IMG/VR virus record: IMGVR_UViG_2921119228_000004 | Span: 1-64,000 of that record | DNA: 64,000 bases | Strand: one strand, 5' to 3' | Source of the DNA: a virus | Lineage: Duplodnaviria > Caudoviricetes | Shown here: positions 1-64,000 of the stretch, one piece after another | Layout of the letters: every line of letters begins with the position of its first letter | How positions within the stretch are numbered: position 1 is the first letter of the stretch | Position numbers and translations under genes: made by a program | The notes under the pieces: model-generated | Database searches by the model: none | What the model saw: the letters and a program-made list of their open reading frames with translations, nothing else | What the model was told of the DNA's origin: nothing

Positions 1-999
1 ATGAACAAGAATATGAATGAGAAAAGGGAATATATCGAATACTATCCGATTGCGGAAATAAACGGAATCAAATTCCATAAAGAATCGGACATGCTAAAAT
101 GGTATAAGGAAAATATAGGGTTTGGTATAATAGAGTGTGAGATGATAATGGAAGAATACCAGATAAACAACAGCTTTGATACACACGTATTAGGAGGATG
201 TTATAACTCTATACCGTACTTTCTCCGGATGCAAGAGCGACGAGAAGGCCGTGTAAGCTGGTTCGAAGGATCGTTAAATAAACATGCCTCCGTTTTAGTA
301 GAAGGGAATTACGAAGAGCTATGCCCCAAGGTGGCTTGGGGAAGTCTTGCGTATATTGCTTCCCATACAAGACTTGATAACGAACAAAGAATACGTATCC
401 TTCCGGGTAATAAACACATAGAAGATGTCTTTTCTTCATATTTAACCTTATGCAAAAATATTTATAGAGCGATAAACCAAGATGACTATGATTATTGCCA
501 AGAGACTAGAGATAAGAAAGGTATAGATTCTTTAGACCAAACATTTTACGAGCAACATCTACAACAAGAAGAAAGCCTCATCACACGCACATTATCAACT
601 ATCATCCCAACATTGGGTAAGAACATTGACGAGGCTATATTTGACGGGAATTTACATAGATTGGCTAAAGAATACATTAAATGGGTGAATGAAACAATTA
701 ACGCACGCAATATCAAATGCTCAAAGGGGAAAAACATATCTTTTCGTGCAATAATACAGTATAAAGACCCTGATGCCCTTCTGGAAAGATTGCATCAATT
801 AATTGATGGTAGAAGAGGCGCAGATGTAGGGTCTGTTATTCAGAAGGCCAAGATGGATGGATATTTGTCACGATACCCTAAAAAAGCTGAATTTATATCC
901 GAATTCGAATTACTTGGTACATGGCAAGGGATAAATAATTACTTTAACGAGAATGACAATAAATGCCTCGGAAGGTCTGCCGATGTGATGTTATTATAA
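1..999 (+). CDS. Hypothetical protein (position equivalent to the gene between integrase and excisionase)
   Basis: 332-aa ORF starting at base 1; synteny with 21565..22833 in element B; true start could be off-window. Confidence 0.7.
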   Translation: MNKNMNEKREYIEYYPIAEINGIKFHKESDMLKWYKENIGFGIIECEMIMEEYQINNSFDTHVLGGCYNSIPYFLRMQERREGRVSWFEGSLNKHASVLVEGNYEELCPKVAWGSLAYIASHTRLDNEQRIRILPGNKHIEDVFSSYLTLCKNIYRAINQDDYDYCQETRDKKGIDSLDQTFYEQHLQQEESLITRTLSTIIPTLGKNIDEAIFDGNLHRLAKEYIKWVNETINARNIKCSKGKNISFRAIIQYKDPDALLERLHQLIDGRRGADVGSVIQKAKMDGYLSRYPKKAEFISEFELLGTWQGINNYFNENDNKCLGRSADVMLL

Positions 1000-1204
1000 T
1001 CAAGAACACCCATTTTAGTTGATATAGGTTGATGTGGATTGATAACAATCTGTATCAACCTTATTTTTTATAAGCATAATTTCAATGTCAATACTTTTAC
1101 AACATCCAAAGGGGATGAAGCTGCATCCCTGCTTGATGGAGCGGTAAATCACCACCCGACAGCAAGGCGAAGTGAAGCCGCATAATGTTCTAAAAAGAAT
1201 AAAT

Positions 1205-1486
1205 ATGAACATTACGCAGATATTAGAGAGTGGCGCAAATGTATCATTCACGATTAACGCACTTGATTTAAAAGAATGGATGTTAGAGCTAGTTGAGGAA
1301 CAAAGAAATAGATCTACACAACCGGCAAAAGAAAGATTACTTTCTCCAAAAGAAGCATCTGGTAAATTACACGTTGACTTGTCAACTCTTTGGAGGTGGG
1401 ATAAGGCTGGATATCTAAAGAAAGTCAAATTAGGGAATAAGGCCTACTATCGCATGTCGGACATTAACAAATTGATGGAGGGATGA
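1205..1486 (+). CDS. Helix-turn-helix excisionase-like DNA-binding protein
   Basis: LLSPKEASGKLHVDLSTLWRWDKAGYLKKVKLGNKAYY, a MerR-like/HTH_17 pattern; start moved to MNITQ. Confidence 0.8.
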   Translation: MNITQILESGANVSFTINALDLKEWMLELVEEQRNRSTQPAKERLLSPKEASGKLHVDLSTLWRWDKAGYLKKVKLGNKAYYRMSDINKLMEG

Positions 1487-1489
1487 GGC

Positions 1490-1822
1490 ATGACGAAAAA
1501 AAAGGAAGCGGCCGCAGCCGCAATCCCCGAAACACACCGCAAATCTACGGGAAAAGCCAATCAAAAGCAAATGGTTTATGATTCTTTTTTCGAGAGACCC
1601 AAAACCATGTTCGAGGTGGAGCGGGACACGCATGTAGTGCGCCCTAACGTTTGCCGTTACGTGGGGATGATGAGGGAGGACGGGGATATCCGTATCGTCC
1701 GGAAAGGACATTGCCCGGTAAGCGGATGGATAGCGGGGTTCTATACCACCAATCCAAGGTTCATGCCGGACAAGGATCAACTAAGGATTGATTTTAAAGA
1801 ATATGACAGGGAGAGAAAATAA
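1490..1822 (+). CDS. Hypothetical protein, possible winged-helix
   Basis: 110-aa ORF tightly coupled to the excisionase gene. Confidence 0.65.
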   Translation: MTKKKEAAAAAIPETHRKSTGKANQKQMVYDSFFERPKTMFEVERDTHVVRPNVCRYVGMMREDGDIRIVRKGHCPVSGWIAGFYTTNPRFMPDKDQLRIDFKEYDRERK

Positions 1823-1889
1823 CGGTGTATAATCTCGATTGCCTACGCAATGACCATGACCGAAGGCGAGCGAGTAAAACAATCATGAA

Positions 1890-2486
1890 ATGAGAGACAG
1901 TTTTATTTTTTATAGAAGTTTCCAAGAGGCTATAAACGAGGCATCCGAGAGCGAGCAGCTATCTATTTACCGGGCTATATCCGGTTATGCCCTAAACAGG
2001 GAAGAACCTAAATTATCCGGCGTAGCCAAGTTAGCATGGTTGCTTATAAAACCGCAATTAGACGCTAATTGGAAACGGTTTGAGAACGGGTGTTTAGGAG
2101 GTGCGCCATCCGATAGCCTTAAAGGTAATCAGAACGCACGAAAACGAACCAAAAACGAAGCTAATGTAAATGTAAATGATAATGTAAATAATAATATTGG
2201 CGAATCTAACGATTCACCGACATCATCTTTCGAGGTTGTTTGGTCATTATACGGCAAGAAAGGGAACAAGAAAACAAGCGAAAAGAAATGGTCTAAACTA
2301 ACCGCCGCCAAAAAGTCCAAGGCCATAGCCTATATTCCCGCTTATGTCAACGCCACGCCGGACAAGCAATATCGCAAGAATTTCGAGACGTTCATCAACC
2401 AAGAATGTTGGAATGACGAGTTGCCGGATGTCAAACAAACCAATAAACAGACAAGCAATGAGACAACAAACAGAAATTTCGTGTAA
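1890..2486 (+). CDS. Phage-type replication initiator-like protein (DUF6291-like N-terminus)
   Basis: MRDSFIFYRSF N-terminus, Asn-rich linker, C-terminal W..Y.KK...YRKNFETFINQECW; directly upstream of DnaB. Confidence 0.65.
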   Translation: MRDSFIFYRSFQEAINEASESEQLSIYRAISGYALNREEPKLSGVAKLAWLLIKPQLDANWKRFENGCLGGAPSDSLKGNQNARKRTKNEANVNVNDNVNNNIGESNDSPTSSFEVVWSLYGKKGNKKTSEKKWSKLTAAKKSKAIAYIPAYVNATPDKQYRKNFETFINQECWNDELPDVKQTNKQTSNETTNRNFV

Positions 2487-2490
2487 GCCC

Positions 2491-3812
2491 ATGCCTCATA
2501 GCGTGGAGACGGAAAAGGCCGTCATAGGCGCCTTACTGGTGGAAAGCAACGCAATTGAGGATGTCGTGGGCATATTGAACCCCGATATTTTCTATGAGGA
2601 ATCATTGGGAAAGATATACGCCGTCATAGCCAAGCTATACGAAGAGAACACAAGAATCGATCTCGTCACGGTGTATAAAGCGTTATGCGAGTCCGGAGAC
2701 CTTGAAAAGGTGGGCGGGGCGTTGGCGTTATCCGAGCTATCCGGGAACATGGCCTCATCATCGAACATACAGGAGCATAGCCAATATCTTCACCAGCTAT
2801 GGTTGGCCAGATCGCTAGCGAAAGCCGGCATGGAGATCACGGCAAAGGCTACCGATCCGTCCTACGATATCGACGATACCATAACCCTAGCCTTGAAGGA
2901 AGTCGAGGCCATATCCGATAAAACCGCATACGCTTCCCGTATAAGCGATATCTCGTCCGTAACGAGATTTGTATAGAAAATTATCAAAAGCGCAAGGAAC
3001 GGGCTAAAAACGGGCAAATACAGGGTATACGCACGGGACTTACAAAACTGGATAAGATGACAGGAGGATGGAAACCGGGTCAGCTCATCATATTGGCCGC
3101 ACGTCCGGGAGCCGGAAAGACAAGCCTCCTACTCCATTTCGCCAAGAGCGCAGCCACCGGAGGCACCCCGGTAGCCATATTCTCGTTGGAGATGAATAAC
3201 ACGTCACTGGGAGACCGGTTGATCCAATCCGAATGCAGCATAGACTCCGAGCGTTATAAGCTAGGCAAGTTGACGGAAAGCGAGGAGACCGATGTTTGCG
3301 GGGCCGTGGACAACATCTCATTCCTTCCCATCCACGTGGATGATACGCCGGGTATAAGCGTTCAGCAGATCAAGGCCAAGGCGAGAAACCTCAACAGGCA
3401 AGGCAAGTGCGGTATCGTCCTTATCGATTACCTGCAACTCATAGACATGCGATCCGCCAACAAGGCATACAACCGTGAGCAAGAGGTCAGCCAATGCAGC
3501 CGGGCGGCGAAGATCATGGCCAAGGAGCTAGGGGTGCCGGTTATCCTGTTATCGCAATTATCCCGGAAAGTGGAGGAAAGGGCCGACAAGATGCCCCTCC
3601 TATCCGATCTTAGGGAGTCCGGGGCTATCGAGCAAGACGCAGATATCGTGATGTTCATACATAGACCTGAGTATTACGACAAGAACGCTGAGAAGGGTTA
3701 CGGGGAGTTGAGGATCGCCAAGCAACGGGACGGTGCCACCGGGGACATCCGTTTCAGATATAACGAGAATCTAACTAAAATAAGTGATTATGAGCAACAA
3801 ATGCCATTTTAA
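2491..3812 (+). pseudogene. dnaB: Replicative DNA helicase DnaB, split by a 1-nt frameshift near 2970
   Basis: N-domain MPHSVETEKAVIGALL stops at 2976; the -1 frame continues CIENYQ...TGLTKLDKMTGG, Walker A ARPGAGKT, IDYLQLI, LRESGAIEQDAD. Confidence 0.85.
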
Positions 3813-4278
3813 CGATATGATTCCACGATTGGAGAGGACAACGAGGAAAAGCAAGCCACGGTACGTTAAGCCGGATTGCGTTAAACGTCTGGAGGCCGAT
3901 TATTTCGAATGGAAATACCGTAATAGTACCATTCCCCCGCAATGCCGGGTAAAACCGCATTTCCGGGACGATACGGCGAACGGGCTAGCGAAATGTATAG
4001 AAACATGGGCGAGAATGAACGAAGCGTTTTTCCAACGCCAAAACAGCCAAGGACAATACGATTCCCGCCTTGGACGTTGGCGCAAGTCCGGAACGACCGC
4101 CGGGATCGCCGATGTGCAGGTGACACATGAAGGCCGGGTGTACAATTTTGAGATCAAGATCGGCAAGGATCGCCAATCGGACGTACAGAAAGACGTTGAG
4201 GAGAGATTGCTACGGGCCGGAGGCCATTACGCTATCATTAAGCGTTATGATGACTTTTTAAACAAGATAACAAAATGA
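3784..4278 (+). CDS. PD-(D/E)xK nuclease, VRR-NUC-like
   Basis: GIADV...FEIKIGKDRQS motif. Confidence 0.7.
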   Translation: MIMSNKCHFNDMIPRLERTTRKSKPRYVKPDCVKRLEADYFEWKYRNSTIPPQCRVKPHFRDDTANGLAKCIETWARMNEAFFQRQNSQGQYDSRLGRWRKSGTTAGIADVQVTHEGRVYNFEIKIGKDRQSDVQKDVEERLLRAGGHYAIIKRYDDFLNKITK

Positions 4279-4523
4279 CAAAATTAACTATTGTAAGGGA
4301 GACTGACCAAGAGATAGTGTTCCTTGATTATTTCGAGGATATGCCGGTACATTTTACGAGAAATAAAATGACCGGGCAGATCACGGTGAATGCGGATGAT
4401 ATGGTTCGGGCCATTGGATCCGCCGATTCTTTCGAGGAGTTCCTAGCAACCGACAAGGGGCTGGACTTCATAAACGAGTGGAAGAACGAGCATCCGAATA
4501 CGCCTTTCTTTGGGGGGCTGTAA
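4275..4523 (+). CDS. Small BRO-N-like protein
   Basis: VNADDMVRAIG resembles the BRO-N motif; paralog of 5221..5502. Confidence 0.5.
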   Translation: MTKLTIVRETDQEIVFLDYFEDMPVHFTRNKMTGQITVNADDMVRAIGSADSFEEFLATDKGLDFINEWKNEHPNTPFFGGL

Positions 4524-4561
4524 TAAAGAAGAGTATTGATTAACATTTAAAATCATTCATT

Positions 4562-4924
4562 ATGGACAATAATTTTTATAAGATCGAAAACGAGGAAGGA
4601 CTTAGCTTCTCAATTCAAAAGGTACTTCCTGAATCAATGGACAAGGACGGAAGGCATGATCCAGATATGCAACTCGTGTTTCTCGTTGAGGGAATATCCC
4701 GAAGAGACCTGACGAAAGACGGCGATCTAGTATTGACAATGGGTAAGGCAGAGGCGTTCTGCTTAGCGGTGAAAATAATGTCATTATGCGACAACGAGCT
4801 GTGTTACGTGATGGACGGCAAACTCATCAGGCTTAGTTGCGGTATAGACAAAGTGGAAATAAAAATCGGGGGAATATTAAGGTCCCTTGCAAACAACAAG
4901 GAAAAAACAAGGGAGGAGGAATGA
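4562..4924 (+). CDS. Hypothetical protein
   Basis: 120-aa ORF inside the co-oriented operon. Confidence 0.6.
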   Translation: MDNNFYKIENEEGLSFSIQKVLPESMDKDGRHDPDMQLVFLVEGISRRDLTKDGDLVLTMGKAEAFCLAVKIMSLCDNELCYVMDGKLIRLSCGIDKVEIKIGGILRSLANNKEKTREEE

Positions 4925-4925
4925 T

Positions 4926-5216
4926 ATGGGATTCACCAAAGGCATGAGCGGAAATCCGGCGGGTAGATCGCCGGGTGTTCCCAACAGGACAACCAAGGAT
5001 ATCCGGGAATTCATCGCCAAGCTTATCGGCGATAACATGGGAAGAATACAGGCCGACCTTGACAGCCTAGATCCCAAGGATCGACTGGTCATGATCGAGA
5101 AATTGATGCAGTATTGCGTGCCCAAGATGCAATCCGTGGCGATAGAGGAGACGGAGAAAAAGAACACGGCACTGGAATTGCTTAGGTACACCGCTAGTTA
5201 CAAAAACAAAAATTAA
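4926..5216 (+). CDS. Small-terminase-like protein (DUF5681-type motif)
   Basis: GFTKGMSGNPAGRSPG matches the F.KG.SGNP.GRP motif of many terminase small subunits; start moved to MGFTK. Confidence 0.6.
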   Translation: MGFTKGMSGNPAGRSPGVPNRTTKDIREFIAKLIGDNMGRIQADLDSLDPKDRLVMIEKLMQYCVPKMQSVAIEETEKKNTALELLRYTASYKNKN

Positions 5217-5220
5217 TGGC

Positions 5221-5502
5221 ATGGAAATTAGGATGAAAGAGATAGAATGTCTCGACAATTACCCCACAAGATACTTCGTCGATGAGGAAGGAAGGGTATG
5301 GTACAACGCAAATGATTGCGCAAGAGCCAAGGGTTTCGTTGACCTTGAAGACCTATTAGGCTCGGATTTAGGCTTGGATCTCATCCTTGAGTGGAATAAG
5401 CTATATCCCGCCTATCCCTTTTTCGGAGGTTTTTTGAGATATGTCAATGAAGGGAACGAACAGGTTCCATATTTCGTACAATATAAAAATCAAATAAAAT
5501 AA
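5221..5502 (+). CDS. Small BRO-N-like protein
   Basis: VWYNANDCARAKGF motif; shares GLD.I.EW....P..PFFGG with 4275..4523. Confidence 0.55.
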   Translation: MEIRMKEIECLDNYPTRYFVDEEGRVWYNANDCARAKGFVDLEDLLGSDLGLDLILEWNKLYPAYPFFGGFLRYVNEGNEQVPYFVQYKNQIK

Positions 5503-5505
5503 GCC

Positions 5506-7092
5506 ATGTTGACATTAGAGGAAAGATATAATAGGAAAAGGACTCCGATCGTATCAAGGCCGGAGTTGGCTACGGCACCTTTGGTTGAGCCGGAGGTGGC
5601 CGGAAGCCAGAACCCGGTAGCGGAGAAAGTAGTCGCACCGGTAACACCAGTTAATTACTCACAAGGGATGGATAGTGTCCCACCGATAGGTGATTCCGGC
5701 AAAGAAGGAGATACCCCGCCTAAATTGAGTGACTTTCACTTTTTCAAGGATTTCACGGATAAATATTCCGAAACTCCCATTACTCAGGAAGAAGAGGAAA
5801 AAAGAAAACGTGCCGCATCTGCTGTTACCGGTATTGGACATATCGGCAATGTGCTATCCTCGTTAAGCAATATCCTATTCGCAGGAGAAGCCCCTTCCCA
5901 AAAGATACCTACGGTAGCAGATCCCGGTATTCAGAGATTCGAGGATCGGATAGCCGACAAAAGACGGCAATACGCCGTAGATAACATGAGGGCCGCCAAC
6001 ATGGACTATAATCGATTCATGGATGCGTATAATCAATATTGGTCTCAAAAAGACAGGGATATGGCTAATAAAAAGTACCAAGATAACCAAGATTGGCAAC
6101 AAAGACAATTTGATTTCCAACGAGAGCAGGCAAAAGCCACACAGGAACGATGGCAAAAACAATTCGATGCCAATAACAGGCAATGGTGGGCCTCTTACAA
6201 TTTGAGCAAGAATAGAATAGGAAACCAACAAGTGGACACACAAAAAGACAAGGAAAACATATCCACTTGGTACGGGGCTAACGGCAGGATATTCAATATC
6301 CCTAAAAGCAAGGAAATAGGGATATCAAACTTCTTACTACAAAGGATGAGGCAGATAGCCAACGCAAAACCTATAGGTGAACGGTCAAGAACGGATCAAG
6401 CGTTATTATACGGCGATGTCAATAGCGCCGACCTTCGCAACATAGTCATGCAAAATCTACCTAACTATCCGGAGCTTTATGATGAGATAGACAAGCTGGC
6501 CGGCACGTCTCTACAATACATGCCTTCTGCATCTACCGAAAATGCCACCACTCCTTACGCACATCCTTATAGCGGGGACTTGAACGCCAAATTAATCGGT
6601 TGGGGCGTAACGCCACCTAGCAAAAATGCCCGAAAGATGGAAACGCCCATGGACAACGGCAGGAAAGAGACAGAAGTCGAGAATTATGTCCCGCAAGGAA
6701 AAGCCAACAATACGGACGGAGAGAAATTCAAATTCTTGGAGGAAAAGCCAAATGAGGATATCCCGCCATCGAACAAGTACGAGCGTTTCCTTTTCGAGAA
6801 GAGAAAGGAGGAGGAAAAGGAACGTAGGGAGAAAGAGCTATGGGTAAAGAGGGTACGAGATTATAGATTGAAGGATGAGCAATCACTCCATGATCGTATA
6901 TCCGAACTCGAGTCACAAATGGTCAAAGAGATCGACCCGGAGAAGTTCATCAAGGAAAATGGTCTGGGCACAATGGACTCGGCGAGAATCCGCATGATGG
7001 CCAATGAAGACAGAACCGCCAACGCAAGACTAAGACGTGAGATCGATAGATTATACAAGGAAATCCATAAGAAGTACCCATATCAACCTTAA
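5506..7092 (+). CDS. 528-aa hypothetical protein, possibly internal-virion/ejection-like
   Basis: Long ORF; Gly/Ala hydrophobic segment AVTGIGHIGNVLSSLSNILF followed by Q/R/W-rich helical region. Confidence 0.6.
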   Translation: MLTLEERYNRKRTPIVSRPELATAPLVEPEVAGSQNPVAEKVVAPVTPVNYSQGMDSVPPIGDSGKEGDTPPKLSDFHFFKDFTDKYSETPITQEEEEKRKRAASAVTGIGHIGNVLSSLSNILFAGEAPSQKIPTVADPGIQRFEDRIADKRRQYAVDNMRAANMDYNRFMDAYNQYWSQKDRDMANKKYQDNQDWQQRQFDFQREQAKATQERWQKQFDANNRQWWASYNLSKNRIGNQQVDTQKDKENISTWYGANGRIFNIPKSKEIGISNFLLQRMRQIANAKPIGERSRTDQALLYGDVNSADLRNIVMQNLPNYPELYDEIDKLAGTSLQYMPSASTENATTPYAHPYSGDLNAKLIGWGVTPPSKNARKMETPMDNGRKETEVENYVPQGKANNTDGEKFKFLEEKPNEDIPPSNKYERFLFEKRKEEEKERREKELWVKRVRDYRLKDEQSLHDRISELESQMVKEIDPEKFIKENGLGTMDSARIRMMANEDRTANARLRREIDRLYKEIHKKYPYQP

Positions 7093-7113
7093 TAGGGAGA
7101 ATCTTACCTATTT

Positions 7114-7146
7114 AGGGGCTGTATCAAAACGAGACGAACAGCCCCT
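7114..7146 (+). terminator. Hairpin, probable terminator between convergent operons
   Basis: AGGGGCTGT / ACAGCCCCT 9-bp stem just after the 5506..7092 stop. Confidence 0.45.
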
Positions 7147-7292
7147 TTATAAAGATCATGTGTGCTTCTGCCTTTAACCTTTGTAATCTACAGATTTTCA
7201 CCTATGAGCATATTTGCTCATTGCTGAGAATCAATCCATTTAGTTACTGGGCCGAATTTTTCGCTTAGCGAGCATAAAGATTTAATCATTTG

Positions 7293-7344
7293 AAATACCC
7301 CTATTTTAGGGTATTTATGGGGTGGATAGTAGTAACCCCATAAA
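7293..7344. repeat. Two abutting inverted repeats
   Basis: AAATACCC/GGGTATTT (7293-7316) and TTTATGGGGT/ACCCCATAAA (7314-7344). Confidence 0.75.
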
Positions 7345-7434
7345 ACTGTAATAGAAAGGAGTGTTCAATAAGGCATCCATTCAACGTTTTATTTCAAATA
7401 ATCATAATGTTTCCTTAATCATTACAACATATCT

Positions 7435-7734
7435 CTAAAAATAATCCTGCTGGTTCTCAGCCGCTTTCAGTAGCTCGTTCATCATGTACTCTACCATCTG
7501 AGGCCGCTGGAAGGCCCTTACCTTTCCTTGTTCCCTCCACCTCTCCACGTTAGCCCTGCCGAATCTCTGGAAAGCCTTGTTTTGCGATACGTAAACCATA
7601 GGCTCCTCCTTTATCTTGTGCGCCTCCAAGAATCTTAAATAATGGAGTTGGGCAGGTGTTATATCTACCAACATATTAATTCTTCCAACTTTATTCATAA
7701 TATTCAACAAATCTAAGGTGATATTCAGCCGCAC
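7435..7734 (-). CDS. Hypothetical small DNA-binding-like protein
   Basis: 99-aa ORF; VSQNKAFQRFGRANVERWREQGKV is winged-HTH-like. Confidence 0.55.
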   Translation of the reverse strand: MRLNITLDLLNIMNKVGRINMLVDITPAQLHYLRFLEAHKIKEEPMVYVSQNKAFQRFGRANVERWREQGKVRAFQRPQMVEYMMNELLKAAENQQDYF

Positions 7735-7818
7735 GATTTATGTTATTTGATAAAACCGACCTTAGGCCTTTCGCTTCGTTATGTCATCACAAATTGCGAT
7801 GAGATACCTTATGACTTT

Positions 7819-8376
7819 TTACTCAAACTCATAACCCTCATAGTAATACGACTGATTGATACCCTTAAATATCACTTCACGGTCATTGACACGGTCAGTC
7901 AATGTTTGACGCAACAGCGTACGCAACTCCAGATCGTTTATTGGGCTTCTTTCCATCGCTTGTAAATACATAACCTTATCTACGTTTTGCCAATCAATAA
8001 CAACGGAAAGACGTTTTTTTAGGATCATATCAAGCCAAATGCGGGTAGATCGCCCGTTACCTTCCATAAACGGGTGTGCAACGTTCATTTCAACGTATTT
8101 CGCTATAATTTCGTCAAATGTCGTTTCTGGCATGTTCTCTATCACTGGCAATATGGCATCAAGGTATAAACAGTTGGCAAAGCGGAAATTCCCCTTTGAT
8201 ATGTTGAGTTTTCTCACCTTTCCGGCAAACTCATACAGGCCGTCGAAAAGATAACGGTGTATGTCGCATAAGCCCTTCACGGTTCCCACCTCGATAAGAT
8301 CTATATCGCCGGTGTCAAACAAGGCGTGAGCCTTTACAAGGCTTAATCTGTCTATTTCTTTCGTGTTCATATTCAT
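7819..8376 (-). CDS. fic: Fic family protein (class III-like, autoinhibited)
   Basis: [12 protein letters not shown] Fic motif; C-terminal SYYYEG inhibitory (S/T)xxxE(G/N) motif. Confidence 0.85.
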
Positions 8377-8455
8377 TCTTTCTTAATTTACGTCCACCTT
8401 CATCGGTACAGACTTCTGGCTATCTTCGTTTTGAACTACCAAACTCCTACCTTTT

Positions 8456-9334
8456 TTATTCTATTGATCCAATATCATTTTTTGAAGATAATTTTCTAAA
8501 ACGATTTTCTGCATTATTACGGTCTAAAGATTGAAGTTGTTCTTTTGCCATTTTATGCAGTACACTAAATCTAATATTACGTGGAACATTGTTTTTTATC
8601 ATCTCAGAATTATAAGATTCCATATTGGATAAAACAATAAGTTGATTGATAGATGCAGTATCTCTCATATTCAATTTTTTAGATAATTCGGGATTTGCCT
8701 CTTCCCAGTCCTTTGCCGTATATCCAAATAAGGCGAGATTCAACATATCGGCCTCATTAGCATATACAATGTATTCCTTTGTCTTCGATATAGATAAATG
8801 GGGAATGATGTTTTCTTTAATCGCATCAGTATGAAGTTGATAATTTGTCTTTGATAATATACGTTTAACATCCCATTGCTGTATCAGAGGATTGCTTTCT
8901 TCCTCCTTCAGACGTTGGTATTCTTTCACAATGTATAGCTGAAACGTAGGGCTTAGCCACATCCCGAAGTTAAAAGCGATGTCTTTATGCGCAAAGGTCC
9001 CACCATAACGACCAGCTTTAGATGTAATGCCTATTGCGTCAGTCTTTTCAACCCATTGTTTAGGTGTAAGACTGAATGAATTAGAGCCAGCTTCGTTTTT
9101 AAAGGCATCGAATTCGATGCTTTTAAAATTTGGATTATTTATTTGCTCCCATACTCCTAGATATTCAATAGTACTACGTGAGCGCATCCAGTTTTGGATA
9201 ATATAGTTGGTTCGTTCTGTATCTTTGTAACGAGCCATGTCTGTAAGACAGATATAATCATTTTCATTAGCTTGTAGCATTACTGATATTTCAGTTTCAT
9301 TCGCTACGATTTTCTTCATTGCAGCCATACTCAT
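8456..9334 (-). CDS. KilA-N domain DNA-binding protein
   Basis: YICLTDMARY...IQNWMR...GRYGGTFAHKDIAFNFGMWLSP. Confidence 0.85.
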   Translation of the reverse strand: MSMAAMKKIVANETEISVMLQANENDYICLTDMARYKDTERTNYIIQNWMRSRSTIEYLGVWEQINNPNFKSIEFDAFKNEAGSNSFSLTPKQWVEKTDAIGITSKAGRYGGTFAHKDIAFNFGMWLSPTFQLYIVKEYQRLKEEESNPLIQQWDVKRILSKTNYQLHTDAIKENIIPHLSISKTKEYIVYANEADMLNLALFGYTAKDWEEANPELSKKLNMRDTASINQLIVLSNMESYNSEMIKNNVPRNIRFSVLHKMAKEQLQSLDRNNAENRFRKLSSKNDIGSIE

Positions 9335-9579
9335 TCAACTTTGATATTGATATCCTTACCGCAGTGGGGGCACGTGAGAGTTAAAGCGTCTTTCTTCGGT
9401 TGCTCGAATAGTTCTGTAACCGGGCATCCTATTGCGTCCGCTATTTTATTTAAAGTTTCCACTGTAGGGTTTCCATTTACCATATTTGATAAATTCACTC
9501 TATTAATTCCCATCTTATCGGCAAGCTCTGTTATAGTCATACCTTTTTCTTTGATAACTTCTTTTATTCTTAAATCCAT
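9331..9579 (-). CDS. XRE-family HTH repressor with C-terminal Zn ribbon
   Basis: MDLRIKEVIKEKGMTITELADKMGINRVNLSNMVNGNP and CPHCGK; start moved to 9579. Confidence 0.85.
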   Translation of the reverse strand: MDLRIKEVIKEKGMTITELADKMGINRVNLSNMVNGNPTVETLNKIADAIGCPVTELFEQPKKDALTLTCPHCGKDINIKVE

Positions 9580-9581
9580 AC

Positions 9582-9743
9582 TGTAATGCTTTAGTTTTCG
9601 ATACAAATATACGGATAAAAGTTGTTTGTAATGCCATATGGGTACATTTATTTGTTAAAGTAGTGTTAAATACTACTTTTTATTTTGCAAATTGTACCGT
9701 TTTATACTACATTTGCGACACGATCGAAAATTAAAACATTACA
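9582..9743. promoter_or_regulatory. Divergent promoter region of element A
   Basis: Rightward TTTG (9684-9687) plus TACATTTG (9708-9715), 20-nt spacing; leftward TATATTTG (9604-9611); 19/21 inverted repeat 9582-9602/9723-9743; palindrome AAAGTAGT-N7-ACTACTTT 9657-9679. Confidence 0.7.
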
Positions 9744-9748
9744 AAGCT

Positions 9749-9889
9749 ATGACAAACGAGGATTACATGAACAACGAGCTAGCCGAACTAGAGGCTATGA
9801 CAGAGAAAGAGGCTTGCGAGATTTATAACGTGGATTACAAAGCGGAGGCCGAGACATACATTCGTGAATATTGGATGTACATAGCATAA
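9749..9889 (+). CDS. Small acidic hypothetical protein (46 aa)
   Basis: MTNEDYMNNEL..., ATG directly after the promoter and repeat. Confidence 0.55.
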   Translation: MTNEDYMNNELAELEAMTEKEACEIYNVDYKAEAETYIREYWMYIA

Positions 9890-9921
9890 ACAGGATTACT
9901 AACACATAAAACTATACGATC

Positions 9922-10233
9922 ATGAAGAATTTTAGGACAAAAGTATTCAAACAGGCTCATGAGCTTATGAGAGCAACGGGAAAGGCATTTGCGGTATGCC
10001 TGTCCAAGGCGTGGGCGTTGTACCGCCTCACCAAGCGGATGCGCCGGGAAATAGTAACATTCGCTTACGAGAAAGCGGACAGAAGCTTGAGAAAGGCGAA
10101 AGGAACGCTTAAAGACGTTTCGAACCTCATCAAAGGCACAGGTTCGGAAAATTACAAGACCGTCCGTTACTTTGACGTTGAGGCGAACGGGTTCCGGTCA
10201 TTCAAGGTAGAGAATCTAATCACGATATATTAA
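9922..10233 (+). CDS. Phage protein with SH3-like beta-barrel (WYL_2/DUF2693-like)
   Basis: VTFAYEKADRSLRKAKGTL...VRYFDVEANGFRSFKVENL. Confidence 0.65.
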   Translation: MKNFRTKVFKQAHELMRATGKAFAVCLSKAWALYRLTKRMRREIVTFAYEKADRSLRKAKGTLKDVSNLIKGTGSENYKTVRYFDVEANGFRSFKVENLITIY

Positions 10234-10284
10234 ACGAAGGGAGTCAGCCGAATTTTCGGCACCCCCGATTATAAAAATCAAGTC

Positions 10285-10488
10285 ATGTATTTATCATTAG
10301 GAAAACAAGCCAAAAGACAGGTATCTATAAACGTCTTATCATGGCGATCCATCGCCAAATCACTAAAAGCATTATCATTCGGCTTGCTCGAATGCGATAA
10401 CAGGAACGACGTTATCGGCTATGTCAAGGTACTAATCTTATTGATGTCCGCATTCATTTTGGCCGGACTGGAAGGAGGTACGCTATAA
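10285..10488 (+). CDS. Small membrane-anchored hypothetical protein
   Basis: 67 aa with C-terminal hydrophobic segment; stop/start coupling with next gene. Confidence 0.55.
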   Translation: MYLSLGKQAKRQVSINVLSWRSIAKSLKALSFGLLECDNRNDVIGYVKVLILLMSAFILAGLEGGTL

Positions 10489-10694
10489 TGGAAGAGATTC
10501 AAAAAAGCCTCCAGCTTTATAGGGAACAAATTAAGTTCTATTCGGACTTTATTATTGGCCTAGCAAAGGACTACAATATGTTGTTTGACGAAGTGAAGGA
10601 ACTGCGACAAGCCGTTGATGAGCTAAAAGGCGTGAAACGCCCTGTTCATGCCGTTATGGTTCCCATGTTTAGCAAGAAGGGAGGCCACAAATGA
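10488..10694 (+). CDS. Small coiled-coil protein 1
   Basis: 68 aa, heptad pattern, coupled start/stop. Confidence 0.6.
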   Translation: MEEIQKSLQLYREQIKFYSDFIIGLAKDYNMLFDEVKELRQAVDELKGVKRPVHAVMVPMFSKKGGHK

Positions 10695-10888
10695 ATGAGG
10701 CGATAGATATGTTGACAATCAAGGTTGAGGCCCTAAGTAAGACTGTATCAACCTTATGCAAGGAAAATTGCAGATTGAACAACGAGATAGAAGGATTAAA
10801 GGTCTTGATCGAAGGAAAACATAATGCTAACCGTATTTTCCATAAGGCCATGACCGTATCATTACAAGGAGGCCGATATGGAAGATGA
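10691..10888 (+). CDS. Small coiled-coil protein 2
   Basis: 65 aa, ATGA overlap with previous gene. Confidence 0.6.
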   Translation: MNEAIDMLTIKVEALSKTVSTLCKENCRLNNEIEGLKVLIEGKHNANRIFHKAMTVSLQGGRYGR

Positions 10889-11096
10889 GAGGACGTTAAC
10901 GGTGAACGAGAGGATAGATATGCTAAATCTCAAATTGGATGTAATATTAAAAGAGATATCCCTATTGAGAGGCGACCAGAGACTATTTCACGAAGATATA
11001 GGGAATCGGATAAGCTCACGAACGACAAGCAACCGAATATCGGATAGTTGCAAGATTATTAATTTCAATCAAGATAAAAGGCATGGACACATGTAA
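10878..11096 (+). CDS. Small coiled-coil protein 3
   Basis: 72 aa, overlaps both neighbours. Confidence 0.6.
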   Translation: MEDERTLTVNERIDMLNLKLDVILKEISLLRGDQRLFHEDIGNRISSRTTSNRISDSCKIINFNQDKRHGHM

Positions 11097-11571
11097 ATCA
11101 AATATAAAACGACTGGAAAGCGTTCAAAAGTACCTATTCGCTTACGCCTTCCATCTTTGCGGGAACGTTAACGACTCGAAAGACCTAGTGCAAGATGCCA
11201 ATATCCGTATATTGGATAACCTCGATAAGTTCCGGTATGGTGACAACTTTAGGGGCTGGTGCGCCGTCATCATGAGAAATCTATATCATAATCAATGTTT
11301 GCGTTACAGGCCCGTTCCCGTGGGTGATCCGGCTATCTATGCGTGTGATATGCTGGAGGACGGCGATATACTCCAAGACATCAGGGACGAGTATCAAAGA
11401 GTTAACAGGGTCATGCGTGACAAGGGGATGATCGAGCTTTCCTTGTTCATGGAAGGATATAACTATCTGGAGATATCCGACCGGACAAAGAAACCCATAG
11501 GTACGGTAAAGAGCCGCATATTTTTCCAGAGAAAGAGCGTTTTCAAATTACTTAACAGGACTGAGTTTTAA
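11083..11571 (+). CDS. ECF-type sigma-70 family sigma factor
   Basis: Region 2 DSKDLVQDANIRIL...FRGWCAVIMRN; region 4 GYNYLEISDRTKKPIGTVKSRIF. Confidence 0.85.
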   Translation: MDTCKSNIKRLESVQKYLFAYAFHLCGNVNDSKDLVQDANIRILDNLDKFRYGDNFRGWCAVIMRNLYHNQCLRYRPVPVGDPAIYACDMLEDGDILQDIRDEYQRVNRVMRDKGMIELSLFMEGYNYLEISDRTKKPIGTVKSRIFFQRKSVFKLLNRTEF

Positions 11572-11576
11572 TAGAT

Positions 11577-11759
11577 ATGGACGATAAATTATTGTTGAGA
11601 CAGGTCAGCATGATAACCGGGGTATTATCGGATCTCATGAAGGAAGTGGCAGATATACGCAAACGTATAGTGGAGTTGGAGAAAGGCGGCAGTAAGACAG
11701 TCCGTAATACCGGCAAGCGTAATATTGTGGATATGTACACGAGAAAACGACTTGAATAG
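11577..11759 (+). CDS. Small coiled-coil protein 4
   Basis: 60 aa, 5 nt after the sigma gene, same architecture as 10488-11096 proteins. Confidence 0.55.
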   Translation: MDDKLLLRQVSMITGVLSDLMKEVADIRKRIVELEKGGSKTVRNTGKRNIVDMYTRKRLE

Positions 11760-12499
11760 TTGAGGATAACTCTGCAAACTCGGAAATTTGCATGCGATAA
11801 ATACCCTTCCTTGATCCGGATTCATTCAATTGGCAATGGCTAACTTTAGTCGCATTCTGGACAAGCCTCAACCGAAAAACCTAGCATCCCGGCTATTATC
11901 GGTTGAGGCTTATTTATATCTATCTAATAATCAATCTGAACGCAAAAATACGTTTAGCTTTTGTATCAAATATTTACGACAATCCAACTTTGGTTTTTCG
12001 TCTAATTGTAGTTCAGAGCCTCCCTTAATCAGACTAACCCCGTCTGTTTTTCGGATGTTTGCCATGTACCAGAATTGCATGCAGGAATGACCAAACAAAG
12101 ATTAGATGAAAAGGGTATTAGTTCAATTAACACCCCTACAAACGATGTCTATCTAGTGGACACCACAACAGAGGGGGGTCGTTTAGACCGACACCGTCCC
12201 CCCGTTCGGATTGGGGTCACCGATTCAATGGCAGGGAACTGTAAGCAGATTTTGTCAACCATGATTTGTGACATTCCCATGAACGTAGATTTATAATTCA
12301 GATATTCGAGCAAAAAAGCGATTCCCCTTATTGCCGCACGAAAGGGACAAACAAATTATTATAGGAACGACTCCACTAGGATGCAATAATCAAATGTAAA
12401 ATGAAACTAAATTAGTATTGAGTAGTAAAAATTCCCCCTATACCTTAAAACAAGAGATTATCCAATGAAAGATGAAAACAAATCCTCACCGTATAGATG

Positions 12500-12518
12500 T
12501 TGTGCAACCGTTGTGCAA
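12500..12518. repeat. Tandem TTGTGCAA repeat, probable integrase arm-type site of element A
   Basis: TTGTGCAA-CCG-TTGTGCAA, 55 bp from the att core. Confidence 0.55.
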
Positions 12519-12573
12519 ATTCACGGATAACAAAACACAACGAACTGATAATAAGCTATCTAAAAATCAACAT

Positions 12574-12591
12574 AGTAGTCTCGCCGGGAAT
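12574..12591. repeat. att core (18-bp direct repeat, tRNA-Arg 3' end)
   Basis: AGTAGTCTCGCCGGGAAT, identical to 24331-24348. Confidence 0.9.
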
Positions 12592-12647
12592 ACCAATAAT
12601 CACTATAAACACCTATAAATCAATTTAATAATTTAAGACAAAGATCC

Positions 12648-12667
12648 TGCGGTAAGAATAGCGGTAA
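12648..12667. repeat. Arm-type repeat of element B (left end)
   Basis: TGCGGTAAGAATAGCGGTAA, matches 24196-24216. Confidence 0.7.
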
Positions 12668-12871
12668 TAAAACCTCTCCTTAATCGTATCTGTAAACATC
12701 ACATTTGCACTGCGAAATCAATATTTATATCCAAATTACACTGCCATACAGCGGTATCGCAAGTAGTTTATTTAACTCATAAACATCCAAAGGGAAACAG
12801 AGGAATGATAGAAGCCCCCTGCTGCCGTCCACAGGTACAAGGCCTCCCCCTAACAATCGAACCCCAGTTAT

Positions 12872-13462
12872 CTACCACGCTCCATATTCTATGCATGCCG
12901 TACCCTTCTGGGGATCTATACGCATTGTGAAGAAGGTTCCATCTTCCGAAATCTCATTAAAGTAAAAACTACCATCCTCCGACATGCTCCAATGAGCCGG
13001 GGGATTCGTCTTCATCCACCAATAGAATCTCTCCGTTTCACGACCCGGTTCAAACTTAATATCTATCCGATCAATATAGTCCAAAGTGAACGACTTTTTT
13101 CCATAGGTGCGATCTATAACCTCGTACGCTGGCAATCCTACACCTACCTTGTATGAGATCTCCATACGGCTCCCATACGGCTTATTGACGATATCTGATA
13201 CAAACGAGCAAACATATATTAAGCTAATAAGAGAGATAGGGGATAACAGCGCATAAGAACACCTTCTCCAACTCGCCCGCCGCCATTTCCGCTCAATCCA
13301 CACGTACAAAGGCGGACAACATCCCCATGAGACCCAAGTAGCCAACCAAAGGCAAAAAGACTTAAATGTCCATCGCTCCGGCCTTGCCCAAAATAGAAGG
13401 ATTATGAAAGCCAGTAACCCACCACCCCAAACTATCACACTAACTAATAAAAAAAACATCAT
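12872..13462 (-). CDS. Membrane protein (2-3 N-terminal TM helices plus soluble C-domain)
   Basis: Hydrophobic N-terminal half; paralog of 15855..16558. Confidence 0.7.
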   Translation of the reverse strand: MMFFLLVSVIVWGGGLLAFIILLFWARPERWTFKSFCLWLATWVSWGCCPPLYVWIERKWRRASWRRCSYALLSPISLISLIYVCSFVSDIVNKPYGSRMEISYKVGVGLPAYEVIDRTYGKKSFTLDYIDRIDIKFEPGRETERFYWWMKTNPPAHWSMSEDGSFYFNEISEDGTFFTMRIDPQKGTACIEYGAW

Positions 13463-13656
13463 AACGCCTCAAATTAAGAACTACTATTTTACCTTATTCA
13501 TACTCCTTCTTTATAATTATCATAATCTCGTATCCAATCCAATTCTTTTGCACTCGAAGGTTCTGTATAAAATAGATCTATAACACTTACATTTCTATTT
13601 AGGGCAGCTATCCCTTATAATTAAATCACATGGTCATATAAAGTTCCATTTCTTTC

Positions 13657-15741
13657 CTATGGAGTTGTTGTTCGCATTGCCAACATGATACATTCCCCAA
13701 CAAGTGCTATTTCCGCTAGTAAATAATGTCGAGTATTGTTCCACATCACACTATGTCCTGCAATTTCCGCCGTACGTAAGAAATTATTACGTACTCTCAC
13801 GTCATTGAAATATGTTGCTGCCCCCACAGCGAATGCTGTTCCGGATGGACTGAGGTTGAACAGTACCGGGCCTGCATCAATGTCAAATCCCAACCAACAC
13901 GAATAATCATGATATTCCCGTATACCAGACAATAAACCTGATTGCAAAAAATGGGATTTGAGCCTATGATATTGCTCTCTTGCAAATACTGAATCTATCT
14001 GCGTGAGGTATAGACAGTTTAATGCGGAGTACGAGCCTTTCACCGGGGCGGCTTTAAACGGTATGCCATCCTCACTCAAAAATGAGACAAGTAGGCCTGT
14101 TTCTTTGTCAAGCCATTCAGATTTAGCCTTTCGTACCCATTTACGTACCGTAGAAATATATTTTCCCTTGTTTAATTTCGAGTAATTATTCAGTGCGACA
14201 ATCGCAACAAGCATATCAGGGACATATATACATTCGCTTGGATATGTTGGTAAGTTTAGACTTTTACTTCGAAGAAGCCGACGATTCATAGTTCCGCAAA
14301 GATCATCAAACAAGTTATTATATTTATCATTTCCTCCGGCCATCTTATACTCGCTTATCATCCACGCAAGATGACTGATATATGAAATATGACTCCTGTC
14401 ACCATCCAATGTTTCCAGAGGATCCTCGCCCCAACGCTCAGCATCATATTTTCTCAACTCAAAGGAAAGTACCATCTCAATAAGATTATCTATGTTCTCT
14501 AGATTCTCTGTTTTTGTTTCGGGATAAAGTTTCGACATATTGAATAAGGCTGCCGCCAGCATTGAACAAGAATACAACGCCCACTCACCTTGAAATTGCG
14601 TTCCAATTCCTTCTGGCATTTCACACAACAACGCACGTGGTGAAGTTACTACACGATCGATCAGGAAATCCCGACGTTGAATGAGTTCCCCCTTCTCATC
14701 CTCCCATGTACCATTATCAGTACACGACCAGTAAACCCATAATATTTTGACCAATATAAATGCAACCATCACCACTGCGATTTTAATTGATTTGTGTATC
14801 AAATCAATATTGTCTCGTATAATATCTACATATTTCTCAGGCTCAACCGTTTCACGCTTGGGTTGCAAGCACGAACAGGGCAAACTAATCTTATTTTGCC
14901 ATTCATTGTCAAGATAATCCTCAAAACGGATGACGACCTTCAACAGATCATCGGATAAACGTTTCTGGCACTCTTTAATAATGTATTCAGGAATTGGATA
15001 AACACAAGCCGCTATTGCGCCAGCTATAGCACCTTGCGTATCAGCGTCACCACCGAGTGACACGGCATTTCTTATCGCATCTTCATAACTATCGGCTTCT
15101 AAAAATGCGATGATAGCCTCAGGCACGCTACCTTGGCAAGATACATCAAATTCATATCGGGGCCGAATCTCATTCAATGTACGGTTCATGTTATATTCGA
15201 ACTGATTGGTAACAAAATCTCTTATGTGTACTTTTAATTCGTCTATTTCCCCAGTCCAATGTAGCGCAATGAATATACTTGCAGCTACAGCCTGCGCTCC
15301 CTTTATAGCTTCCGGATGATTGTGTGATACTGCGGCTGTTTGTTTCGCTAAGCGCAAGCATTCATCCAAAGTCTTAGCAACAAGGCCTACCGCACTAACA
15401 CGCATAGCGGAACCATTCCCCCATGAGTTATAGGGGGTTGGATCATTACATAACCAATTGCAGAAAAGGCCACCGTAGCCAACAGCCGGATAACGGTTGC
15501 CAAATTCACACATAGTGTCTACAAGCGTGTATTCTGAGCGGGTGACATCCTCCATTAGCCATCGTGCGATAGCTAATGTCATCACCGTATCGTCTGTAAA
15601 ACAGGCACCATACGGAAATAACTCGAAGTCTTTGCTCTTGACAGAACGAAACTCATACATCGAACCTATAATATCACCAGCAATCGCTCCATAGATAGTT
15701 CTGTAAGTATTTTTCATCATGGCTAACTTCTCTCTATACAT
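13657..15741 (-). CDS. ADP-ribosylglycohydrolase domain fused via a TM helix to an uncharacterised helical domain
   Basis: GAIAGDIIGS, FTDDT, SWGNGSAMR, SHNHP, GGDADT (DraG/ARH motifs) in the first ~285 aa; hydrophobic IAVVMVAFILVKILWVYW; ~350-aa C-domain. Confidence 0.8.
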   Translation of the reverse strand: MYREKLAMMKNTYRTIYGAIAGDIIGSMYEFRSVKSKDFELFPYGACFTDDTVMTLAIARWLMEDVTRSEYTLVDTMCEFGNRYPAVGYGGLFCNWLCNDPTPYNSWGNGSAMRVSAVGLVAKTLDECLRLAKQTAAVSHNHPEAIKGAQAVAASIFIALHWTGEIDELKVHIRDFVTNQFEYNMNRTLNEIRPRYEFDVSCQGSVPEAIIAFLEADSYEDAIRNAVSLGGDADTQGAIAGAIAACVYPIPEYIIKECQKRLSDDLLKVVIRFEDYLDNEWQNKISLPCSCLQPKRETVEPEKYVDIIRDNIDLIHKSIKIAVVMVAFILVKILWVYWSCTDNGTWEDEKGELIQRRDFLIDRVVTSPRALLCEMPEGIGTQFQGEWALYSCSMLAAALFNMSKLYPETKTENLENIDNLIEMVLSFELRKYDAERWGEDPLETLDGDRSHISYISHLAWMISEYKMAGGNDKYNNLFDDLCGTMNRRLLRSKSLNLPTYPSECIYVPDMLVAIVALNNYSKLNKGKYISTVRKWVRKAKSEWLDKETGLLVSFLSEDGIPFKAAPVKGSYSALNCLYLTQIDSVFAREQYHRLKSHFLQSGLLSGIREYHDYSCWLGFDIDAGPVLFNLSPSGTAFAVGAATYFNDVRVRNNFLRTAEIAGHSVMWNNTRHYLLAEIALVGECIMLAMRTTTP

Positions 15742-15854
15742 AAATTCTTTAACACAAAGATTGCAAAAAACCTCGATTTACCATCGGTAACTTGTTTCAT
15801 TTTCGACCTACCACCAAGGATCTTGTATGGCGAAAATCATTCCGACTCCAATTA

Positions 15855-16558
15855 TCGAAGTCCCTCCATATCACATATATGCCTTATTCTCTCTAGGATC
15901 TATATCCATAAAGAAGTAAATTCCATCATCTAATTCTCATCGAATGGGAAATCACCATCTTCCGATATACTCCAATGAGCCGGGGGATTCGTCTTCATCC
16001 TTTGTTGGAACTCTCCGTTTCACTACCCGAATCAAGCCTAATGTCAACCTCATCCGTATCCCCATTTCGGCCATGAGAATTTACAATCTTGTATGCTGCC
16101 CCTATCCCTACCTTGCTTGAAAGATCTCTTCGGTTATAGAAAGGCTTATTGACGCACTTACATACCAATGAACAGATATATACTAAGTAAATAAGAGAGA
16201 TTAGAGATAACAGCGTATCAATCCCTGTCCAGTCTCTATTAATAGCATTGAGATCTATTATCAGGCTATCAAGGTTATGGATGAAGCGATGCGGATCGAG
16301 CGTACAGGCATCCACCAAGAAAAGAAAAGAGACTGGGGATAACAGCACAAATAGCGCCCTTCTTAGACTAGCCTGCCGCCACTTCCGCTCAATCCATACG
16401 TACAATGGTGGAAAACAACACCACGAGACCAAAGAAACCAACCAAAGACAAAAAGACTTAAATGTCCATCGCACCGGCCTTGTCTTAAATGCAAGGATTA
16501 TAAAAACCGATAATTCAAAGATAATCAAACTTATACAAGCTAACACCAAAAACACCAT
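15855..16558 (-). pseudogene. Decayed paralog of 12872..13462
   Basis: DNA homology continues past the stop at 15995; a 1-nt shift restores MKTNPPAHWS; further in-frame stops; internal insertion in the TM region. Confidence 0.7.
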
Positions 16559-17128
16559 AACGCCTCAAATTAGGAACAACTTATTTAATACCATAGTACA
16601 CACTATCGAATAGAAGATCAAAAACCTCGTTTTTACCATATTCACAACTTTACCGCTTTCTTTTAATTAGTGTTATTTGCATTCAGGCCGTTTCTTTTGC
16701 CCTCTAAGACACGATATAGGACGGATCTATAAATAACCCCTTTATCAGTTATCACCCCTTATTCGCAAGGAATAGGCTCATGTTTCATATCCTCATCGCC
16801 AAGCACCACAAGAGAAAACGGGGCTGGTGTCCCCGCCGCCGCCTTCCGCATCCACTCGCAGCCTCCTCCTTTGGTGCCGCCCCGATCCACGCCAAATAAA
16901 GCCATTCGTACCCCAAATACCTCCTAAAGATCATCCTTGAATATAGTAGGATTCAATTCAACCGGGGATCTCCACTCTATTCGATAGTCCTCCCATAAAA
17001 AACGTTTCATCACTTGCCAATACTCAAAACATGAGACCGGGGTACGAAACCAGCTACCAGAATCAATTTTTTATCAGAGAAGTAAGATCGTAGCTTTTCC
17101 GCCAACTCCTTCTCTATTGGCAAACACC

Positions 17129-17677
17129 TTAACTGTGATCTATTTGTTGACGTAAACGTTTCACAAGCCAACTATGATGATCGTAAAAAGCTCCAACAAA
17201 TAAAATATCCTCATTACTATTTTTATTCTCCTCATAAAGTCGCGCTAATCTATAGAAACATTCTCCCATATCATATAACATAAAAGGTTCTACAACTATA
17301 CATAAATATAAATATCTCGAGATATATTGCTTTGTTCTAGGGTAATCGGAATGAAGCAAATGATATAAATCATAATCCCAGCCTTCTTGTCGAAGAAGGT
17401 ATAGAGCTTCAAAGCCTCCATTAGTAGGCAAATGTAACTTTTCAGCTATTTGTGTCAAGAAAGAATCTATCTTTTTTAACTTCAAATCAAAATCAAAGTC
17501 AAGACCTCGTTTTTCTACAAATATTGTTCCAAACCATATATCAAACATCAATAGTTCAAATTTGCCCGCATTGGTAAGCCCCCCAGGAAAATTAAAGTTC
17601 TCCATTCCCTCTAATGCCACTTTAAATATAGCATTCAATGTAGCCTCTTCTATCTTTCTTCTTAAAAAGCCAAACAT
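17129..17677 (-). CDS. Hypothetical protein
   Basis: 182-aa ORF, last gene of a 4-gene operon. Confidence 0.65.
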   Translation of the reverse strand: MFGFLRRKIEEATLNAIFKVALEGMENFNFPGGLTNAGKFELLMFDIWFGTIFVEKRGLDFDFDLKLKKIDSFLTQIAEKLHLPTNGGFEALYLLRQEGWDYDLYHLLHSDYPRTKQYISRYLYLCIVVEPFMLYDMGECFYRLARLYEENKNSNEDILFVGAFYDHHSWLVKRLRQQIDHS

Positions 17678-17702
17678 ATCTATATATTTTTACAAATAAT
17701 CA

Positions 17703-17984
17703 TCAAACATGTCCATTACAAGCATAACCTATTGATAAGCAAATCGCAGCTAATATCATAGAAAAAACAAGCGCTCTAAAAATGTTCCATAAAGGCCCAA
17801 TCTTTCGTTCTGCGGTAGTATCTATTTCATCTATCTTATTCATGATACCTTTTGTGCTTTCTGTGTGAATATTAGAGATCTCTTTCGCTGATCCAAGGAT
17901 AGATTCCATCTTACAAAGATCTTGATATTCACATTGCATACAATCTTTTACATTCGGGTTTGATAAGTTCTTTCTACATTTCAT
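17703..17984 (-). CDS. Small protein with N-terminal Cys cluster and C-terminal TM helix
   Basis: C-x10-C-x2-C-x5-C; hydrophobic C-terminus. Confidence 0.6.
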   Translation of the reverse strand: MKCRKNLSNPNVKDCMQCEYQDLCKMESILGSAKEISNIHTESTKGIMNKIDEIDTTAERKIGPLWNIFRALVFSMILAAICLSIGYACNGHV

Positions 17985-17995
17985 AAGTACTATAT

Positions 17996-18343
17996 TTAAA
18001 ATGTTATATTAAGTTGTTCCTTTACTTGTTCTTTTATATTCAATAACTGTTGATAGTCTGTCTTATATTTAGTGATATTTTGATATATCCCTGTTGCTAT
18101 CTCTTTTTGTGTTGGCTCAATAAATCGATCTGGATGGCACTTCACTTTCAAAAGATCATATAATCGTTTTGATAGAAAAAGATTATTCATAACGGCATCC
18201 ATACTGATTTCTTGATTTCTACATGACATTATCTTTTCTTTAAAAGAATCGTCTTTATGATTCTCTCTTTTCTTACTAAAATTCCTCAATATCTTCCACA
18301 CGACAATGCTCCTCCTATATTTGAAAATTTCTTTAATTCCCAT
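17996..18343 (-). CDS. J-domain-like (HPD motif) protein
   Basis: LYDLLKVKCHPDRF followed by helix IATGIYQNIT. Confidence 0.55.
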   Translation of the reverse strand: MGIKEIFKYRRSIVVWKILRNFSKKRENHKDDSFKEKIMSCRNQEISMDAVMNNLFLSKRLYDLLKVKCHPDRFIEPTQKEIATGIYQNITKYKTDYQQLLNIKEQVKEQLNITF

Positions 18344-18696
18344 TTGAGTCCCCTTTTCCCTACTGAATCATGAACCTCTAAAGTATCCCAACCTAATGAA
18401 ATCAAGTGCCTCACTAACATTTCATCCGATAGTATGACAAGACCTATTTGCATTTGTTCCTCACGAGTAAGAGCTGTTCCTGAAAGTGCTTTGATTCTAA
18501 ATCCTCCAGATAAGAATTTTGAGAATTCATGTCGATAACTAATTTCGCCAACAGATGTTCTTGCCTCAATTAAAGTTGGGGTTATACCCAATATATAAGC
18601 ATTTTTAGCTGCATTATTAAACGAAGATAACAGTTCTCTTCTATCTGTTACGTTAGAGAACCAATCCACAATACGAGACCAGATATTTTGAATCAT
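18286..18696 (-). CDS. Hypothetical protein
   Basis: Likely start MIQNIW at 18696 because the longer ORF runs into the structured leader. Confidence 0.6.
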   Translation of the reverse strand: MIQNIWSRIVDWFSNVTDRRELLSSFNNAAKNAYILGITPTLIEARTSVGEISYRHEFSKFLSGGFRIKALSGTALTREEQMQIGLVILSDEMLVRHLISLGWDTLEVHDSVGKRGLKWELKKFSNIGGALSCGRY

Positions 18697-18751
18697 AAAA
18701 AAACAAGTTGTTCCTCCCTGTCCCCTTCGTTCGGTGGTTTTTAAATAAAAA

Positions 18752-18958
18752 GCGTAGGGACTATTGATATTATCACATTTGAGGCTCTGGACTGCCCATC
18801 GAACGATAATATACAATAGCCCCACGCTTTATGAGCGTATATAGTTCTCCCGTAAAGGAAATATATAACGACATAAGCGCAGGAGCATCTTGGCTATTAT
18901 CCCGCTCGATGAAATTGTCCAGATTCCAAATGTGAGATAATATCTTAACGCTTCTACG
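18752..18958 (-). ncRNA. Long multi-stem hairpin leader upstream of the 4-gene operon
   Basis: Nested complementary blocks GATATTATC(TC)ACATTTG, TCTGGAC/GTCCAGA, CATCG..GATAAT, AATAGCC/GGCTATT; -7 box TACATTTG just upstream on the minus strand. Confidence 0.5.
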
Positions 18959-19210
18959 TTATTTTCAATACATCGCAAATGTATTACATATAAAACAAAA
19001 GGCAAAGAAAATCGCAGAGAATCTTATTTAAAGCTACTCACAAAACATTTCAAGAAAACATATAGGAATATAGGGGCGGGGTTATATAGCCTAAAACGGG
19101 CTTAAAAACGCCTTATACGCCAACGATACACTATCGTATAGCAGTTTGCCGAAAAGTACGAGATTGGTAACTTGGTTGATAGTGATCGTATTAAAAATGA
19201 GAGAGGCGAA

Positions 19211-19258
19211 AGATACCACCTCCTCGGAAATATCCCCCACCTCTCTAAATTTATTTGA
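19211..19258. repeat. 48-bp direct repeat, copy 1
   Basis: 47/48 identical to 20041-20088. Confidence 0.9.
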
Positions 19259-19302
19259 TATCCCCCCCAATAAAGGGTTATTTTCTAAAACAATACATTG
19301 AG

Positions 19303-19644
19303 TTATTTACAGAGCAACCGTTCTATCTTATCCTTAAGCGGAAATAGATCTGTTTGAATGGTTCCCCACACAATCTCATCCCGAATCTGATAATATCCAT
19401 GCACCAACACATGGCGCATGCCTATGACCTCATTCCATGCGATCTCTTGATGTTCCTCCCGAAATTCCTTTGTAATCAAATAAGCAGCCTCCCCTACAAT
19501 CTCCAAATTCTTGATGACCGCAAAACGCAATATCTTGTTCCTTGAATACTCCTCAAAAGTCACATCTGTCGTGAACTCAATGACATTATTTATCGCCTCC
19601 AGCATATGCCGTAGACGTGTATCGTCTTTAGGCTTCTCTCTCAT
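19303..19644 (-). CDS. HEPN (DUF86) RNase toxin, HepT-like
   Basis: GMRHVLVHGY Rx4H motif; IKNLEIVGEAA; overlaps the MNT gene. Confidence 0.85.
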   Translation of the reverse strand: MREKPKDDTRLRHMLEAINNVIEFTTDVTFEEYSRNKILRFAVIKNLEIVGEAAYLITKEFREEHQEIAWNEVIGMRHVLVHGYYQIRDEIVWGTIQTDLFPLKDKIERLLCK

Positions 19645-19924
19645 ATATCAATATTTTATCCCGATCTACAGAAGAAACGGCGAAATCCTTCAATTGTCCT
19701 TCCTCCACCAAGTCAACCTTACGATGCAACAATTGGCTTAGAGCTTCCACCATACCCGCATACTTGAATAATGTAATACGAGCGTGGGAGTCAAAACGAA
19801 CCAGAATATCAATATCGCTATCCTTCGTCTCCTCTCCACGTGAACAGGAACCAAACACCCATGCTTTCTCTATTGGTTGCAAAGAGAAAAAGCCTCTTAG
19901 CTTATTAATTATCTGTTGTTTCAT
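19628..19924 (-). CDS. Minimal nucleotidyltransferase antitoxin, MntA-like
   Basis: VFGSCSRGEETKDSDIDILV (GSx10DxD) and RKVDLV. Confidence 0.85.
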   Translation of the reverse strand: MKQQIINKLRGFFSLQPIEKAWVFGSCSRGEETKDSDIDILVRFDSHARITLFKYAGMVEALSQLLHRKVDLVEEGQLKDFAVSSVDRDKILIYEREA

Positions 19925-20040
19925 CTTTTAGTGATTACCTCACGCAAATATAACGAACATTTTCTAAATTCCGTTTTATCGTGATTCTTTTTTGGAAAAT
20001 CATTTACAGAACAATATCCTCTAAAAACAAAAGAAGCGAG

Positions 20041-20088
20041 AGATACCACCTCCCCGGAAATATCCCCCACCTCTCTAAATTTATTTGA
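20041..20088. repeat. 48-bp direct repeat, copy 2
   Basis: 47/48 identical to 19211-19258. Confidence 0.9.
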
Positions 20089-20184
20089 CAGATCCCCGAC
20101 AAGGGTATTATTTCCTACATTTTATTAGGAAAAAACTAAGCCTAAATACGTTGTAAGCCTCAAATATGGGCAAAACAATGATAT

Positions 20185-21198
20185 TTAATCAAATCTCTTT
20201 AACTTCAAAAATGACCTGAATTTCACATCAAATTCTTCTATCTCTGGGCCAACGTCTTTTCCTTGAGAAGAGAAACAACACCTCTTGATCTTCTCTATAA
20301 TAGACTTGTAGGCTCTTTGCGTCAATTTTCCATCACGCACACGAGCCTTCAATCTAGACCTCAACGGATCAAATCCATTACGATTAACAGACTCACGTAA
20401 GGTACTATTTAGCAAACTTCTTACTCCATCTATCTTATCAAGCGGCAAAGACTCTTTACTCACCTTGACTTTGGAATAACAAGACAAGAACCGATCCAGC
20501 AAATCATTCCAAAAGCTAGGATCATATAACATTGACGCAGTAACCGATTTCCCAAAGCACTTCCTAACTTTCTTTATCCGAAACTCGCATCGAGCTATAT
20601 TCTTATTATTACTCCCCTGTTCCTTTCCTTTATCGTAAAACGAAAGTTCTTTCTCTGCTGTTTGAAACGTAATTCCTGTAGGATATGAAAGACGCCTAAA
20701 ATAAGGTAAATCTAACATCCGATTGAAATATTCTATTGGAGACCGCTGTAACTCCAAATCCATTGCTGAATCCATTCTAGTCACAGTGACCTTATCCATA
20801 GGGATGTTTAAATCCTCTCCTATCCCCTCAATGGCTTTCCGTACGTCCTCTAAAGGGAAATCGTGCATGTTGGTACCGTAGTAATACTTACATAAGCTAC
20901 AAGCATTGATTTTTAGAATATGAGTATTTACATACACATTATACCCCTTATATTTCCCACGTACATAAGGGAGGCCATCATTACCAATACAATCACTTCT
21001 ATCCATCAAATATGGCGACACTTCCGCTAACAAATCTATTTCTGGAACATCTTTCTGATTAAGAACAAAGTCAACCGTATCATATAACATATGACCATGT
21101 ACCATATCATGAACCATACTACTATATTCAGTACATGAATCATGTCCTTCCTTACAGCTTGATAGATACACATAGTATTTAGAAGCTATCTCATCCAT
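20185..21198 (-). CDS. Replication initiation protein, probably Rep_trans/gpII-X rolling-circle type
   Basis: VTRMDSAMD, SFYDKGKE, ARCEFR motifs; follows the excisionase. Confidence 0.6.
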   Translation of the reverse strand: MDEIASKYYVYLSSCKEGHDSCTEYSSMVHDMVHGHMLYDTVDFVLNQKDVPEIDLLAEVSPYLMDRSDCIGNDGLPYVRGKYKGYNVYVNTHILKINACSLCKYYYGTNMHDFPLEDVRKAIEGIGEDLNIPMDKVTVTRMDSAMDLELQRSPIEYFNRMLDLPYFRRLSYPTGITFQTAEKELSFYDKGKEQGSNNKNIARCEFRIKKVRKCFGKSVTASMLYDPSFWNDLLDRFLSCYSKVKVSKESLPLDKIDGVRSLLNSTLRESVNRNGFDPLRSRLKARVRDGKLTQRAYKSIIEKIKRCCFSSQGKDVGPEIEEFDVKFRSFLKLKRFD

Positions 21199-21484
21199 TC
21201 TTACGTCCTCCCTTCTTTCCTTCTAAAGTATTCTCGATATCGGAAATAGCATAAAGGACACGTCTTCCTATTCGTTGAGCGGGAATCATTCCTTGTCTTG
21301 TCCAATCGGCCAAAGTTGGCAAAGAAATCCGCAACATCTTCGCAGCCTCCGTACGAGTAAGAAGCCGGATAGAATCTTCGCTCTTCTGAAGCTTTAGATC
21401 ATCTAATATATCATCTAATACTTTACGTACTACAGCTTCAATATCTGAAAGTGAAGCCTGTTGGATTAATATACTTTGTTTCAT
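21191..21484 (-). CDS. HTH excisionase-like protein
   Basis: LLTRTEAAKMLRISLPTLADWTRQGMIPAQRIGRRVLY; start moved to MKQSIL. Confidence 0.85.
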   Translation of the reverse strand: MKQSILIQQASLSDIEAVVRKVLDDILDDLKLQKSEDSIRLLTRTEAAKMLRISLPTLADWTRQGMIPAQRIGRRVLYAISDIENTLEGKKGGRKNG

Positions 21485-21564
21485 TAACAAATAATTTAAA
21501 TTAATGGCACAAAGTTTATCAATCACACATTTCCACTTTTTCCATTATTTCCAAATGGAAATAA

Positions 21565-22833
21565 CTATTTAGAGAAATGAGCACAAATAAGCTTAAAATT
21601 CGAGATTTCTTCTTTCGAAAGTCCTTCAATCCCCTTTTTCTCTATCTCACGTAAATTTCTCTCAGTAACACTATTTTCTCCTATTGACGCTTTACTAACT
21701 ACGACATTAAAATAGTCATAAAAGATGCGTGCTACAATTATCATTTTACTATATCTAAGAATCTCCTGGTCTTTCATGAATATTATTAATTTGGCCAAAT
21801 GATTCTTCGTCTTATGGACATACCGCTGTTCTCTTACGATATTAAACTCCTCCAGTTTCTCTATCAGTTTATGTACAACATCCTCGTTATAGCCGTTAAA
21901 TAGGTTGTAGAACCTATCTTCCTTATATGATGATTTATCGCCACCCTTATCAGAAACATTTGACAGTTCACTTTGAGAGTAATTCAACGGTTCTTTTTGA
22001 GAAACACCCGACGAATCATCAAGAATATCATTTTCACCATAGCTTGATGACCTATCGCTACCCTTATCAGAAACATTTGACAGTTCACTTTGAGAGTAAT
22101 TCAACGGTTCTTTTTGAGAAATATCCAACGAATTATCATGAATATCACTTTCACCATAGCTTGATGATCTATCGCTACCGTTATCAGAAACATTTGACAG
22201 TTCACTTTGAGAGTAATTCAATAGTTCATCTTGAGAATCATCTGACGAATCATCAATAATATCACTTTCACTATAAATACATCTTTGTACCCCTATCGTA
22301 TCAGAATGGGGTTTGAAGAACTTTAACCAATAGCAAAAGAACGTACCATGCCTTTTTTGGCAATCAATTAGAACATTTCGCAAATTAATATCATATCGTT
22401 CAAAAGCTTCTGTGACATCTGAGAAGAAAATTGGTATAACAAACTTTTGAAATACTTTGGAATGAAAAATGGGATGATTTAGCTGTATTTCATATAAACG
22501 CTGTAATATTTCCTCCGCATAGACCATTCTAGCTTTAGGATCCATCCCTAACAATCGAGATTTTATTGCATCTACATATTTTACACGTAATTTCTCACAA
22601 TGTTGACCAACCGCAAAAGTTAAACCCAAATTCACACAAGCCTCATTCGATCTATTGTCCGAATCATCAGAGTATGCAATATCGTTATTGATATTATTAT
22701 CAACAGAAACAAACAAATCTTTCCCATCAATGATTTTAGTTCTGGGGTCATAGATATACTCTTCCCCAAATTTATGTATAACATCTAGAATATCATCACA
22801 ATACGATCTTACATTTTCCATAAAAATAATCAA
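21565..22833 (-). CDS. Hypothetical protein with 3 x 39-aa acidic Ser-rich repeat
   Basis: 422-aa ORF abutting the integrase stop. Confidence 0.7.
   Translation of the reverse strand: MIIFMENVRSYCDDILDVIHKFGEEYIYDPRTKIIDGKDLFVSVDNNINNDIAYSDDSDNRSNEACVNLGLTFAVGQHCEKLRVKYVDAIKSRLLGMDPKARMVYAEEILQRLYEIQLNHPIFHSKVFQKFVIPIFFSDVTEAFERYDINLRNVLIDCQKRHGTFFCYWLKFFKPHSDTIGVQRCIYSESDIIDDSSDDSQDELLNYSQSELSNVSDNGSDRSSSYGESDIHDNSLDISQKEPLNYSQSELSNVSDKGSDRSSSYGENDILDDSSGVSQKEPLNYSQSELSNVSDKGGDKSSYKEDRFYNLFNGYNEDVVHKLIEKLEEFNIVREQRYVHKTKNHLAKLIIFMKDQEILRYSKMIIVARIFYDYFNVVVSKASIGENSVTERNLREIEKKGIEGLSKEEISNFKLICAHFSK
21928..22278. repeat. 117-bp in-frame tandem repeat, 3 copies
   Basis: Units start at 21928, 22045 and 22162; shared CAGAAACATTTGACAGTTCACTTTGAGAGTAATTCAA. 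Confidence 0.9.
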
Positions 22834-24135
22834 TTAGCAAGTTACTATCTGATTAAAAAATTCATGTCCTTTCAACTGTATAGCATTCTCCTTCTCCGAG
22901 ATCTTAATATACTTCATGAATGAAGATTCCGTCTTGTGTCCCGTTATCTTCATTATACTAATGGGTGGCAATCCTGCTAAATAAGCATTCGTGGCAAAAG
23001 AACGCCGAGCCGTGTGACTCGTTACAAGATCATATTTAGGCTTCGTTTCAGCATAAGTTAAAGTACCTTTTGTTCTTTGCAATAAGATTGGCTCATTAAT
23101 CTCAGCCTTCTTCGCAATCTCTTTGATATAATCATTAAATTTTTGATTTGAAGGAACACGAGGCAACTCATTATCATATTTCTGCAATATCTGCCGAACT
23201 ATCGCATGCAAAGGGATAACTACAGTCCTACCGGTTTTCACAGTCTTTATAGTAATTACACTCTCTACATTATCAATATTATCAGAACTCAACAAAGACA
23301 AATCACTAAAACGTAATCCTGTACAGCAGCCTATCAAAAACAAATCCCGAACCCGATCCAATCGAGGTTCATCACTTAAGTCACACTTATAGATTTTCTT
23401 TAGCTCATCACTATTGAGGTAGACAGAATAGGTTTCCTCTTTAGGCTTACTAAAACGCTTCTTTTTGAAATCCATATTTGTATGTAGATTACGTTCATAA
23501 GCCTCATTCATAAACATTTTCAAATCCTTTATACGAGCACCAACCGTATTTGGAGAATAACCTTTATTCGTTAAATATTCAACAAATGACAAATAAAAAT
23601 CCAAGTCTACATTCTCAAATTGTAGCCTTTTCCCTGTTAATGCAATATACCCCTCAATCTCACGAGCTGTTTGCTTATACCCCTTCACAGTATTAGGTTT
23701 CTTATCAGTTTTCTCTATAAAGGATTTGACAAAACAAAGTAAATCCTTGACATCTCTATCCGGTTCTATCTCCTTGTAACCTTTAAATATCTTATCCAAC
23801 TCCTTTGTTAGTAGCTCATTCGTTGGCAGGATACCGTCATTCTCCAACCGACGTAGCACATCTTTAGCCGTAACTTCGATATTATCCAAAGCCGCTTTCA
23901 GTTCTCTATACTCACCAGCGTTCATCCGGTGATTCCTCGCTGTAGGAGCGATCGGAGCACCAACTTTCGTATCCCATCTTTCCGGCAAAATTGTCTCATT
24001 AGTATAATACTTCAACGGTAAGTACTTTTTCTTCCCATCGGGTAAAATAGTATATGCACCGTAATTCATCAGAAAAAAAATAGCGGTAGGCTTATCTGAC
24101 TTCGGACGTGTCAAATAGAATTTTACTGTTGCCAT
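22834..24135 (-). CDS. int: Tyrosine recombinase (integrase) of element B
   Basis: TGLRFSDL, HTARRSFAT, TGH, FMKY catalytic R-H-R-H-Y set; adjacent to att. Confidence 0.92.
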   Translation of the reverse strand: MATVKFYLTRPKSDKPTAIFFLMNYGAYTILPDGKKKYLPLKYYTNETILPERWDTKVGAPIAPTARNHRMNAGEYRELKAALDNIEVTAKDVLRRLENDGILPTNELLTKELDKIFKGYKEIEPDRDVKDLLCFVKSFIEKTDKKPNTVKGYKQTAREIEGYIALTGKRLQFENVDLDFYLSFVEYLTNKGYSPNTVGARIKDLKMFMNEAYERNLHTNMDFKKKRFSKPKEETYSVYLNSDELKKIYKCDLSDEPRLDRVRDLFLIGCCTGLRFSDLSLLSSDNIDNVESVITIKTVKTGRTVVIPLHAIVRQILQKYDNELPRVPSNQKFNDYIKEIAKKAEINEPILLQRTKGTLTYAETKPKYDLVTSHTARRSFATNAYLAGLPPISIMKITGHKTESSFMKYIKISEKENAIQLKGHEFFNQIVTC

Positions 24136-24195
24136 AATATATCTGTTTATTTAACTTACGCAAATATAGACAATATTTTATCGACAAAACAAGGA

Positions 24196-24216
24196 TGCGG
24201 TAAGAATTGCGGTAAG
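24196..24216. repeat. Arm-type repeat of element B (right end)
   Basis: TGCGGTAAGAATTGCGGTAAG. Confidence 0.7.
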
Positions 24217-24331
24217 AAAAAATCTTCTTTTATTTATTTTCTCTTTACAAAAACGATATACAAAACACTCAAAAGTCAAATATAACTCGCTATCTATTAA
24301 TAAAATAAGATAAAAAGAAAGAAGGACAAAA

Positions 24332-24374
24332 GTAGTCTCGCCGGGAATCGAACCCGGATCTAAAGTTTAGGAAA
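24332..24374 (-). tRNA. 3' half of tRNA-Arg(CCT), truncated; att remnant rather than an intact tRNA
   Basis: Minus strand TTCCTAA loop, CCGGG-TTCGATT-CCCGG T-arm, CGAGACT acceptor 3' strand; no complementary 5' acceptor strand or D-arm upstream. Confidence 0.75.
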
Positions 24375-24423
24375 GTCTTGTTCTAACTCTAATAATCAGT
24401 GGATTACAACGGATATTGTGATT

Positions 24424-24498
24424 TTTGTAGAATATTTGTAGAAATAGTATAATAATTAGGCTTTCTACAAAGAAAATGGAAAACCCCACTTCTACAAA
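24424..24498. repeat. TTTGTAGAA repeats, probable arm-type sites of the prophage integrase
   Basis: Direct copies 24424-24432 and 24435-24443; inverted copies 24463-24471 and 24490-24498. Confidence 0.55.
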
Positions 24499-24514
24499 AA
24501 GAAGCGAGGTTTTC
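24479..24514 (-). terminator. Hairpin after the lysis module
   Basis: 15-bp stem (with G-U pairs on minus strand) GAAAACCTCGCTTCT / AGAAGTGGGGTTTTC. Confidence 0.55.
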
Positions 24515-24615
24515 ACTAATGCAACACCGATATAAATTCGGCACTGCAAAGATACAAAAAACGTGCGTACTTCTCAGTATGCACGTTCTGAAATGAAAAA
24601 AGTATTCTACAAAAG

Positions 24616-25203
24616 CTATTTTTTTAGCTCTATATATTCAGTATATGTAATTTTGTTGTGTGGATTTGAATTTACAACATCCATCTTTATAGCCTTCACC
24701 CCAAATCGGAAGAAAAGAAACTTTTTCGGTATCTTGTGTATGATATGGTGTAATGTATCGGCACTTTCTATCTTAGCGAATAATACCCCTTTATCAATAG
24801 TTCCTCTTAAATCTATCCAAGAATCACGCCATCGAAAATTTAAAAGAGTATCAAGCTGGTTGCGATACACTATGCTATCACGTACTTTTGTTTCTATTTC
24901 TATTTCCGTTTTAGTGGCTGTTGTTGTAGCTGCCTGAATGCGTTTGAGCTTTATATTCAAATCATCTACTGTTTTGGTAAGATCCTTGTTTTTCTTTTCC
25001 AACTCATTTTTCGTCAATTCCAGCCTTAAAACAGAAGTAGCGTTTTTCCCTGCTTCCGTTTTGTAGTGTTCCACATCTGAAAGTAATGCTGCTTGATTAC
25101 TATCCAAGCGATCACGTTCTTTCCTTACGCTATCCAATCGTTTAAACAGAAAGATATTTGTTCCTACGAGTAAAACAAGCGCAATAAATAAAAATTTACG
25201 CAT
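24616..25203 (-). CDS. Spanin/Rz-like lysis protein
   Basis: N-terminal TM anchor plus long coiled coil, directly after the endolysin. Confidence 0.6.
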   Translation of the reverse strand: MRKFLFIALVLLVGTNIFLFKRLDSVRKERDRLDSNQAALLSDVEHYKTEAGKNATSVLRLELTKNELEKKNKDLTKTVDDLNIKLKRIQAATTTATKTEIEIETKVRDSIVYRNQLDTLLNFRWRDSWIDLRGTIDKGVLFAKIESADTLHHIIHKIPKKFLFFRFGVKAIKMDVVNSNPHNKITYTEYIELKK

Positions 25204-25795
25204 ACTCTTCTATATATTTAAGGATTGAATCAACGTGCAACTGGATAATTTGAGCCTTTCCTTCAGGAGATAGTAGAAACTTGCAATCTGTTTCATTATC
25301 CATAAAGAAGTTTTCCGTTAAAACAGCCGGGCATGAAGTCTTTTTGAGAATGTAGAAATTATTTTCCCAATCTCCATCCCCATCCGACCAATCACCTCTA
25401 ATTTTCCAAGTTCCTCCAAACATTCTATTAGCCATATCCCAGAAAACTTGCGCCAAATCATCAGCTTTTGTTTTTCCAGGACTGGTATGTATTTCCCATC
25501 CTGTACCCTTGCCAGTTCCAGAAGCGTTACAATGAATAGAAACAAGAAGCGTTTTTGTCTTACCGTATCGGGCTGCTATCTCGTTTGCTCTTCTGGCTCT
25601 TTCTGCTAAAGGTACGTCTATATTTTCCTTTACCAACAATTCGGCATCTATACCTTTTGCTCGTAATTGGTTATATACGCCTTTGGCAATTTCTCTGGCA
25701 TATTCCCACTCAAATAACTGTGATCCGTCCGACCACTTCGGAGATCTTTTACCTGGTGTATTTTCTCCGTGTCCGTTGTCTAATAATACTTTCAT
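25196..25795 (-). CDS. Endolysin, N-acetylmuramoyl-L-alanine amidase (Amidase_3)
   Basis: LDNGHG, LVSIHCNA, AVLTENFFM Zn-amidase motifs. Confidence 0.9.
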   Translation of the reverse strand: MKVLLDNGHGENTPGKRSPKWSDGSQLFEWEYAREIAKGVYNQLRAKGIDAELLVKENIDVPLAERARRANEIAARYGKTKTLLVSIHCNASGTGKGTGWEIHTSPGKTKADDLAQVFWDMANRMFGGTWKIRGDWSDGDGDWENNFYILKKTSCPAVLTENFFMDNETDCKFLLSPEGKAQIIQLHVDSILKYIEEYA

Positions 25796-26058
25796 ACGTT
25801 TTTATTTTCATTTTTTTCGCTTAAACATTTAGTTACTCCAGCCGAAGCAAACAAAGCAGTGATAGCACCGACAAAAGCCGATAATCCCATAAGATCGGTT
25901 TTGATAGACTTGTTTACGATTACTTCATAAACCAAAATAAAACCGACAATAAGCAGAAGGAAGCACCCCATTAAGGTAACGGCAACAAGAAAAAAACTCT
26001 TGCTACTGTGCCCTGATCCATTTTTGATAAGTTCTTTCAGATATTCTGTTACTCTCAT
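25792..26058 (-). CDS. Putative holin
   Basis: 88 aa, two TM segments, charged C-terminus, overlaps the endolysin start. Confidence 0.65.
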   Translation of the reverse strand: MRVTEYLKELIKNGSGHSSKSFFLVAVTLMGCFLLLIVGFILVYEVIVNKSIKTDLMGLSAFVGAITALFASAGVTKCLSEKNENKNV

Positions 26059-26669
26059 AACTTGCGCTCTTTTACTTCTGGAAGGATATACTGAATGTGC
26101 ATGGCTGCAAAATGAAGTTTTTTCCTGATTGCTTCCTCATCAAAATCATCAGGGATGGATTCTGTAAAATCACAGACCAAAGAACCAACCCAATCATGGG
26201 TAGTATCATGTAATTTTTGAACGATTAAAGACTGTGTTCCATTGGAGCTAAACATAGCCTTTGCACGTGTTCCATCCAAACTATCAATATCACGTATCAG
26301 CATAAGTTCATTTCGAGCCATTGAAGCCGTAAACTTTGGAAGTTCAGACATCTTAATATCTTGCCAAAAGTCACTAATACGGGCAACCCCTTTAGCGGTA
26401 ACTTCATACAAGATTGTGAGATAATGATTATCTCCTAAAGGATATGGTTGTATAATATACACACGATCACATGAAAGATCATTCAACACTTTATGAATTT
26501 CACCATACACACGAGCAGAGTTTTCACTTCTGCGAGTGCTTTTTCTTTCTAATTGTCTTTCAAGTTCTTTAGCCTTAATATCAGCAAGCCGATTATGCTT
26601 TAACTGATTATACGCAAACCAGCCCGTACCCAAAGCTGTTATACACGCAAATAATGCTGCCCAATCCAT
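26055..26669 (-). CDS. Membrane-anchored protein in the lysis module (GAF-like C-domain possible)
   Basis: N-terminal TM helix; CDRVYIIQ and WVGSLVCD strands. Confidence 0.6.
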   Translation of the reverse strand: MDWAALFACITALGTGWFAYNQLKHNRLADIKAKELERQLERKSTRRSENSARVYGEIHKVLNDLSCDRVYIIQPYPLGDNHYLTILYEVTAKGVARISDFWQDIKMSELPKFTASMARNELMLIRDIDSLDGTRAKAMFSSNGTQSLIVQKLHDTTHDWVGSLVCDFTESIPDDFDEEAIRKKLHFAAMHIQYILPEVKERKL

Positions 26670-26744
26670 ATTTTATTAAGTTATTGATTAATAACTGCAA
26701 ATATAATTTATTTGGCGTACATATACACCATTTAATACAGAGAA

Positions 26745-27227
26745 TTATATTTTTGAAGCTATTAAGGCTTCCAATTTGTTTATTTCATCCCGTACACTCT
26801 GCCTTTGCTGGTGAAGATTCTCTATATCATACGGCATATCAAGCCCGATTAAAGAAGCCTCATAACATTTCGTTATACGATAATCACCTATAACGCTGTC
26901 ATTGCTGGTAAGAGAGGCTTTCAGTTCATCTATCTTATTCCGAACAAGTTTAGCGTTAAATCTTTGCTCGTATTTATAGCTTATTTTATCTCCAGCGTCA
27001 TAAGGTACAATACGAACGCTATAGTATTCAGGACATTGTAATTTAGTATCATCCACAAGCTCTACATTTTTCCATCCTAAAGCGGACAACTCAGCTTGTT
27101 GCTCCTGGATTGATACTATTCTCGTTTCAATCTCTCCAGTTTCTTCATTTTTAAACTTCTCACTGTATTCCTCTAAAAATTTAGAAACAAGAGATCCGTT
27201 TTCGTCTATATAGCCATATTCAATCAT
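26745..27227 (-). CDS. Tail-associated hypothetical protein (fibre chaperone-like)
   Basis: Follows the large tail gene; GDYRITKC...RQSVRDEINKLE C-terminus. Confidence 0.55.
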   Translation of the reverse strand: MIEYGYIDENGSLVSKFLEEYSEKFKNEETGEIETRIVSIQEQQAELSALGWKNVELVDDTKLQCPEYYSVRIVPYDAGDKISYKYEQRFNAKLVRNKIDELKASLTSNDSVIGDYRITKCYEASLIGLDMPYDIENLHQQRQSVRDEINKLEALIASKI

Positions 27228-27231
27228 AATA

Positions 27232-30200
27232 TTAAAATTTATATCTACTAACTAACCATGCTGATTTTTTTACACCATCGACATACCCCACTGTAAAATG
27301 GAATATAGCACCCTGACCTTCGCCAATATCATAATAATCATTTTGGGTGTGATCATCATACAACTCATTTCCGCTACGTGGGTAAACTCTCATATATCCT
27401 GTCCACCATTGCTTAAAAAATATAGTCCTACCAATCACACCATCAGAAGGGAGGTAAACGATTTGCCGGTTTCTTGAATATCCAATAACCAAGCTGTCTG
27501 TTTCAGACAAATAAACAGAAGAAGAGCTTTCTTCTATAGCCTTTCTATGTAAAAATAGACCTGCTGCCATCAAATTCTGGAAGAAGCCACCATAAGCGGG
27601 GGCTGTGCCACTGTTTGAAGCTCTACCATATACGCCAGCTAAAAAGTTTTCATTGTTCCAATCACTTTTATTCACAGTACCAAATCCAAGCCCTACGATA
27701 GAAGCCTTATGCGTATAACCCAAAATAGCCGAAACAGCTTGTGTTTCTGCATTATTACAAAAGATACCCGTAGGCGACATATAGGCTACACGGCTATTGC
27801 TTTTACTTCGGACTTCAATCAAGCCGTTATTCGCATCTATCGTAATTTTAGATCCCTGATATTGGCTTTCTGAATAATCACCACCAGAACGGCTGGATTC
27901 TATCAATATACAAGCCATAGAAGCATCAAGAATGATCTTATTACCATCCAAGAGTGTAGAAACAATCTTTCCACCACTCATAAACCAATCTCCGATATTA
28001 GCACCCTCAGCCAATAGCAAATTAGTTGCTATACTCTCAAACTCAGCACCGAAATCATTCCAATAAGCAGTATCGGTAGGTACATGATTTTGAAAGCCAT
28101 TTCCGGCATCCACTCTGGCAACATAATAGTGTCCGTTATATTTTACTGCATCTACACGCTTTGAAGTACCATAGTAAACTTTAGAGCTGCCATAGACACC
28201 ACGATAAACCATAGTCGGACCAGTATCTCCATTTCTACCATCCACTCCATCATACGGAGTTTGCCGGGCTGGTGTACTCCAGTTCTGTATCAATGAATTT
28301 GTTTCACCATTGATTTTTGCTACTGTAAACCATAAGTATTGCAAGTTTCCTACAGTTGGAACGGTTGTGCTCCATCCCGAAGGATTACGGCTCGTTTTAC
28401 TCAGTGAAGGCGGTGTACTTCTGGAGCCATTAACAGCGTACCGATATTCAAAATAATCACCATTTATACCATCATCCCCAGTTTCTCCTTTTTCTCCAGT
28501 AACACAAATAGCCTCTGTAGTAATGCTGTTGCCGTTTGTGTAATTAATAACGGATCGTGTCCATATATACCAACCATTTTTCCAAGTTGGACGTGAATTA
28601 GACCAGCTACCATTTAAAAGGGAAGTTGCAGAGGATGATAAATAATATTGCTCAATTATTGAACTTATACCATTGCCTGTTTCTCCCTTGCCACCTGTGA
28701 TACAAGCTGCATCTGTATATACTATGTCGCCATCCGTGTAAACAACTTTAGTTTTACTCCAAATGTAATATCCATCTTTCCAGGCTGGAGCTGTTGTCTG
28801 CCAACCGGATGTTGGTGCTGTAGTATTACTGGATGATATGGCATACAGAACGTCTGTATTTGAAATACCCACACCTCTTTGGGCTACAATAATCCAATAG
28901 TTACTATTATTTGGAGAAATACCTTTAACGGGATTCTTTGATACAAAACGATACATAGAATAGCCAGTTCCATCATCATAGATAACCTCATCACCCCAAT
29001 AATAGGTATAAGAGTTGTCATATACGCCACGAAAACAACCTATAGGGCTTTCATCGCCACTTTCACTTTGCACGATTGTGCCTTTCAGACGTAATTTTTT
29101 ATCTCCTTTGGTATTCCAATCAAAATAGCTGTCTGAATTTCCTACACGAAAAGCGTTATTCACAAAGTCCATGAAATTTAGCCCATCGCTTGAAACGATT
29201 CTGTCTGTAGTTATTCTTCCTGGAAGTATCTCTGTAAATCCGAATAGTTCGACAAAAGAACGATCCTCTTCAAATTCACTGTTTAGAATACCTACAAGGA
29301 AATGATAATAACCCTCTACACCTTCCAGCTTGATAGCGTTTTTACTTAAGACGTATGATCCAGTAGTGCCATTTTTATTAGCCTTCACATAGAGATAATA
29401 CCCTACTGTTTCTGTTAAGGTTGGAGAAGTATATTTTTCAATATCCCAAAACTTATACTCACTGGCTTTATGCCCAGAGGAAAGTGTATCAATCCCGATA
29501 GTCATGTGCTGTAATATTCCACCTGGAGCCGAAAGCACTTTCTTTTTGCTGTCATAGGTAACGAGATATTCTACTTGTGTCGGATTGGTTTTGTTGTTCA
29601 CGAAACGGAACTGCAAACTTTCATCGCCAACAAGCAAACTCATTGTTTGTACCGAAATCGGACTGATAGAACCTGAGAAATGCAAAAGAGCGTCATTCAA
29701 CATTGAAATAGTTTCTTTTGCATCCCTGAAACGTCTTTTTGTAAACTGAATAGAGTTTTTATATTGGTTATCAGTTTTAACCTCGTTACTCTCTATCTTG
29801 TTTAATTCGCTTGAAACCGTTGCGCCAGTAGTCGTATTGGATAATTCAATAATCGGGCTGTAAGGTCTGTGTATATACTCCTTAATACTGGTAATCCTTA
29901 TCTTTATACCTTCTGGTATGAATTGCGGATCTTTAAAGAGTATGTAACCGCCCAATTTTATTTTGCCACCAATAGAGAGCCAACGCTTTTTGGAATAAAT
30001 GCTATCCAATTCTCCTTTGAATGTGAATTTTGGATCTTCATTCTCATAAAGATATTTGGCTGCTTCCCTGAACATATCCCAGCTTGCACCTTCTTTCGTT
30101 GAGTTATTGCAAATGTACGCATCCGGCAACTGTATTCCGAACACAGCGTATTTATCCCCCAGGTTAGGCTTATATATGTCATTGGGCATAATCTGACCGT

Positions 30201-31248
30201 CTATTTCTTGTGGAGTTATCAAGAATTTACGTTCTTTATGAACGTATTTAACTTCAAATTCTTTATTACTACCAGCAAGCATACCAGACTGAAATATAAC
30301 AGTCATGTTATTACCTTCTATCACATAATCCTCAAAATTCAGATCATCAGGAATAGAACTATCTATAAAATCATAGAAATTCTTTTCTTTATCGGAAACA
30401 ACAACATTAGAAACACTGCCTACTCTTTTAGGTGAAATATGAGAACAATCCAAACTATCCTCTTGAACATCCGTAAGGGTTGTATCAGCCCGTTTTATAT
30501 ACAAGCCTTCCGCATCCGAAACGTAAGCACGCCCTTCATACTCCAATCTTTGATTTTTGGGCAAAAGCAATTCCTTAGATCCATATTTGCTAAAGTCTAT
30601 ATTCTGCTCCCCACCTTGAACGTACAATATGGTAACTGGTCTATTTCCGTCCTTGTTGGAGCGTCCTAAACCTGGAACAAAACCTTTATCTTTCCCATAT
30701 TCAAGAGGCAAAGGTTCACCCTTGTTATATTCAACTTTACGCAAGTGTATTGTTTTGATAGCCGGATCTATTTCATACTCCGTCTTAAAGGTATCGGCAA
30801 TAGTAGGCAAAGCTTCACTACAAAAGATATGGTTGTAGTTAATAGTCTTTTCTTCTGCTTCAATACATTCGCCAACTTTCCAACCGCTATCTCTCATGTT
30901 GAGATTATCTACAATCAACTGTAGATGCTCGTGAGGCTTTGCAGTGTAATCGAACTTCAAACGTTTAGAAACAATATCCCGGCATTTGTATTTACCCAAT
31001 ATTGCGCCTATGTCATACATTACAAGAGTGTATTCAAAATTCCGACTGCTTTTCTTCTTGAAGTCGTCAGGATCCATAAGGTAGTAAGTGATATTCTTGT
31101 AGATACAATAAGCTCCTACGGGAATGTTTATGAACTCTTCACTGGCAAAGTACAGATAAAGAGTGCCTACATTCTGTAAAGCCGTATATCGGTAGCTGCT
31201 TGTATCTACCAGAATATCAATCTCCTTGTTGTTGAAATGTATTTTCAT
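27232..31248 (-). CDS. Large tail tip/host-specificity protein
   Basis: 1338 aa; repeated W..T.P.WK.G.YIW modules linked by GxKGETG collagen-like triplets; within the tail module. Confidence 0.75.
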   Translation of the reverse strand: MKIHFNNKEIDILVDTSSYRYTALQNVGTLYLYFASEEFINIPVGAYCIYKNITYYLMDPDDFKKKSSRNFEYTLVMYDIGAILGKYKCRDIVSKRLKFDYTAKPHEHLQLIVDNLNMRDSGWKVGECIEAEEKTINYNHIFCSEALPTIADTFKTEYEIDPAIKTIHLRKVEYNKGEPLPLEYGKDKGFVPGLGRSNKDGNRPVTILYVQGGEQNIDFSKYGSKELLLPKNQRLEYEGRAYVSDAEGLYIKRADTTLTDVQEDSLDCSHISPKRVGSVSNVVVSDKEKNFYDFIDSSIPDDLNFEDYVIEGNNMTVIFQSGMLAGSNKEFEVKYVHKERKFLITPQEIDGQIMPNDIYKPNLGDKYAVFGIQLPDAYICNNSTKEGASWDMFREAAKYLYENEDPKFTFKGELDSIYSKKRWLSIGGKIKLGGYILFKDPQFIPEGIKIRITSIKEYIHRPYSPIIELSNTTTGATVSSELNKIESNEVKTDNQYKNSIQFTKRRFRDAKETISMLNDALLHFSGSISPISVQTMSLLVGDESLQFRFVNNKTNPTQVEYLVTYDSKKKVLSAPGGILQHMTIGIDTLSSGHKASEYKFWDIEKYTSPTLTETVGYYLYVKANKNGTTGSYVLSKNAIKLEGVEGYYHFLVGILNSEFEEDRSFVELFGFTEILPGRITTDRIVSSDGLNFMDFVNNAFRVGNSDSYFDWNTKGDKKLRLKGTIVQSESGDESPIGCFRGVYDNSYTYYWGDEVIYDDGTGYSMYRFVSKNPVKGISPNNSNYWIIVAQRGVGISNTDVLYAISSSNTTAPTSGWQTTAPAWKDGYYIWSKTKVVYTDGDIVYTDAACITGGKGETGNGISSIIEQYYLSSSATSLLNGSWSNSRPTWKNGWYIWTRSVINYTNGNSITTEAICVTGEKGETGDDGINGDYFEYRYAVNGSRSTPPSLSKTSRNPSGWSTTVPTVGNLQYLWFTVAKINGETNSLIQNWSTPARQTPYDGVDGRNGDTGPTMVYRGVYGSSKVYYGTSKRVDAVKYNGHYYVARVDAGNGFQNHVPTDTAYWNDFGAEFESIATNLLLAEGANIGDWFMSGGKIVSTLLDGNKIILDASMACILIESSRSGGDYSESQYQGSKITIDANNGLIEVRSKSNSRVAYMSPTGIFCNNAETQAVSAILGYTHKASIVGLGFGTVNKSDWNNENFLAGVYGRASNSGTAPAYGGFFQNLMAAGLFLHRKAIEESSSSVYLSETDSLVIGYSRNRQIVYLPSDGVIGRTIFFKQWWTGYMRVYPRSGNELYDDHTQNDYYDIGEGQGAIFHFTVGYVDGVKKSAWLVSRYKF

Positions 31249-31253
31249 GTTTA

Positions 31254-31571
31254 CTAAGTGAATTGATATATCTTACCATTTCCGCATTTCATCCCTTTAA
31301 TCGTAGTGCTGAAAGGGAAAGCGTCTTTGGGGATCTGATCCAAAGTTTTCTTTAAAGAAGCTGCGTTTGTGAAAAACTTACCATCCGCACCATTGCTATG
31401 TTTAAATTTCACAAGGTATCTTCCTTCACCGTGCGAAGTCTTTACATCTGGAATGAAATCTTCTACAATGATCTCACAGTTCAGCACGTCCGAAATAGAA
31501 ACCTGGCTACAGTTGAACATTTTACGTTCATCTTGTACGGTTACACCTAACTCACTAAACTTTCTCATCAC
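31254..31571 (-). CDS. Hypothetical phage protein
   Basis: 105 aa, coupled to neighbours. Confidence 0.65.
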   Translation of the reverse strand: MMRKFSELGVTVQDERKMFNCSQVSISDVLNCEIIVEDFIPDVKTSHGEGRYLVKFKHSNGADGKFFTNAASLKKTLDQIPKDAFPFSTTIKGMKCGNGKIYQFT

Positions 31572-31945
31572 AATATAATATTAAGTTCCTTACAATCGTT
31601 ATCTATCATTTCTTTGATAGCTTTTCTCTTTTGCAAATATTCCTTGTAATCATTGGTAGCTGATTTTTCAGTGAGAATACCGAGCTGGGCAGCGTTATAA
31701 TCATTGATAATTTTGGCTTCTTTATCCGAATTCCACAAATGGGTAATAACTGCCTTTTTTAGCTTATCATTTGTAACCATTCCCCAAACAACAACTTCGT
31801 TACAAGTCCATTTTGTAGTTTGCCCATTATCTCCAGCTTCTCCAAAATGGTTTTCTACTTGAACTTCCTGAATATCCCAACGGTATGTGTAAGAACCATT
31901 CCCGTTAGCCTCTAACTTAGAAGGCTTAAAATCGTAGTGTATCAT
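31568..31945 (-). CDS. Hypothetical phage protein overlapping the RT gene end
   Basis: 125 aa, 20-bp overlap with RT. Confidence 0.65.
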   Translation of the reverse strand: MIHYDFKPSKLEANGNGSYTYRWDIQEVQVENHFGEAGDNGQTTKWTCNEVVVWGMVTNDKLKKAVITHLWNSDKEAKIINDYNAAQLGILTEKSATNDYKEYLQKRKAIKEMIDNDCKELNIIL

Positions 31946-32966
31946 ATACTTGCTTTTTAATTATTGTTTTTAATAGATGCTTAGAATTACTGTATTTAAC
32001 CCAGCCAAACCAACTGCAAATAACTTGCTTGTATTCCATATCGGAAATGTGCTTTTTCTTATTCAGCTTGGCTGCCTTCCTACATAGGTTCTTTTTGATT
32101 CCCTTCCGAATAAGGGTATGGGTATGGTAAAAGACATACCCGACAAAATCAATACCTCTATGGCTATCAATTTTGAATACTTGAAACTTCCATTTCTTTT
32201 TTCCAGTTTTAGGATCCACTTTACGAAGTGATAGCTTTAAATTGTCATGCAGATATTCTTCAATCTCTATACGGAGTTTGTGAAGCTGTTTAGGATCATC
32301 GCCTAAAATCACAATATCATCTGCATACCTAAAGTAATATCTTACCTTCTTAACCTCCTTTATCCAGTGATCGAAGTAAGCCAGATAAATATTAGCAAAA
32401 TACTGACTTAGATAGTTCCCTATGGGTACGCCATCGGCACTGTCTATAATCACGTCAAGCAACCAAAGCAGATCTTTATCTTTGATTTTCTTCCGTAATA
32501 TTGTTTTCAAAATATCATGGTCTATACTTGGATAGAACTTCACTATATCCATTTTCAAGCAGTAAGTAGTGTGTTCTGGATCTTCTTTCAAAGCCTTCTT
32601 TACTTTATCTGCTGCTTTATGAATACCACGATCCTTAATGCAAGAATAGGTATCTTCTGTAAATAAGGACACCCATATAGGCTCCAGAATATTCATAATG
32701 GCATGGTGCAAGATTCTATCAGGATAATAAGGCAAACGGTAAATAAGCCGTTCTTTGGGATCTCTGATTATAAATACTTCATATTTAGAATTTACAAAAG
32801 TCTTGTTTTTCAAAGATTCGTGAAGAGCCAGTATGTTTGCTTCCCTATTCCTATCGTGTCGTTTGACACCATAAGAACGCAACTTGCCTTTTCTGGCTTT
32901 TTCATCAGCCAGGCGCAAGTTGTCAAGTGAAATAATTTGCTCGTATAAATTACTTAATCTCTTCAT
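31926..32966 (-). CDS. DGR reverse transcriptase
   Basis: RYADD catalytic motif, PIGNYLSQ (DGR-type SQ), LKMDIVKFYPSIDH; adjacent TR. Confidence 0.95.
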   Translation of the reverse strand: MKRLSNLYEQIISLDNLRLADEKARKGKLRSYGVKRHDRNREANILALHESLKNKTFVNSKYEVFIIRDPKERLIYRLPYYPDRILHHAIMNILEPIWVSLFTEDTYSCIKDRGIHKAADKVKKALKEDPEHTTYCLKMDIVKFYPSIDHDILKTILRKKIKDKDLLWLLDVIIDSADGVPIGNYLSQYFANIYLAYFDHWIKEVKKVRYYFRYADDIVILGDDPKQLHKLRIEIEEYLHDNLKLSLRKVDPKTGKKKWKFQVFKIDSHRGIDFVGYVFYHTHTLIRKGIKKNLCRKAAKLNKKKHISDMEYKQVICSWFGWVKYSNSKHLLKTIIKKQVYDTLRF

Positions 32967-33080
32967 ATTCTTTGTTTTTCGTACTCAGAGCCTTCGGTTT
33001 CCCAACCAGCACCTTTATGAGTTATGTTATCTTCTACCAATAGGTAAGGTCGTTGCTTCGTATGTTGAGTTAATTTTGAA

Positions 33081-33195
33081 AAATCATAGCTGAGAGCTGA
33101 CATTCGCATTCGTATTCGAGGGGGTGTTATTCGTATTCGCATAACCGAAGCCTGCATGATCGCCATTATTCGTATTACCGCTGAAAAGGACACCC
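33081..33195 (-). ncRNA. DGR template repeat (TR)
   Basis: 115 nt aligning without gaps to 33279-33393; rich in AAT/AAC codons on the coding strand. Confidence 0.95.
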
Positions 33196-33263
33196 ACCAG
33201 CAACCAACCTATATTTATTTGTTTATTAATCATTTAAGTCTTGCAGTCTAAACCTGGCTCGCT

Positions 33264-34691
33264 TCACGATTCAGGAATAAAACAAAGCCGAGAGCCGACA
33301 TCCGCATCCGTAGACGAGGGGGCGCTACGCGTATGCGCACAACCGAAGCCCGCACGATCGCCATCATACGTAGCACCGCCGAAAAGGACACCCCTAAGAG
33401 CGTTAGATCCTATATTGGTATAGAAGTAATCACACCAATAGGTAGTAGATCCACCTCCGACTACAGAAGCAATCAAATCGCCAAATTCACCGAAAATCAT
33501 TTCTTTTGCATAACCTTCTGCACGTGCAGCCAATCCTCTAAGCGTATAGCCTGTGTAGTTACTATCGTTGTATTTAGAAGGATCATCGCAAACATACACT
33601 TTAGAAGTTCCTCCGTCTGAATTGGTTTTCACTTCTATATTTACTCCATCCGTCCATTTCCAGACGTGCCCGAAGGGATTTTCAATACCACGATAGCGAG
33701 GTACGGTAAATACTTTGCTGTTTTCTCCTTCTGCTTTCTCTAAAGTGTAAGCTACTTCACCAGAAGCATTTCCCAATTCATCACTCGTACCGCAAGGAAT
33801 AATAGGATAATAACCACTAAAATTGTTCCACTTTGTACCATCCCATGTAGTTACACCATTACCCAAACCACCCTGAGCATACCCGTTGCTATCTTTCTGG
33901 GCATTGAAAGCCAACTGGCAGTTAAGGTTTCCATACTCTATGTAATAGAGCCATGCCAAAGTGATATAAGCGTTATAGTCCATGCAGTTCCATTGCGTAC
34001 CAGCCCCCCTTTTACGAGCAGCAGCACGAAAGTTTGTTCTACTCGTAGATGTAGCTGGCTTGCCTAATTGGGATTTAGGCAAAGCATCCCAATCTGCTTG
34101 GTTGTTACCACCTCTGTAATCAGCCGAAGTATTTACTACAGAAGCCAGTTTACCAGTGCTACGTTGGATTGTTGCCTCATAAGCCGAGATATAGCATTTC
34201 TTTACGAAATGATAACCAGGTATCGGGTATTCACTGATTCGTACACCTCTTTTGTTTCCATTGGTATAAAATCTTCTCCAGTGAGCAGGGATTTCCACCA
34301 TAACCATACCATTGGAACCATCCCTTTTATGCGCTTTCCAGTTGGTAGGGTTTAGGTATTCAATAACCTTGCCTTCATCTGATAGCAAACACCCTTTCAT
34401 CTTGCTTTGAATTGGCAATGTTTTATGCAGTGTCATATTGCCAGTACGGGTAAGAACCGAAGAAGATACTGTTACATCTAATTCTACGCCATAACTACAT
34501 TGATCCTCTGCATAAGGTAGCATAGCAGCCAGACCAGCTTGTTTGCTTTCTCCGCTTTTATCCAATACCTCAGTTGTGAGGTCAAAAGGGTTACTGCTGT
34601 CTGCTACTGGTAATTCATTTAATCTTTTGCCATTGTCGTAAGCTGTAATAATCTTTTTTACTTTAGCTTCCTCTTCTGCTGTAAGTGCCAT
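33264..34691 (-). CDS. DGR target protein, C-type-lectin-fold receptor-binding/tail fibre protein
   Basis: YISAYEA, RGIENPFGHVWKW, GVLFGG...GSRLCF; contains the VR; in the tail module. Confidence 0.88.
   Translation of the reverse strand: MALTAEEEAKVKKIITAYDNGKRLNELPVADSSNPFDLTTEVLDKSGESKQAGLAAMLPYAEDQCSYGVELDVTVSSSVLTRTGNMTLHKTLPIQSKMKGCLLSDEGKVIEYLNPTNWKAHKRDGSNGMVMVEIPAHWRRFYTNGNKRGVRISEYPIPGYHFVKKCYISAYEATIQRSTGKLASVVNTSADYRGGNNQADWDALPKSQLGKPATSTSRTNFRAAARKRGAGTQWNCMDYNAYITLAWLYYIEYGNLNCQLAFNAQKDSNGYAQGGLGNGVTTWDGTKWNNFSGYYPIIPCGTSDELGNASGEVAYTLEKAEGENSKVFTVPRYRGIENPFGHVWKWTDGVNIEVKTNSDGGTSKVYVCDDPSKYNDSNYTGYTLRGLAARAEGYAKEMIFGEFGDLIASVVGGGSTTYWCDYFYTNIGSNALRGVLFGGATYDGDRAGFGCAHTRSAPSSTDADVGSRLCFIPES
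33279..33393 (-). repeat. DGR variable repeat (VR) at the 3' end of the target gene
   Basis: 21 mismatches to TR, all at TR adenines (coding strand). Confidence 0.95.
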
Positions 34692-34729
34692 ATTTTTTAT
34701 AGTGTTAAGAAGTTAAACAATAAAATTTA

Positions 34730-35491
34730 CTAAGTTAATATGATACCACCAGAGCCGGATAAACGCATACCCTTACCAGAAGTAAACCTTATTCCTGGCT
34801 CCTGTACTTCAATCTGTATAGTTTGATAAATACCCGTATTTTCCGTTGGGATAACGTGAATTTTACTCATTCCTACACCGTTAATCATAAATACGCCATC
34901 AGGAGTGATAGACACCGCCCGATCATCACCGAGAAACAATACATTCCTACCAGTATCTACGGGAAGTAATTCTACCTCAACTTTGAAAGGCTGGGTATTC
35001 CTGTAAGTAACTTTTTTCGGGTAGTTTAGCTTCATGGAAGTAGGGATCAGCTTGTATTTTGAGATTAGCGATTCTTCCAGTTCCTCCAGCCTTGCGATAA
35101 CTACCCTTGCATCGCCAGTAGCTTCATTTGCATTATCTTTAGCAGTATTGGCTTCTTCCGCCTTTTCGTGAGCTTCATTAGCTTTTGCGTTGGCATTGTT
35201 GGTAGCCTCTACTGCCTTACCTGCTGCGCTATCGGCTGCTGTAGCTTTTTCATTAGCCAGTTTAGCAGCGTCCTCAGCCTTTTTAGCTGCTGCTGTGGCA
35301 GTTGTTCCACGAGCAATACATTTCCACCAGGTAGTTTCGGTTAAAGCGTGTCCTTTGTTCCCGTCCTTGATACAGAGATAGCAACTATCATCCGTAGTAA
35401 TGAAATCAAATGTATTATATGTGGTAGCTGATGAATAAGTTCCCTTATCCACGAAAGCAACCTTTCCTAATCTTATGTTTCCTTCTGCCAT
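34730..35491 (-). CDS. Tail fibre/baseplate-associated protein, Ala-rich coiled coil
   Basis: KGTYSSATTYNTFDF module, Ala/Asn/Lys heptads, Ig-like C-terminus. Confidence 0.6.
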   Translation of the reverse strand: MAEGNIRLGKVAFVDKGTYSSATTYNTFDFITTDDSCYLCIKDGNKGHALTETTWWKCIARGTTATAAAKKAEDAAKLANEKATAADSAAGKAVEATNNANAKANEAHEKAEEANTAKDNANEATGDARVVIARLEELEESLISKYKLIPTSMKLNYPKKVTYRNTQPFKVEVELLPVDTGRNVLFLGDDRAVSITPDGVFMINGVGMSKIHVIPTENTGIYQTIQIEVQEPGIRFTSGKGMRLSGSGGIILT

Positions 35492-35492
35492 A

Positions 35493-36230
35493 TCACTTGG
35501 GGTTAAAAATTAAAAATCCTTCATTGTCAATATCAAACATATCAGCAGCTATATCATCCTGGTAATACATGATCAGTTCCATTGTATCGGGATCAATCGT
35601 AAAAGTAGGATAGAGAATACCGCCTTTTGCCAAAATCCCGGTATCTACATACTTCTTTTGCGTTTCATCCCATTTCCACCAGTTGCCATTTTCACCCATT
35701 TTCGGGGGATTATCCGCTTGTTCTTTTGCCCTATTTGCCTGAGTATTTGCATTGTTAGCTGCTGTTTCTGCCTTTTGTGCTTTCTCATTCGCATTAGTAG
35801 CTGCTTTATTGGCATTGGCTGTAGCACTTTCAGTTGCACTTTTTATCTCTTCCAATCCTTTTCGTGCATTATCCGCATTGGTAGCTGCTGTATTCGCTTT
35901 TTGAGTAGCCAAGTTTGCGTTGGAAGTAGCAGTTTTAGCCTGTTGGGCAGCCTCATTAGCATTATTGGTAGCCGTTTTCGCTGCCTCAGTCGCTTTATTT
36001 GCGTTTGAGGTTGCAGTGTTGGCACTTGAAGCAGCATTGTTAGCAGACTTGGCAGCTTCATTTGCACTGTTGGTTGCTTTTACAGCGTTCTCGTATGCCG
36101 TTTGAATGTATTCCAAACTTACTTTCACGCTGGTTTGTACCCCATTGATTAATTTAACTCCAATAGTGTACAATCCTTTCAGGTTATCCGAAAGTGTCAG
36201 CTCGCTTATTTTCTTCTTTTTAATAGCCAT
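35493..36230 (-). CDS. Tail fibre-associated protein, Ala-rich coiled coil
   Basis: AxxATxxANxA repeats; GENGNWWKWD motif. Confidence 0.6.
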   Translation of the reverse strand: MAIKKKKISELTLSDNLKGLYTIGVKLINGVQTSVKVSLEYIQTAYENAVKATNSANEAAKSANNAASSANTATSNANKATEAAKTATNNANEAAQQAKTATSNANLATQKANTAATNADNARKGLEEIKSATESATANANKAATNANEKAQKAETAANNANTQANRAKEQADNPPKMGENGNWWKWDETQKKYVDTGILAKGGILYPTFTIDPDTMELIMYYQDDIAADMFDIDNEGFLIFNPK

Positions 36231-37188
36231 AGCTTTTCAAATCTATATAAAACTCACCATCTTCTGTAACTATCAATTCTCCAGCCTCAGAAGCAAGTAA
36301 ATATTCATCCCCTCCAACTCTAAAGGCAGTAAATACCAACGTTAAGGTAAAAACGCACCAAACTTGATCGTCAGGGGAAAACAGACTTACTTTTGAGCTT
36401 TTGTAGTAACATGGGTATTCCTCGTAAGTGCTTTCAACGAACAAGGATCTTTCAGCCGTTTGTACCTTCACGCCTTCGCCTTCGTCTATTTCCACAACCT
36501 TTATCAGATCGTGAAGGAAAGCATTGTAATTTCTCCAGAACTCCGTTAGATTCTTAGCGATTAAGCAACAATTCAAGGCAACTTCTTTATGTTGGTACAC
36601 TACTTGTTTGCCATCATAAATAGCCCCATTTTGGGTAGAAAGGTTACGTAACATATTTTTCTTCACTGCTGGAGCTTTAAGTATTTGTGCCTCGCTTCCT
36701 TCCAATACACGAATACCGTAAACGGAGAAATCTATCCTGTCTATTTCATACCCCTGCGTAGGTATATTGGTTGTCGATAAAGGAGCCGTATATTTATAAT
36801 CTCTCAAAGGGAAATCATCTGCGAATTTTAACGAGAAACTTTTAGCACCGATATACAGAGCTACATTTACCTCTGAAACCAATCGGAGTTTACAAGTATA
36901 TCCGATTCTTTTAAACTCAAAGGTATGGTAAGCTCCATCGGACAACAGAGAAATGAAATCTCCAGTCTGATACATACCTACTGCGTTGAACTTTATTTCA
37001 AGTTCTTTAGTATCAAGTTTAGGATCCGACAAATCCACTTCGATACCGTCATACTCTGCCCAATCATTAGAAACTTCTGGTGCTTTTAATGCCGGGAAAG
37101 CAACAACTTCATTATGCCCACCCTCAGCAATAAAAACCCCGAACCGAGTAAAAGCGTCCGTACCGTCTATGTATAAGTTATTTTTCAT
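36220..37188 (-). CDS. Distal tail (Dit)-like protein
   Basis: Immediately after the tape measure; two similar halves (IDG.D...FG..I.EG). Confidence 0.6.
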   Translation of the reverse strand: MKNNLYIDGTDAFTRFGVFIAEGGHNEVVAFPALKAPEVSNDWAEYDGIEVDLSDPKLDTKELEIKFNAVGMYQTGDFISLLSDGAYHTFEFKRIGYTCKLRLVSEVNVALYIGAKSFSLKFADDFPLRDYKYTAPLSTTNIPTQGYEIDRIDFSVYGIRVLEGSEAQILKAPAVKKNMLRNLSTQNGAIYDGKQVVYQHKEVALNCCLIAKNLTEFWRNYNAFLHDLIKVVEIDEGEGVKVQTAERSLFVESTYEEYPCYYKSSKVSLFSPDDQVWCVFTLTLVFTAFRVGGDEYLLASEAGELIVTEDGEFYIDLKSYGY

Positions 37189-40100
37189 TTCCTCATTATT
37201 ACACCTTTATCGTTCATGTTACCTATGCTTTCTTTCATTTCCTTTATATTGGAATTGATAGATTCCAGATTCTTGCAATAGCTTGTATTTTCTCTGATAC
37301 CAGTTAATACCTCAAGAAATTTGGCACAATGGCTAACCAATGATTTAATACCTTCATTTATAGAATAGGTATGCCCTTGAATTGCAGTTGTTCTTCCGTT
37401 CAGCTCGTTTACGCTGTCCTGGCTTGCTGCTATGCCGTTATTGCTGGAAACCTCACGATTCTCTGTTTCCCAAAGGTGAAAGCCTTGTTTGTTTGCTTCT
37501 TCTTTCCAATGCTCCATCCATTGTTGGGCATTATTCATATCCGTACCGATACCTTGATAGAAAGAGGAAACCAAATCCCTTGCTTCCTTAGCTATTTCTT
37601 CTTCTGTTTTGCCGGATCCATAGATTTTCTCCAAATCCGCTTGTAGTCTTTTGAACTTATCAGAGAAGAATAAAGAGTAGGCAATCTGTTTACCCAAATC
37701 TTCCAATACAGAAGATCCTTTTTCTCCAAACTTTTCCCACGCATCTACACCGTCATTTTCAATAGCCTCAGTGATACTATCCATTATACTATCACCTAAA
37801 GAGCCAAAAGTACCCTCTAAGTAATCTCTTAGTGCTTGTTGGGCTTCTTCCGCTTGTTCTTGAAGATCTATAAGGTTTTGCAACAAATTCCGATTCTCAT
37901 CGCTCATTGTTTGAGTGTCAAGAATGGCTTGCGCTCTTTCTTTGTTCAGATTTTTTTCACCATCTATTAAATCCGGGTAAACCTGGAGTACCGAAGTATA
38001 AATATCATGCTGCTTTTTCCAAAACCAAGCACCAGTAGTGTAACTTCCCGTTTTTATGGTTATATCATTAAGCGCACCTATACCCTGATTGTACGCATTT
38101 AATTTTGCATTGTATTCATCAAGCCCCCAGTTCCCTTTAGGGTTAAACTGAAACTGATAAGTTGGTTTATCCCCCTTTAGGACTTCTTTGTATTCAGCTA
38201 TCGCATCACGATATACCTCTATTGCATTGATAGCTTTTTCTATTTGATCTGTACCAAAAATAGATGTTGCTTCCTCCAAAAGTAAATTTTGCTCCATGAG
38301 CAATAAGTTGTACTGGCGTTGCATTTCCAGTTTGTTCTCGGCTACTTCTTTAAGTGCCTCTTGGTGTTCCTTTTCAGCCTTAGAGGACAACCCAAACAAT
38401 GAAGTGATAAGGGAAACGGCTGTACCGACTATGGAAAGGATAACCGAAGCTCTTTCTACTCCTTTGATAGCTTCTGCACCAGTAACCGCCAACGCTTGAA
38501 TACCCGTTATCATAGAAATTATACCTCCTGCGATATTGGTAGCAGCAGACAAAGCAGCTTTGGTTGCATCATCCATCCCGTCAAAGTCTGAAATGATATT
38601 ATTAACAGTATCATCTACCTCATTCATCACCTTTAGGGTATCGCTCCACTTCTTTTTGTTTTTTTCAGCAGATGAAATGCTTGCGTCTTTTGCCTCAGCA
38701 ACCTCTACTTTTTTCTCCAGGGTTTTAATTTGCGCACGAAGAGTAGCTTTTTCTTTATCATCCAGCTTGCCACCTTCTTTTTTCAGCGTGTCTTGGGCTG
38801 TTTGTAAAGCCTCCTTTAGCTGTCTTAACCCCATAGAGGATATTTGTTCTACCCATACATTAAAAGTCGCTTCACGAGTAGCTATCTCTTGATCTAAAGC
38901 GTCCAAAGCATCTTGTTTATCACTTTCAGCCTGAGCGATATTTTCTTCGGAGAAAGTAACTTGCCTTCCGGCTTTTTTATCTTTCTCATTAACAGCTCGC
39001 ATTTCGTCAATATCTTGCTGAAAATTTTCCTCTATCTCCTTGCGCTTTTCCGCATAGGTCTGATACTGCTTTAGCATTTCTTCTATTGCAGTCTGATTGC
39101 CAGTAGACAATTTCTTTCCAGCAGCATTTTCAAGAGCTTTAAATTGTTGCTCATCCTGCTCTGATAATTGGGTGGTAGTTGGCTTAAACGTACCTTTTTT
39201 GCCCTGAGATTCCCATATAGTTTTTTCCCACTCTTGAATTTTGGTTAGCTTATCCTCCTTTTGACGTTTGATCTGCTCCATTTCCTGCTCATAGTTGAGC
39301 TGGTTTTGTTTCAATGTTTTAGAAAGTCCTTCCTTATAGGTGTTGATCTCAGCTTGCCTTACAGCAAATTCCATATCCTTTTTAATACGGATCTGCTCTT
39401 GTGCATTACGTTTTATCTCATCGGAATAATCCTTTTGAGAAGAGGACGTTTTTCTATCTGGTAACTTTTTACTCAGTGAATCTATACGTCTTTGATAGTC
39501 GTTGTATTCAGCACTACCCTTAACGGTTTCTTTCTGCTCCTGTTTCAGCTTAGAAATACGGCTCTCTACTTGGCTAATAATTTGCAGCTCGTTTTCACGT
39601 TCAAGAACGGTAGCCTTTAATTTAGCTATATAGCTTTCCTGCCCTTTTACAACAGCATCGGTTACTACTTTGCCATCAGACATTAAGCCGTTGTTCTCTT
39701 TGAGAGCCTTTTTGAAAGCCTCCAGTTTTTCTTGACCTTTAGTAATGGCTGCTTCTATCTCAGAAATGGATTTACCTTTGGTATAAAATACCTCTTCCTG
39801 ATTACCCGTTTTCTGATTTTGGTTAGGATTCTCCCCGAAGCGTTTTTGAGCCTCTTTTATGATATTATTATAAATGCCACGAGCTTTGAATACTTTGGTT
39901 ATTTCATCTTGCAAGTCATTAGCTATGTAGGTTTGCGCACCTATACCAGTCATGGGATCGCCAGGCAAGTATTTGGTTTCGTCAAACTGCTTTATAATAT
40001 CCTGGATTTCTTTAGTAATTTCCCCCTTACCTTCCAGCACTGGCTTAATCTTCCAGTAATAAGTTTCCGCAAGGTCGATACCGTCTTTATCCTTCTTTCC

Positions 40101-42023
40101 CTTGAACTTATCTTTTAGTAGCTCTTCTACAGTTTCTTTGGCTTCTACCTCCTTATCCATGTAGTCATTAGAAGCCTCATTAACCGCTTTATCCATAGCT
40201 CTTGCACGAGCTGATTTTTCGGCTTCTTGCGTAATGATACGATAAGCCTTAGCCAGATCATCCAAAGCGTTCTTTTCATCCCCCAGCCCCTTCAAATACT
40301 CACCGTATTTGCTCATTATGGCTTCCTTTGCAGAACGGTATTCATCCGTACCTTCTTTGGCTGCTTTCAAACGTGCAAACATCGCATCAATTTGCAATCT
40401 TTCAGCTCCAATAACCTTTTCACTCTCAGATATGGCGTTATTTAGTTTTTCTTGCGCCTTTTCTGCGTCAGTCTGATAAGTGATAAGTTTATAAATACCA
40501 TAACCGAGAGCTGCTATGGCTGCTGCTGCCAAAGTATAAGGATTTGCCAGCATAACGGCTTTCAACCTGGTAGCTACAGCCGTAAGCCTGAGCTTTGCAG
40601 TTGCCAACAAGTTTGTTGTAGTTACATTGGCTGCTTGTGCTGCTGTGTTGGCTGCTGTCTGAGTGGTATTCAATGTTTTAGCAGCCGTTTCTACCGCTAC
40701 TTTCTTGGTGCTAAAATCACGTGTGGCTGCTTGGTATTGTAAGGCTGCTGTTTCTCTGGCTGTTTCGGCTGCGACTAATTTTCTTTCTGCTGCTTCTACT
40801 TGTTTTGCGGAGCCAGTAGCACCGATAGACATAAGTTCTGCTAATCTTTGCTTCTCCAACTCTTTAGCAGCAAGGTATTCGGTTCTCTTGGCTGCTACGG
40901 CTTGGCTGGCTGCTGAAACCTCTGTACGAGCTTTAGCTAAAGCTGCGGTTTGAGCCTCTATATTTGCTGCCATTTCAGCTTTTACGGCAGTTGCATACTC
41001 TAACGTGCCTTTGGTTAAATTCTGCTTTGAAATGGCTGCTTGCTGCTCTACAGTAAGCAATTTGCTTAGTTCCTCAGCTTCTCCAGTGGCTTTAATGGTA
41101 GTAACGGCATTTTTTGTAGCAGCAACTGAAATTACAGCAGCTTTGTACAAGCCATAAGTAACAATCAATTCTTGTATAGTTTCACCGATAGCCTCGTAGT
41201 TCTCTATAGCGGAGATACCAGTTTCCAGTATTGAATTGATTGTTCCCTCGTTAGCTTTCCCTACTTCGTTAAGCATTACAGAAATAGCATCGCTCATGTT
41301 GGAGATCTTACCCGTAATAGTCTTACTTTGCTCTTCCATCAGGTTGTAGAACATACCGCCAGAATTTGTAAGGTTTTCTATAACCTTCTGAACTTCGGGG
41401 AATCCTACCTTTCCTTCGGAAACCAAAGCCTTAACTTCATTTTCAGCTACACCCAACTCTTTAGCCAATTCACGAATCATCGGAATACCTCTACCCGTAA
41501 ATTGGTTAAGATCCTCAGCGTATAATCTGCCTTGTGTCATGGTTGTACCGTATAACCAGGCTATATCTTGTAATGGAATAGATAAGCCAGCAGCGATATT
41601 TCCTAACCGTACCAAAGTGTCATTCACTTTGTCAGCAGCTATACCATAAGCAAGTAATTGTTTTGCGCTACTTGACACACCAACGAGATCAAACGGAGTT
41701 TTAGCAGCAGTATTAACAAGCTGTGTCATTAAAGCATCAGCTTTAGCCTTACTGCCCAACATGGTATTGAAGGCAACCTCTAATTGTTGGTATTCACCTC
41801 TTACCTGAGCTATCTTTTGAGCATATCCCAACGCTTGTTGAGCCGTGAAAAATCCAGTTGCAGCAACCGTTATTTTACGGAAAATATTGTCTATCCTGCT
41901 GCCTTCCTTTTCGGCTGTGTTGCCTATGCTTCGGAAAAGAGAGTTAGATTTCGCCACATCGCTTTCAAATTTGGCGTTATCCAATCCTAAAGCCCACCAT
42001 GTTGTACCTTCGTTGTTATTCAT
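37185..42023 (-). CDS. Tape measure protein
   Basis: 1612 aa, TPFD...AKQLLAYG tape-measure domain, Ala-rich helical repeats. Confidence 0.92.
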   Translation of the reverse strand: MNNNEGTTWWALGLDNAKFESDVAKSNSLFRSIGNTAEKEGSRIDNIFRKITVAATGFFTAQQALGYAQKIAQVRGEYQQLEVAFNTMLGSKAKADALMTQLVNTAAKTPFDLVGVSSSAKQLLAYGIAADKVNDTLVRLGNIAAGLSIPLQDIAWLYGTTMTQGRLYAEDLNQFTGRGIPMIRELAKELGVAENEVKALVSEGKVGFPEVQKVIENLTNSGGMFYNLMEEQSKTITGKISNMSDAISVMLNEVGKANEGTINSILETGISAIENYEAIGETIQELIVTYGLYKAAVISVAATKNAVTTIKATGEAEELSKLLTVEQQAAISKQNLTKGTLEYATAVKAEMAANIEAQTAALAKARTEVSAASQAVAAKRTEYLAAKELEKQRLAELMSIGATGSAKQVEAAERKLVAAETARETAALQYQAATRDFSTKKVAVETAAKTLNTTQTAANTAAQAANVTTTNLLATAKLRLTAVATRLKAVMLANPYTLAAAAIAALGYGIYKLITYQTDAEKAQEKLNNAISESEKVIGAERLQIDAMFARLKAAKEGTDEYRSAKEAIMSKYGEYLKGLGDEKNALDDLAKAYRIITQEAEKSARARAMDKAVNEASNDYMDKEVEAKETVEELLKDKFKGKKDKDGIDLAETYYWKIKPVLEGKGEITKEIQDIIKQFDETKYLPGDPMTGIGAQTYIANDLQDEITKVFKARGIYNNIIKEAQKRFGENPNQNQKTGNQEEVFYTKGKSISEIEAAITKGQEKLEAFKKALKENNGLMSDGKVVTDAVVKGQESYIAKLKATVLERENELQIISQVESRISKLKQEQKETVKGSAEYNDYQRRIDSLSKKLPDRKTSSSQKDYSDEIKRNAQEQIRIKKDMEFAVRQAEINTYKEGLSKTLKQNQLNYEQEMEQIKRQKEDKLTKIQEWEKTIWESQGKKGTFKPTTTQLSEQDEQQFKALENAAGKKLSTGNQTAIEEMLKQYQTYAEKRKEIEENFQQDIDEMRAVNEKDKKAGRQVTFSEENIAQAESDKQDALDALDQEIATREATFNVWVEQISSMGLRQLKEALQTAQDTLKKEGGKLDDKEKATLRAQIKTLEKKVEVAEAKDASISSAEKNKKKWSDTLKVMNEVDDTVNNIISDFDGMDDATKAALSAATNIAGGIISMITGIQALAVTGAEAIKGVERASVILSIVGTAVSLITSLFGLSSKAEKEHQEALKEVAENKLEMQRQYNLLLMEQNLLLEEATSIFGTDQIEKAINAIEVYRDAIAEYKEVLKGDKPTYQFQFNPKGNWGLDEYNAKLNAYNQGIGALNDITIKTGSYTTGAWFWKKQHDIYTSVLQVYPDLIDGEKNLNKERAQAILDTQTMSDENRNLLQNLIDLQEQAEEAQQALRDYLEGTFGSLGDSIMDSITEAIENDGVDAWEKFGEKGSSVLEDLGKQIAYSLFFSDKFKRLQADLEKIYGSGKTEEEIAKEARDLVSSFYQGIGTDMNNAQQWMEHWKEEANKQGFHLWETENREVSSNNGIAASQDSVNELNGRTTAIQGHTYSINEGIKSLVSHCAKFLEVLTGIRENTSYCKNLESINSNIKEMKESIGNMNDKGVIMRK

Positions 42024-42219
42024 CTTCGTTTACGTCAAATATTGCGTTATTTACTGCATCCTGATTATTAGGATCATCACCATTTAGAATAATGCCAGTA
42101 TCTTTTTTACCATCCTTCTTTGCTGAGAAAGAAGGCAGAACCGCATTATACAGACGAACATTCGCAAAACTCATTTTATATAGGATATAATCAAAAGTCA
42201 GATTATAAGCCTTTGCCAT
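42016..42219 (-). CDS. Tail assembly chaperone C-terminal (T-like) segment
   Basis: Reachable by -1 frameshift from 42228..42761. Confidence 0.65.
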   Translation of the reverse strand: MAKAYNLTFDYILYKMSFANVRLYNAVLPSFSAKKDGKKDTGIILNGDDPNNQDAVNNAIFDVNEDE

Positions 42220-42227
42220 TCCTGCTA

Positions 42228-42761
42228 CTACCGCCCAGATGCTATCGTTTCCTTCGGATCCGCTTCTCCTGCTTTTGTCGGTTTGAGAAGGTTTATCTCT
42301 ATCAGGGAAGCGGTAAGCCCGAAAAAATCTCCTATCTCCATTCTGTTTATGATTTTTAGGGTAAGAGCGTTCACTTTACTTGGTGAAAGTTGTTTCAAGA
42401 TCTTATCGGATAAAACAGCCCTGTTATCAATCGTAACCTTTTTGCGTGTGCGTACCAAACCGAATAAAGACTTTTGAACTACGGTTGCTTCTGTTGTTAT
42501 ATTCTCAGCTCCTAAAATGAGAGTAGCTACAATATCGCCTAAAACCTTACACTCTTTCGCAATACGGAGCGATTCAAATGTAACCAGGCTTTTATCTAAC
42601 TCTACTTTAGGAAGCTGAGAAATAAGTTCAGAGGCAAGGATAAGAGTAGCAATAGAAGGAGGTGCAACCTCGTATGTTTCTTGTCCTATCTGTATAGAAT
42701 ACGGCTTTTGTAAGATCGTATCAGACACAAGCCCTTCTATGTTGTCTTTTTCCTTGTTCAT
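42228..42761 (-). CDS. Tail assembly chaperone (G-like)
   Basis: Between the major tail and tape measure genes; slippery heptamer at 42321-42327. Confidence 0.75.
   Translation of the reverse strand: MNKEKDNIEGLVSDTILQKPYSIQIGQETYEVAPPSIATLILASELISQLPKVELDKSLVTFESLRIAKECKVLGDIVATLILGAENITTEATVVQKSLFGLVRTRKKVTIDNRAVLSDKILKQLSPSKVNALTLKIINRMEIGDFFGLTASLIEINLLKPTKAGEADPKETIASGR
42321..42327 (-). other. Predicted -1 ribosomal slippery site T TTT TTC
   Basis: GAT TTT TTC in the chaperone frame; -1 frame open through to the ATG at 42219. Confidence 0.65.
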
Positions 42762-42768
42762 AGTTCAA

Positions 42769-43242
42769 TTAACCTACAGCTAATGAATTTGCTTTTTTAT
42801 ACTTCTCAATCATTTTACCCGTCTTGGGCTTCAATGAGCTAAAGATGTATTTTAGCATTTTACCCTTTGCGGACGACCATTCTTCTTCAACCTCAACAGA
42901 GCATTTACGCATGATGAATCCATCCAGCGTATCATCTTCAGGAGTAAGGCGTACTGCATATTCATCTTTTACAACTCCGTCCTCTTCTGGAATAGGATCC
43001 CCTGTGCCAGAAGGAATAAACACACTCATAGCAAGCTGCTTATAAGACTTTTGCATTTTTCGAGCTACCAGTTCATGCCCTTCTCCGTACAATTCTTGCG
43101 CACTTCCTTTTACAGTTGTAAGAAGAACTGTATTTTCTTCGGCTGTGGGCATTGTTTTGAAACTGGAAGGAGCTGCATCTTCAGCACCAGTTAGCCCAAA
43201 TTCGACCAGGGGTTTACCCCATGTAATACCACTGTTTGCCAT
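42769..43242 (-). CDS. Major tail (tube) protein
   Basis: Position upstream of the chaperone; 157 aa beta-rich. Confidence 0.7.
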   Translation of the reverse strand: MANSGITWGKPLVEFGLTGAEDAAPSSFKTMPTAEENTVLLTTVKGSAQELYGEGHELVARKMQKSYKQLAMSVFIPSGTGDPIPEEDGVVKDEYAVRLTPEDDTLDGFIMRKCSVEVEEEWSSAKGKMLKYIFSSLKPKTGKMIEKYKKANSLAVG

Positions 43243-43245
43243 AAC

Positions 43246-43653
43246 TTAAAATGTTTTTAGTTCAAAATTGATCTTTACGTTTACAAAGTGCATAGCTACC
43301 TTTTCTGCTTTGTAGCTTTTAATTGTTGCACCTAAAGAAAATCTGTAATCAGTAGGTTTCAAGGATCTAACAACCTCATCGGCTTTGCGTGCCAGATAAC
43401 GGCATCTGCCAACATCTTTAACCAATACCTTACTGCCATTGTCTTTGTCGGGAACATAAATATTTACCGTTACGGAGCCAGTTTGAAACTGCCCATCCAA
43501 ACCAGTAAGAAATGATACAATTATATCCTCTTCCATAGGGTTTAGATCTCGTGTTCCTTCACGATAAACGTTACCTTTTATTTCCTTTGCAAGTTGGCTG
43601 TTTGTGATAATGTTGAAAACGTCCAGCTCTATTTCATCACCTGTCTTATTCAT
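43246..43653 (-). CDS. Tail terminator/completion protein
   Basis: Synteny; 135 aa. Confidence 0.55.
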   Translation of the reverse strand: MNKTGDEIELDVFNIITNSQLAKEIKGNVYREGTRDLNPMEEDIIVSFLTGLDGQFQTGSVTVNIYVPDKDNGSKVLVKDVGRCRYLARKADEVVRSLKPTDYRFSLGATIKSYKAEKVAMHFVNVKINFELKTF

Positions 43654-44087
43654 TTCATTTCAAAGCCTAATTGTTTCATAATCTGAGGTACAAGTTTGTT
43701 AGCCAGCAGTTCGGAAGAAGTAAGGACATTATAATTACGGGCTTCTACATAAGCTGCGTAACTCATTCCAGTAGATACAATCAAGACAATACCGTTTTGA
43801 TAGTTCTTTTTCAAGCTATCCAAATGCTTCTTTCCGTTTTGCCCACCTTTTGTGTTGGCAAAAGCACTTTCTTCCATAACTTCACCATTAAAAAGCACGG
43901 CATAACCGATAGAGTTTCTAAGGTTTCCCGTTCTGTCTGTATAGTTGCCGTTTAAACGGGCTTCTTTCAGACACGCTTCACCGACATAGATAAAAGCCTT
44001 AATAGCTCTACCTATAATGGCTTTCTTGGTATCATCAAGAAAGTTGCTAAAAGCACTATCCGGCGTTTTCTTCGTGAATCCCATCAA
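43650..44087 (-). CDS. HK97 gp10-like neck protein
   Basis: YTDRTGNLRNSIGY motif. Confidence 0.7.
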   Translation of the reverse strand: MMGFTKKTPDSAFSNFLDDTKKAIIGRAIKAFIYVGEACLKEARLNGNYTDRTGNLRNSIGYAVLFNGEVMEESAFANTKGGQNGKKHLDSLKKNYQNGIVLIVSTGMSYAAYVEARNYNVLTSSELLANKLVPQIMKQLGFEMK

Positions 44088-44395
44088 ACCGTAATCTTTA
44101 CTCTTCCTGAGCGATTAACAAACTCAATATCCTGTACTTCAAACTCACCCAAAAACTGTGTTCTATCATTGGTAAGTTTTACCGTATCAGCTTGAAAATC
44201 CCTACTTTCAATTAGGATCTCATAGCTTTTATCAGTAAACTTACCTTGTTGATAGATTGTGTTGCTATGCTTTACCGTTTTGTACAGACAACGTATAGGC
44301 TCACTCCATGATACGGTAGAGATAATCGGCTCACCGTTACCATCCAAACCGCCACCAGATAAAACCTTATACTGTATTGTTCCGTTGTATTGCAT
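44084..44395 (-). CDS. Head closure protein
   Basis: Synteny; 103 aa beta-rich. Confidence 0.55.
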   Translation of the reverse strand: MQYNGTIQYKVLSGGGLDGNGEPIISTVSWSEPIRCLYKTVKHSNTIYQQGKFTDKSYEILIESRDFQADTVKLTNDRTQFLGEFEVQDIEFVNRSGRVKITV

Positions 44396-44398
44396 AAC

Positions 44399-44725
44399 TT
44401 ACCATTGGTTAGAACCGTCTGATACAGAAGATTCTTCGACAAAATCAGAGCTATCTATATTGTACTCCCTACAAATAGCGGAGATACTTTTATTAATACG
44501 ATCCGCATCCCACCCGTCAGAAATTCCACTTTCCGAATGGCTGTTTTCAGTCATTCCCTTAACGACACTGATAGCAGCCTTCACCAGTTCAACATCTTTG
44601 GGGATGAAGTTTTTAGAAGGATCTATACCATTATCCAAAAGGGTAAATTCAAGTACATTCTGATCCGGGTAGAAGCCGGAACATATTTTAGTGCATAAAG
44701 CACGGATAGCGTCTAAATTCGTCAT
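44399..44725 (-). CDS. Head-tail adaptor protein
   Basis: Synteny; SESGISDGWD motif. Confidence 0.55.
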   Translation of the reverse strand: MTNLDAIRALCTKICSGFYPDQNVLEFTLLDNGIDPSKNFIPKDVELVKAAISVVKGMTENSHSESGISDGWDADRINKSISAICREYNIDSSDFVEESSVSDGSNQW

Positions 44726-44728
44726 AGG

Positions 44729-45076
44729 TTACTCTTTACATAAGATTTCAGAAAGAGCCTTGTTTTGCTCTTCTGTAAGTTCACCGAGCTTGTTGGTGAT
44801 TGCTTGAACGCCAGCATTTTTATTGATTGAAACGCCAATCTCAGCCAAAGCACCTTTTACAGCACCGATTTCAAACTCTTTATCAAAAAGGCTAATTTTT
44901 TCGGGTTTCTTTTCTTCTTTGTTAGCCTCCTTGATAGCAGAAATACTGCAAATTCCTCGTGAAACAAGATTATTTACACGATCCAAATCGCTTGTTGATA
45001 GAGTTTCACCGACTTGGTAGATTTTCTCCTTGTTGTCCTTGTCTTGGAACTTCTTTAATACTTTTAATGTTACCAT
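44729..45076 (-). CDS. Hypothetical head-associated protein
   Basis: Directly after the capsid gene; KFQDKD...YQVGE. Confidence 0.55.
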   Translation of the reverse strand: MVTLKVLKKFQDKDNKEKIYQVGETLSTSDLDRVNNLVSRGICSISAIKEANKEEKKPEKISLFDKEFEIGAVKGALAEIGVSINKNAGVQAITNKLGELTEEQNKALSEILCKE

Positions 45077-45088
45077 ATTGCATCGTTT

Positions 45089-46318
45089 TTAGCCGACCAA
45101 AGAAGCTGCTGCTGCCTTCTGATCGAATTGTTCTTTCGTATAAAAAGTTACTCCCTCTACTGCTTCTTCCGGCTCTTCAAAGCCTCTAACTTGCAAGCAG
45201 ACAATACCGTTAATTTCAGTGATAACCGGGATCAAACGGGCAGATCCTTGTGTATATTCACCAGCCTTTTGCCCTGTAGATTCACCAGTACGCCATTTGG
45301 CTATACGAATACCGTTACCAGCATTCATGTAATCTACATTGTCCTCTTCAAACAGCTCGTTATCTTCAATAGAAGGCTGGATAAAGCCAATCTTTCCAGC
45401 AGGTTTAAATACAATCATATTGTGATTCCAGGGATCTAACGGCTCACGTTCTCCGTCCTTTTCAATACCCACAAGACGGGTGATCTCACGAACTTTAGGC
45501 AGACCGTTATCAGCAAACAAGGTGTTCAAGTCTGGGATAGTAACAACCTTGCCGGATTTGTCCTTACCGTAGGCTGCTTCTCGAATTGTAATATCTCTTC
45601 GGATAAATGCAAGCAGTTCAGGAGCCATCAGTAACTCTTCAAATACGACACCTTTGTTTTTGAACAAGGTAACGATCATGGTAAGAGTTAGAATAATATC
45701 CAACTTGCCAGCTTTTGAGTTAGCGTCATTCCACAATAAGGCTGAAACGAGTTTGTTAGCTTCATCCATCAGGTAATCAATTTCAAACTCACGTCCACCA
45801 GGATTGTTGATAGAAGGAATGAAACGACAAACACCGAAGTTTGATATAGCTTTCAGAATCATAAAATCAGCAGTATCTTTGCAGCCCAGATAAGCGTTTT
45901 CCACATCGTTACGCAAAGTCTTTTCAATCTGCTTAACCTTTTGACCGTCTTTCAAGAACGGAGATTTATAAACTTCCAACAACTTGCGGTAAGTGGAAGC
46001 CTTCATAAAGAACTTATGTCCGACACGTGGAATTTCTTCATTCCAAATATCAAAACCGTCAGAACGTCTTAACGGAGTGGGGGATTCATCACCGATCAGG
46101 GTTGCCATCACACGCAAATGATATTTGCCCATAATACCCTCAGCTCTCAAAGAGAGTTGCGGAGCCTCCCAATCAAACCACTCATCCGAATAAGTTTTCT
46201 GGAATAATGCTACTTCACGTTCTGAAGCCTTATCCAGTGTCTTTTTCCACGTTGCGAGAAAATCAATAGGTTTGCCATCTTTAAACAAACCAGTAAAAGT
46301 TGAATAAATAGATTTCAT
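45089..46318 (-). CDS. Major capsid protein
   Basis: 409 aa after scaffold and decoration genes; lambda-E-like layout. Confidence 0.75.
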   Translation of the reverse strand: MKSIYSTFTGLFKDGKPIDFLATWKKTLDKASEREVALFQKTYSDEWFDWEAPQLSLRAEGIMGKYHLRVMATLIGDESPTPLRRSDGFDIWNEEIPRVGHKFFMKASTYRKLLEVYKSPFLKDGQKVKQIEKTLRNDVENAYLGCKDTADFMILKAISNFGVCRFIPSINNPGGREFEIDYLMDEANKLVSALLWNDANSKAGKLDIILTLTMIVTLFKNKGVVFEELLMAPELLAFIRRDITIREAAYGKDKSGKVVTIPDLNTLFADNGLPKVREITRLVGIEKDGEREPLDPWNHNMIVFKPAGKIGFIQPSIEDNELFEEDNVDYMNAGNGIRIAKWRTGESTGQKAGEYTQGSARLIPVITEINGIVCLQVRGFEEPEEAVEGVTFYTKEQFDQKAAAASLVG

Positions 46319-46331
46319 TTAGCACCTCCTT

Positions 46332-46979
46332 TTAATAAGTTTGCGACAATCGAATGTGAGAGTTCGCTTTTAAATAGCGTTTCGTGCTATCCTTCATGCT
46401 GTCGGGAATAGGCAAAACACGTCTTTCCATTACAGCATATTGCATAGTGTCCTCTGTAACATCTATGGCTGTTTCAAACTCTTTTACAGTAACTTCTTCG
46501 ATTGTTAAAGAGTTAGGTTCACCAATAACAGCAGCATTAGTAGAGCTTTCAACAACCTCTACAAGCACATCATCTACTGCCAAACCTGAGATCTCAGCAG
46601 AAAGTGTAATTACATACGGAGCGTTTGACACACCAGGCTTTTCAATAGACACAATAGAAGGTGCATTTTCAAAAGTTCCACTAACGGATTTAGCTTGTAA
46701 CAGCTTATCTCCAACAGAAAAGCAGGGTGAACAATAGCCATTTGAATACAAAGTGATAACTTTCTTATCCTTTGTGCCGATAGCTTTAACCTTCGCTGTT
46801 TTTACAATCTGTACCTTTCTTGTAACTTCATCGAAAATAGCGAGTGTTCCGGCAGGGATAATATCACCTACAGAAAAACGCTGTTTCTCCCGATCCAGAT
46901 TAAAACCGCCTGGTACAATTTGCGGACTGCCTGTGAAAATCGGTTTTTCACCGACAAATGAGATTTTTGTTCGTTTCAT
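46332..46979 (-). CDS. Head decoration protein
   Basis: Between scaffold and capsid; GDIIPAGT motif. Confidence 0.6.
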   Translation of the reverse strand: MKRTKISFVGEKPIFTGSPQIVPGGFNLDREKQRFSVGDIIPAGTLAIFDEVTRKVQIVKTAKVKAIGTKDKKVITLYSNGYCSPCFSVGDKLLQAKSVSGTFENAPSIVSIEKPGVSNAPYVITLSAEISGLAVDDVLVEVVESSTNAAVIGEPNSLTIEEVTVKEFETAIDVTEDTMQYAVMERRVLPIPDSMKDSTKRYLKANSHIRLSQTY

Positions 46980-46990
46980 TGTAAAATGAT

Positions 46991-47578
46991 TTATTTAACA
47001 ATAATTGATTCCAGCAACGCATCAGAAGCCTCTTCAACATTCTTTGCGTTTGCTGTTTTTACACTCTCTGGATCTTCCGAAATAAGGTTTTGAGTTATTA
47101 AGTCTTGTTTCAGACCAGCGCAATAAGCATCTGGATCCTCTTCATCAGGAATAACCAAACCTTTTCTTCTCCATTCGGGAATACCATGCTTGTTAAGAGC
47201 TGCTTGAACGGCTGTTTCACGATCTTTCTTAGCTTGCTCTTGTTTCATTTTATCCATTTCCGCTTGAAGTTCGGAGATCCGTTTGTTTGGATCGTTATCA
47301 GGTTCCTTTGGCTCCTTCGGTTCTTTAGGTTCTTTGGGTTCCTTCGGTTCTTTTGGCTCCTTTGGTTCCTTCGCTTTGTTAGCCCACCTGGTAGCTTCTC
47401 CTTGACTTTCTTTTGCCACATCCGCTATTTGGTTTGCTACTTTTTCGATTTCCGCTTCATCAGTAGAATCATCCTCAATGCTGCCACCCATTTTTTCGGT
47501 TATCGCAGTAAGGTACTTCTCTGATAAACCAGTGTCCTTACATAAGTCTTTGACTTTCTTAAAGAGTGTCTTATTCAT
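46991..47578 (-). CDS. Capsid scaffolding protein with (KEP)8 linker
   Basis: Charged helical protein upstream of the head genes; 9-bp degenerate repeat 47300-47371. Confidence 0.65.
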   Translation of the reverse strand: MNKTLFKKVKDLCKDTGLSEKYLTAITEKMGGSIEDDSTDEAEIEKVANQIADVAKESQGEATRWANKAKEPKEPKEPKEPKEPKEPKEPKEPDNDPNKRISELQAEMDKMKQEQAKKDRETAVQAALNKHGIPEWRRKGLVIPDEEDPDAYCAGLKQDLITQNLISEDPESVKTANAKNVEEASDALLESIIVK

Positions 47579-47582
47579 ATCA

Positions 47583-47902
47583 ATATTACTTTAGTTATAC
47601 TGCAAATGTAGGTAATATTTTCAATAACGGTGTATATATACGCCAGTGTTTTTTATACTTGTTTTCTTCAAAATCAGAGCTATAATCCTAAAATATCTAT
47701 TTTAATAAGTAGAATAAATCAAAAAGCGTACATTCCCACAATGTTAAAAAATGCTTTTTCTGAAATTATTTTGCAGTGTTTTTGAAAAGCTATATATCTG
47801 ATAATGATAATATTTCTATGTTTTACTTGGTAAATATTGGTAATATCACTTGAAAATATTACCTATTTCATTTGGTAATATTACCAATGTTACATATATT
47901 TG
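47583..47902. promoter_or_regulatory. Divergent promoter/operator region
   Basis: Leftward TACATTTG (47603-47610), rightward TATATTTG (47895-47902), several GGTAATAT motifs, palindrome TGGTAATATTACCA 47873-47886, 16-bp IR 47609-47624/47850-47865. Confidence 0.7.
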
Positions 47903-47956
47903 CAACGTAATAAAAACAGTTACACGAAAAGAATATAAAACTAAATACATTCAGAT

Positions 47957-48322
47957 ATGACACAGAAAGAATTTGAAGAAAGAACGGGTTTAAAACTATC
48001 GGCAGATGGTTATACGGAAGTAGAAGAGTGCTACATGAATACAGACCTTGATAAAGACGCTTTTTGTAAGTTGTGGATGGAGAACCCAACAGCCCTAAAA
48101 GAGATAGAGCGAAAGACGGTATTAGTACGTGAACTTTACGAAGAAAGAAAGTGCCTTACAAACCTTCTGATAGATCAAGCTGAAAAGTGGAGCGCATCAG
48201 ATTTGAGAGAAAAGGCAATCGCCATGATCGGGGAAAAAGAGTATCTAAGAAGAAAGATCGCCAAAGGGTACAATCTTTGGGATGCTGATAAAAAATTACT
48301 TGATGAAATTCTAAAAAAATAA
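47957..48322 (+). CDS. Hypothetical protein
   Basis: 121 aa, first gene after the rightward promoter. Confidence 0.65.
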   Translation: MTQKEFEERTGLKLSADGYTEVEECYMNTDLDKDAFCKLWMENPTALKEIERKTVLVRELYEERKCLTNLLIDQAEKWSASDLREKAIAMIGEKEYLRRKIAKGYNLWDADKKLLDEILKK

Positions 48323-48325
48323 ACT

Positions 48326-48466
48326 ATGAAACGATACTTCATAAACGGAAAAGAAATTAGCGAACAAGAAGCAAAAGCTATTGAAGCAAGAAACAAAGAA
48401 TACATAAACAGTAACGACATTTCGCTTTGGGCTAAATGTAAGTTTATAACAGTTATCAATAAATAA
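48326..48466 (+). CDS. Small hypothetical protein (46 aa, below the ORF-track cutoff)
   Basis: MKRYFINGKEISEQEAKAIEARNKEYINSNDISLWAKCKFITVINK, 3 nt after the previous stop. Confidence 0.6.
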   Translation: MKRYFINGKEISEQEAKAIEARNKEYINSNDISLWAKCKFITVINK

Positions 48467-48507
48467 TAACCAGTGGAGCTAAAGCCCCACATAATGCAAC
48501 ATCGGAT

Positions 48508-48747
48508 ATGAAAAACTTAATCAACATCAGAGTTTTACAGCATGATACAAACGATCAGATCCGTATCGGCATGGCTTATCCTATTATTGATCTGGATAAA
48601 GCGGAAAAGGATATAGTAGATAATTATGAGAAGAAAACCGCTTGGTGTGGTGGTTTTAAAGCTGCTTGTGAGAAATATTACCAACGTATTGCTATTGTTC
48701 GTGCGGACACGCTGGAAGTGATACGCCCAATTTACCCCAATAAATAA
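48508..48747 (+). CDS. Hypothetical protein
   Basis: 79 aa in the operon. Confidence 0.6.
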   Translation: MKNLINIRVLQHDTNDQIRIGMAYPIIDLDKAEKDIVDNYEKKTAWCGGFKAACEKYYQRIAIVRADTLEVIRPIYPNK

Positions 48748-48757
48748 TTATAGCCCT

Positions 48758-48937
48758 ATGAATGAATACACATATATAATTTTCGATCACAAGGGAAAAC
48801 GCTTGGGCAAAATTGAATTTGGGAAACGAATAAGTGTACCATCAGCCAGCGAGATTGAAGAAGCCATAAAAGACGGTTTCCCCAATGGAGCGACTTATAA
48901 ATTAATCGTGCCTATAAACGTATGTATAAGCCAATAG
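48758..48937 (+). CDS. Small hypothetical protein (59 aa, below the ORF-track cutoff)
   Basis: MNEYTYIIFDHKGKRLG...; fills the gap between neighbours. Confidence 0.55.
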   Translation: MNEYTYIIFDHKGKRLGKIEFGKRISVPSASEIEEAIKDGFPNGATYKLIVPINVCISQ

Positions 48938-48941
48938 AGAT

Positions 48942-49469
48942 ATGAAAAGCAATGTTTTGAGGTTTGATTACTGGTTTTCTTTCAATTATAAACGGTTGCG
49001 AAGTATCTTAGGATGGCAGCTAAATGAGGACGTTTTTCACGATACTTATTTGCTTCTGAGAAAGGATCTACTATTTATAGACTTGCCAATAATAGACTTT
49101 GAGCCTTTATTTTGGGGAATTTATAAAAGAGCCAGGCTTCGGAACATAGCTAAAGAAAACCGATACTACAGACCTAATGAGATATTTTTCCAGTTAATAA
49201 GTATGGAAGAAGGTTTATCGGTTGAGGAGCTTGTAGAGCCGGATAAACTTGCAAAAGATATTCTTTCCTTCATTAAGCATAAATACCCGAAAAATGATTA
49301 TAGGCTATTTAAGTTAAAAGTTTATGATACCGGGTGCTCTTATAAGGATCTTTCAGATTATACGGGTGTTTCAGTAAGCACCATATACCGTAAAATCAAT
49401 TCAATAAATAATGCTATCCGAAGTAATATAAGTTTTGTAAACCGATATTCATGTATAGCAATCGTATAA
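48942..49469 (+). CDS. Sigma-70/ECF-like factor
   Basis: EDVFHDTYLL region 2-like; SYKDLSDYTGVSVSTIYRKI HTH. Confidence 0.7.
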   Translation: MKSNVLRFDYWFSFNYKRLRSILGWQLNEDVFHDTYLLLRKDLLFIDLPIIDFEPLFWGIYKRARLRNIAKENRYYRPNEIFFQLISMEEGLSVEELVEPDKLAKDILSFIKHKYPKNDYRLFKLKVYDTGCSYKDLSDYTGVSVSTIYRKINSINNAIRSNISFVNRYSCIAIV

Positions 49470-49487
49470 TATTAAAATTTACCAATT

Positions 49488-49919
49488 ATGAAACTTGTAA
49501 TATACAATAAAGAAAACAGCCAGCCAGTAGGACAACGCAACGGAGAAAGGACTTTGAGATTTAATCGTGAAAATGGTATGATCTACATTTCTAAGTCTTT
49601 TGCTGCTGAATTAGGCATTAAGGATATAGATAAAGTTCAGTTTGCCAATGATGAAGAAAATACAAAGGACTGGTTTATTTGCAAAACCGATAGCGAACAA
49701 GGTTTTTCTATCAAGTACGACAAAGGCGGTATTCGCTTTATGAATAAGTTCCTAAGTAATAAGATACTTGATTGTGCAAAAGTAAAGGATAACGCTTCCT
49801 TCCTTATGGAGAAGGAGCCTATTACAGTCGATGGTACTAAGTATTTTAAGATAATGCTTTCTTCTCCCATAATTGTAAAGCGTTCACCGAGTAAAAAGGC
49901 AACTATAGATAAACGCTAA
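49488..49919 (+). CDS. Hypothetical protein
   Basis: 143 aa in the operon. Confidence 0.65.
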   Translation: MKLVIYNKENSQPVGQRNGERTLRFNRENGMIYISKSFAAELGIKDIDKVQFANDEENTKDWFICKTDSEQGFSIKYDKGGIRFMNKFLSNKILDCAKVKDNASFLMEKEPITVDGTKYFKIMLSSPIIVKRSPSKKATIDKR

Positions 49920-49930
49920 ATAGAAAAGGT

Positions 49931-50137
49931 ATGAATACATTTTACATGGTATTTGTGGAAGGGTGTGCTACCCCAGCTTGCAAACATGATAGCTTGGATA
50001 GTGCGGAAAAAGAAGCGAAAAGGCTTGCAACTCTTTTAAAAAAGAAAGCATACGTTTTGTGTACTATAAAATCAGTTGAAGATACTCAATACAAAATTGA
50101 GGATTGCCGACCTGGTGAAAGTGATTTACCATTTTAA
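49931..50137 (+). CDS. Hypothetical protein
   Basis: 68 aa in the operon. Confidence 0.6.
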   Translation: MNTFYMVFVEGCATPACKHDSLDSAEKEAKRLATLLKKKAYVLCTIKSVEDTQYKIEDCRPGESDLPF

Positions 50138-50149
50138 TTTATATGGAAA

Positions 50150-51222
50150 ATGCAAAAACATAAATTCCCCTATAATTGGAGGCTTTCAGAAGCCAAATTC
50201 ACGAAAGATAAAGGCAAAGTGTTCTCTTGTTTTGCGTGTGGTGGTGGCTCTACAATGGGTTACAAGTTAGCCGGATTTGATGTAATTGGCTGCAATGAGA
50301 TAGACGCAAAGGTTAATCGGTGTTATGTGGCTAACCACTCACCCCGATATAATTTTTTGGAAGATATACGAACATTGAGAGAGAGAGAGAGAGAGAGCTA
50401 CCGCCCGATCTTTACAATTTGGATATTTTGGACGGTTCTCCCCCATGCTCCACCTTCTCCATTGCCGGAAATCGTGAAAAGGATTGGGGTAAAGAAAAGA
50501 AATTCAGAGAGGGGCAATCTGCACAAGTTCTTGATACGCTTTTCTTTGATTTCATAGCTTTAGCAAGGGTATTACAACCAAAAGTTGTAGTAGCCGAAAA
50601 TGTGAAAGGTTTACTTATGGGAAGTGCAATAGACTATGTTAGGCGCATATATAAAGATTTTGATAACGCTGGCTATTATTGTCAGCATTTCCTTCTTGAT
50701 GCGTCAAAAATGGGTGTTCCTCAGAAAAGAGAACGGATCTTCTTTATTTGCATTAGACATGATTTAGGGATCAATTTTTTGAAGGTATCTAATCTGTTTA
50801 ACGTAGAGCCATATATAAACATGGAGTTTAACGAGGATCCTATAGTATATGGTGCTTTTGCGGATTATAAAGGAAGAGCCTATGAAGGCAGAATGAGAGA
50901 ACTTTTTGAACTCAGGGAACAAGGGGATATAGCACTATCGGAAGCCTATAAAAAACTCACTGGTAAACGTGGCTTTTTTAACCAGCAGTTCTGTTATGAA
51001 GATAGAGTTTGTTATACATTGTCTGCACACCTGGATTCATTGATACCATTTAAGCAGCCCGTCTATCTATCCACTTCTGAGGTATGTAATATATCCACGT
51101 TCCCACAAGATTATAATTTTTGTGGTTTATCGCCACACTACATTTGTGGTATGAGTGTTCCACCCGTAATGATGGCTCAGATAGCCACACGTATTTATGA
51201 ACAATGGTTGTCGAAATTATGA
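50150..51222 (+). CDS. DNA (cytosine-5) methyltransferase, frameshifted (phase OFF) at an (AG)10 tract
   Basis: Motif I FACGGGS in the first frame; GSPPC (IV), AENVKG (VI), QKRER (VIII) in the second; removing one AG gives a continuous 356-aa ORF. Confidence 0.9.
50377..50397. repeat. G(AG)10 dinucleotide microsatellite
   Basis: Read directly from the sequence; lies inside the MTase coding region. Confidence 0.95.
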
Positions 51223-51404
51223 AAGGAATAACTAAAGCAGCAAAGCAAGCCAACGGACGAAGCCAGGCTTGCACTACGTGTCCTCTAAATCGAAGTAGAG
51301 GTGTTTGTTTACCCGAAATACAAAGGGTTTGCTCAGATGCGTTTGTAGAAGGATTTAAAAAAGGTGTAAAATGGCTGCAAAAGCAGCAGGAAAACAACTG
51401 TTGA
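51204..51404 (+). CDS. Small Cys-containing hypothetical protein
   Basis: CTTCP...C...C; true start may be MKGITK. Confidence 0.55.
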   Translation: MVVEIMKGITKAAKQANGRSQACTTCPLNRSRGVCLPEIQRVCSDAFVEGFKKGVKWLQKQQENNC

Positions 51405-51405
51405 A

Positions 51406-51930
51406 ATGGCACAAGAAAGCATAGACTACTTTATACAGATGGCAAAGGACTACGCCAAAGCTAAAAAGGATTTAGAGGTTCAGCATTGGGTTTTTGTGAA
51501 TTTCGAGCGCAAAGATGAAAGTAATAACTATGTACGCTTATTCAGTTACGATTTACCACGTGAAGTTTACGAACATAGAAAGTGGGTAGTAGAATGGAGA
51601 AAGGCAAAACTTGTTTGCCAATATCCAAAAGGGTGTGTACGATACACGTTGCATTTCTATGATAAGCGTTTGGGTAACAACATACAACTGAATAAGGATT
51701 TGAATCGGCTTATATCGGCAAAGGCTCAGGTTACAAAGGCTCAACGCAATATTGATAAATATGTAGCCTACAATAAGGCTCATAATCTGTTTTTCGATGA
51801 GAGTACCGATACGGATTTATTGAAAGCTCGTGAGAAACTTGAAGCTAAAATAATCAACGTAAAGGAGGCAGAAGAAAGAATGAGATTAAAAATCAAACAA
51901 ATACAGGAGGGAAGAAATGACAAAAATTAA
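51406..51930 (+). CDS. Hypothetical protein
   Basis: 174 aa with C-terminal coiled coil. Confidence 0.65.
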   Translation: MAQESIDYFIQMAKDYAKAKKDLEVQHWVFVNFERKDESNNYVRLFSYDLPREVYEHRKWVVEWRKAKLVCQYPKGCVRYTLHFYDKRLGNNIQLNKDLNRLISAKAQVTKAQRNIDKYVAYNKAHNLFFDESTDTDLLKAREKLEAKIINVKEAEERMRLKIKQIQEGRNDKN

Positions 51931-52387
51931 ATTGAATTGGACATACGCCAAAGGTGAGTTAGATACTGATACATTGAAACTTATTTGCCTACCAGCACGA
52001 GGTAAACGCTCGTTTGGTGCGGATGAATTGGATGCAGAACTTTGTATAAAGGACGGGATGAATTACCAAATAGCCGAAATTCATTTAGGCGATGTGGAAA
52101 GCTCAAACATTCTTTGTGAAGAAATCGCAAGACGGTTTAATGAATTTGAGAACTGGCACGAGTGTAAAGATGATACGGAAGCTATGCCAGAAATAGGAAC
52201 AAATTGCATCCTTCGTGTGGAATATCAGAATTTAGATGATGGCGAATGGTACACTGATTACTTAACATCTACTTGGGGAAAATTTGGTTGGGCAGAAGAC
52301 TATTTGGAACGAATAGCAGACATTGCCAATGAATATAGGATAACCCACTGGAAACCCATAAACAAACCGAAAGGAGTTGAAGAATGA
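51917..52387 (+). CDS. Hypothetical phage protein
   Basis: 156 aa; MPE...ITHWKPI pattern typical of small phage proteins. Confidence 0.65.
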   Translation: MTKIKLNWTYAKGELDTDTLKLICLPARGKRSFGADELDAELCIKDGMNYQIAEIHLGDVESSNILCEEIARRFNEFENWHECKDDTEAMPEIGTNCILRVEYQNLDDGEWYTDYLTSTWGKFGWAEDYLERIADIANEYRITHWKPINKPKGVEE

Positions 52388-52623
52388 GAAAGTTACGTGC
52401 AATATGGAATATCATTAAGGCTAACAAATGGGCGGTGTTCACGTATGAAGAAGCCCCCAATGATCCTGAATGGGCTACATTCCCATTTTTTCGATGGAAT
52501 GTATCAGAGAAAGATTTAGGCTTTTTTCGACTTATAAGAGAACGATTGTTTAGTATTGAGGAATATAATACTTCAACAGTACATAATAAGAAAGTCTATG
52601 ATTATGAAAAGAGAACAGATTGA
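52384..52623 (+). CDS. Hypothetical protein
   Basis: 79 aa, ATGA overlap. Confidence 0.55.
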   Translation: MRKLRAIWNIIKANKWAVFTYEEAPNDPEWATFPFFRWNVSEKDLGFFRLIRERLFSIEEYNTSTVHNKKVYDYEKRTD

Positions 52624-52704
52624 AATGCACCTTACTTTACTAAGTAAAAAGAAGTAGCATTTTATTTGTTATACTTAATAGAATAAACTATATTTGTATT
52701 TGAC

Positions 52705-53892
52705 ATGAGAATAATTAGAACACATTCAGGAAAGGAAGTCAAGATCTTTGCTGAAACTTTTGAGAACGAAGCATACGATCAGATTAAGAGGCTGGCTAAT
52801 TATCCTGCCTATGAAAACTCTATTATACGAATAATGCCGGATAGCCATGCTGGTAAGGGGTGTACTGTAGGTACTACAATGACAATAACCGATAAAGTAA
52901 CGCCAAACTTGGTAGGTGTTGATATTGGTTGCGGTATGCTTACTGTAGAATTGGCAGATCAATATATAGACTGTGAGAAATTGGATTCCGTTATAAGGGA
53001 AATGGTTCCCAATGGGTTTAATATACATGATACTCAAAAGGCAAATTTTGATTTTTCAAACCTACGATGTGCGAAGCAAGTAGATTTAAATAGAGCTTAT
53101 CTCTCACTCGGTACACTTGGAGGCGGTAATCATTTTATAGAGGTGGACTATTCAGAAAGAAACCATAGGTACTATTTGGTTATTCACTCTGGTAGTAGAA
53201 AGTTGGGAGGCGATGTTTGTAAACACTATCAAAATTTGGCTGCAAATACAGAAAGCGATCGGGCGATTGAAGTACGCAATACTATTGCCAGATTGAAAGC
53301 AGAAGGCAGGGAAAGGGATATTCAGGAAGCGATTAAGAATATTTCAATTCCTGGTAAGAACAAAGAGCTGGCACATCTTTCAGGTGGTGATTTTCACGAC
53401 TATATTAATGACATGGCAATAGTGCAACGTTTTGCTGTACTTAATCGTGCTACTATGGCAGCGATTATCATTAAGGGGATGGGATTTACTGAGGTAAATA
53501 GATTTGAAACCATACACAACTATATTGATTTTAGCCGTATGATCCTTAGAAAAGGTGCTGTGAGTGCTGAATTAGGCGAGAAGCTATTAATACCTATAAA
53601 TATGCGTGATGGTTCCCTTATCTGTGTTGGGAAAGGAAACCTGGACTGGAACTATTCAGCCCCACATGGAGCCGGACGTTTGATGAGTAGGAGTAAAGCA
53701 AAGGAGTTACTTAGTATGGAGGAATACCAAGAATCTATGAACGGAATATATACCACTTCTGTAAGTAGAGCGACAATAGATGAAGCCCCACAAGCGTATA
53801 AGTCTATGGAAGAGATTAAAAATGCTATCACTGATACAGTTGAGATCATTGATACGATAAAGCCAATATATAATTTTAAAGCATCAGATTAG
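52705..53892 (+). CDS. rtcB: RtcB-family RNA 3'-phosphate/5'-OH ligase
   Basis: MPDSHAGKG, VGVDIGCGM, GGGNHF, HSGSR, HNY, RKGA, PHGAGR, DEAPQAYK. Confidence 0.93.
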   Translation: MRIIRTHSGKEVKIFAETFENEAYDQIKRLANYPAYENSIIRIMPDSHAGKGCTVGTTMTITDKVTPNLVGVDIGCGMLTVELADQYIDCEKLDSVIREMVPNGFNIHDTQKANFDFSNLRCAKQVDLNRAYLSLGTLGGGNHFIEVDYSERNHRYYLVIHSGSRKLGGDVCKHYQNLAANTESDRAIEVRNTIARLKAEGRERDIQEAIKNISIPGKNKELAHLSGGDFHDYINDMAIVQRFAVLNRATMAAIIIKGMGFTEVNRFETIHNYIDFSRMILRKGAVSAELGEKLLIPINMRDGSLICVGKGNLDWNYSAPHGAGRLMSRSKAKELLSMEEYQESMNGIYTTSVSRATIDEAPQAYKSMEEIKNAITDTVEIIDTIKPIYNFKASD

Positions 53893-53905
53893 AACGCTTT
53901 AATAA

Positions 53906-54163
53906 ATGGAATGGATTATGAAGTTACCGAAAGTTATTCATGTAGAATTGAGAGAGCCGTACAATGGAAAAAGACACTTCTATTTTGGATCTATTGCTGC
54001 GATCTTTGACGAGCTTTCAGAGGAACAAATAGGTATCAAGAAAGAAAGTCTTTGGAATGTAGATCTAAGTCGGGTTGAGTATCAAAACAAGTATTGTACA
54101 ATCCGTATGGGCGTGCTTATAAGGAAGAAAACATTTAGAGGTAATACTAAAATTGGAGGTTAA
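53906..54163 (+). CDS. Hypothetical protein
   Basis: 85 aa between rtcB and the ARH gene. Confidence 0.6.
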   Translation: MEWIMKLPKVIHVELREPYNGKRHFYFGSIAAIFDELSEEQIGIKKESLWNVDLSRVEYQNKYCTIRMGVLIRKKTFRGNTKIGG

Positions 54164-54929
54164 TATGTTAGGTGCAATAATAGGCGATATTGTAGGCTCA
54201 CGGTTTGAGTTTAACAATACAGATAACTATAACTTTGAGTTGTTTACGGAAGAAAGCACTTTTACAGATGATACGATTTGTACTATTGCTATTGCGGACG
54301 CTATCAACAATGGGGAACACTACGAAGATACGTTACTGAAATGGTGTAGAAAATATCCAAACCCTAAAGGAGCATACGGAAGCAGCTTTGCACGTTGGAT
54401 AGCCTCAGATACACCACAACCATATAATAGCTTCGGTAACGGTTCTGCAATGAGGGTTAGCCCCGTAGCTTGGTTCTTTGACGACTTATATAGAGTGAAG
54501 AAAGAAGCGGAAGAAACCGCTATCGTAACCCATAACCACCCGGAAGGCATAAAAGGAGCTGTAGCGATTGCGCACGCTATTTACTATTTGCGTACTACCA
54601 AAAACCTATCCGGGCTTGAAAACGAAATGCAAACGTACTATCCTATGTTTATGATCGGAAACTATTACTCTGGAGTATTTGATGAAACTTGCCAGGGAAC
54701 TGTACCTATTTGCCTGAAAATTATCATTTCCAGTAATTCTTTTGAGGATGCAATAAGGAAGGCTATTTCGTGGGGAGGTGATAGCGACACTATCGGTGCT
54801 ATTGTAGGATCTATGGCAGCAGCTATCTATGAGATCCCTAAAGAAATAGTAGATCATGTATTCAATTTGTTGCCTATTGATATGCTTGATGTTATAGGTA
54901 ACTTCTATCATAACTTAAACAATAAATAA
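54153..54929 (+). CDS. ADP-ribosylglycohydrolase (DraG/ARH family)
   Basis: GAIIGDIVGS, FTDDT, SFGNGSAMR, THNHP, GGDSDT. Confidence 0.9.
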   Translation: MEVNMLGAIIGDIVGSRFEFNNTDNYNFELFTEESTFTDDTICTIAIADAINNGEHYEDTLLKWCRKYPNPKGAYGSSFARWIASDTPQPYNSFGNGSAMRVSPVAWFFDDLYRVKKEAEETAIVTHNHPEGIKGAVAIAHAIYYLRTTKNLSGLENEMQTYYPMFMIGNYYSGVFDETCQGTVPICLKIIISSNSFEDAIRKAISWGGDSDTIGAIVGSMAAAIYEIPKEIVDHVFNLLPIDMLDVIGNFYHNLNNK

Positions 54930-54930
54930 G

Positions 54931-55251
54931 ATGGCTGATAACTGGAACAAAGCCGGATTCTTTTCTGGCATAACGGAAGATTATTCAAATTACCATTGGT
55001 ACAAAGGAGAAAAAGAGAATCCGTATAAAAGTGATACTTTTCACCCTTTGGCAGCTTCTTTTTGGGAGTATGAGAAGGAGTTTCATTATTCCTACTTGGA
55101 TGCTTGCGACACAAAAAAGCCTTTAGATGAAGCGTACAAGGAATGGAAAGAGCAACTATTATCAGAGCATTTACCAGGTAAAAGCCCGAATCCAGAAGGA
55201 GATACAACCAACTGGGAAAAATCGTTTGAAACAGGTAAGAGGGAGGTGTAA
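54931..55251 (+). CDS. Aromatic-rich hypothetical protein
   Basis: 106 aa, 1 nt after the ARH stop. Confidence 0.65.
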   Translation: MADNWNKAGFFSGITEDYSNYHWYKGEKENPYKSDTFHPLAASFWEYEKEFHYSYLDACDTKKPLDEAYKEWKEQLLSEHLPGKSPNPEGDTTNWEKSFETGKREV

Positions 55252-55267
55252 AGCCTTCCTCTTTTTT
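55237..55267 (+). terminator. Rho-independent terminator
   Basis: 10-bp stem AAGAGGGAGG/CCTTCCTCTT followed by a T run. Confidence 0.7.
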
Positions 55268-55377
55268 GTGTCGTGCCTAAATTAATAACATAAACGGATT
55301 AATTTTCTCATAAATAGCACTATATTTGCAGTTAGAAATAAAATATGAACTAATATAGCATTGGCTATTGTTGCGAG

Positions 55378-55495
55378 GATCAAGAAAACGACCAAAATTT
55401 CAAACAGCCCTCAGAAACAATGTGCTAATGCCTGCGCTATGGCGTGGGCATTACTCTTGTATGGGCTGTTGGGTACTTGGTCGTCCCTCTTGATC
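55378..55495 (+). ncRNA. Long multi-stem hairpin leader
   Basis: GATCAAGA/TCTTGATC, ACGACCAA/TTGGTCGT, AACAGCCC/GGGCTGTT, TAATGCC/GGCATTA nested; -7 box TATATTTG at 55321-55328. Confidence 0.55.
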
Positions 55496-55574
55496 GTGCA
55501 GAGTAAGCCCACGTTTTTTTGTGGGTTTATGGGTAGCCATTTTTAATGGATTATTAACCTATAAATTGCACGAT

Positions 55575-56078
55575 ATGAAAAATTTATTCTTATTTTTAAT
55601 GTGTCTTATAACTTGTAACTCTATTCATGCTCAAAAAATTGTCAAAGACGAAATAGATGAGTTTACAGGTAATCGAATAACTGAAACAAATTACATTAGC
55701 TTTAGTGATGGTTTTACTTGCGCTTTGCATAAAGTTAATAATACAATACTTTTAAAGACTACCTATAATTGCGGTGATAAAGTTTATAGCATGGAAAAAG
55801 GAGCCGATTTAATGCTCAAATTAGAAAATGATAGTATCATTACATTAAACAACGAAGAGGATGCCGTTGCTGAATATTGGAGTCTAAATCTTGGAAAAAC
55901 CTTTATTGAGCATTTTAATCTTAAAACAAGATATATTATTCCAGATGAAGTATATACTTTGTTGAAAACGAATAAAATTCGGACGGTTAGATTTTACACT
56001 ACAGATGGCTATATAACTGAAACTGTATCAGAAAAACGAGCAAAAAAAATACTGAAGCTATTTAGTTTGTTGAAGTAA
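55575..56078 (+). CDS. Exported protein with signal peptide (moron)
   Basis: MKNLFLFLMCLITCNSIHAQ signal peptide; own promoter and terminator. Confidence 0.7.
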   Translation: MKNLFLFLMCLITCNSIHAQKIVKDEIDEFTGNRITETNYISFSDGFTCALHKVNNTILLKTTYNCGDKVYSMEKGADLMLKLENDSIITLNNEEDAVAEYWSLNLGKTFIEHFNLKTRYIIPDEVYTLLKTNKIRTVRFYTTDGYITETVSEKRAKKILKLFSLLK

Positions 56079-56131
56079 AATTGTATGTTTTCATCTGTTG
56101 AGAGCTGATGATAGCTGCTTTAAGGCAGTTC

Positions 56132-56166
56132 AGAGCCATTGCCAGCGTTGGTAATGGCTCTTTATG
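56132..56166 (+). terminator. Rho-independent terminator
   Basis: 13-bp stem AGAGCCATTGCCA/TGGTAATGGCTCT (one G-U) plus T-rich tail. Confidence 0.7.
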
Positions 56167-56244
56167 TTTTTAGGCATTGTTTAAAATCTTGCTATATATA
56201 ATAATTATAACCATATTTGCACACATAATCAAAATTTTATCATT

Positions 56245-56580
56245 ATGAATATTCAAGATTGTTATTGTAATACGTGCAAGCGTCATTTGCCGTACTATGA
56301 TGCACAGCGCAATAAATGGAAATGCCCTACTTGTGGTAATCCTGCATTCCTAAAAGTATTAGGCAAAGATCAATACTTTTTTCAATGCAGATATATTCCT
56401 ATAGAAGATATGAAGTATGGAGATCTAATAGTCATAGATCCATTACATGATTTTACCCCCAGTATTCTAAATATAGAGGTAATAGGGAATCAATATTTTG
56501 TAGCATTAAAAGGATATAGGCGTGTTAGTTATGATAAAGGCACATTAGTTCCCATTGTTGATGGTTGTTGGGGATGGTAA
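56245..56580 (+). CDS. Zn-ribbon protein
   Basis: CNTC...CPTC. Confidence 0.6.
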   Translation: MNIQDCYCNTCKRHLPYYDAQRNKWKCPTCGNPAFLKVLGKDQYFFQCRYIPIEDMKYGDLIVIDPLHDFTPSILNIEVIGNQYFVALKGYRRVSYDKGTLVPIVDGCWGW

Positions 56581-56585
56581 TTATT

Positions 56586-56608
56586 AAGGTAGCTCAATAG
56601 GCTACCTT
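56586..56608. terminator. Hairpin between convergent genes
   Basis: AAGGTAGC/GCTACCTT 8-bp stem. Confidence 0.45.
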
Positions 56609-59070
56609 TATATTTCTTCCAGCTCAACTACCCAGCCTTTTCCAAAGCCGTATTTTCGTGTTTCTTCCTGATAAACATTCAGCACCTTAAAACGGGATCC
56701 GGCACGAAACACAATTTCATCTTCACTTGCATAATGGGAAATGGCTTTTACATCTACACCCTTCTTGCTTTTGATAACCAGCATTAGGTTATCTCCAAAG
56801 ATAGCAGTTCTATCAATATTGGTAGTAGAGGACATGAAGGCTTTGTTTACATAGGGCTGCCCGGATGATAGACACGCTTTCATTTCTTGAATATACTTAT
56901 CCAGCTTCATTGCGTCAAAGCTGATCCCTGAGAATACAGTACCATTATAGCGAGGCATTTTTTCTAAGGCAGCATTACAAGCCGGATAATATTTTTGGCA
57001 TAATCCCCCATAATCTTGTATTTTGCCAAAGTACGGATCTACAATACCATAACCGTAATTATTACACCACTTAGAGCCGTATGTATAACGGTTTATCAAA
57101 GCAAGTTCATCTACGGATATACCCGTTTTTTTGCTATAACGCTCCATTGCTCCAGCTTCACTACTATAGTTCTGCCAACGTCCACCGATGGCGTTATTAG
57201 CACTATGATTAACTGGCGCATTTATATACTCTTCCAGTGCTTTTTTTGCCAGTTCCTCAGTTTCTCCATTCAGTTTAACCAACTTGCCTTGTTTTGATAC
57301 ATACTTTAAAGCCAACTCCTTTTTATAATCAGCAAGCCGGACATAACAAGCACTTACTTCACTATTCCACTGACTGCCGTATAGATCCATAGCCTTATCA
57401 TATTCAGATTGGAGCCTTGCTATTTCCAGCTTTTCTTTTTCTGTTGCGTAAAGATCCAAAGTGGATCCGTCCGCACCTTGTTTAACCAGCTTTGCGAGCC
57501 GAGCCTTTTCTATCTCTTGTATTTTGGCAGTCGCTTTTGCTGTCAAGGCTTGTATCTCATTTGCAGTTGCTTCATTGGCTATAGCCTCATTCAGTTCTGC
57601 CAGAACCGAATTTAACGGTTTACTCTTGCTTTTATAGTTCAAAATAGGCTTGGCAGCATTTACGGCTTGCTGGTATTGAAATTTTGCCTCAACTATAGCC
57701 AGCTCTTTTTTAAGCATTTTCACCATTTCGGGAGAAGTCGGAAATTTATTCTTTTCCTCAACCCAATTAGCCTCAAACTTTAGCTTCTTGATTTGGTACT
57801 CCAAATCACCAGTAGAGATTTTGGCTTTGAATGAATCGAAAGCCTCATATAGCTTTTGTACGTTTTCTTCCCCATATTGAGCAACCAGCCCTTTGTAGTG
57901 TTTTTGCTCAGGTGTGAGAGGATGCAAGATTTCTTCTATATCCGTATAGTTATCCTTGACGAAATAGGGTAGAGTGCCTTTTGTTTTGGCTTCATTCATG
58001 CGATCTTCGTTATCCTTTACCCATTGCACAAATTCATCTGAAAACTCCGTTATTTGCCCTTTCTTGCTTATTTCTTCATCTTCTCCAGCCAGGATCTTGT
58101 TAAGCATATCCTCTATATCATCTTCACCAGCTAAAATAGGAATCATGTAGCACCGACAATTCGGATGCCAACCAGTCCATTTAAACGTTTTGGGATATTT
58201 GCCAGCAAGCTCATCGCAAATATCATGGCATGGGTGGTTGTTTGACAGCTTGATTTCATAGCCAATTATAAAATCTAATTGCCCCCATCGTTCAAAATCA
58301 GCAGTTCTGTAGGCTATATTGGTTTCTGTACGTGCCAAACGTTGGGCATTACGGTATGAAGATCTATATACACCACGTCCAGGATGATATTTCTTTGGGT
58401 TATCATCTACCCATTTATAACTTTCGGTTTCTTTGTCATATACCCTACGTTTCCATACACGACCATACACAGTATTTCCGTTTTCATCCTCACCGACCTT
58501 TATTCTGAATCTTCTGTAAAAGCGATCAGGATCTTGTAGGTAGGTCTGTATTTTGGAAGCTAACTTGTTGGCTCCTGTACCCTCTCCTATAGCCAAATCC
58601 AAGCAGTTTTCAAGCTCTTCTTTAAATTGTCCTGTGTACCTCCATACCTTTTGCGATAGGCTTAGCCCTTCTTCTCCAGTTTTCCGAGCAAAGAAAGCGT
58701 CCATAGCCTCCATATTGCGCTTAAAGAATCGGGCAAAGTGGTTATCATTGATAGAGTTTTCACCGAACACACTTTTTACCAGCTCATCGTTATGTTGGTT
58801 GGAAAGCAGCCATTCATTTTGCACGTCATTCCTTATTTCTTGATACAAACGGCTGTACATTTCTCTAAATATGGCTGTAGCCTCATCACTATAGCCATAT
58901 TCGGAGAAAGAGAACGGTTTACCTTCTTCCAACTCCGTACCTTTTACCATGTTAATAATCTGGAGTAAGTAGTTTTGATAAATCGCACGTACATTAGCTG
59001 CGTACCCTTCTGTACGTTTAAACAGCTCTTTTTGTAACTGCGTGGAATTGACGTATTTAGTTTTTGCCAT
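56608..59070 (-). CDS. MuF-like minor head protein with C-terminal ADP-ribosyltransferase-like domain
   Basis: RLARTET...CDELAGKYP...HPNCRC MuF signature; C-terminal FMSST and EDEIVF...FKV. Confidence 0.8.
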   Translation of the reverse strand: MAKTKYVNSTQLQKELFKRTEGYAANVRAIYQNYLLQIINMVKGTELEEGKPFSFSEYGYSDEATAIFREMYSRLYQEIRNDVQNEWLLSNQHNDELVKSVFGENSINDNHFARFFKRNMEAMDAFFARKTGEEGLSLSQKVWRYTGQFKEELENCLDLAIGEGTGANKLASKIQTYLQDPDRFYRRFRIKVGEDENGNTVYGRVWKRRVYDKETESYKWVDDNPKKYHPGRGVYRSSYRNAQRLARTETNIAYRTADFERWGQLDFIIGYEIKLSNNHPCHDICDELAGKYPKTFKWTGWHPNCRCYMIPILAGEDDIEDMLNKILAGEDEEISKKGQITEFSDEFVQWVKDNEDRMNEAKTKGTLPYFVKDNYTDIEEILHPLTPEQKHYKGLVAQYGEENVQKLYEAFDSFKAKISTGDLEYQIKKLKFEANWVEEKNKFPTSPEMVKMLKKELAIVEAKFQYQQAVNAAKPILNYKSKSKPLNSVLAELNEAIANEATANEIQALTAKATAKIQEIEKARLAKLVKQGADGSTLDLYATEKEKLEIARLQSEYDKAMDLYGSQWNSEVSACYVRLADYKKELALKYVSKQGKLVKLNGETEELAKKALEEYINAPVNHSANNAIGGRWQNYSSEAGAMERYSKKTGISVDELALINRYTYGSKWCNNYGYGIVDPYFGKIQDYGGLCQKYYPACNAALEKMPRYNGTVFSGISFDAMKLDKYIQEMKACLSSGQPYVNKAFMSSTTNIDRTAIFGDNLMLVIKSKKGVDVKAISHYASEDEIVFRAGSRFKVLNVYQEETRKYGFGKGWVVELEEI

Positions 59071-59245
59071 TGCGCTTTAACTCAAAGTGTTCACAGTGAT
59101 CTTTGTTTAAGAATTTAGAGTATTTGAAGAAAGGACACCGACAAAGGAAGAACTCACCTTTATAATCCTTCTCGTGCCAGTCGTAAGAGTGCTTGCAATC
59201 CCTACAATGGTACTTTGTTTCTGATGGTTTTACTTTCTTTGCCAT
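59057..59245 (-). CDS. Small Cys-rich protein
   Basis: 62 aa, CxxC...CxC...C, between portal and MuF. Confidence 0.6.
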   Translation of the reverse strand: MAKKVKPSETKYHCRDCKHSYDWHEKDYKGEFFLCRCPFFKYSKFLNKDHCEHFELKRNGKN

Positions 59246-60669
59246 TATTCACCTCCACCGAACACATCTATTCTGTTTAACTCCTGCTGTTTAGCTATGG
59301 CTTCTAAATCTTCCTGCTTCAAACGCTCAATTTCCGTTTTTGCATCTTTGATAAGGTAGCTCATTTCCACATAAGTTTGTCGGCTTATCGCTCCATCGTT
59401 ATACTGCTTTGATATATCAGCAAGAATATCGCTCACATCTTCACCGAATGGTTCTTGAAACTCATGCCCTAACTGTAATGCTTCATATTCGGCTTTGTGT
59501 TGGTAGTCCAAAACATTACCAAGAATAGCACGTAGCAAATTACCCGTTCTATTCATGTAATTATCGTGGGTTTCCTTTCGTTTCTCAGCCTTAATCACTG
59601 CAAGCAGCATTACTTTTCTGATAGCTTTAGCAGACAGGTTGCCTAAACTCTTCATATTGTCAAAATCTATGTTAGGAGTGAAAGATTTTGAAAGAATATG
59701 CTTATCCAGCCGTTCATATTCATTTGCCTTGCTTTGTGAAGCCTGATCCCATGTAAGATATTCAACCTTGCCACCCTCCTTTAGAATGAATAGTTTTGCC
59801 TCTTCTTCTGCTTTAGGCAAGCTGTTAAGCACTTCTGCGGTTGCTACCATTGCCGGGTTAGCAAATCTATCATTTACATCTGCATCTGTTGATTCCATGC
59901 TTTCTACACGGTGTATCATGGGCTGTGTTCCTTCATGCTCTAACTCTTGTTCAAAGAGGATAACGGGAATTTTCCCTATCACATTAGGGATTGCCTTCAC
60001 TTCCCAACCTACACTAACACGCTTACAGTAGTAAACCGTATCATCTTTGTAAATATCCACATGGTAGATGCTCCGATTGCCGGATTCATTCAGATAATAC
60101 CCCCAAGCAAAAGCAGTCATACGCTTATACTGATCTTTGATAAGGTAAATATCATCACCGTTTTGTTTAGATAACACATTCAATAATACATCTGGTTTTC
60201 CTTCTTTATTTCGGAACACATGAAATAGCATAGCGGAAGTACCCTCAGCACCAGCAACACGTTTAGCCTCTCTTACATTGGCGTTGAAGCGTAAATGCTC
60301 CAGCAGTTTTATATATTGCTCAAAAGCATAATCAGTACCTTTGCTTCTTTGCGTCCATTTTACGGGTCTGCCATATAAGAAAACAAGCGCAATTTCATTG
60401 ATGAAAGACTGATAGGGGATAGGAATTTTCCAACGCTTTTGCCATCTAAGGAAATTCCCTTTCTTATCATAAACGGCTTTATCTTGCCTTTTCATAACCT
60501 CATGGTTTTCTACCTTGTACTCCAGCAAGGCTTTTTCAGCAAAGCCGGAACGATCTTGCATATAGTTCAAGGCTCTTGAAATATCCTTAGCCTCCAACAA
60601 AGACGTAAAATTTTGCTGATAGCCTACAGCAGCTTTTACTTCATTCTTGATAACATTAAAAAATCCCAT
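59245..60669 (-). CDS. Portal protein (SPP1 gp6-like)
   Basis: 474 aa directly after the large terminase; GKIPVILF, NLSAKAIR. Confidence 0.85.
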   Translation of the reverse strand: MGFFNVIKNEVKAAVGYQQNFTSLLEAKDISRALNYMQDRSGFAEKALLEYKVENHEVMKRQDKAVYDKKGNFLRWQKRWKIPIPYQSFINEIALVFLYGRPVKWTQRSKGTDYAFEQYIKLLEHLRFNANVREAKRVAGAEGTSAMLFHVFRNKEGKPDVLLNVLSKQNGDDIYLIKDQYKRMTAFAWGYYLNESGNRSIYHVDIYKDDTVYYCKRVSVGWEVKAIPNVIGKIPVILFEQELEHEGTQPMIHRVESMESTDADVNDRFANPAMVATAEVLNSLPKAEEEAKLFILKEGGKVEYLTWDQASQSKANEYERLDKHILSKSFTPNIDFDNMKSLGNLSAKAIRKVMLLAVIKAEKRKETHDNYMNRTGNLLRAILGNVLDYQHKAEYEALQLGHEFQEPFGEDVSDILADISKQYNDGAISRQTYVEMSYLIKDAKTEIERLKQEDLEAIAKQQELNRIDVFGGGE

Positions 60670-60680
60670 AATTCAAATTT

Positions 60681-62108
60681 TTAAATAACTCCTAATCTTG
60701 CTTCTATATCATCTGGTATATCATACTCGTTATAGTCAAACCAACAGCGCATTAAAAACACATCTCGCCAGTCTGGAGAACATCTAATTTCCTGCTTGAT
60801 TTCCTCTTTCGGTTTTAGCTTTAATTTGCCTTCTCCGTCCACATCCCATGTTTGCAACTGCTCCAGTTCAAGGATAATTTGCTCTTTGTCTGCCGAGCTT
60901 AACAGTTCCTCATTGATCCCAATCTCTGAGGCGTTTATGTGTTCTGCCAGCTTGTAACCGCATTGTGTTTGCAAGTTCTGGTAGTTCTCATCCTTTAAAG
61001 CACGACTGTTATTTACAAAGCCTTGTATGTCGCAATTATCCACCACGCCACCGCCTACACCGTCCTCATCAGCGATACACCGCCATTTAGGTATTCTGTA
61101 CTTTTTCTGGAAGTGTTGAATACATTTCTGTATGTCCGTAGTTTTACTTAGTGGAAAGCATTTTAAGTCTATGATCGTATAACCATCCCAAACGCAAATC
61201 CGGGCGTAATCGGATCCAAATCGGGCTATATCTGCCGTTAGATAGTTCCTGCCGTTAGTTATGGATAACAGATTATTAAAAATGGCTGTGATCGCATCGT
61301 GAGAACAAAGCGCATTGGGGTTATCGTCATATTCCCAGTTACCCTTTAACAAACGCTCTCTTTTAACCTTATCTTTGGTTGTTCTCAAACCTTCTATGTA
61401 GTCTGGATCTATGAAGGGGTTTTCTTGTACCAAACAACCCAGATAGTACATATACTCAGGAAGTGTACCTTTCTTGAATGGAGTGTAAAAGGTATCATAC
61501 ATCCAGTTCTTTTTAGGGTTACACGTGATAAACAACTTTCGTTTTAACCCTAACTCATTATTCAAGTGGCGACCTACACGAGTTTTAAGAGTGTCATAAG
61601 CACCAAAGTTTACTTCTCCACCTTCTTCTATCCAACCGCCAGTATATTCTATAGATCCGTATCTTTCATAAAAAGGATCTCCAGGCTTATACATCAAGTC
61701 CAGCAAATCTATACGGGATCCGTTGTAAAATTCTATATAGTTATACTGCCCATTGTATTTGTATAAAGTATCTTCTACTCCGTATTGGTTACAAACCTTA
61801 TAGAAAGTTATTAAGGTAGATTGGGTAATACGCTTCAACTCAGCCCGACCAATAAACCATTTGGAACCTGGATAACAAAGGCACATAAAAAGAAGCCAGG
61901 CAGCACCAGTCCATGACTTAGCACCACCAGCACCACCGCCATACAAAAACTCTGCGTGTTCATTGTCGGTAAGGATCTTCAAAGCCTTTTCCTGCTTTTC
62001 GTGCTTCTTTCCATCCTTAACAGTAATGAAGTCAAAACAGCCACGTTTAAACAGCTCTATTTTGACTGCAAGAGCCATTGGTATTTGTATGTTTTTATTT
62101 TTTGCCAT
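60681..62108 (-). CDS. terL: Terminase large subunit
   Basis: Walker A YGGGAGGAKS, Walker B WIEEGGE, CNP, nuclease TADIARFGSD, SPDWRD. Confidence 0.92.
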   Translation of the reverse strand: MAKNKNIQIPMALAVKIELFKRGCFDFITVKDGKKHEKQEKALKILTDNEHAEFLYGGGAGGAKSWTGAAWLLFMCLCYPGSKWFIGRAELKRITQSTLITFYKVCNQYGVEDTLYKYNGQYNYIEFYNGSRIDLLDLMYKPGDPFYERYGSIEYTGGWIEEGGEVNFGAYDTLKTRVGRHLNNELGLKRKLFITCNPKKNWMYDTFYTPFKKGTLPEYMYYLGCLVQENPFIDPDYIEGLRTTKDKVKRERLLKGNWEYDDNPNALCSHDAITAIFNNLLSITNGRNYLTADIARFGSDYARICVWDGYTIIDLKCFPLSKTTDIQKCIQHFQKKYRIPKWRCIADEDGVGGGVVDNCDIQGFVNNSRALKDENYQNLQTQCGYKLAEHINASEIGINEELLSSADKEQIILELEQLQTWDVDGEGKLKLKPKEEIKQEIRCSPDWRDVFLMRCWFDYNEYDIPDDIEARLGVI

Positions 62109-62604
62109 TCATTTTTTCCAATAGTCCATGATAAACCAAAAGATCTTCGGTTGAAAGTTTGGATAGATCCGGCTCCAGTCCACCAGACACATTAGCGTTT
62201 ATATCCCCTTCTATCGGTTGGGCTGCTTTGCCAAAAATTCTATCGAATATCATTTCAACCGTTGAAGTCCGACCAAAGCGAATATCTGTGAAGATTGCAC
62301 TGATAATATTGCACACCCAAATAGGAGTAGTGCTATCTTCTCTGTTTGCGTCAGCCATGATTTTATTTAGCTCTCCTTTGGAGCGTTCAAGAAGAAACCG
62401 AATTGTTTTATAATAGTCCTCTTTGCTCAGCTCATAATCTACTTTTTTACCTGTAAGCTCTTTGAGCTGTTTATACATTGAGGGCTTCCGACCATTTTTC
62501 TTTGGCTGGTTTTCGCTTGTGAATCTATTCCCTATGTTATTGCCTTTCTCAAAGAGTGCCATTCCGTTGTTTATTCGTTGTTTTTTGGCGTATATATACA
62601 CCAA
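62095..62604 (-). CDS. terS: Terminase small subunit
   Basis: FEKGNNIGNRF...QPKKNGRK N-terminus; overlaps the terL start. Confidence 0.7.
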   Translation of the reverse strand: MVYIYAKKQRINNGMALFEKGNNIGNRFTSENQPKKNGRKPSMYKQLKELTGKKVDYELSKEDYYKTIRFLLERSKGELNKIMADANREDSTTPIWVCNIISAIFTDIRFGRTSTVEMIFDRIFGKAAQPIEGDINANVSGGLEPDLSKLSTEDLLVYHGLLEKMNGKK

Positions 62605-62666
62605 TTAAGGAAAGAAAAAATCAGATAGGAACTCCCACCTGATTAATTCTTTACCTGGTTAATTTA

Positions 62667-62906
62667 TCATTGTTCCTTTTGTTCCTGCTCTTGGTACTTT
62701 GCCCAAAACCAGGCTATCATATCACCGTTGTAGTTGTCTATGTAATCATCTACAGCGTCCAACTCATCCGATAATGCTTCGGCTTTGTCTATTACGTCAT
62801 TGAAGGCTTCTTGTTCTTCTTCCGTAGCCATAAACGGATCGTACTTTTCATTTAGCTGCTTTTGAATAAGCTGCTTTTGCAAATCGGTTAATTCTATTTT
62901 ATCCAT
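62667..62906 (-). CDS. Small acidic protein
   Basis: 79 aa, about 22 D/E versus 7 K. Confidence 0.65.
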   Translation of the reverse strand: MDKIELTDLQKQLIQKQLNEKYDPFMATEEEQEAFNDVIDKAEALSDELDAVDDYIDNYNGDMIAWFWAKYQEQEQKEQ

Positions 62907-62942
62907 AGCTCAATATTTTATTGCGTTTTCCGCAAATATACG

Positions 62943-63554
62943 TTATAATTTATACTTCTTGATTATATCTTTAGCTGCTTTTGTGTACTTATCTCCCTTA
63001 CCATGAACGGCTTTTGTACATACTTCTGCCCAGAACTCGTTTACATTGGTTTTGGCATATTTACCATAACCTTGTTTCGACTTATCATTACCCCATTTCT
63101 TATAAAGGCTGTTTATGCTTTTACTTGCTGCCTTTGCATTGGGGCTTGTTAAATGGTTGTTCCAAGTTGCGTGCGCCAGCTCGTGAGTAACAATATGTGC
63201 TACTGGCTTGTTGGTTTTCGTCAAGTGTCCGCTTTTGTAGCCTTTTTCAGCCCATTTAGCAACGCTTTGGGTTGTGGTGTTTTTCCCATTGAAAACGGAT
63301 TTATTCAAAACGACTTGTTTAGATACTCCATTTTGGGAAATATGCACCCCACCCGTACCAGCCTCCAGTTGCCCGATCTTAATATCTTTCTGTCTTACTC
63401 CCAAAACAGAGTGAAAACGTGAGATACTTTCTTTTACAGTCTTGTACACCTTCGGGTTCTTAATTGAAGCCAAAGGTTCCAGTTTGCCTACCGTACCTTT
63501 GTAGTTTGAATCGCCATTCGGCAAACCTCCATTACTTCCGCTTGTTTTTGCCAT
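62943..63554 (-). CDS. Basic protein with HEXXH zinc-metallopeptidase motif
   Basis: IVTHELAHA and downstream NVNEFWAE. Confidence 0.7.
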   Translation of the reverse strand: MAKTSGSNGGLPNGDSNYKGTVGKLEPLASIKNPKVYKTVKESISRFHSVLGVRQKDIKIGQLEAGTGGVHISQNGVSKQVVLNKSVFNGKNTTTQSVAKWAEKGYKSGHLTKTNKPVAHIVTHELAHATWNNHLTSPNAKAASKSINSLYKKWGNDKSKQGYGKYAKTNVNEFWAEVCTKAVHGKGDKYTKAAKDIIKKYKL

Positions 63555-64000
63555 CTTTTTTTGAACTTTTATCGTTAATAAAGTCCTGGACGTAAACCAG
63601 GCTGTTATCTATGCAAAACTTTCTGATCTCATCACCACCGCCATACACAAGCAAGTTAGGAGTTTGCAAGCCGGATATTTCTTTGGCTACTTCAAGCTCT
63701 CCTTTCAGATATTCCAACCGACCAGCATAGCCACGAGTGAAAAAAGCGTTATACCCTTTTGGTAAGCCCAGTTTATTATACTCTTTGAACTTCACAGAAA
63801 CATTCAGATCTGCGTACACCTTGATACCGCACTCTTGAAAGTATCGGCTTATCCAACGTTTCTTGTAAATCTGTTGTAAACCGTAAGCTATCGGGGTTGT
63901 ATCGTAAACGGAAAGGTTCGGCTCTACCAACGCTTTTACACCACTGGTTAGCACCTTGATCGGATCTTTCCAAATAGCTTCAAAGCGATAATCATCTACA
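63532..64000 (-). CDS. DUF4417-like phage protein, 5' part outside window
   Basis: QQIYKKRWISRYFQECGIKVYADLNV pattern; reading frame runs to the window edge. Confidence 0.55.
   Translation of the reverse strand, partial: VDDYRFEAIWKDPIKVLTSGVKALVEPNLSVYDTTPIAYGLQQIYKKRWISRYFQECGIKVYADLNVSVKFKEYNKLGLPKGYNAFFTRGYAGRLEYLKGELEVAKEISGLQTPNLLVYGGGDEIRKFCIDNSLVYVQDFINDKSSKKDGKNKRK

Follow-up and report, generated by a model that had tools for sequence, protein, structure and literature searches.

The methyltransferase gene at positions 50150-51222 of the window, i.e., the whole 64,000-nucleotide stretch analysed here, contains a run of AG dinucleotides that divides it between two reading frames. 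The window corresponds to bases 1-64,000 of a provirus record in IMG/VR that is 77,875 bases long, and it includes siphovirus tape measure, portal and terminase genes. The locus is probably best explained as an orphan cytosine-C5 methyltransferase gene of a temperate Bacteroides siphovirus equipped with a built-in simple-sequence ON/OFF contingency switch. The enzyme would thus very probably be switched ON and OFF at random, and the copy in the window, which has 10 AG units, is OFF. The comparison of related sequences fits a hypermutable contingency locus in a gene under purifying selection, and it does not agree with a mistake in assembly, with gene decay or with programmed frameshifting of an obligatory kind.

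A dinucleotide repeat within a methyltransferase gene

The repeat can be read directly from the letters of the window as G(AG)10 at positions 50377-50397, and Tandem Repeats Finder describes it as a tract of period 2 with 10.5 copies and 100% matches. Shuffling the window 100 times with its dinucleotide counts preserved gives an expectation of 0.00 for a 12-base AG word. In addition, a script run over the whole provirus returned the AG tract alone as a dinucleotide tract of at least five units, both in the window and in all 77,875 bases. The features of the gene are the following:

50150..50376, plus strand: N-terminal part of the methyltransferase gene in frame 0, with the ATG at 50150 (open reading frame list, PF00145 profile, alignment A1)
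50150..50376, plus strand: motifs of the N-terminal part, namely motif I FSCFACGGGS, motif II NEID and motif III EDIR (alignment A1)
50377..50397, plus strand: G(AG)10 simple-sequence repeat, the putative switch (direct reading, Tandem Repeats Finder, shuffles, lengths of homologous alleles)
50398..51222, plus strand: C-terminal part, read with an offset of +2 from the frame of the start codon, with motifs IV-X, the target-recognition region and the stop codon at 51220-51222
50437..50448, plus strand: catalytic motif IV Ser-Pro-Pro-Cys, whose Cys is encoded by TGC at 50446-50448; as it lies downstream of the tract, the motif is missing from the OFF product
50555..50557, plus strand: premature stop of the present 10-unit (OFF) state (open reading frame 50150..50557, translation)
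51148..51165, plus strand: motif X Gly-Met-Ser-Val-Pro-Pro, with the Met codon at 51151-51153 (HMMER alignment to 8yf3)

Both parts of the gene are recognized by the Pfam profile PF00145, that of C5 cytosine-specific DNA methylases. In particular, the N-terminal part matches profile positions 2-56 (window 50150-50395, E=1e-4, 22.3 bits with a cut-off of 22) and the C-terminal part matches positions 61-323 (window 50398-51219, E=3e-34, 119.2 bits). Together, the two parts extend over positions 2-323 of 324 and pass the family cut-off, and the tract falls in the gap that separates positions 56 and 61 of the profile. In the 10-unit state, the frame opened by the ATG at 50150 ends at 50557, yielding a product of 135 amino acids that does not contain the catalytic Cys. 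In view of the established mechanism of C5 methyltransferases, this OFF product, which comprises motifs I-III and has no nucleophile, should be inactive. Read in frame, the tract encodes (Arg-Glu)n, and 6, 9, 12 or 15 units restore the frame. Indeed, a natural locus with 9 units (L004/L013) encodes a continuous protein of 356 amino acids that contains ...LRERERELPPDLYNLDILDGSPPC.... The catalytic sequence GSPPC, found at 50434-50448 of the window, is invariant in 123 of 125 homologous loci and in alignment A1.

A preliminary description of the locus, drawn from the letters alone, had placed G(AG)10 at 50377-50397 between motif I and the catalytic Pro-Cys motif, had regarded it as the only long dinucleotide tract of the window, and had predicted a stop at 50557 with 10 units and a 356-amino acid enzyme with 9 units. 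The position is borne out by direct reading and Tandem Repeats Finder, the singularity of the tract holds also across the whole provirus, the stop is confirmed by the open reading frame list and its translation, and the full-length enzyme exists as a natural allele, so that the description is right in every particular that could be checked.

Protein family, fold and predicted chemistry

In the 9-unit allele, the sequences FSCFACGGGS (motif I, the FxGxG cofactor loop), GSPPCSTFS (motif IV, with the Pro-Cys nucleophile), AENVKG (motif VI, ENV) and PQKRERIFF (motif VIII, QxRxR) are all invariant in alignment A1. Motif X differs from the classical Gly-Asn-(Ala/Ser)-Val, the Asn of which lies beside the methyl group being transferred, as it reads Gly-Met-Ser-Val-Pro-Pro, with Met taking the place of Asn and the remainder being kept. 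This Met is present in 116 of the 116 loci that are readable at this position among 125 homologous ones, down to about 41% identity, and the HMMER alignment to 8yf3 places it opposite Arg350 of SpCmoX, the counterpart of Asn304 of M.HhaI.

An AlphaFold2 model of the natural 9-unit allele (pLDDT 89, pTM 0.90) was compared with solved structures by Foldseek, which recognized a complete two-domain C5-methyltransferase fold, with 8yf3 at rank 1 and M.HhaI and M.HaeIII among the top matches (TM-scores of 0.67-0.74 to 8yf3 and M.HhaI). In the model, the Arg-Glu residues 77-82 make up the end of a helix (residues 73-78) and the loop before the motif IV strand. Homologs devoid of the tract have a 5-residue K/R/D-rich linker at the same position of alignment A1. 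The tract falls in the part of the gene that encodes a short, length-tolerant charged linker between motif III and the catalytic Pro-Cys motif.

The closest solved structure by sequence is 8YF3 (E=1e-46, full length), which corresponds to SpCmoX of Synechococcus phage S-B43, an enzyme that transfers a carboxymethyl group from Cx-SAM to the C5 of cytosine at GC sites (PMC12783734). CmoX enzymes are defined by an SPPC motif together with an Arg (Arg350) that replaces Asn304 of M.HhaI; Arg350 binds the carboxymethyl group of Cx-SAM, and CmoX is usually accompanied by a phage CmoA (PMC12783734). The enzyme described here resembles SpCmoX, its nearest solved relative by both sequence and fold, in being encoded by a phage and in carrying the unusual Ser-Pro-Pro-Cys motif IV. 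Unlike SpCmoX, which has no repeat tract, it has Met in place of the diagnostic Arg350, and a search for CmoA (TIGR00740) gave no match within the 77.9-kb provirus. Membership in CmoX was considered and rejected on these grounds. SAM-dependent methylation is the most likely chemistry, and 5mC is a likely, though not a certain, product. The GC specificity of SpCmoX was also considered and set aside, since the similarity in the target-recognition region is too low for a target to be transferred.

Genomic neighbourhood

The gene sits within a plus-strand gene block, where its neighbours are small open reading frames of unknown function, a sigma-factor-like open reading frame, RtcB and an ADP-ribosylglycohydrolase. 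The adjacent open reading frames of 143, 68, 66 and 174 amino acids either have no match or fall into PHROG families of unknown function. No nuclease family was matched among the neighbours of the methyltransferase, where the small open reading frames that have no match could include an unrecognised nuclease. In keeping with the earlier claim that a cognate restriction gene is not adjacent, none can be recognized among the neighbours and, with the small open reading frames reserved as possible nucleases, the enzyme is best called an orphan methyltransferase.

Tract length among related loci

Homologous loci were obtained from an IMG/VR scan (80 loci), from species-representative genomes (45 loci) and from metagenome contigs by a DNA-pattern scan (63 loci), with two loci from the latter (L186 and L191) being left out as unrelated sequences. 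The hosts named among the genome matches are Bacteroides, including B. acidifaciens DSM 15896 and several Bacteroides MAGs, and the metagenome contigs with a stated source come from the human gut. Among isolated relatives, Bacteroides phage Versailles (ON453897) carries the same gene with (AG)4 and the same frame offset as the window; in LoVEphage (MW660583) the homologous gene is intact and the tract is absent. The gene neighbours differ in these two phages.

In 106 homologous alleles from phages, genomes and metagenome contigs, the window and Versailles included, the tract ranges from 4 to 17 units. The reading frame is open across the tract in 43 alleles, and the two shifted frames account for 30 and 33 alleles. 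Natural in-frame alleles with 6, 9, 12 and 15 units were found, giving linkers of (Arg-Glu)2-5, and the tract is uninterrupted in 102 of 104 tract-bearing alleles.

The variation in length can be followed on haplotypes, defined by identity over the 228 bases that precede the tract and the 400 bases that follow it. Of the 13 haplotypes that were seen more than once, 11 come with several tract lengths; there are, for instance, 21 alleles with 5-13 units on one haplotype and 13 alleles with 7-13 units on another. A haplotype with 4 units (3 alleles) has no length variation, as expected of a short tract. Similarly, loci that are at most 2 bases apart over 1.3-3.7 kb have 8, 9, 9, 10, 11 and 12 units, or 10 versus 13 units. 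Judging from these comparisons, the tract mutates far faster than its surroundings. The in-frame and out-of-frame alleles that the preliminary description anticipated among homologs are thus both present, including on identical haplotypes.

Selection on the gene and alternative readings

The N-terminal part of the gene is open in all alleles and the C-terminal part is intact in 83 of the 86 complete homologous genes. Further lesions affect three of the 86 (L064, L155 and L180), and only that of L064 is credible; L155 and L180 were evaluated as pseudogenes and rejected, as they contain scattered 1-base indels throughout, read as assembly errors (L155 has 1.7x coverage). Between three tract-bearing clades, dN/dS is 0.05-0.2 with dS being saturated, which points to purifying selection on the protein throughout the existence of the tract. 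The combination of a hypermutable tract, a gene under selection and the common occurrence of both states represents the signature of a contingency locus.

The same alleles could be read as an unstable microsatellite that is neutral and sits in an accessory gene the phage can do without, in which case slippage would inactivate the enzyme to no benefit and lineages would drift. Indeed, the in-frame share is indistinguishable from the expected 1/3 (43/106, p=0.12; 20/64 after dereplication) and matches unselected slippage, so that the data are silent on which state is favoured. Furthermore, the Versailles lineage with its 4 units is out of frame in three records, and yet Versailles is an inducible prophage (PMC10197239), which makes the enzyme dispensable for the phage, at least there. 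However, neutrality is difficult to reconcile with dN/dS values that reflect long-term selection for the protein between tract-bearing clades, with the scarcity of credible second lesions (1 in 86 complete genes, of which about 60% are out of frame), and with a tract that has stayed pure in 102 of 104 alleles while synonymous sites became saturated. In addition, the one further long repeat of the provirus is likewise found within a methyltransferase gene and, as methyltransferase genes account for about 3% of the genome, the chance of both repeats falling there can be roughly estimated as about 1 in 1000. Neutral drift is thus an unlikely account of the locus, and a contingency switch is the preferred one.

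A second alternative is programmed recoding, whereby ribosomal -1/+2 frameshifting or RNA-polymerase slippage on the AG run would let out-of-frame alleles make full-length enzyme all the same, and the tract would tune the amount of enzyme instead of turning it off. Long repeats can cause some transcriptional slippage, mainly in the case of homopolymers, and the frame offset shared by the window (10 units) and Versailles (4 units) had suggested an obligatory programmed frameshift. The latter is ruled out by the 106 alleles, in which all three frames occur at similar frequency, 43 alleles are simply in frame and no frame relation is conserved. Moreover, AGAGAG does not provide an X XXY YYZ slippery heptamer, and recoding is overall very unlikely when compared with a contingency switch.

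Repeats are error-prone in library PCR and assembly, and the frameshift might accordingly be a sequencing or assembly artefact hiding a true tract of 9 units. Contigs of four sequencing runs have 10 units at the locus, at a depth of 18-166 and with no gaps or loose ends, although these contigs possibly derive from the source strain, so that they confirm the assembly and do not count as independent samples, and they are assembled contigs, in which minority lengths are invisible. The preliminary description had named a uniform count of 9 units in the reads as the outcome that would reveal an assembly error, and the four runs give 10. A tract of 21 bases is well within a read, and lengths of 4-17 units in more than 100 independent contigs cannot be stutter, which makes an artefact highly improbable. 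Equally hard to credit is an enzyme in two pieces, in which the N-terminal fragment with motifs I-III would be active together with a C-terminal fragment translated anew from the TTG that begins the open reading frame 50419..51222, so that OFF would not be off: split C5 methyltransferases such as M.AquI do exist, but the known natural split is elsewhere, between motifs VIII and IX, single-chain in-frame alleles are common, position 50419 is unmarked as a start, and the N fragment would bear a 53-residue out-of-frame tail.

A model for the proposed switch

With a contingency switch as the preferred reading, the following sequence of events can be proposed. As the phage or prophage replicates, slipped-strand mispairing would add or remove AG units, as is known of such repeats, and each unit gained or lost would shift the frame by 2 bases. 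Natural alleles show that genes with 6, 9, 12 or 15 units encode the full enzyme with an (Arg-Glu)2-5 linker, whereas with other numbers of units translation ends soon after the tract, and a product devoid of the catalytic cysteine is not expected to be active. As a result, the lysogen population and the phage progeny would be a mixture of genomes modified and unmodified at the target of the enzyme. Such a mixture may hedge between hosts with restriction enzymes that are blocked by modification and hosts with nucleases that attack modified DNA. The methylation of the lysogen chromosome might also change.

A second repeat in a Dam-type gene

Apart from the AG tract, the 77.9-kb provirus has one long simple repeat, a C11 run that lies outside the window (68581-68591 of the record) and reads G11 on the coding strand. 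It exactly separates two open reading frames, which match the PF05869 (Dam) profile at positions 5-59 and 62-144 and which G9 or G12 would join. In relatives, the run goes from G6 to G12, with the in-frame G9 being the commonest, and some identical haplotypes differ in its length (8/9, 8/12 and 9/10). The variation of the poly-G run is weaker evidence than that of the AG tract, since short-read assemblies are less reliable for poly-G than for dinucleotide lengths. A Dam-type adenine methyltransferase with its own poly-G switch, in combination with the AG switch, would make up to four modification states possible. Indeed, all four ON/OFF combinations were seen in contigs that carry both methyltransferase genes.

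A more speculative picture, which we put forward only tentatively, is that of a two-switch, four-state lottery in temperate Bacteroides phages, where the (AG)n cytosine enzyme and the poly-G adenine enzyme would flip independently and each burst and each lysogen population would hold DNA in all modification combinations, pre-adapted to hosts with different restriction or modification-dependent defences. In the same picture, the cytosine enzyme would belong to a large phage family, marked by SPPC and the invariant motif X Met and sister to CmoX, and the group that it transfers may be other than a plain methyl.

Relation to known systems

Switching of methyltransferases by intragenic repeats is textbook as a mechanism; the literature searched gave no instance of it in temperate phages of Bacteroides. 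A close parallel is M.HpyAVIB of Helicobacter pylori, a solitary C5-cytosine methyltransferase with an intragenic AG repeat of 4-5 units (PMC3411764). In both cases, an AG repeat in the coding sequence of an orphan C5 enzyme shifts the frame, and in-frame and truncated alleles exist among strains. Unlike M.HpyAVIB, which is chromosomal and belongs to a pathogen, the gene described here is carried by a temperate gut Bacteroides phage, its tract has 4-17 units and varies in length on identical haplotypes, and the enzyme is of a different subfamily (SPPC/GMSVPP).

Intragenic repeats also underlie phasevarions, which depend on phase-variable Type III mod and Type I hsd genes of Haemophilus, Neisseria, Moraxella and Streptococcus suis (PMC5909438, PMC7383803), and the Type III mod gene of M.MmyCI of Mycoplasma mycoides, which contains 12 AG units (PMC3498834). 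There, the repeat leads to random ON/OFF switching and to two methylation states per population. These are N6-adenine enzymes of chromosomal restriction-modification systems with demonstrated regulons, while the present gene encodes an orphan cytosine-C5 homolog on a phage. A prophage-borne gene with an intragenic simple-sequence repeat has a precedent in neuO of the Escherichia coli K1 prophage CUS-3, described as a 'mobile contingency locus' (PMC3046976, PMC13001214). neuO encodes a capsule O-acetyltransferase, has heptanucleotide repeats and alters the host surface, in contrast to a DNA-modifying enzyme that could act on the phage's own DNA.

At least one methyltransferase gene is present in most prophages of the Bacteroides fragilis group, and phages exchange such genes with one another (Tisza et al. 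2023, PMC10333322). The setting of these orphan methyltransferases is the same as that of the gene analysed here, and the passages retrieved by keyword from that study describe no repeat-mediated switching. In a recent review on phase variation, only inversion systems are reported for Bacteroides (PMC11868660), and a 2026 review on prokaryotic methyltransferases treats phage-encoded and phase-variable enzymes as separate items (PMC13076061). Neither a repeat-switched phage methyltransferase in Bacteroides nor this locus was described in the literature searched, the coverage of which is incomplete, so that absence is no proof.

Significance

Repeat-driven ON/OFF switching of methyltransferases has been well studied in a few host-adapted pathogens, where it generates epigenetically distinct subpopulations. 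Bacteroides is a dominant genus of the gut, and the phase variation known there occurs by DNA inversion. If the proposed switch is real, the device would have moved to a mobile element able to carry it between strains, and it would be applied to the DNA of the phage itself, the modification of which determines the hosts that are open to infection. The switch would then help explain strain-specific methylation patterns in Bacteroides, and bet-hedging by viruses against restriction and anti-modification defences could be tested on a concrete case. Genes of this kind are annotated as truncated or hypothetical and would be missed when methylomes are matched to genes; the GenBank record of Versailles, for instance, annotates the C-terminal piece of the gene only.

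Start region and motif X of the cytosine methyltransferase gene

Immediately 5' of the start codon, positions 50143-50155 of the window read ATGGAAAATG. The translation of several near-identical alleles begins with Met-Glu-Met-Gln, which implies that these alleles have one A fewer and an in-frame ATG upstream; judging from the sequence, an A-run differing by a single base would alter which ATG can start the gene. At the other end of the protein lies the following motif:

51148-51165 (window): motif X, Gly-Met-Ser-Val-Pro-Pro

The same six residues form motif X in all homologs, among the 125 loci compared (L004-L128), in which this motif can be read. Its Met occupies the position of Asn304 in M.HhaI and of Arg350 in the carboxymethyltransferase SpCmoX, beside the transferred group. 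In the literature searched, no characterisation was found of the large phage family that combines the SPPC form of motif IV with the motif X Met.

Mosaic alleles and the Versailles lineage

Four IMG/VR contigs (L054, L055, L057 and L059) carry mosaic methyltransferase alleles: their N-terminal part is practically the one found in the window's clade, but the linker is devoid of the AG tract and the target-recognition region is different in parts. This mixture of a clade-like N-terminal part with a tract-less linker suggests recombination between tract-bearing and tract-less genes. In Bacteroides phage Versailles (ON453897; locus L002, 3001-4061) the gene is present in full, with an (AG)4 tract that puts it out of frame, the "DNA methyltransferase" annotated in the GenBank record corresponding to the C-terminal 264 codons only. 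Since two more records of this lineage (L085 and L146) likewise carry 4 units, the Versailles allele looks like a stable OFF allele.

A poly-G run in a Dam-type methyltransferase gene

Apart from the AG tract, the 77.9-kb provirus contains a single further long simple repeat, a G11 run that breaks a Dam-type N6-adenine methyltransferase (PF05869) into two halves, outside the window on the provirus segment L192:

68581-68591 of the provirus record (L192 4581-4591), minus strand: G11, which reads as C11 on the plus strand
L192 4578-4901, minus strand: ORF matching PF05869 profile positions 5-59
L192 4273-4593, minus strand: ORF matching PF05869 profile positions 62-144

The halves would be joined by G9 or G12, and in the Dam-type gene of relatives the run ranges from G6 to G12 and is mostly G9, which is in frame. 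Adjoining this gene, also outside the window, is a third, small methyltransferase-like ORF (L192 3310-3813, minus strand, 167 aa), which has a DPPYS motif, a weak PF10237 match and no simple repeat.

Other features of the phage

21928-22275 (window): 117-base tandem repeat, 3.0 copies, 90% identity (Tandem Repeats Finder)
52705-53892, 54153-54929, 56608-59070 and 13657-15741 (window): four regions that between them encode an RtcB RNA ligase, two ADP-ribosylglycohydrolase-domain proteins and an 820-aa protein

The tandem repeat sits within a minus-strand ORF (21565-22833). The phage also encodes, within the window, the RtcB RNA ligase and both ADP-ribosylglycohydrolase-domain proteins, and the 820-aa protein, whose gene adjoins the portal gene, has an ADP-ribosyltransferase-like domain at its C-terminal end.
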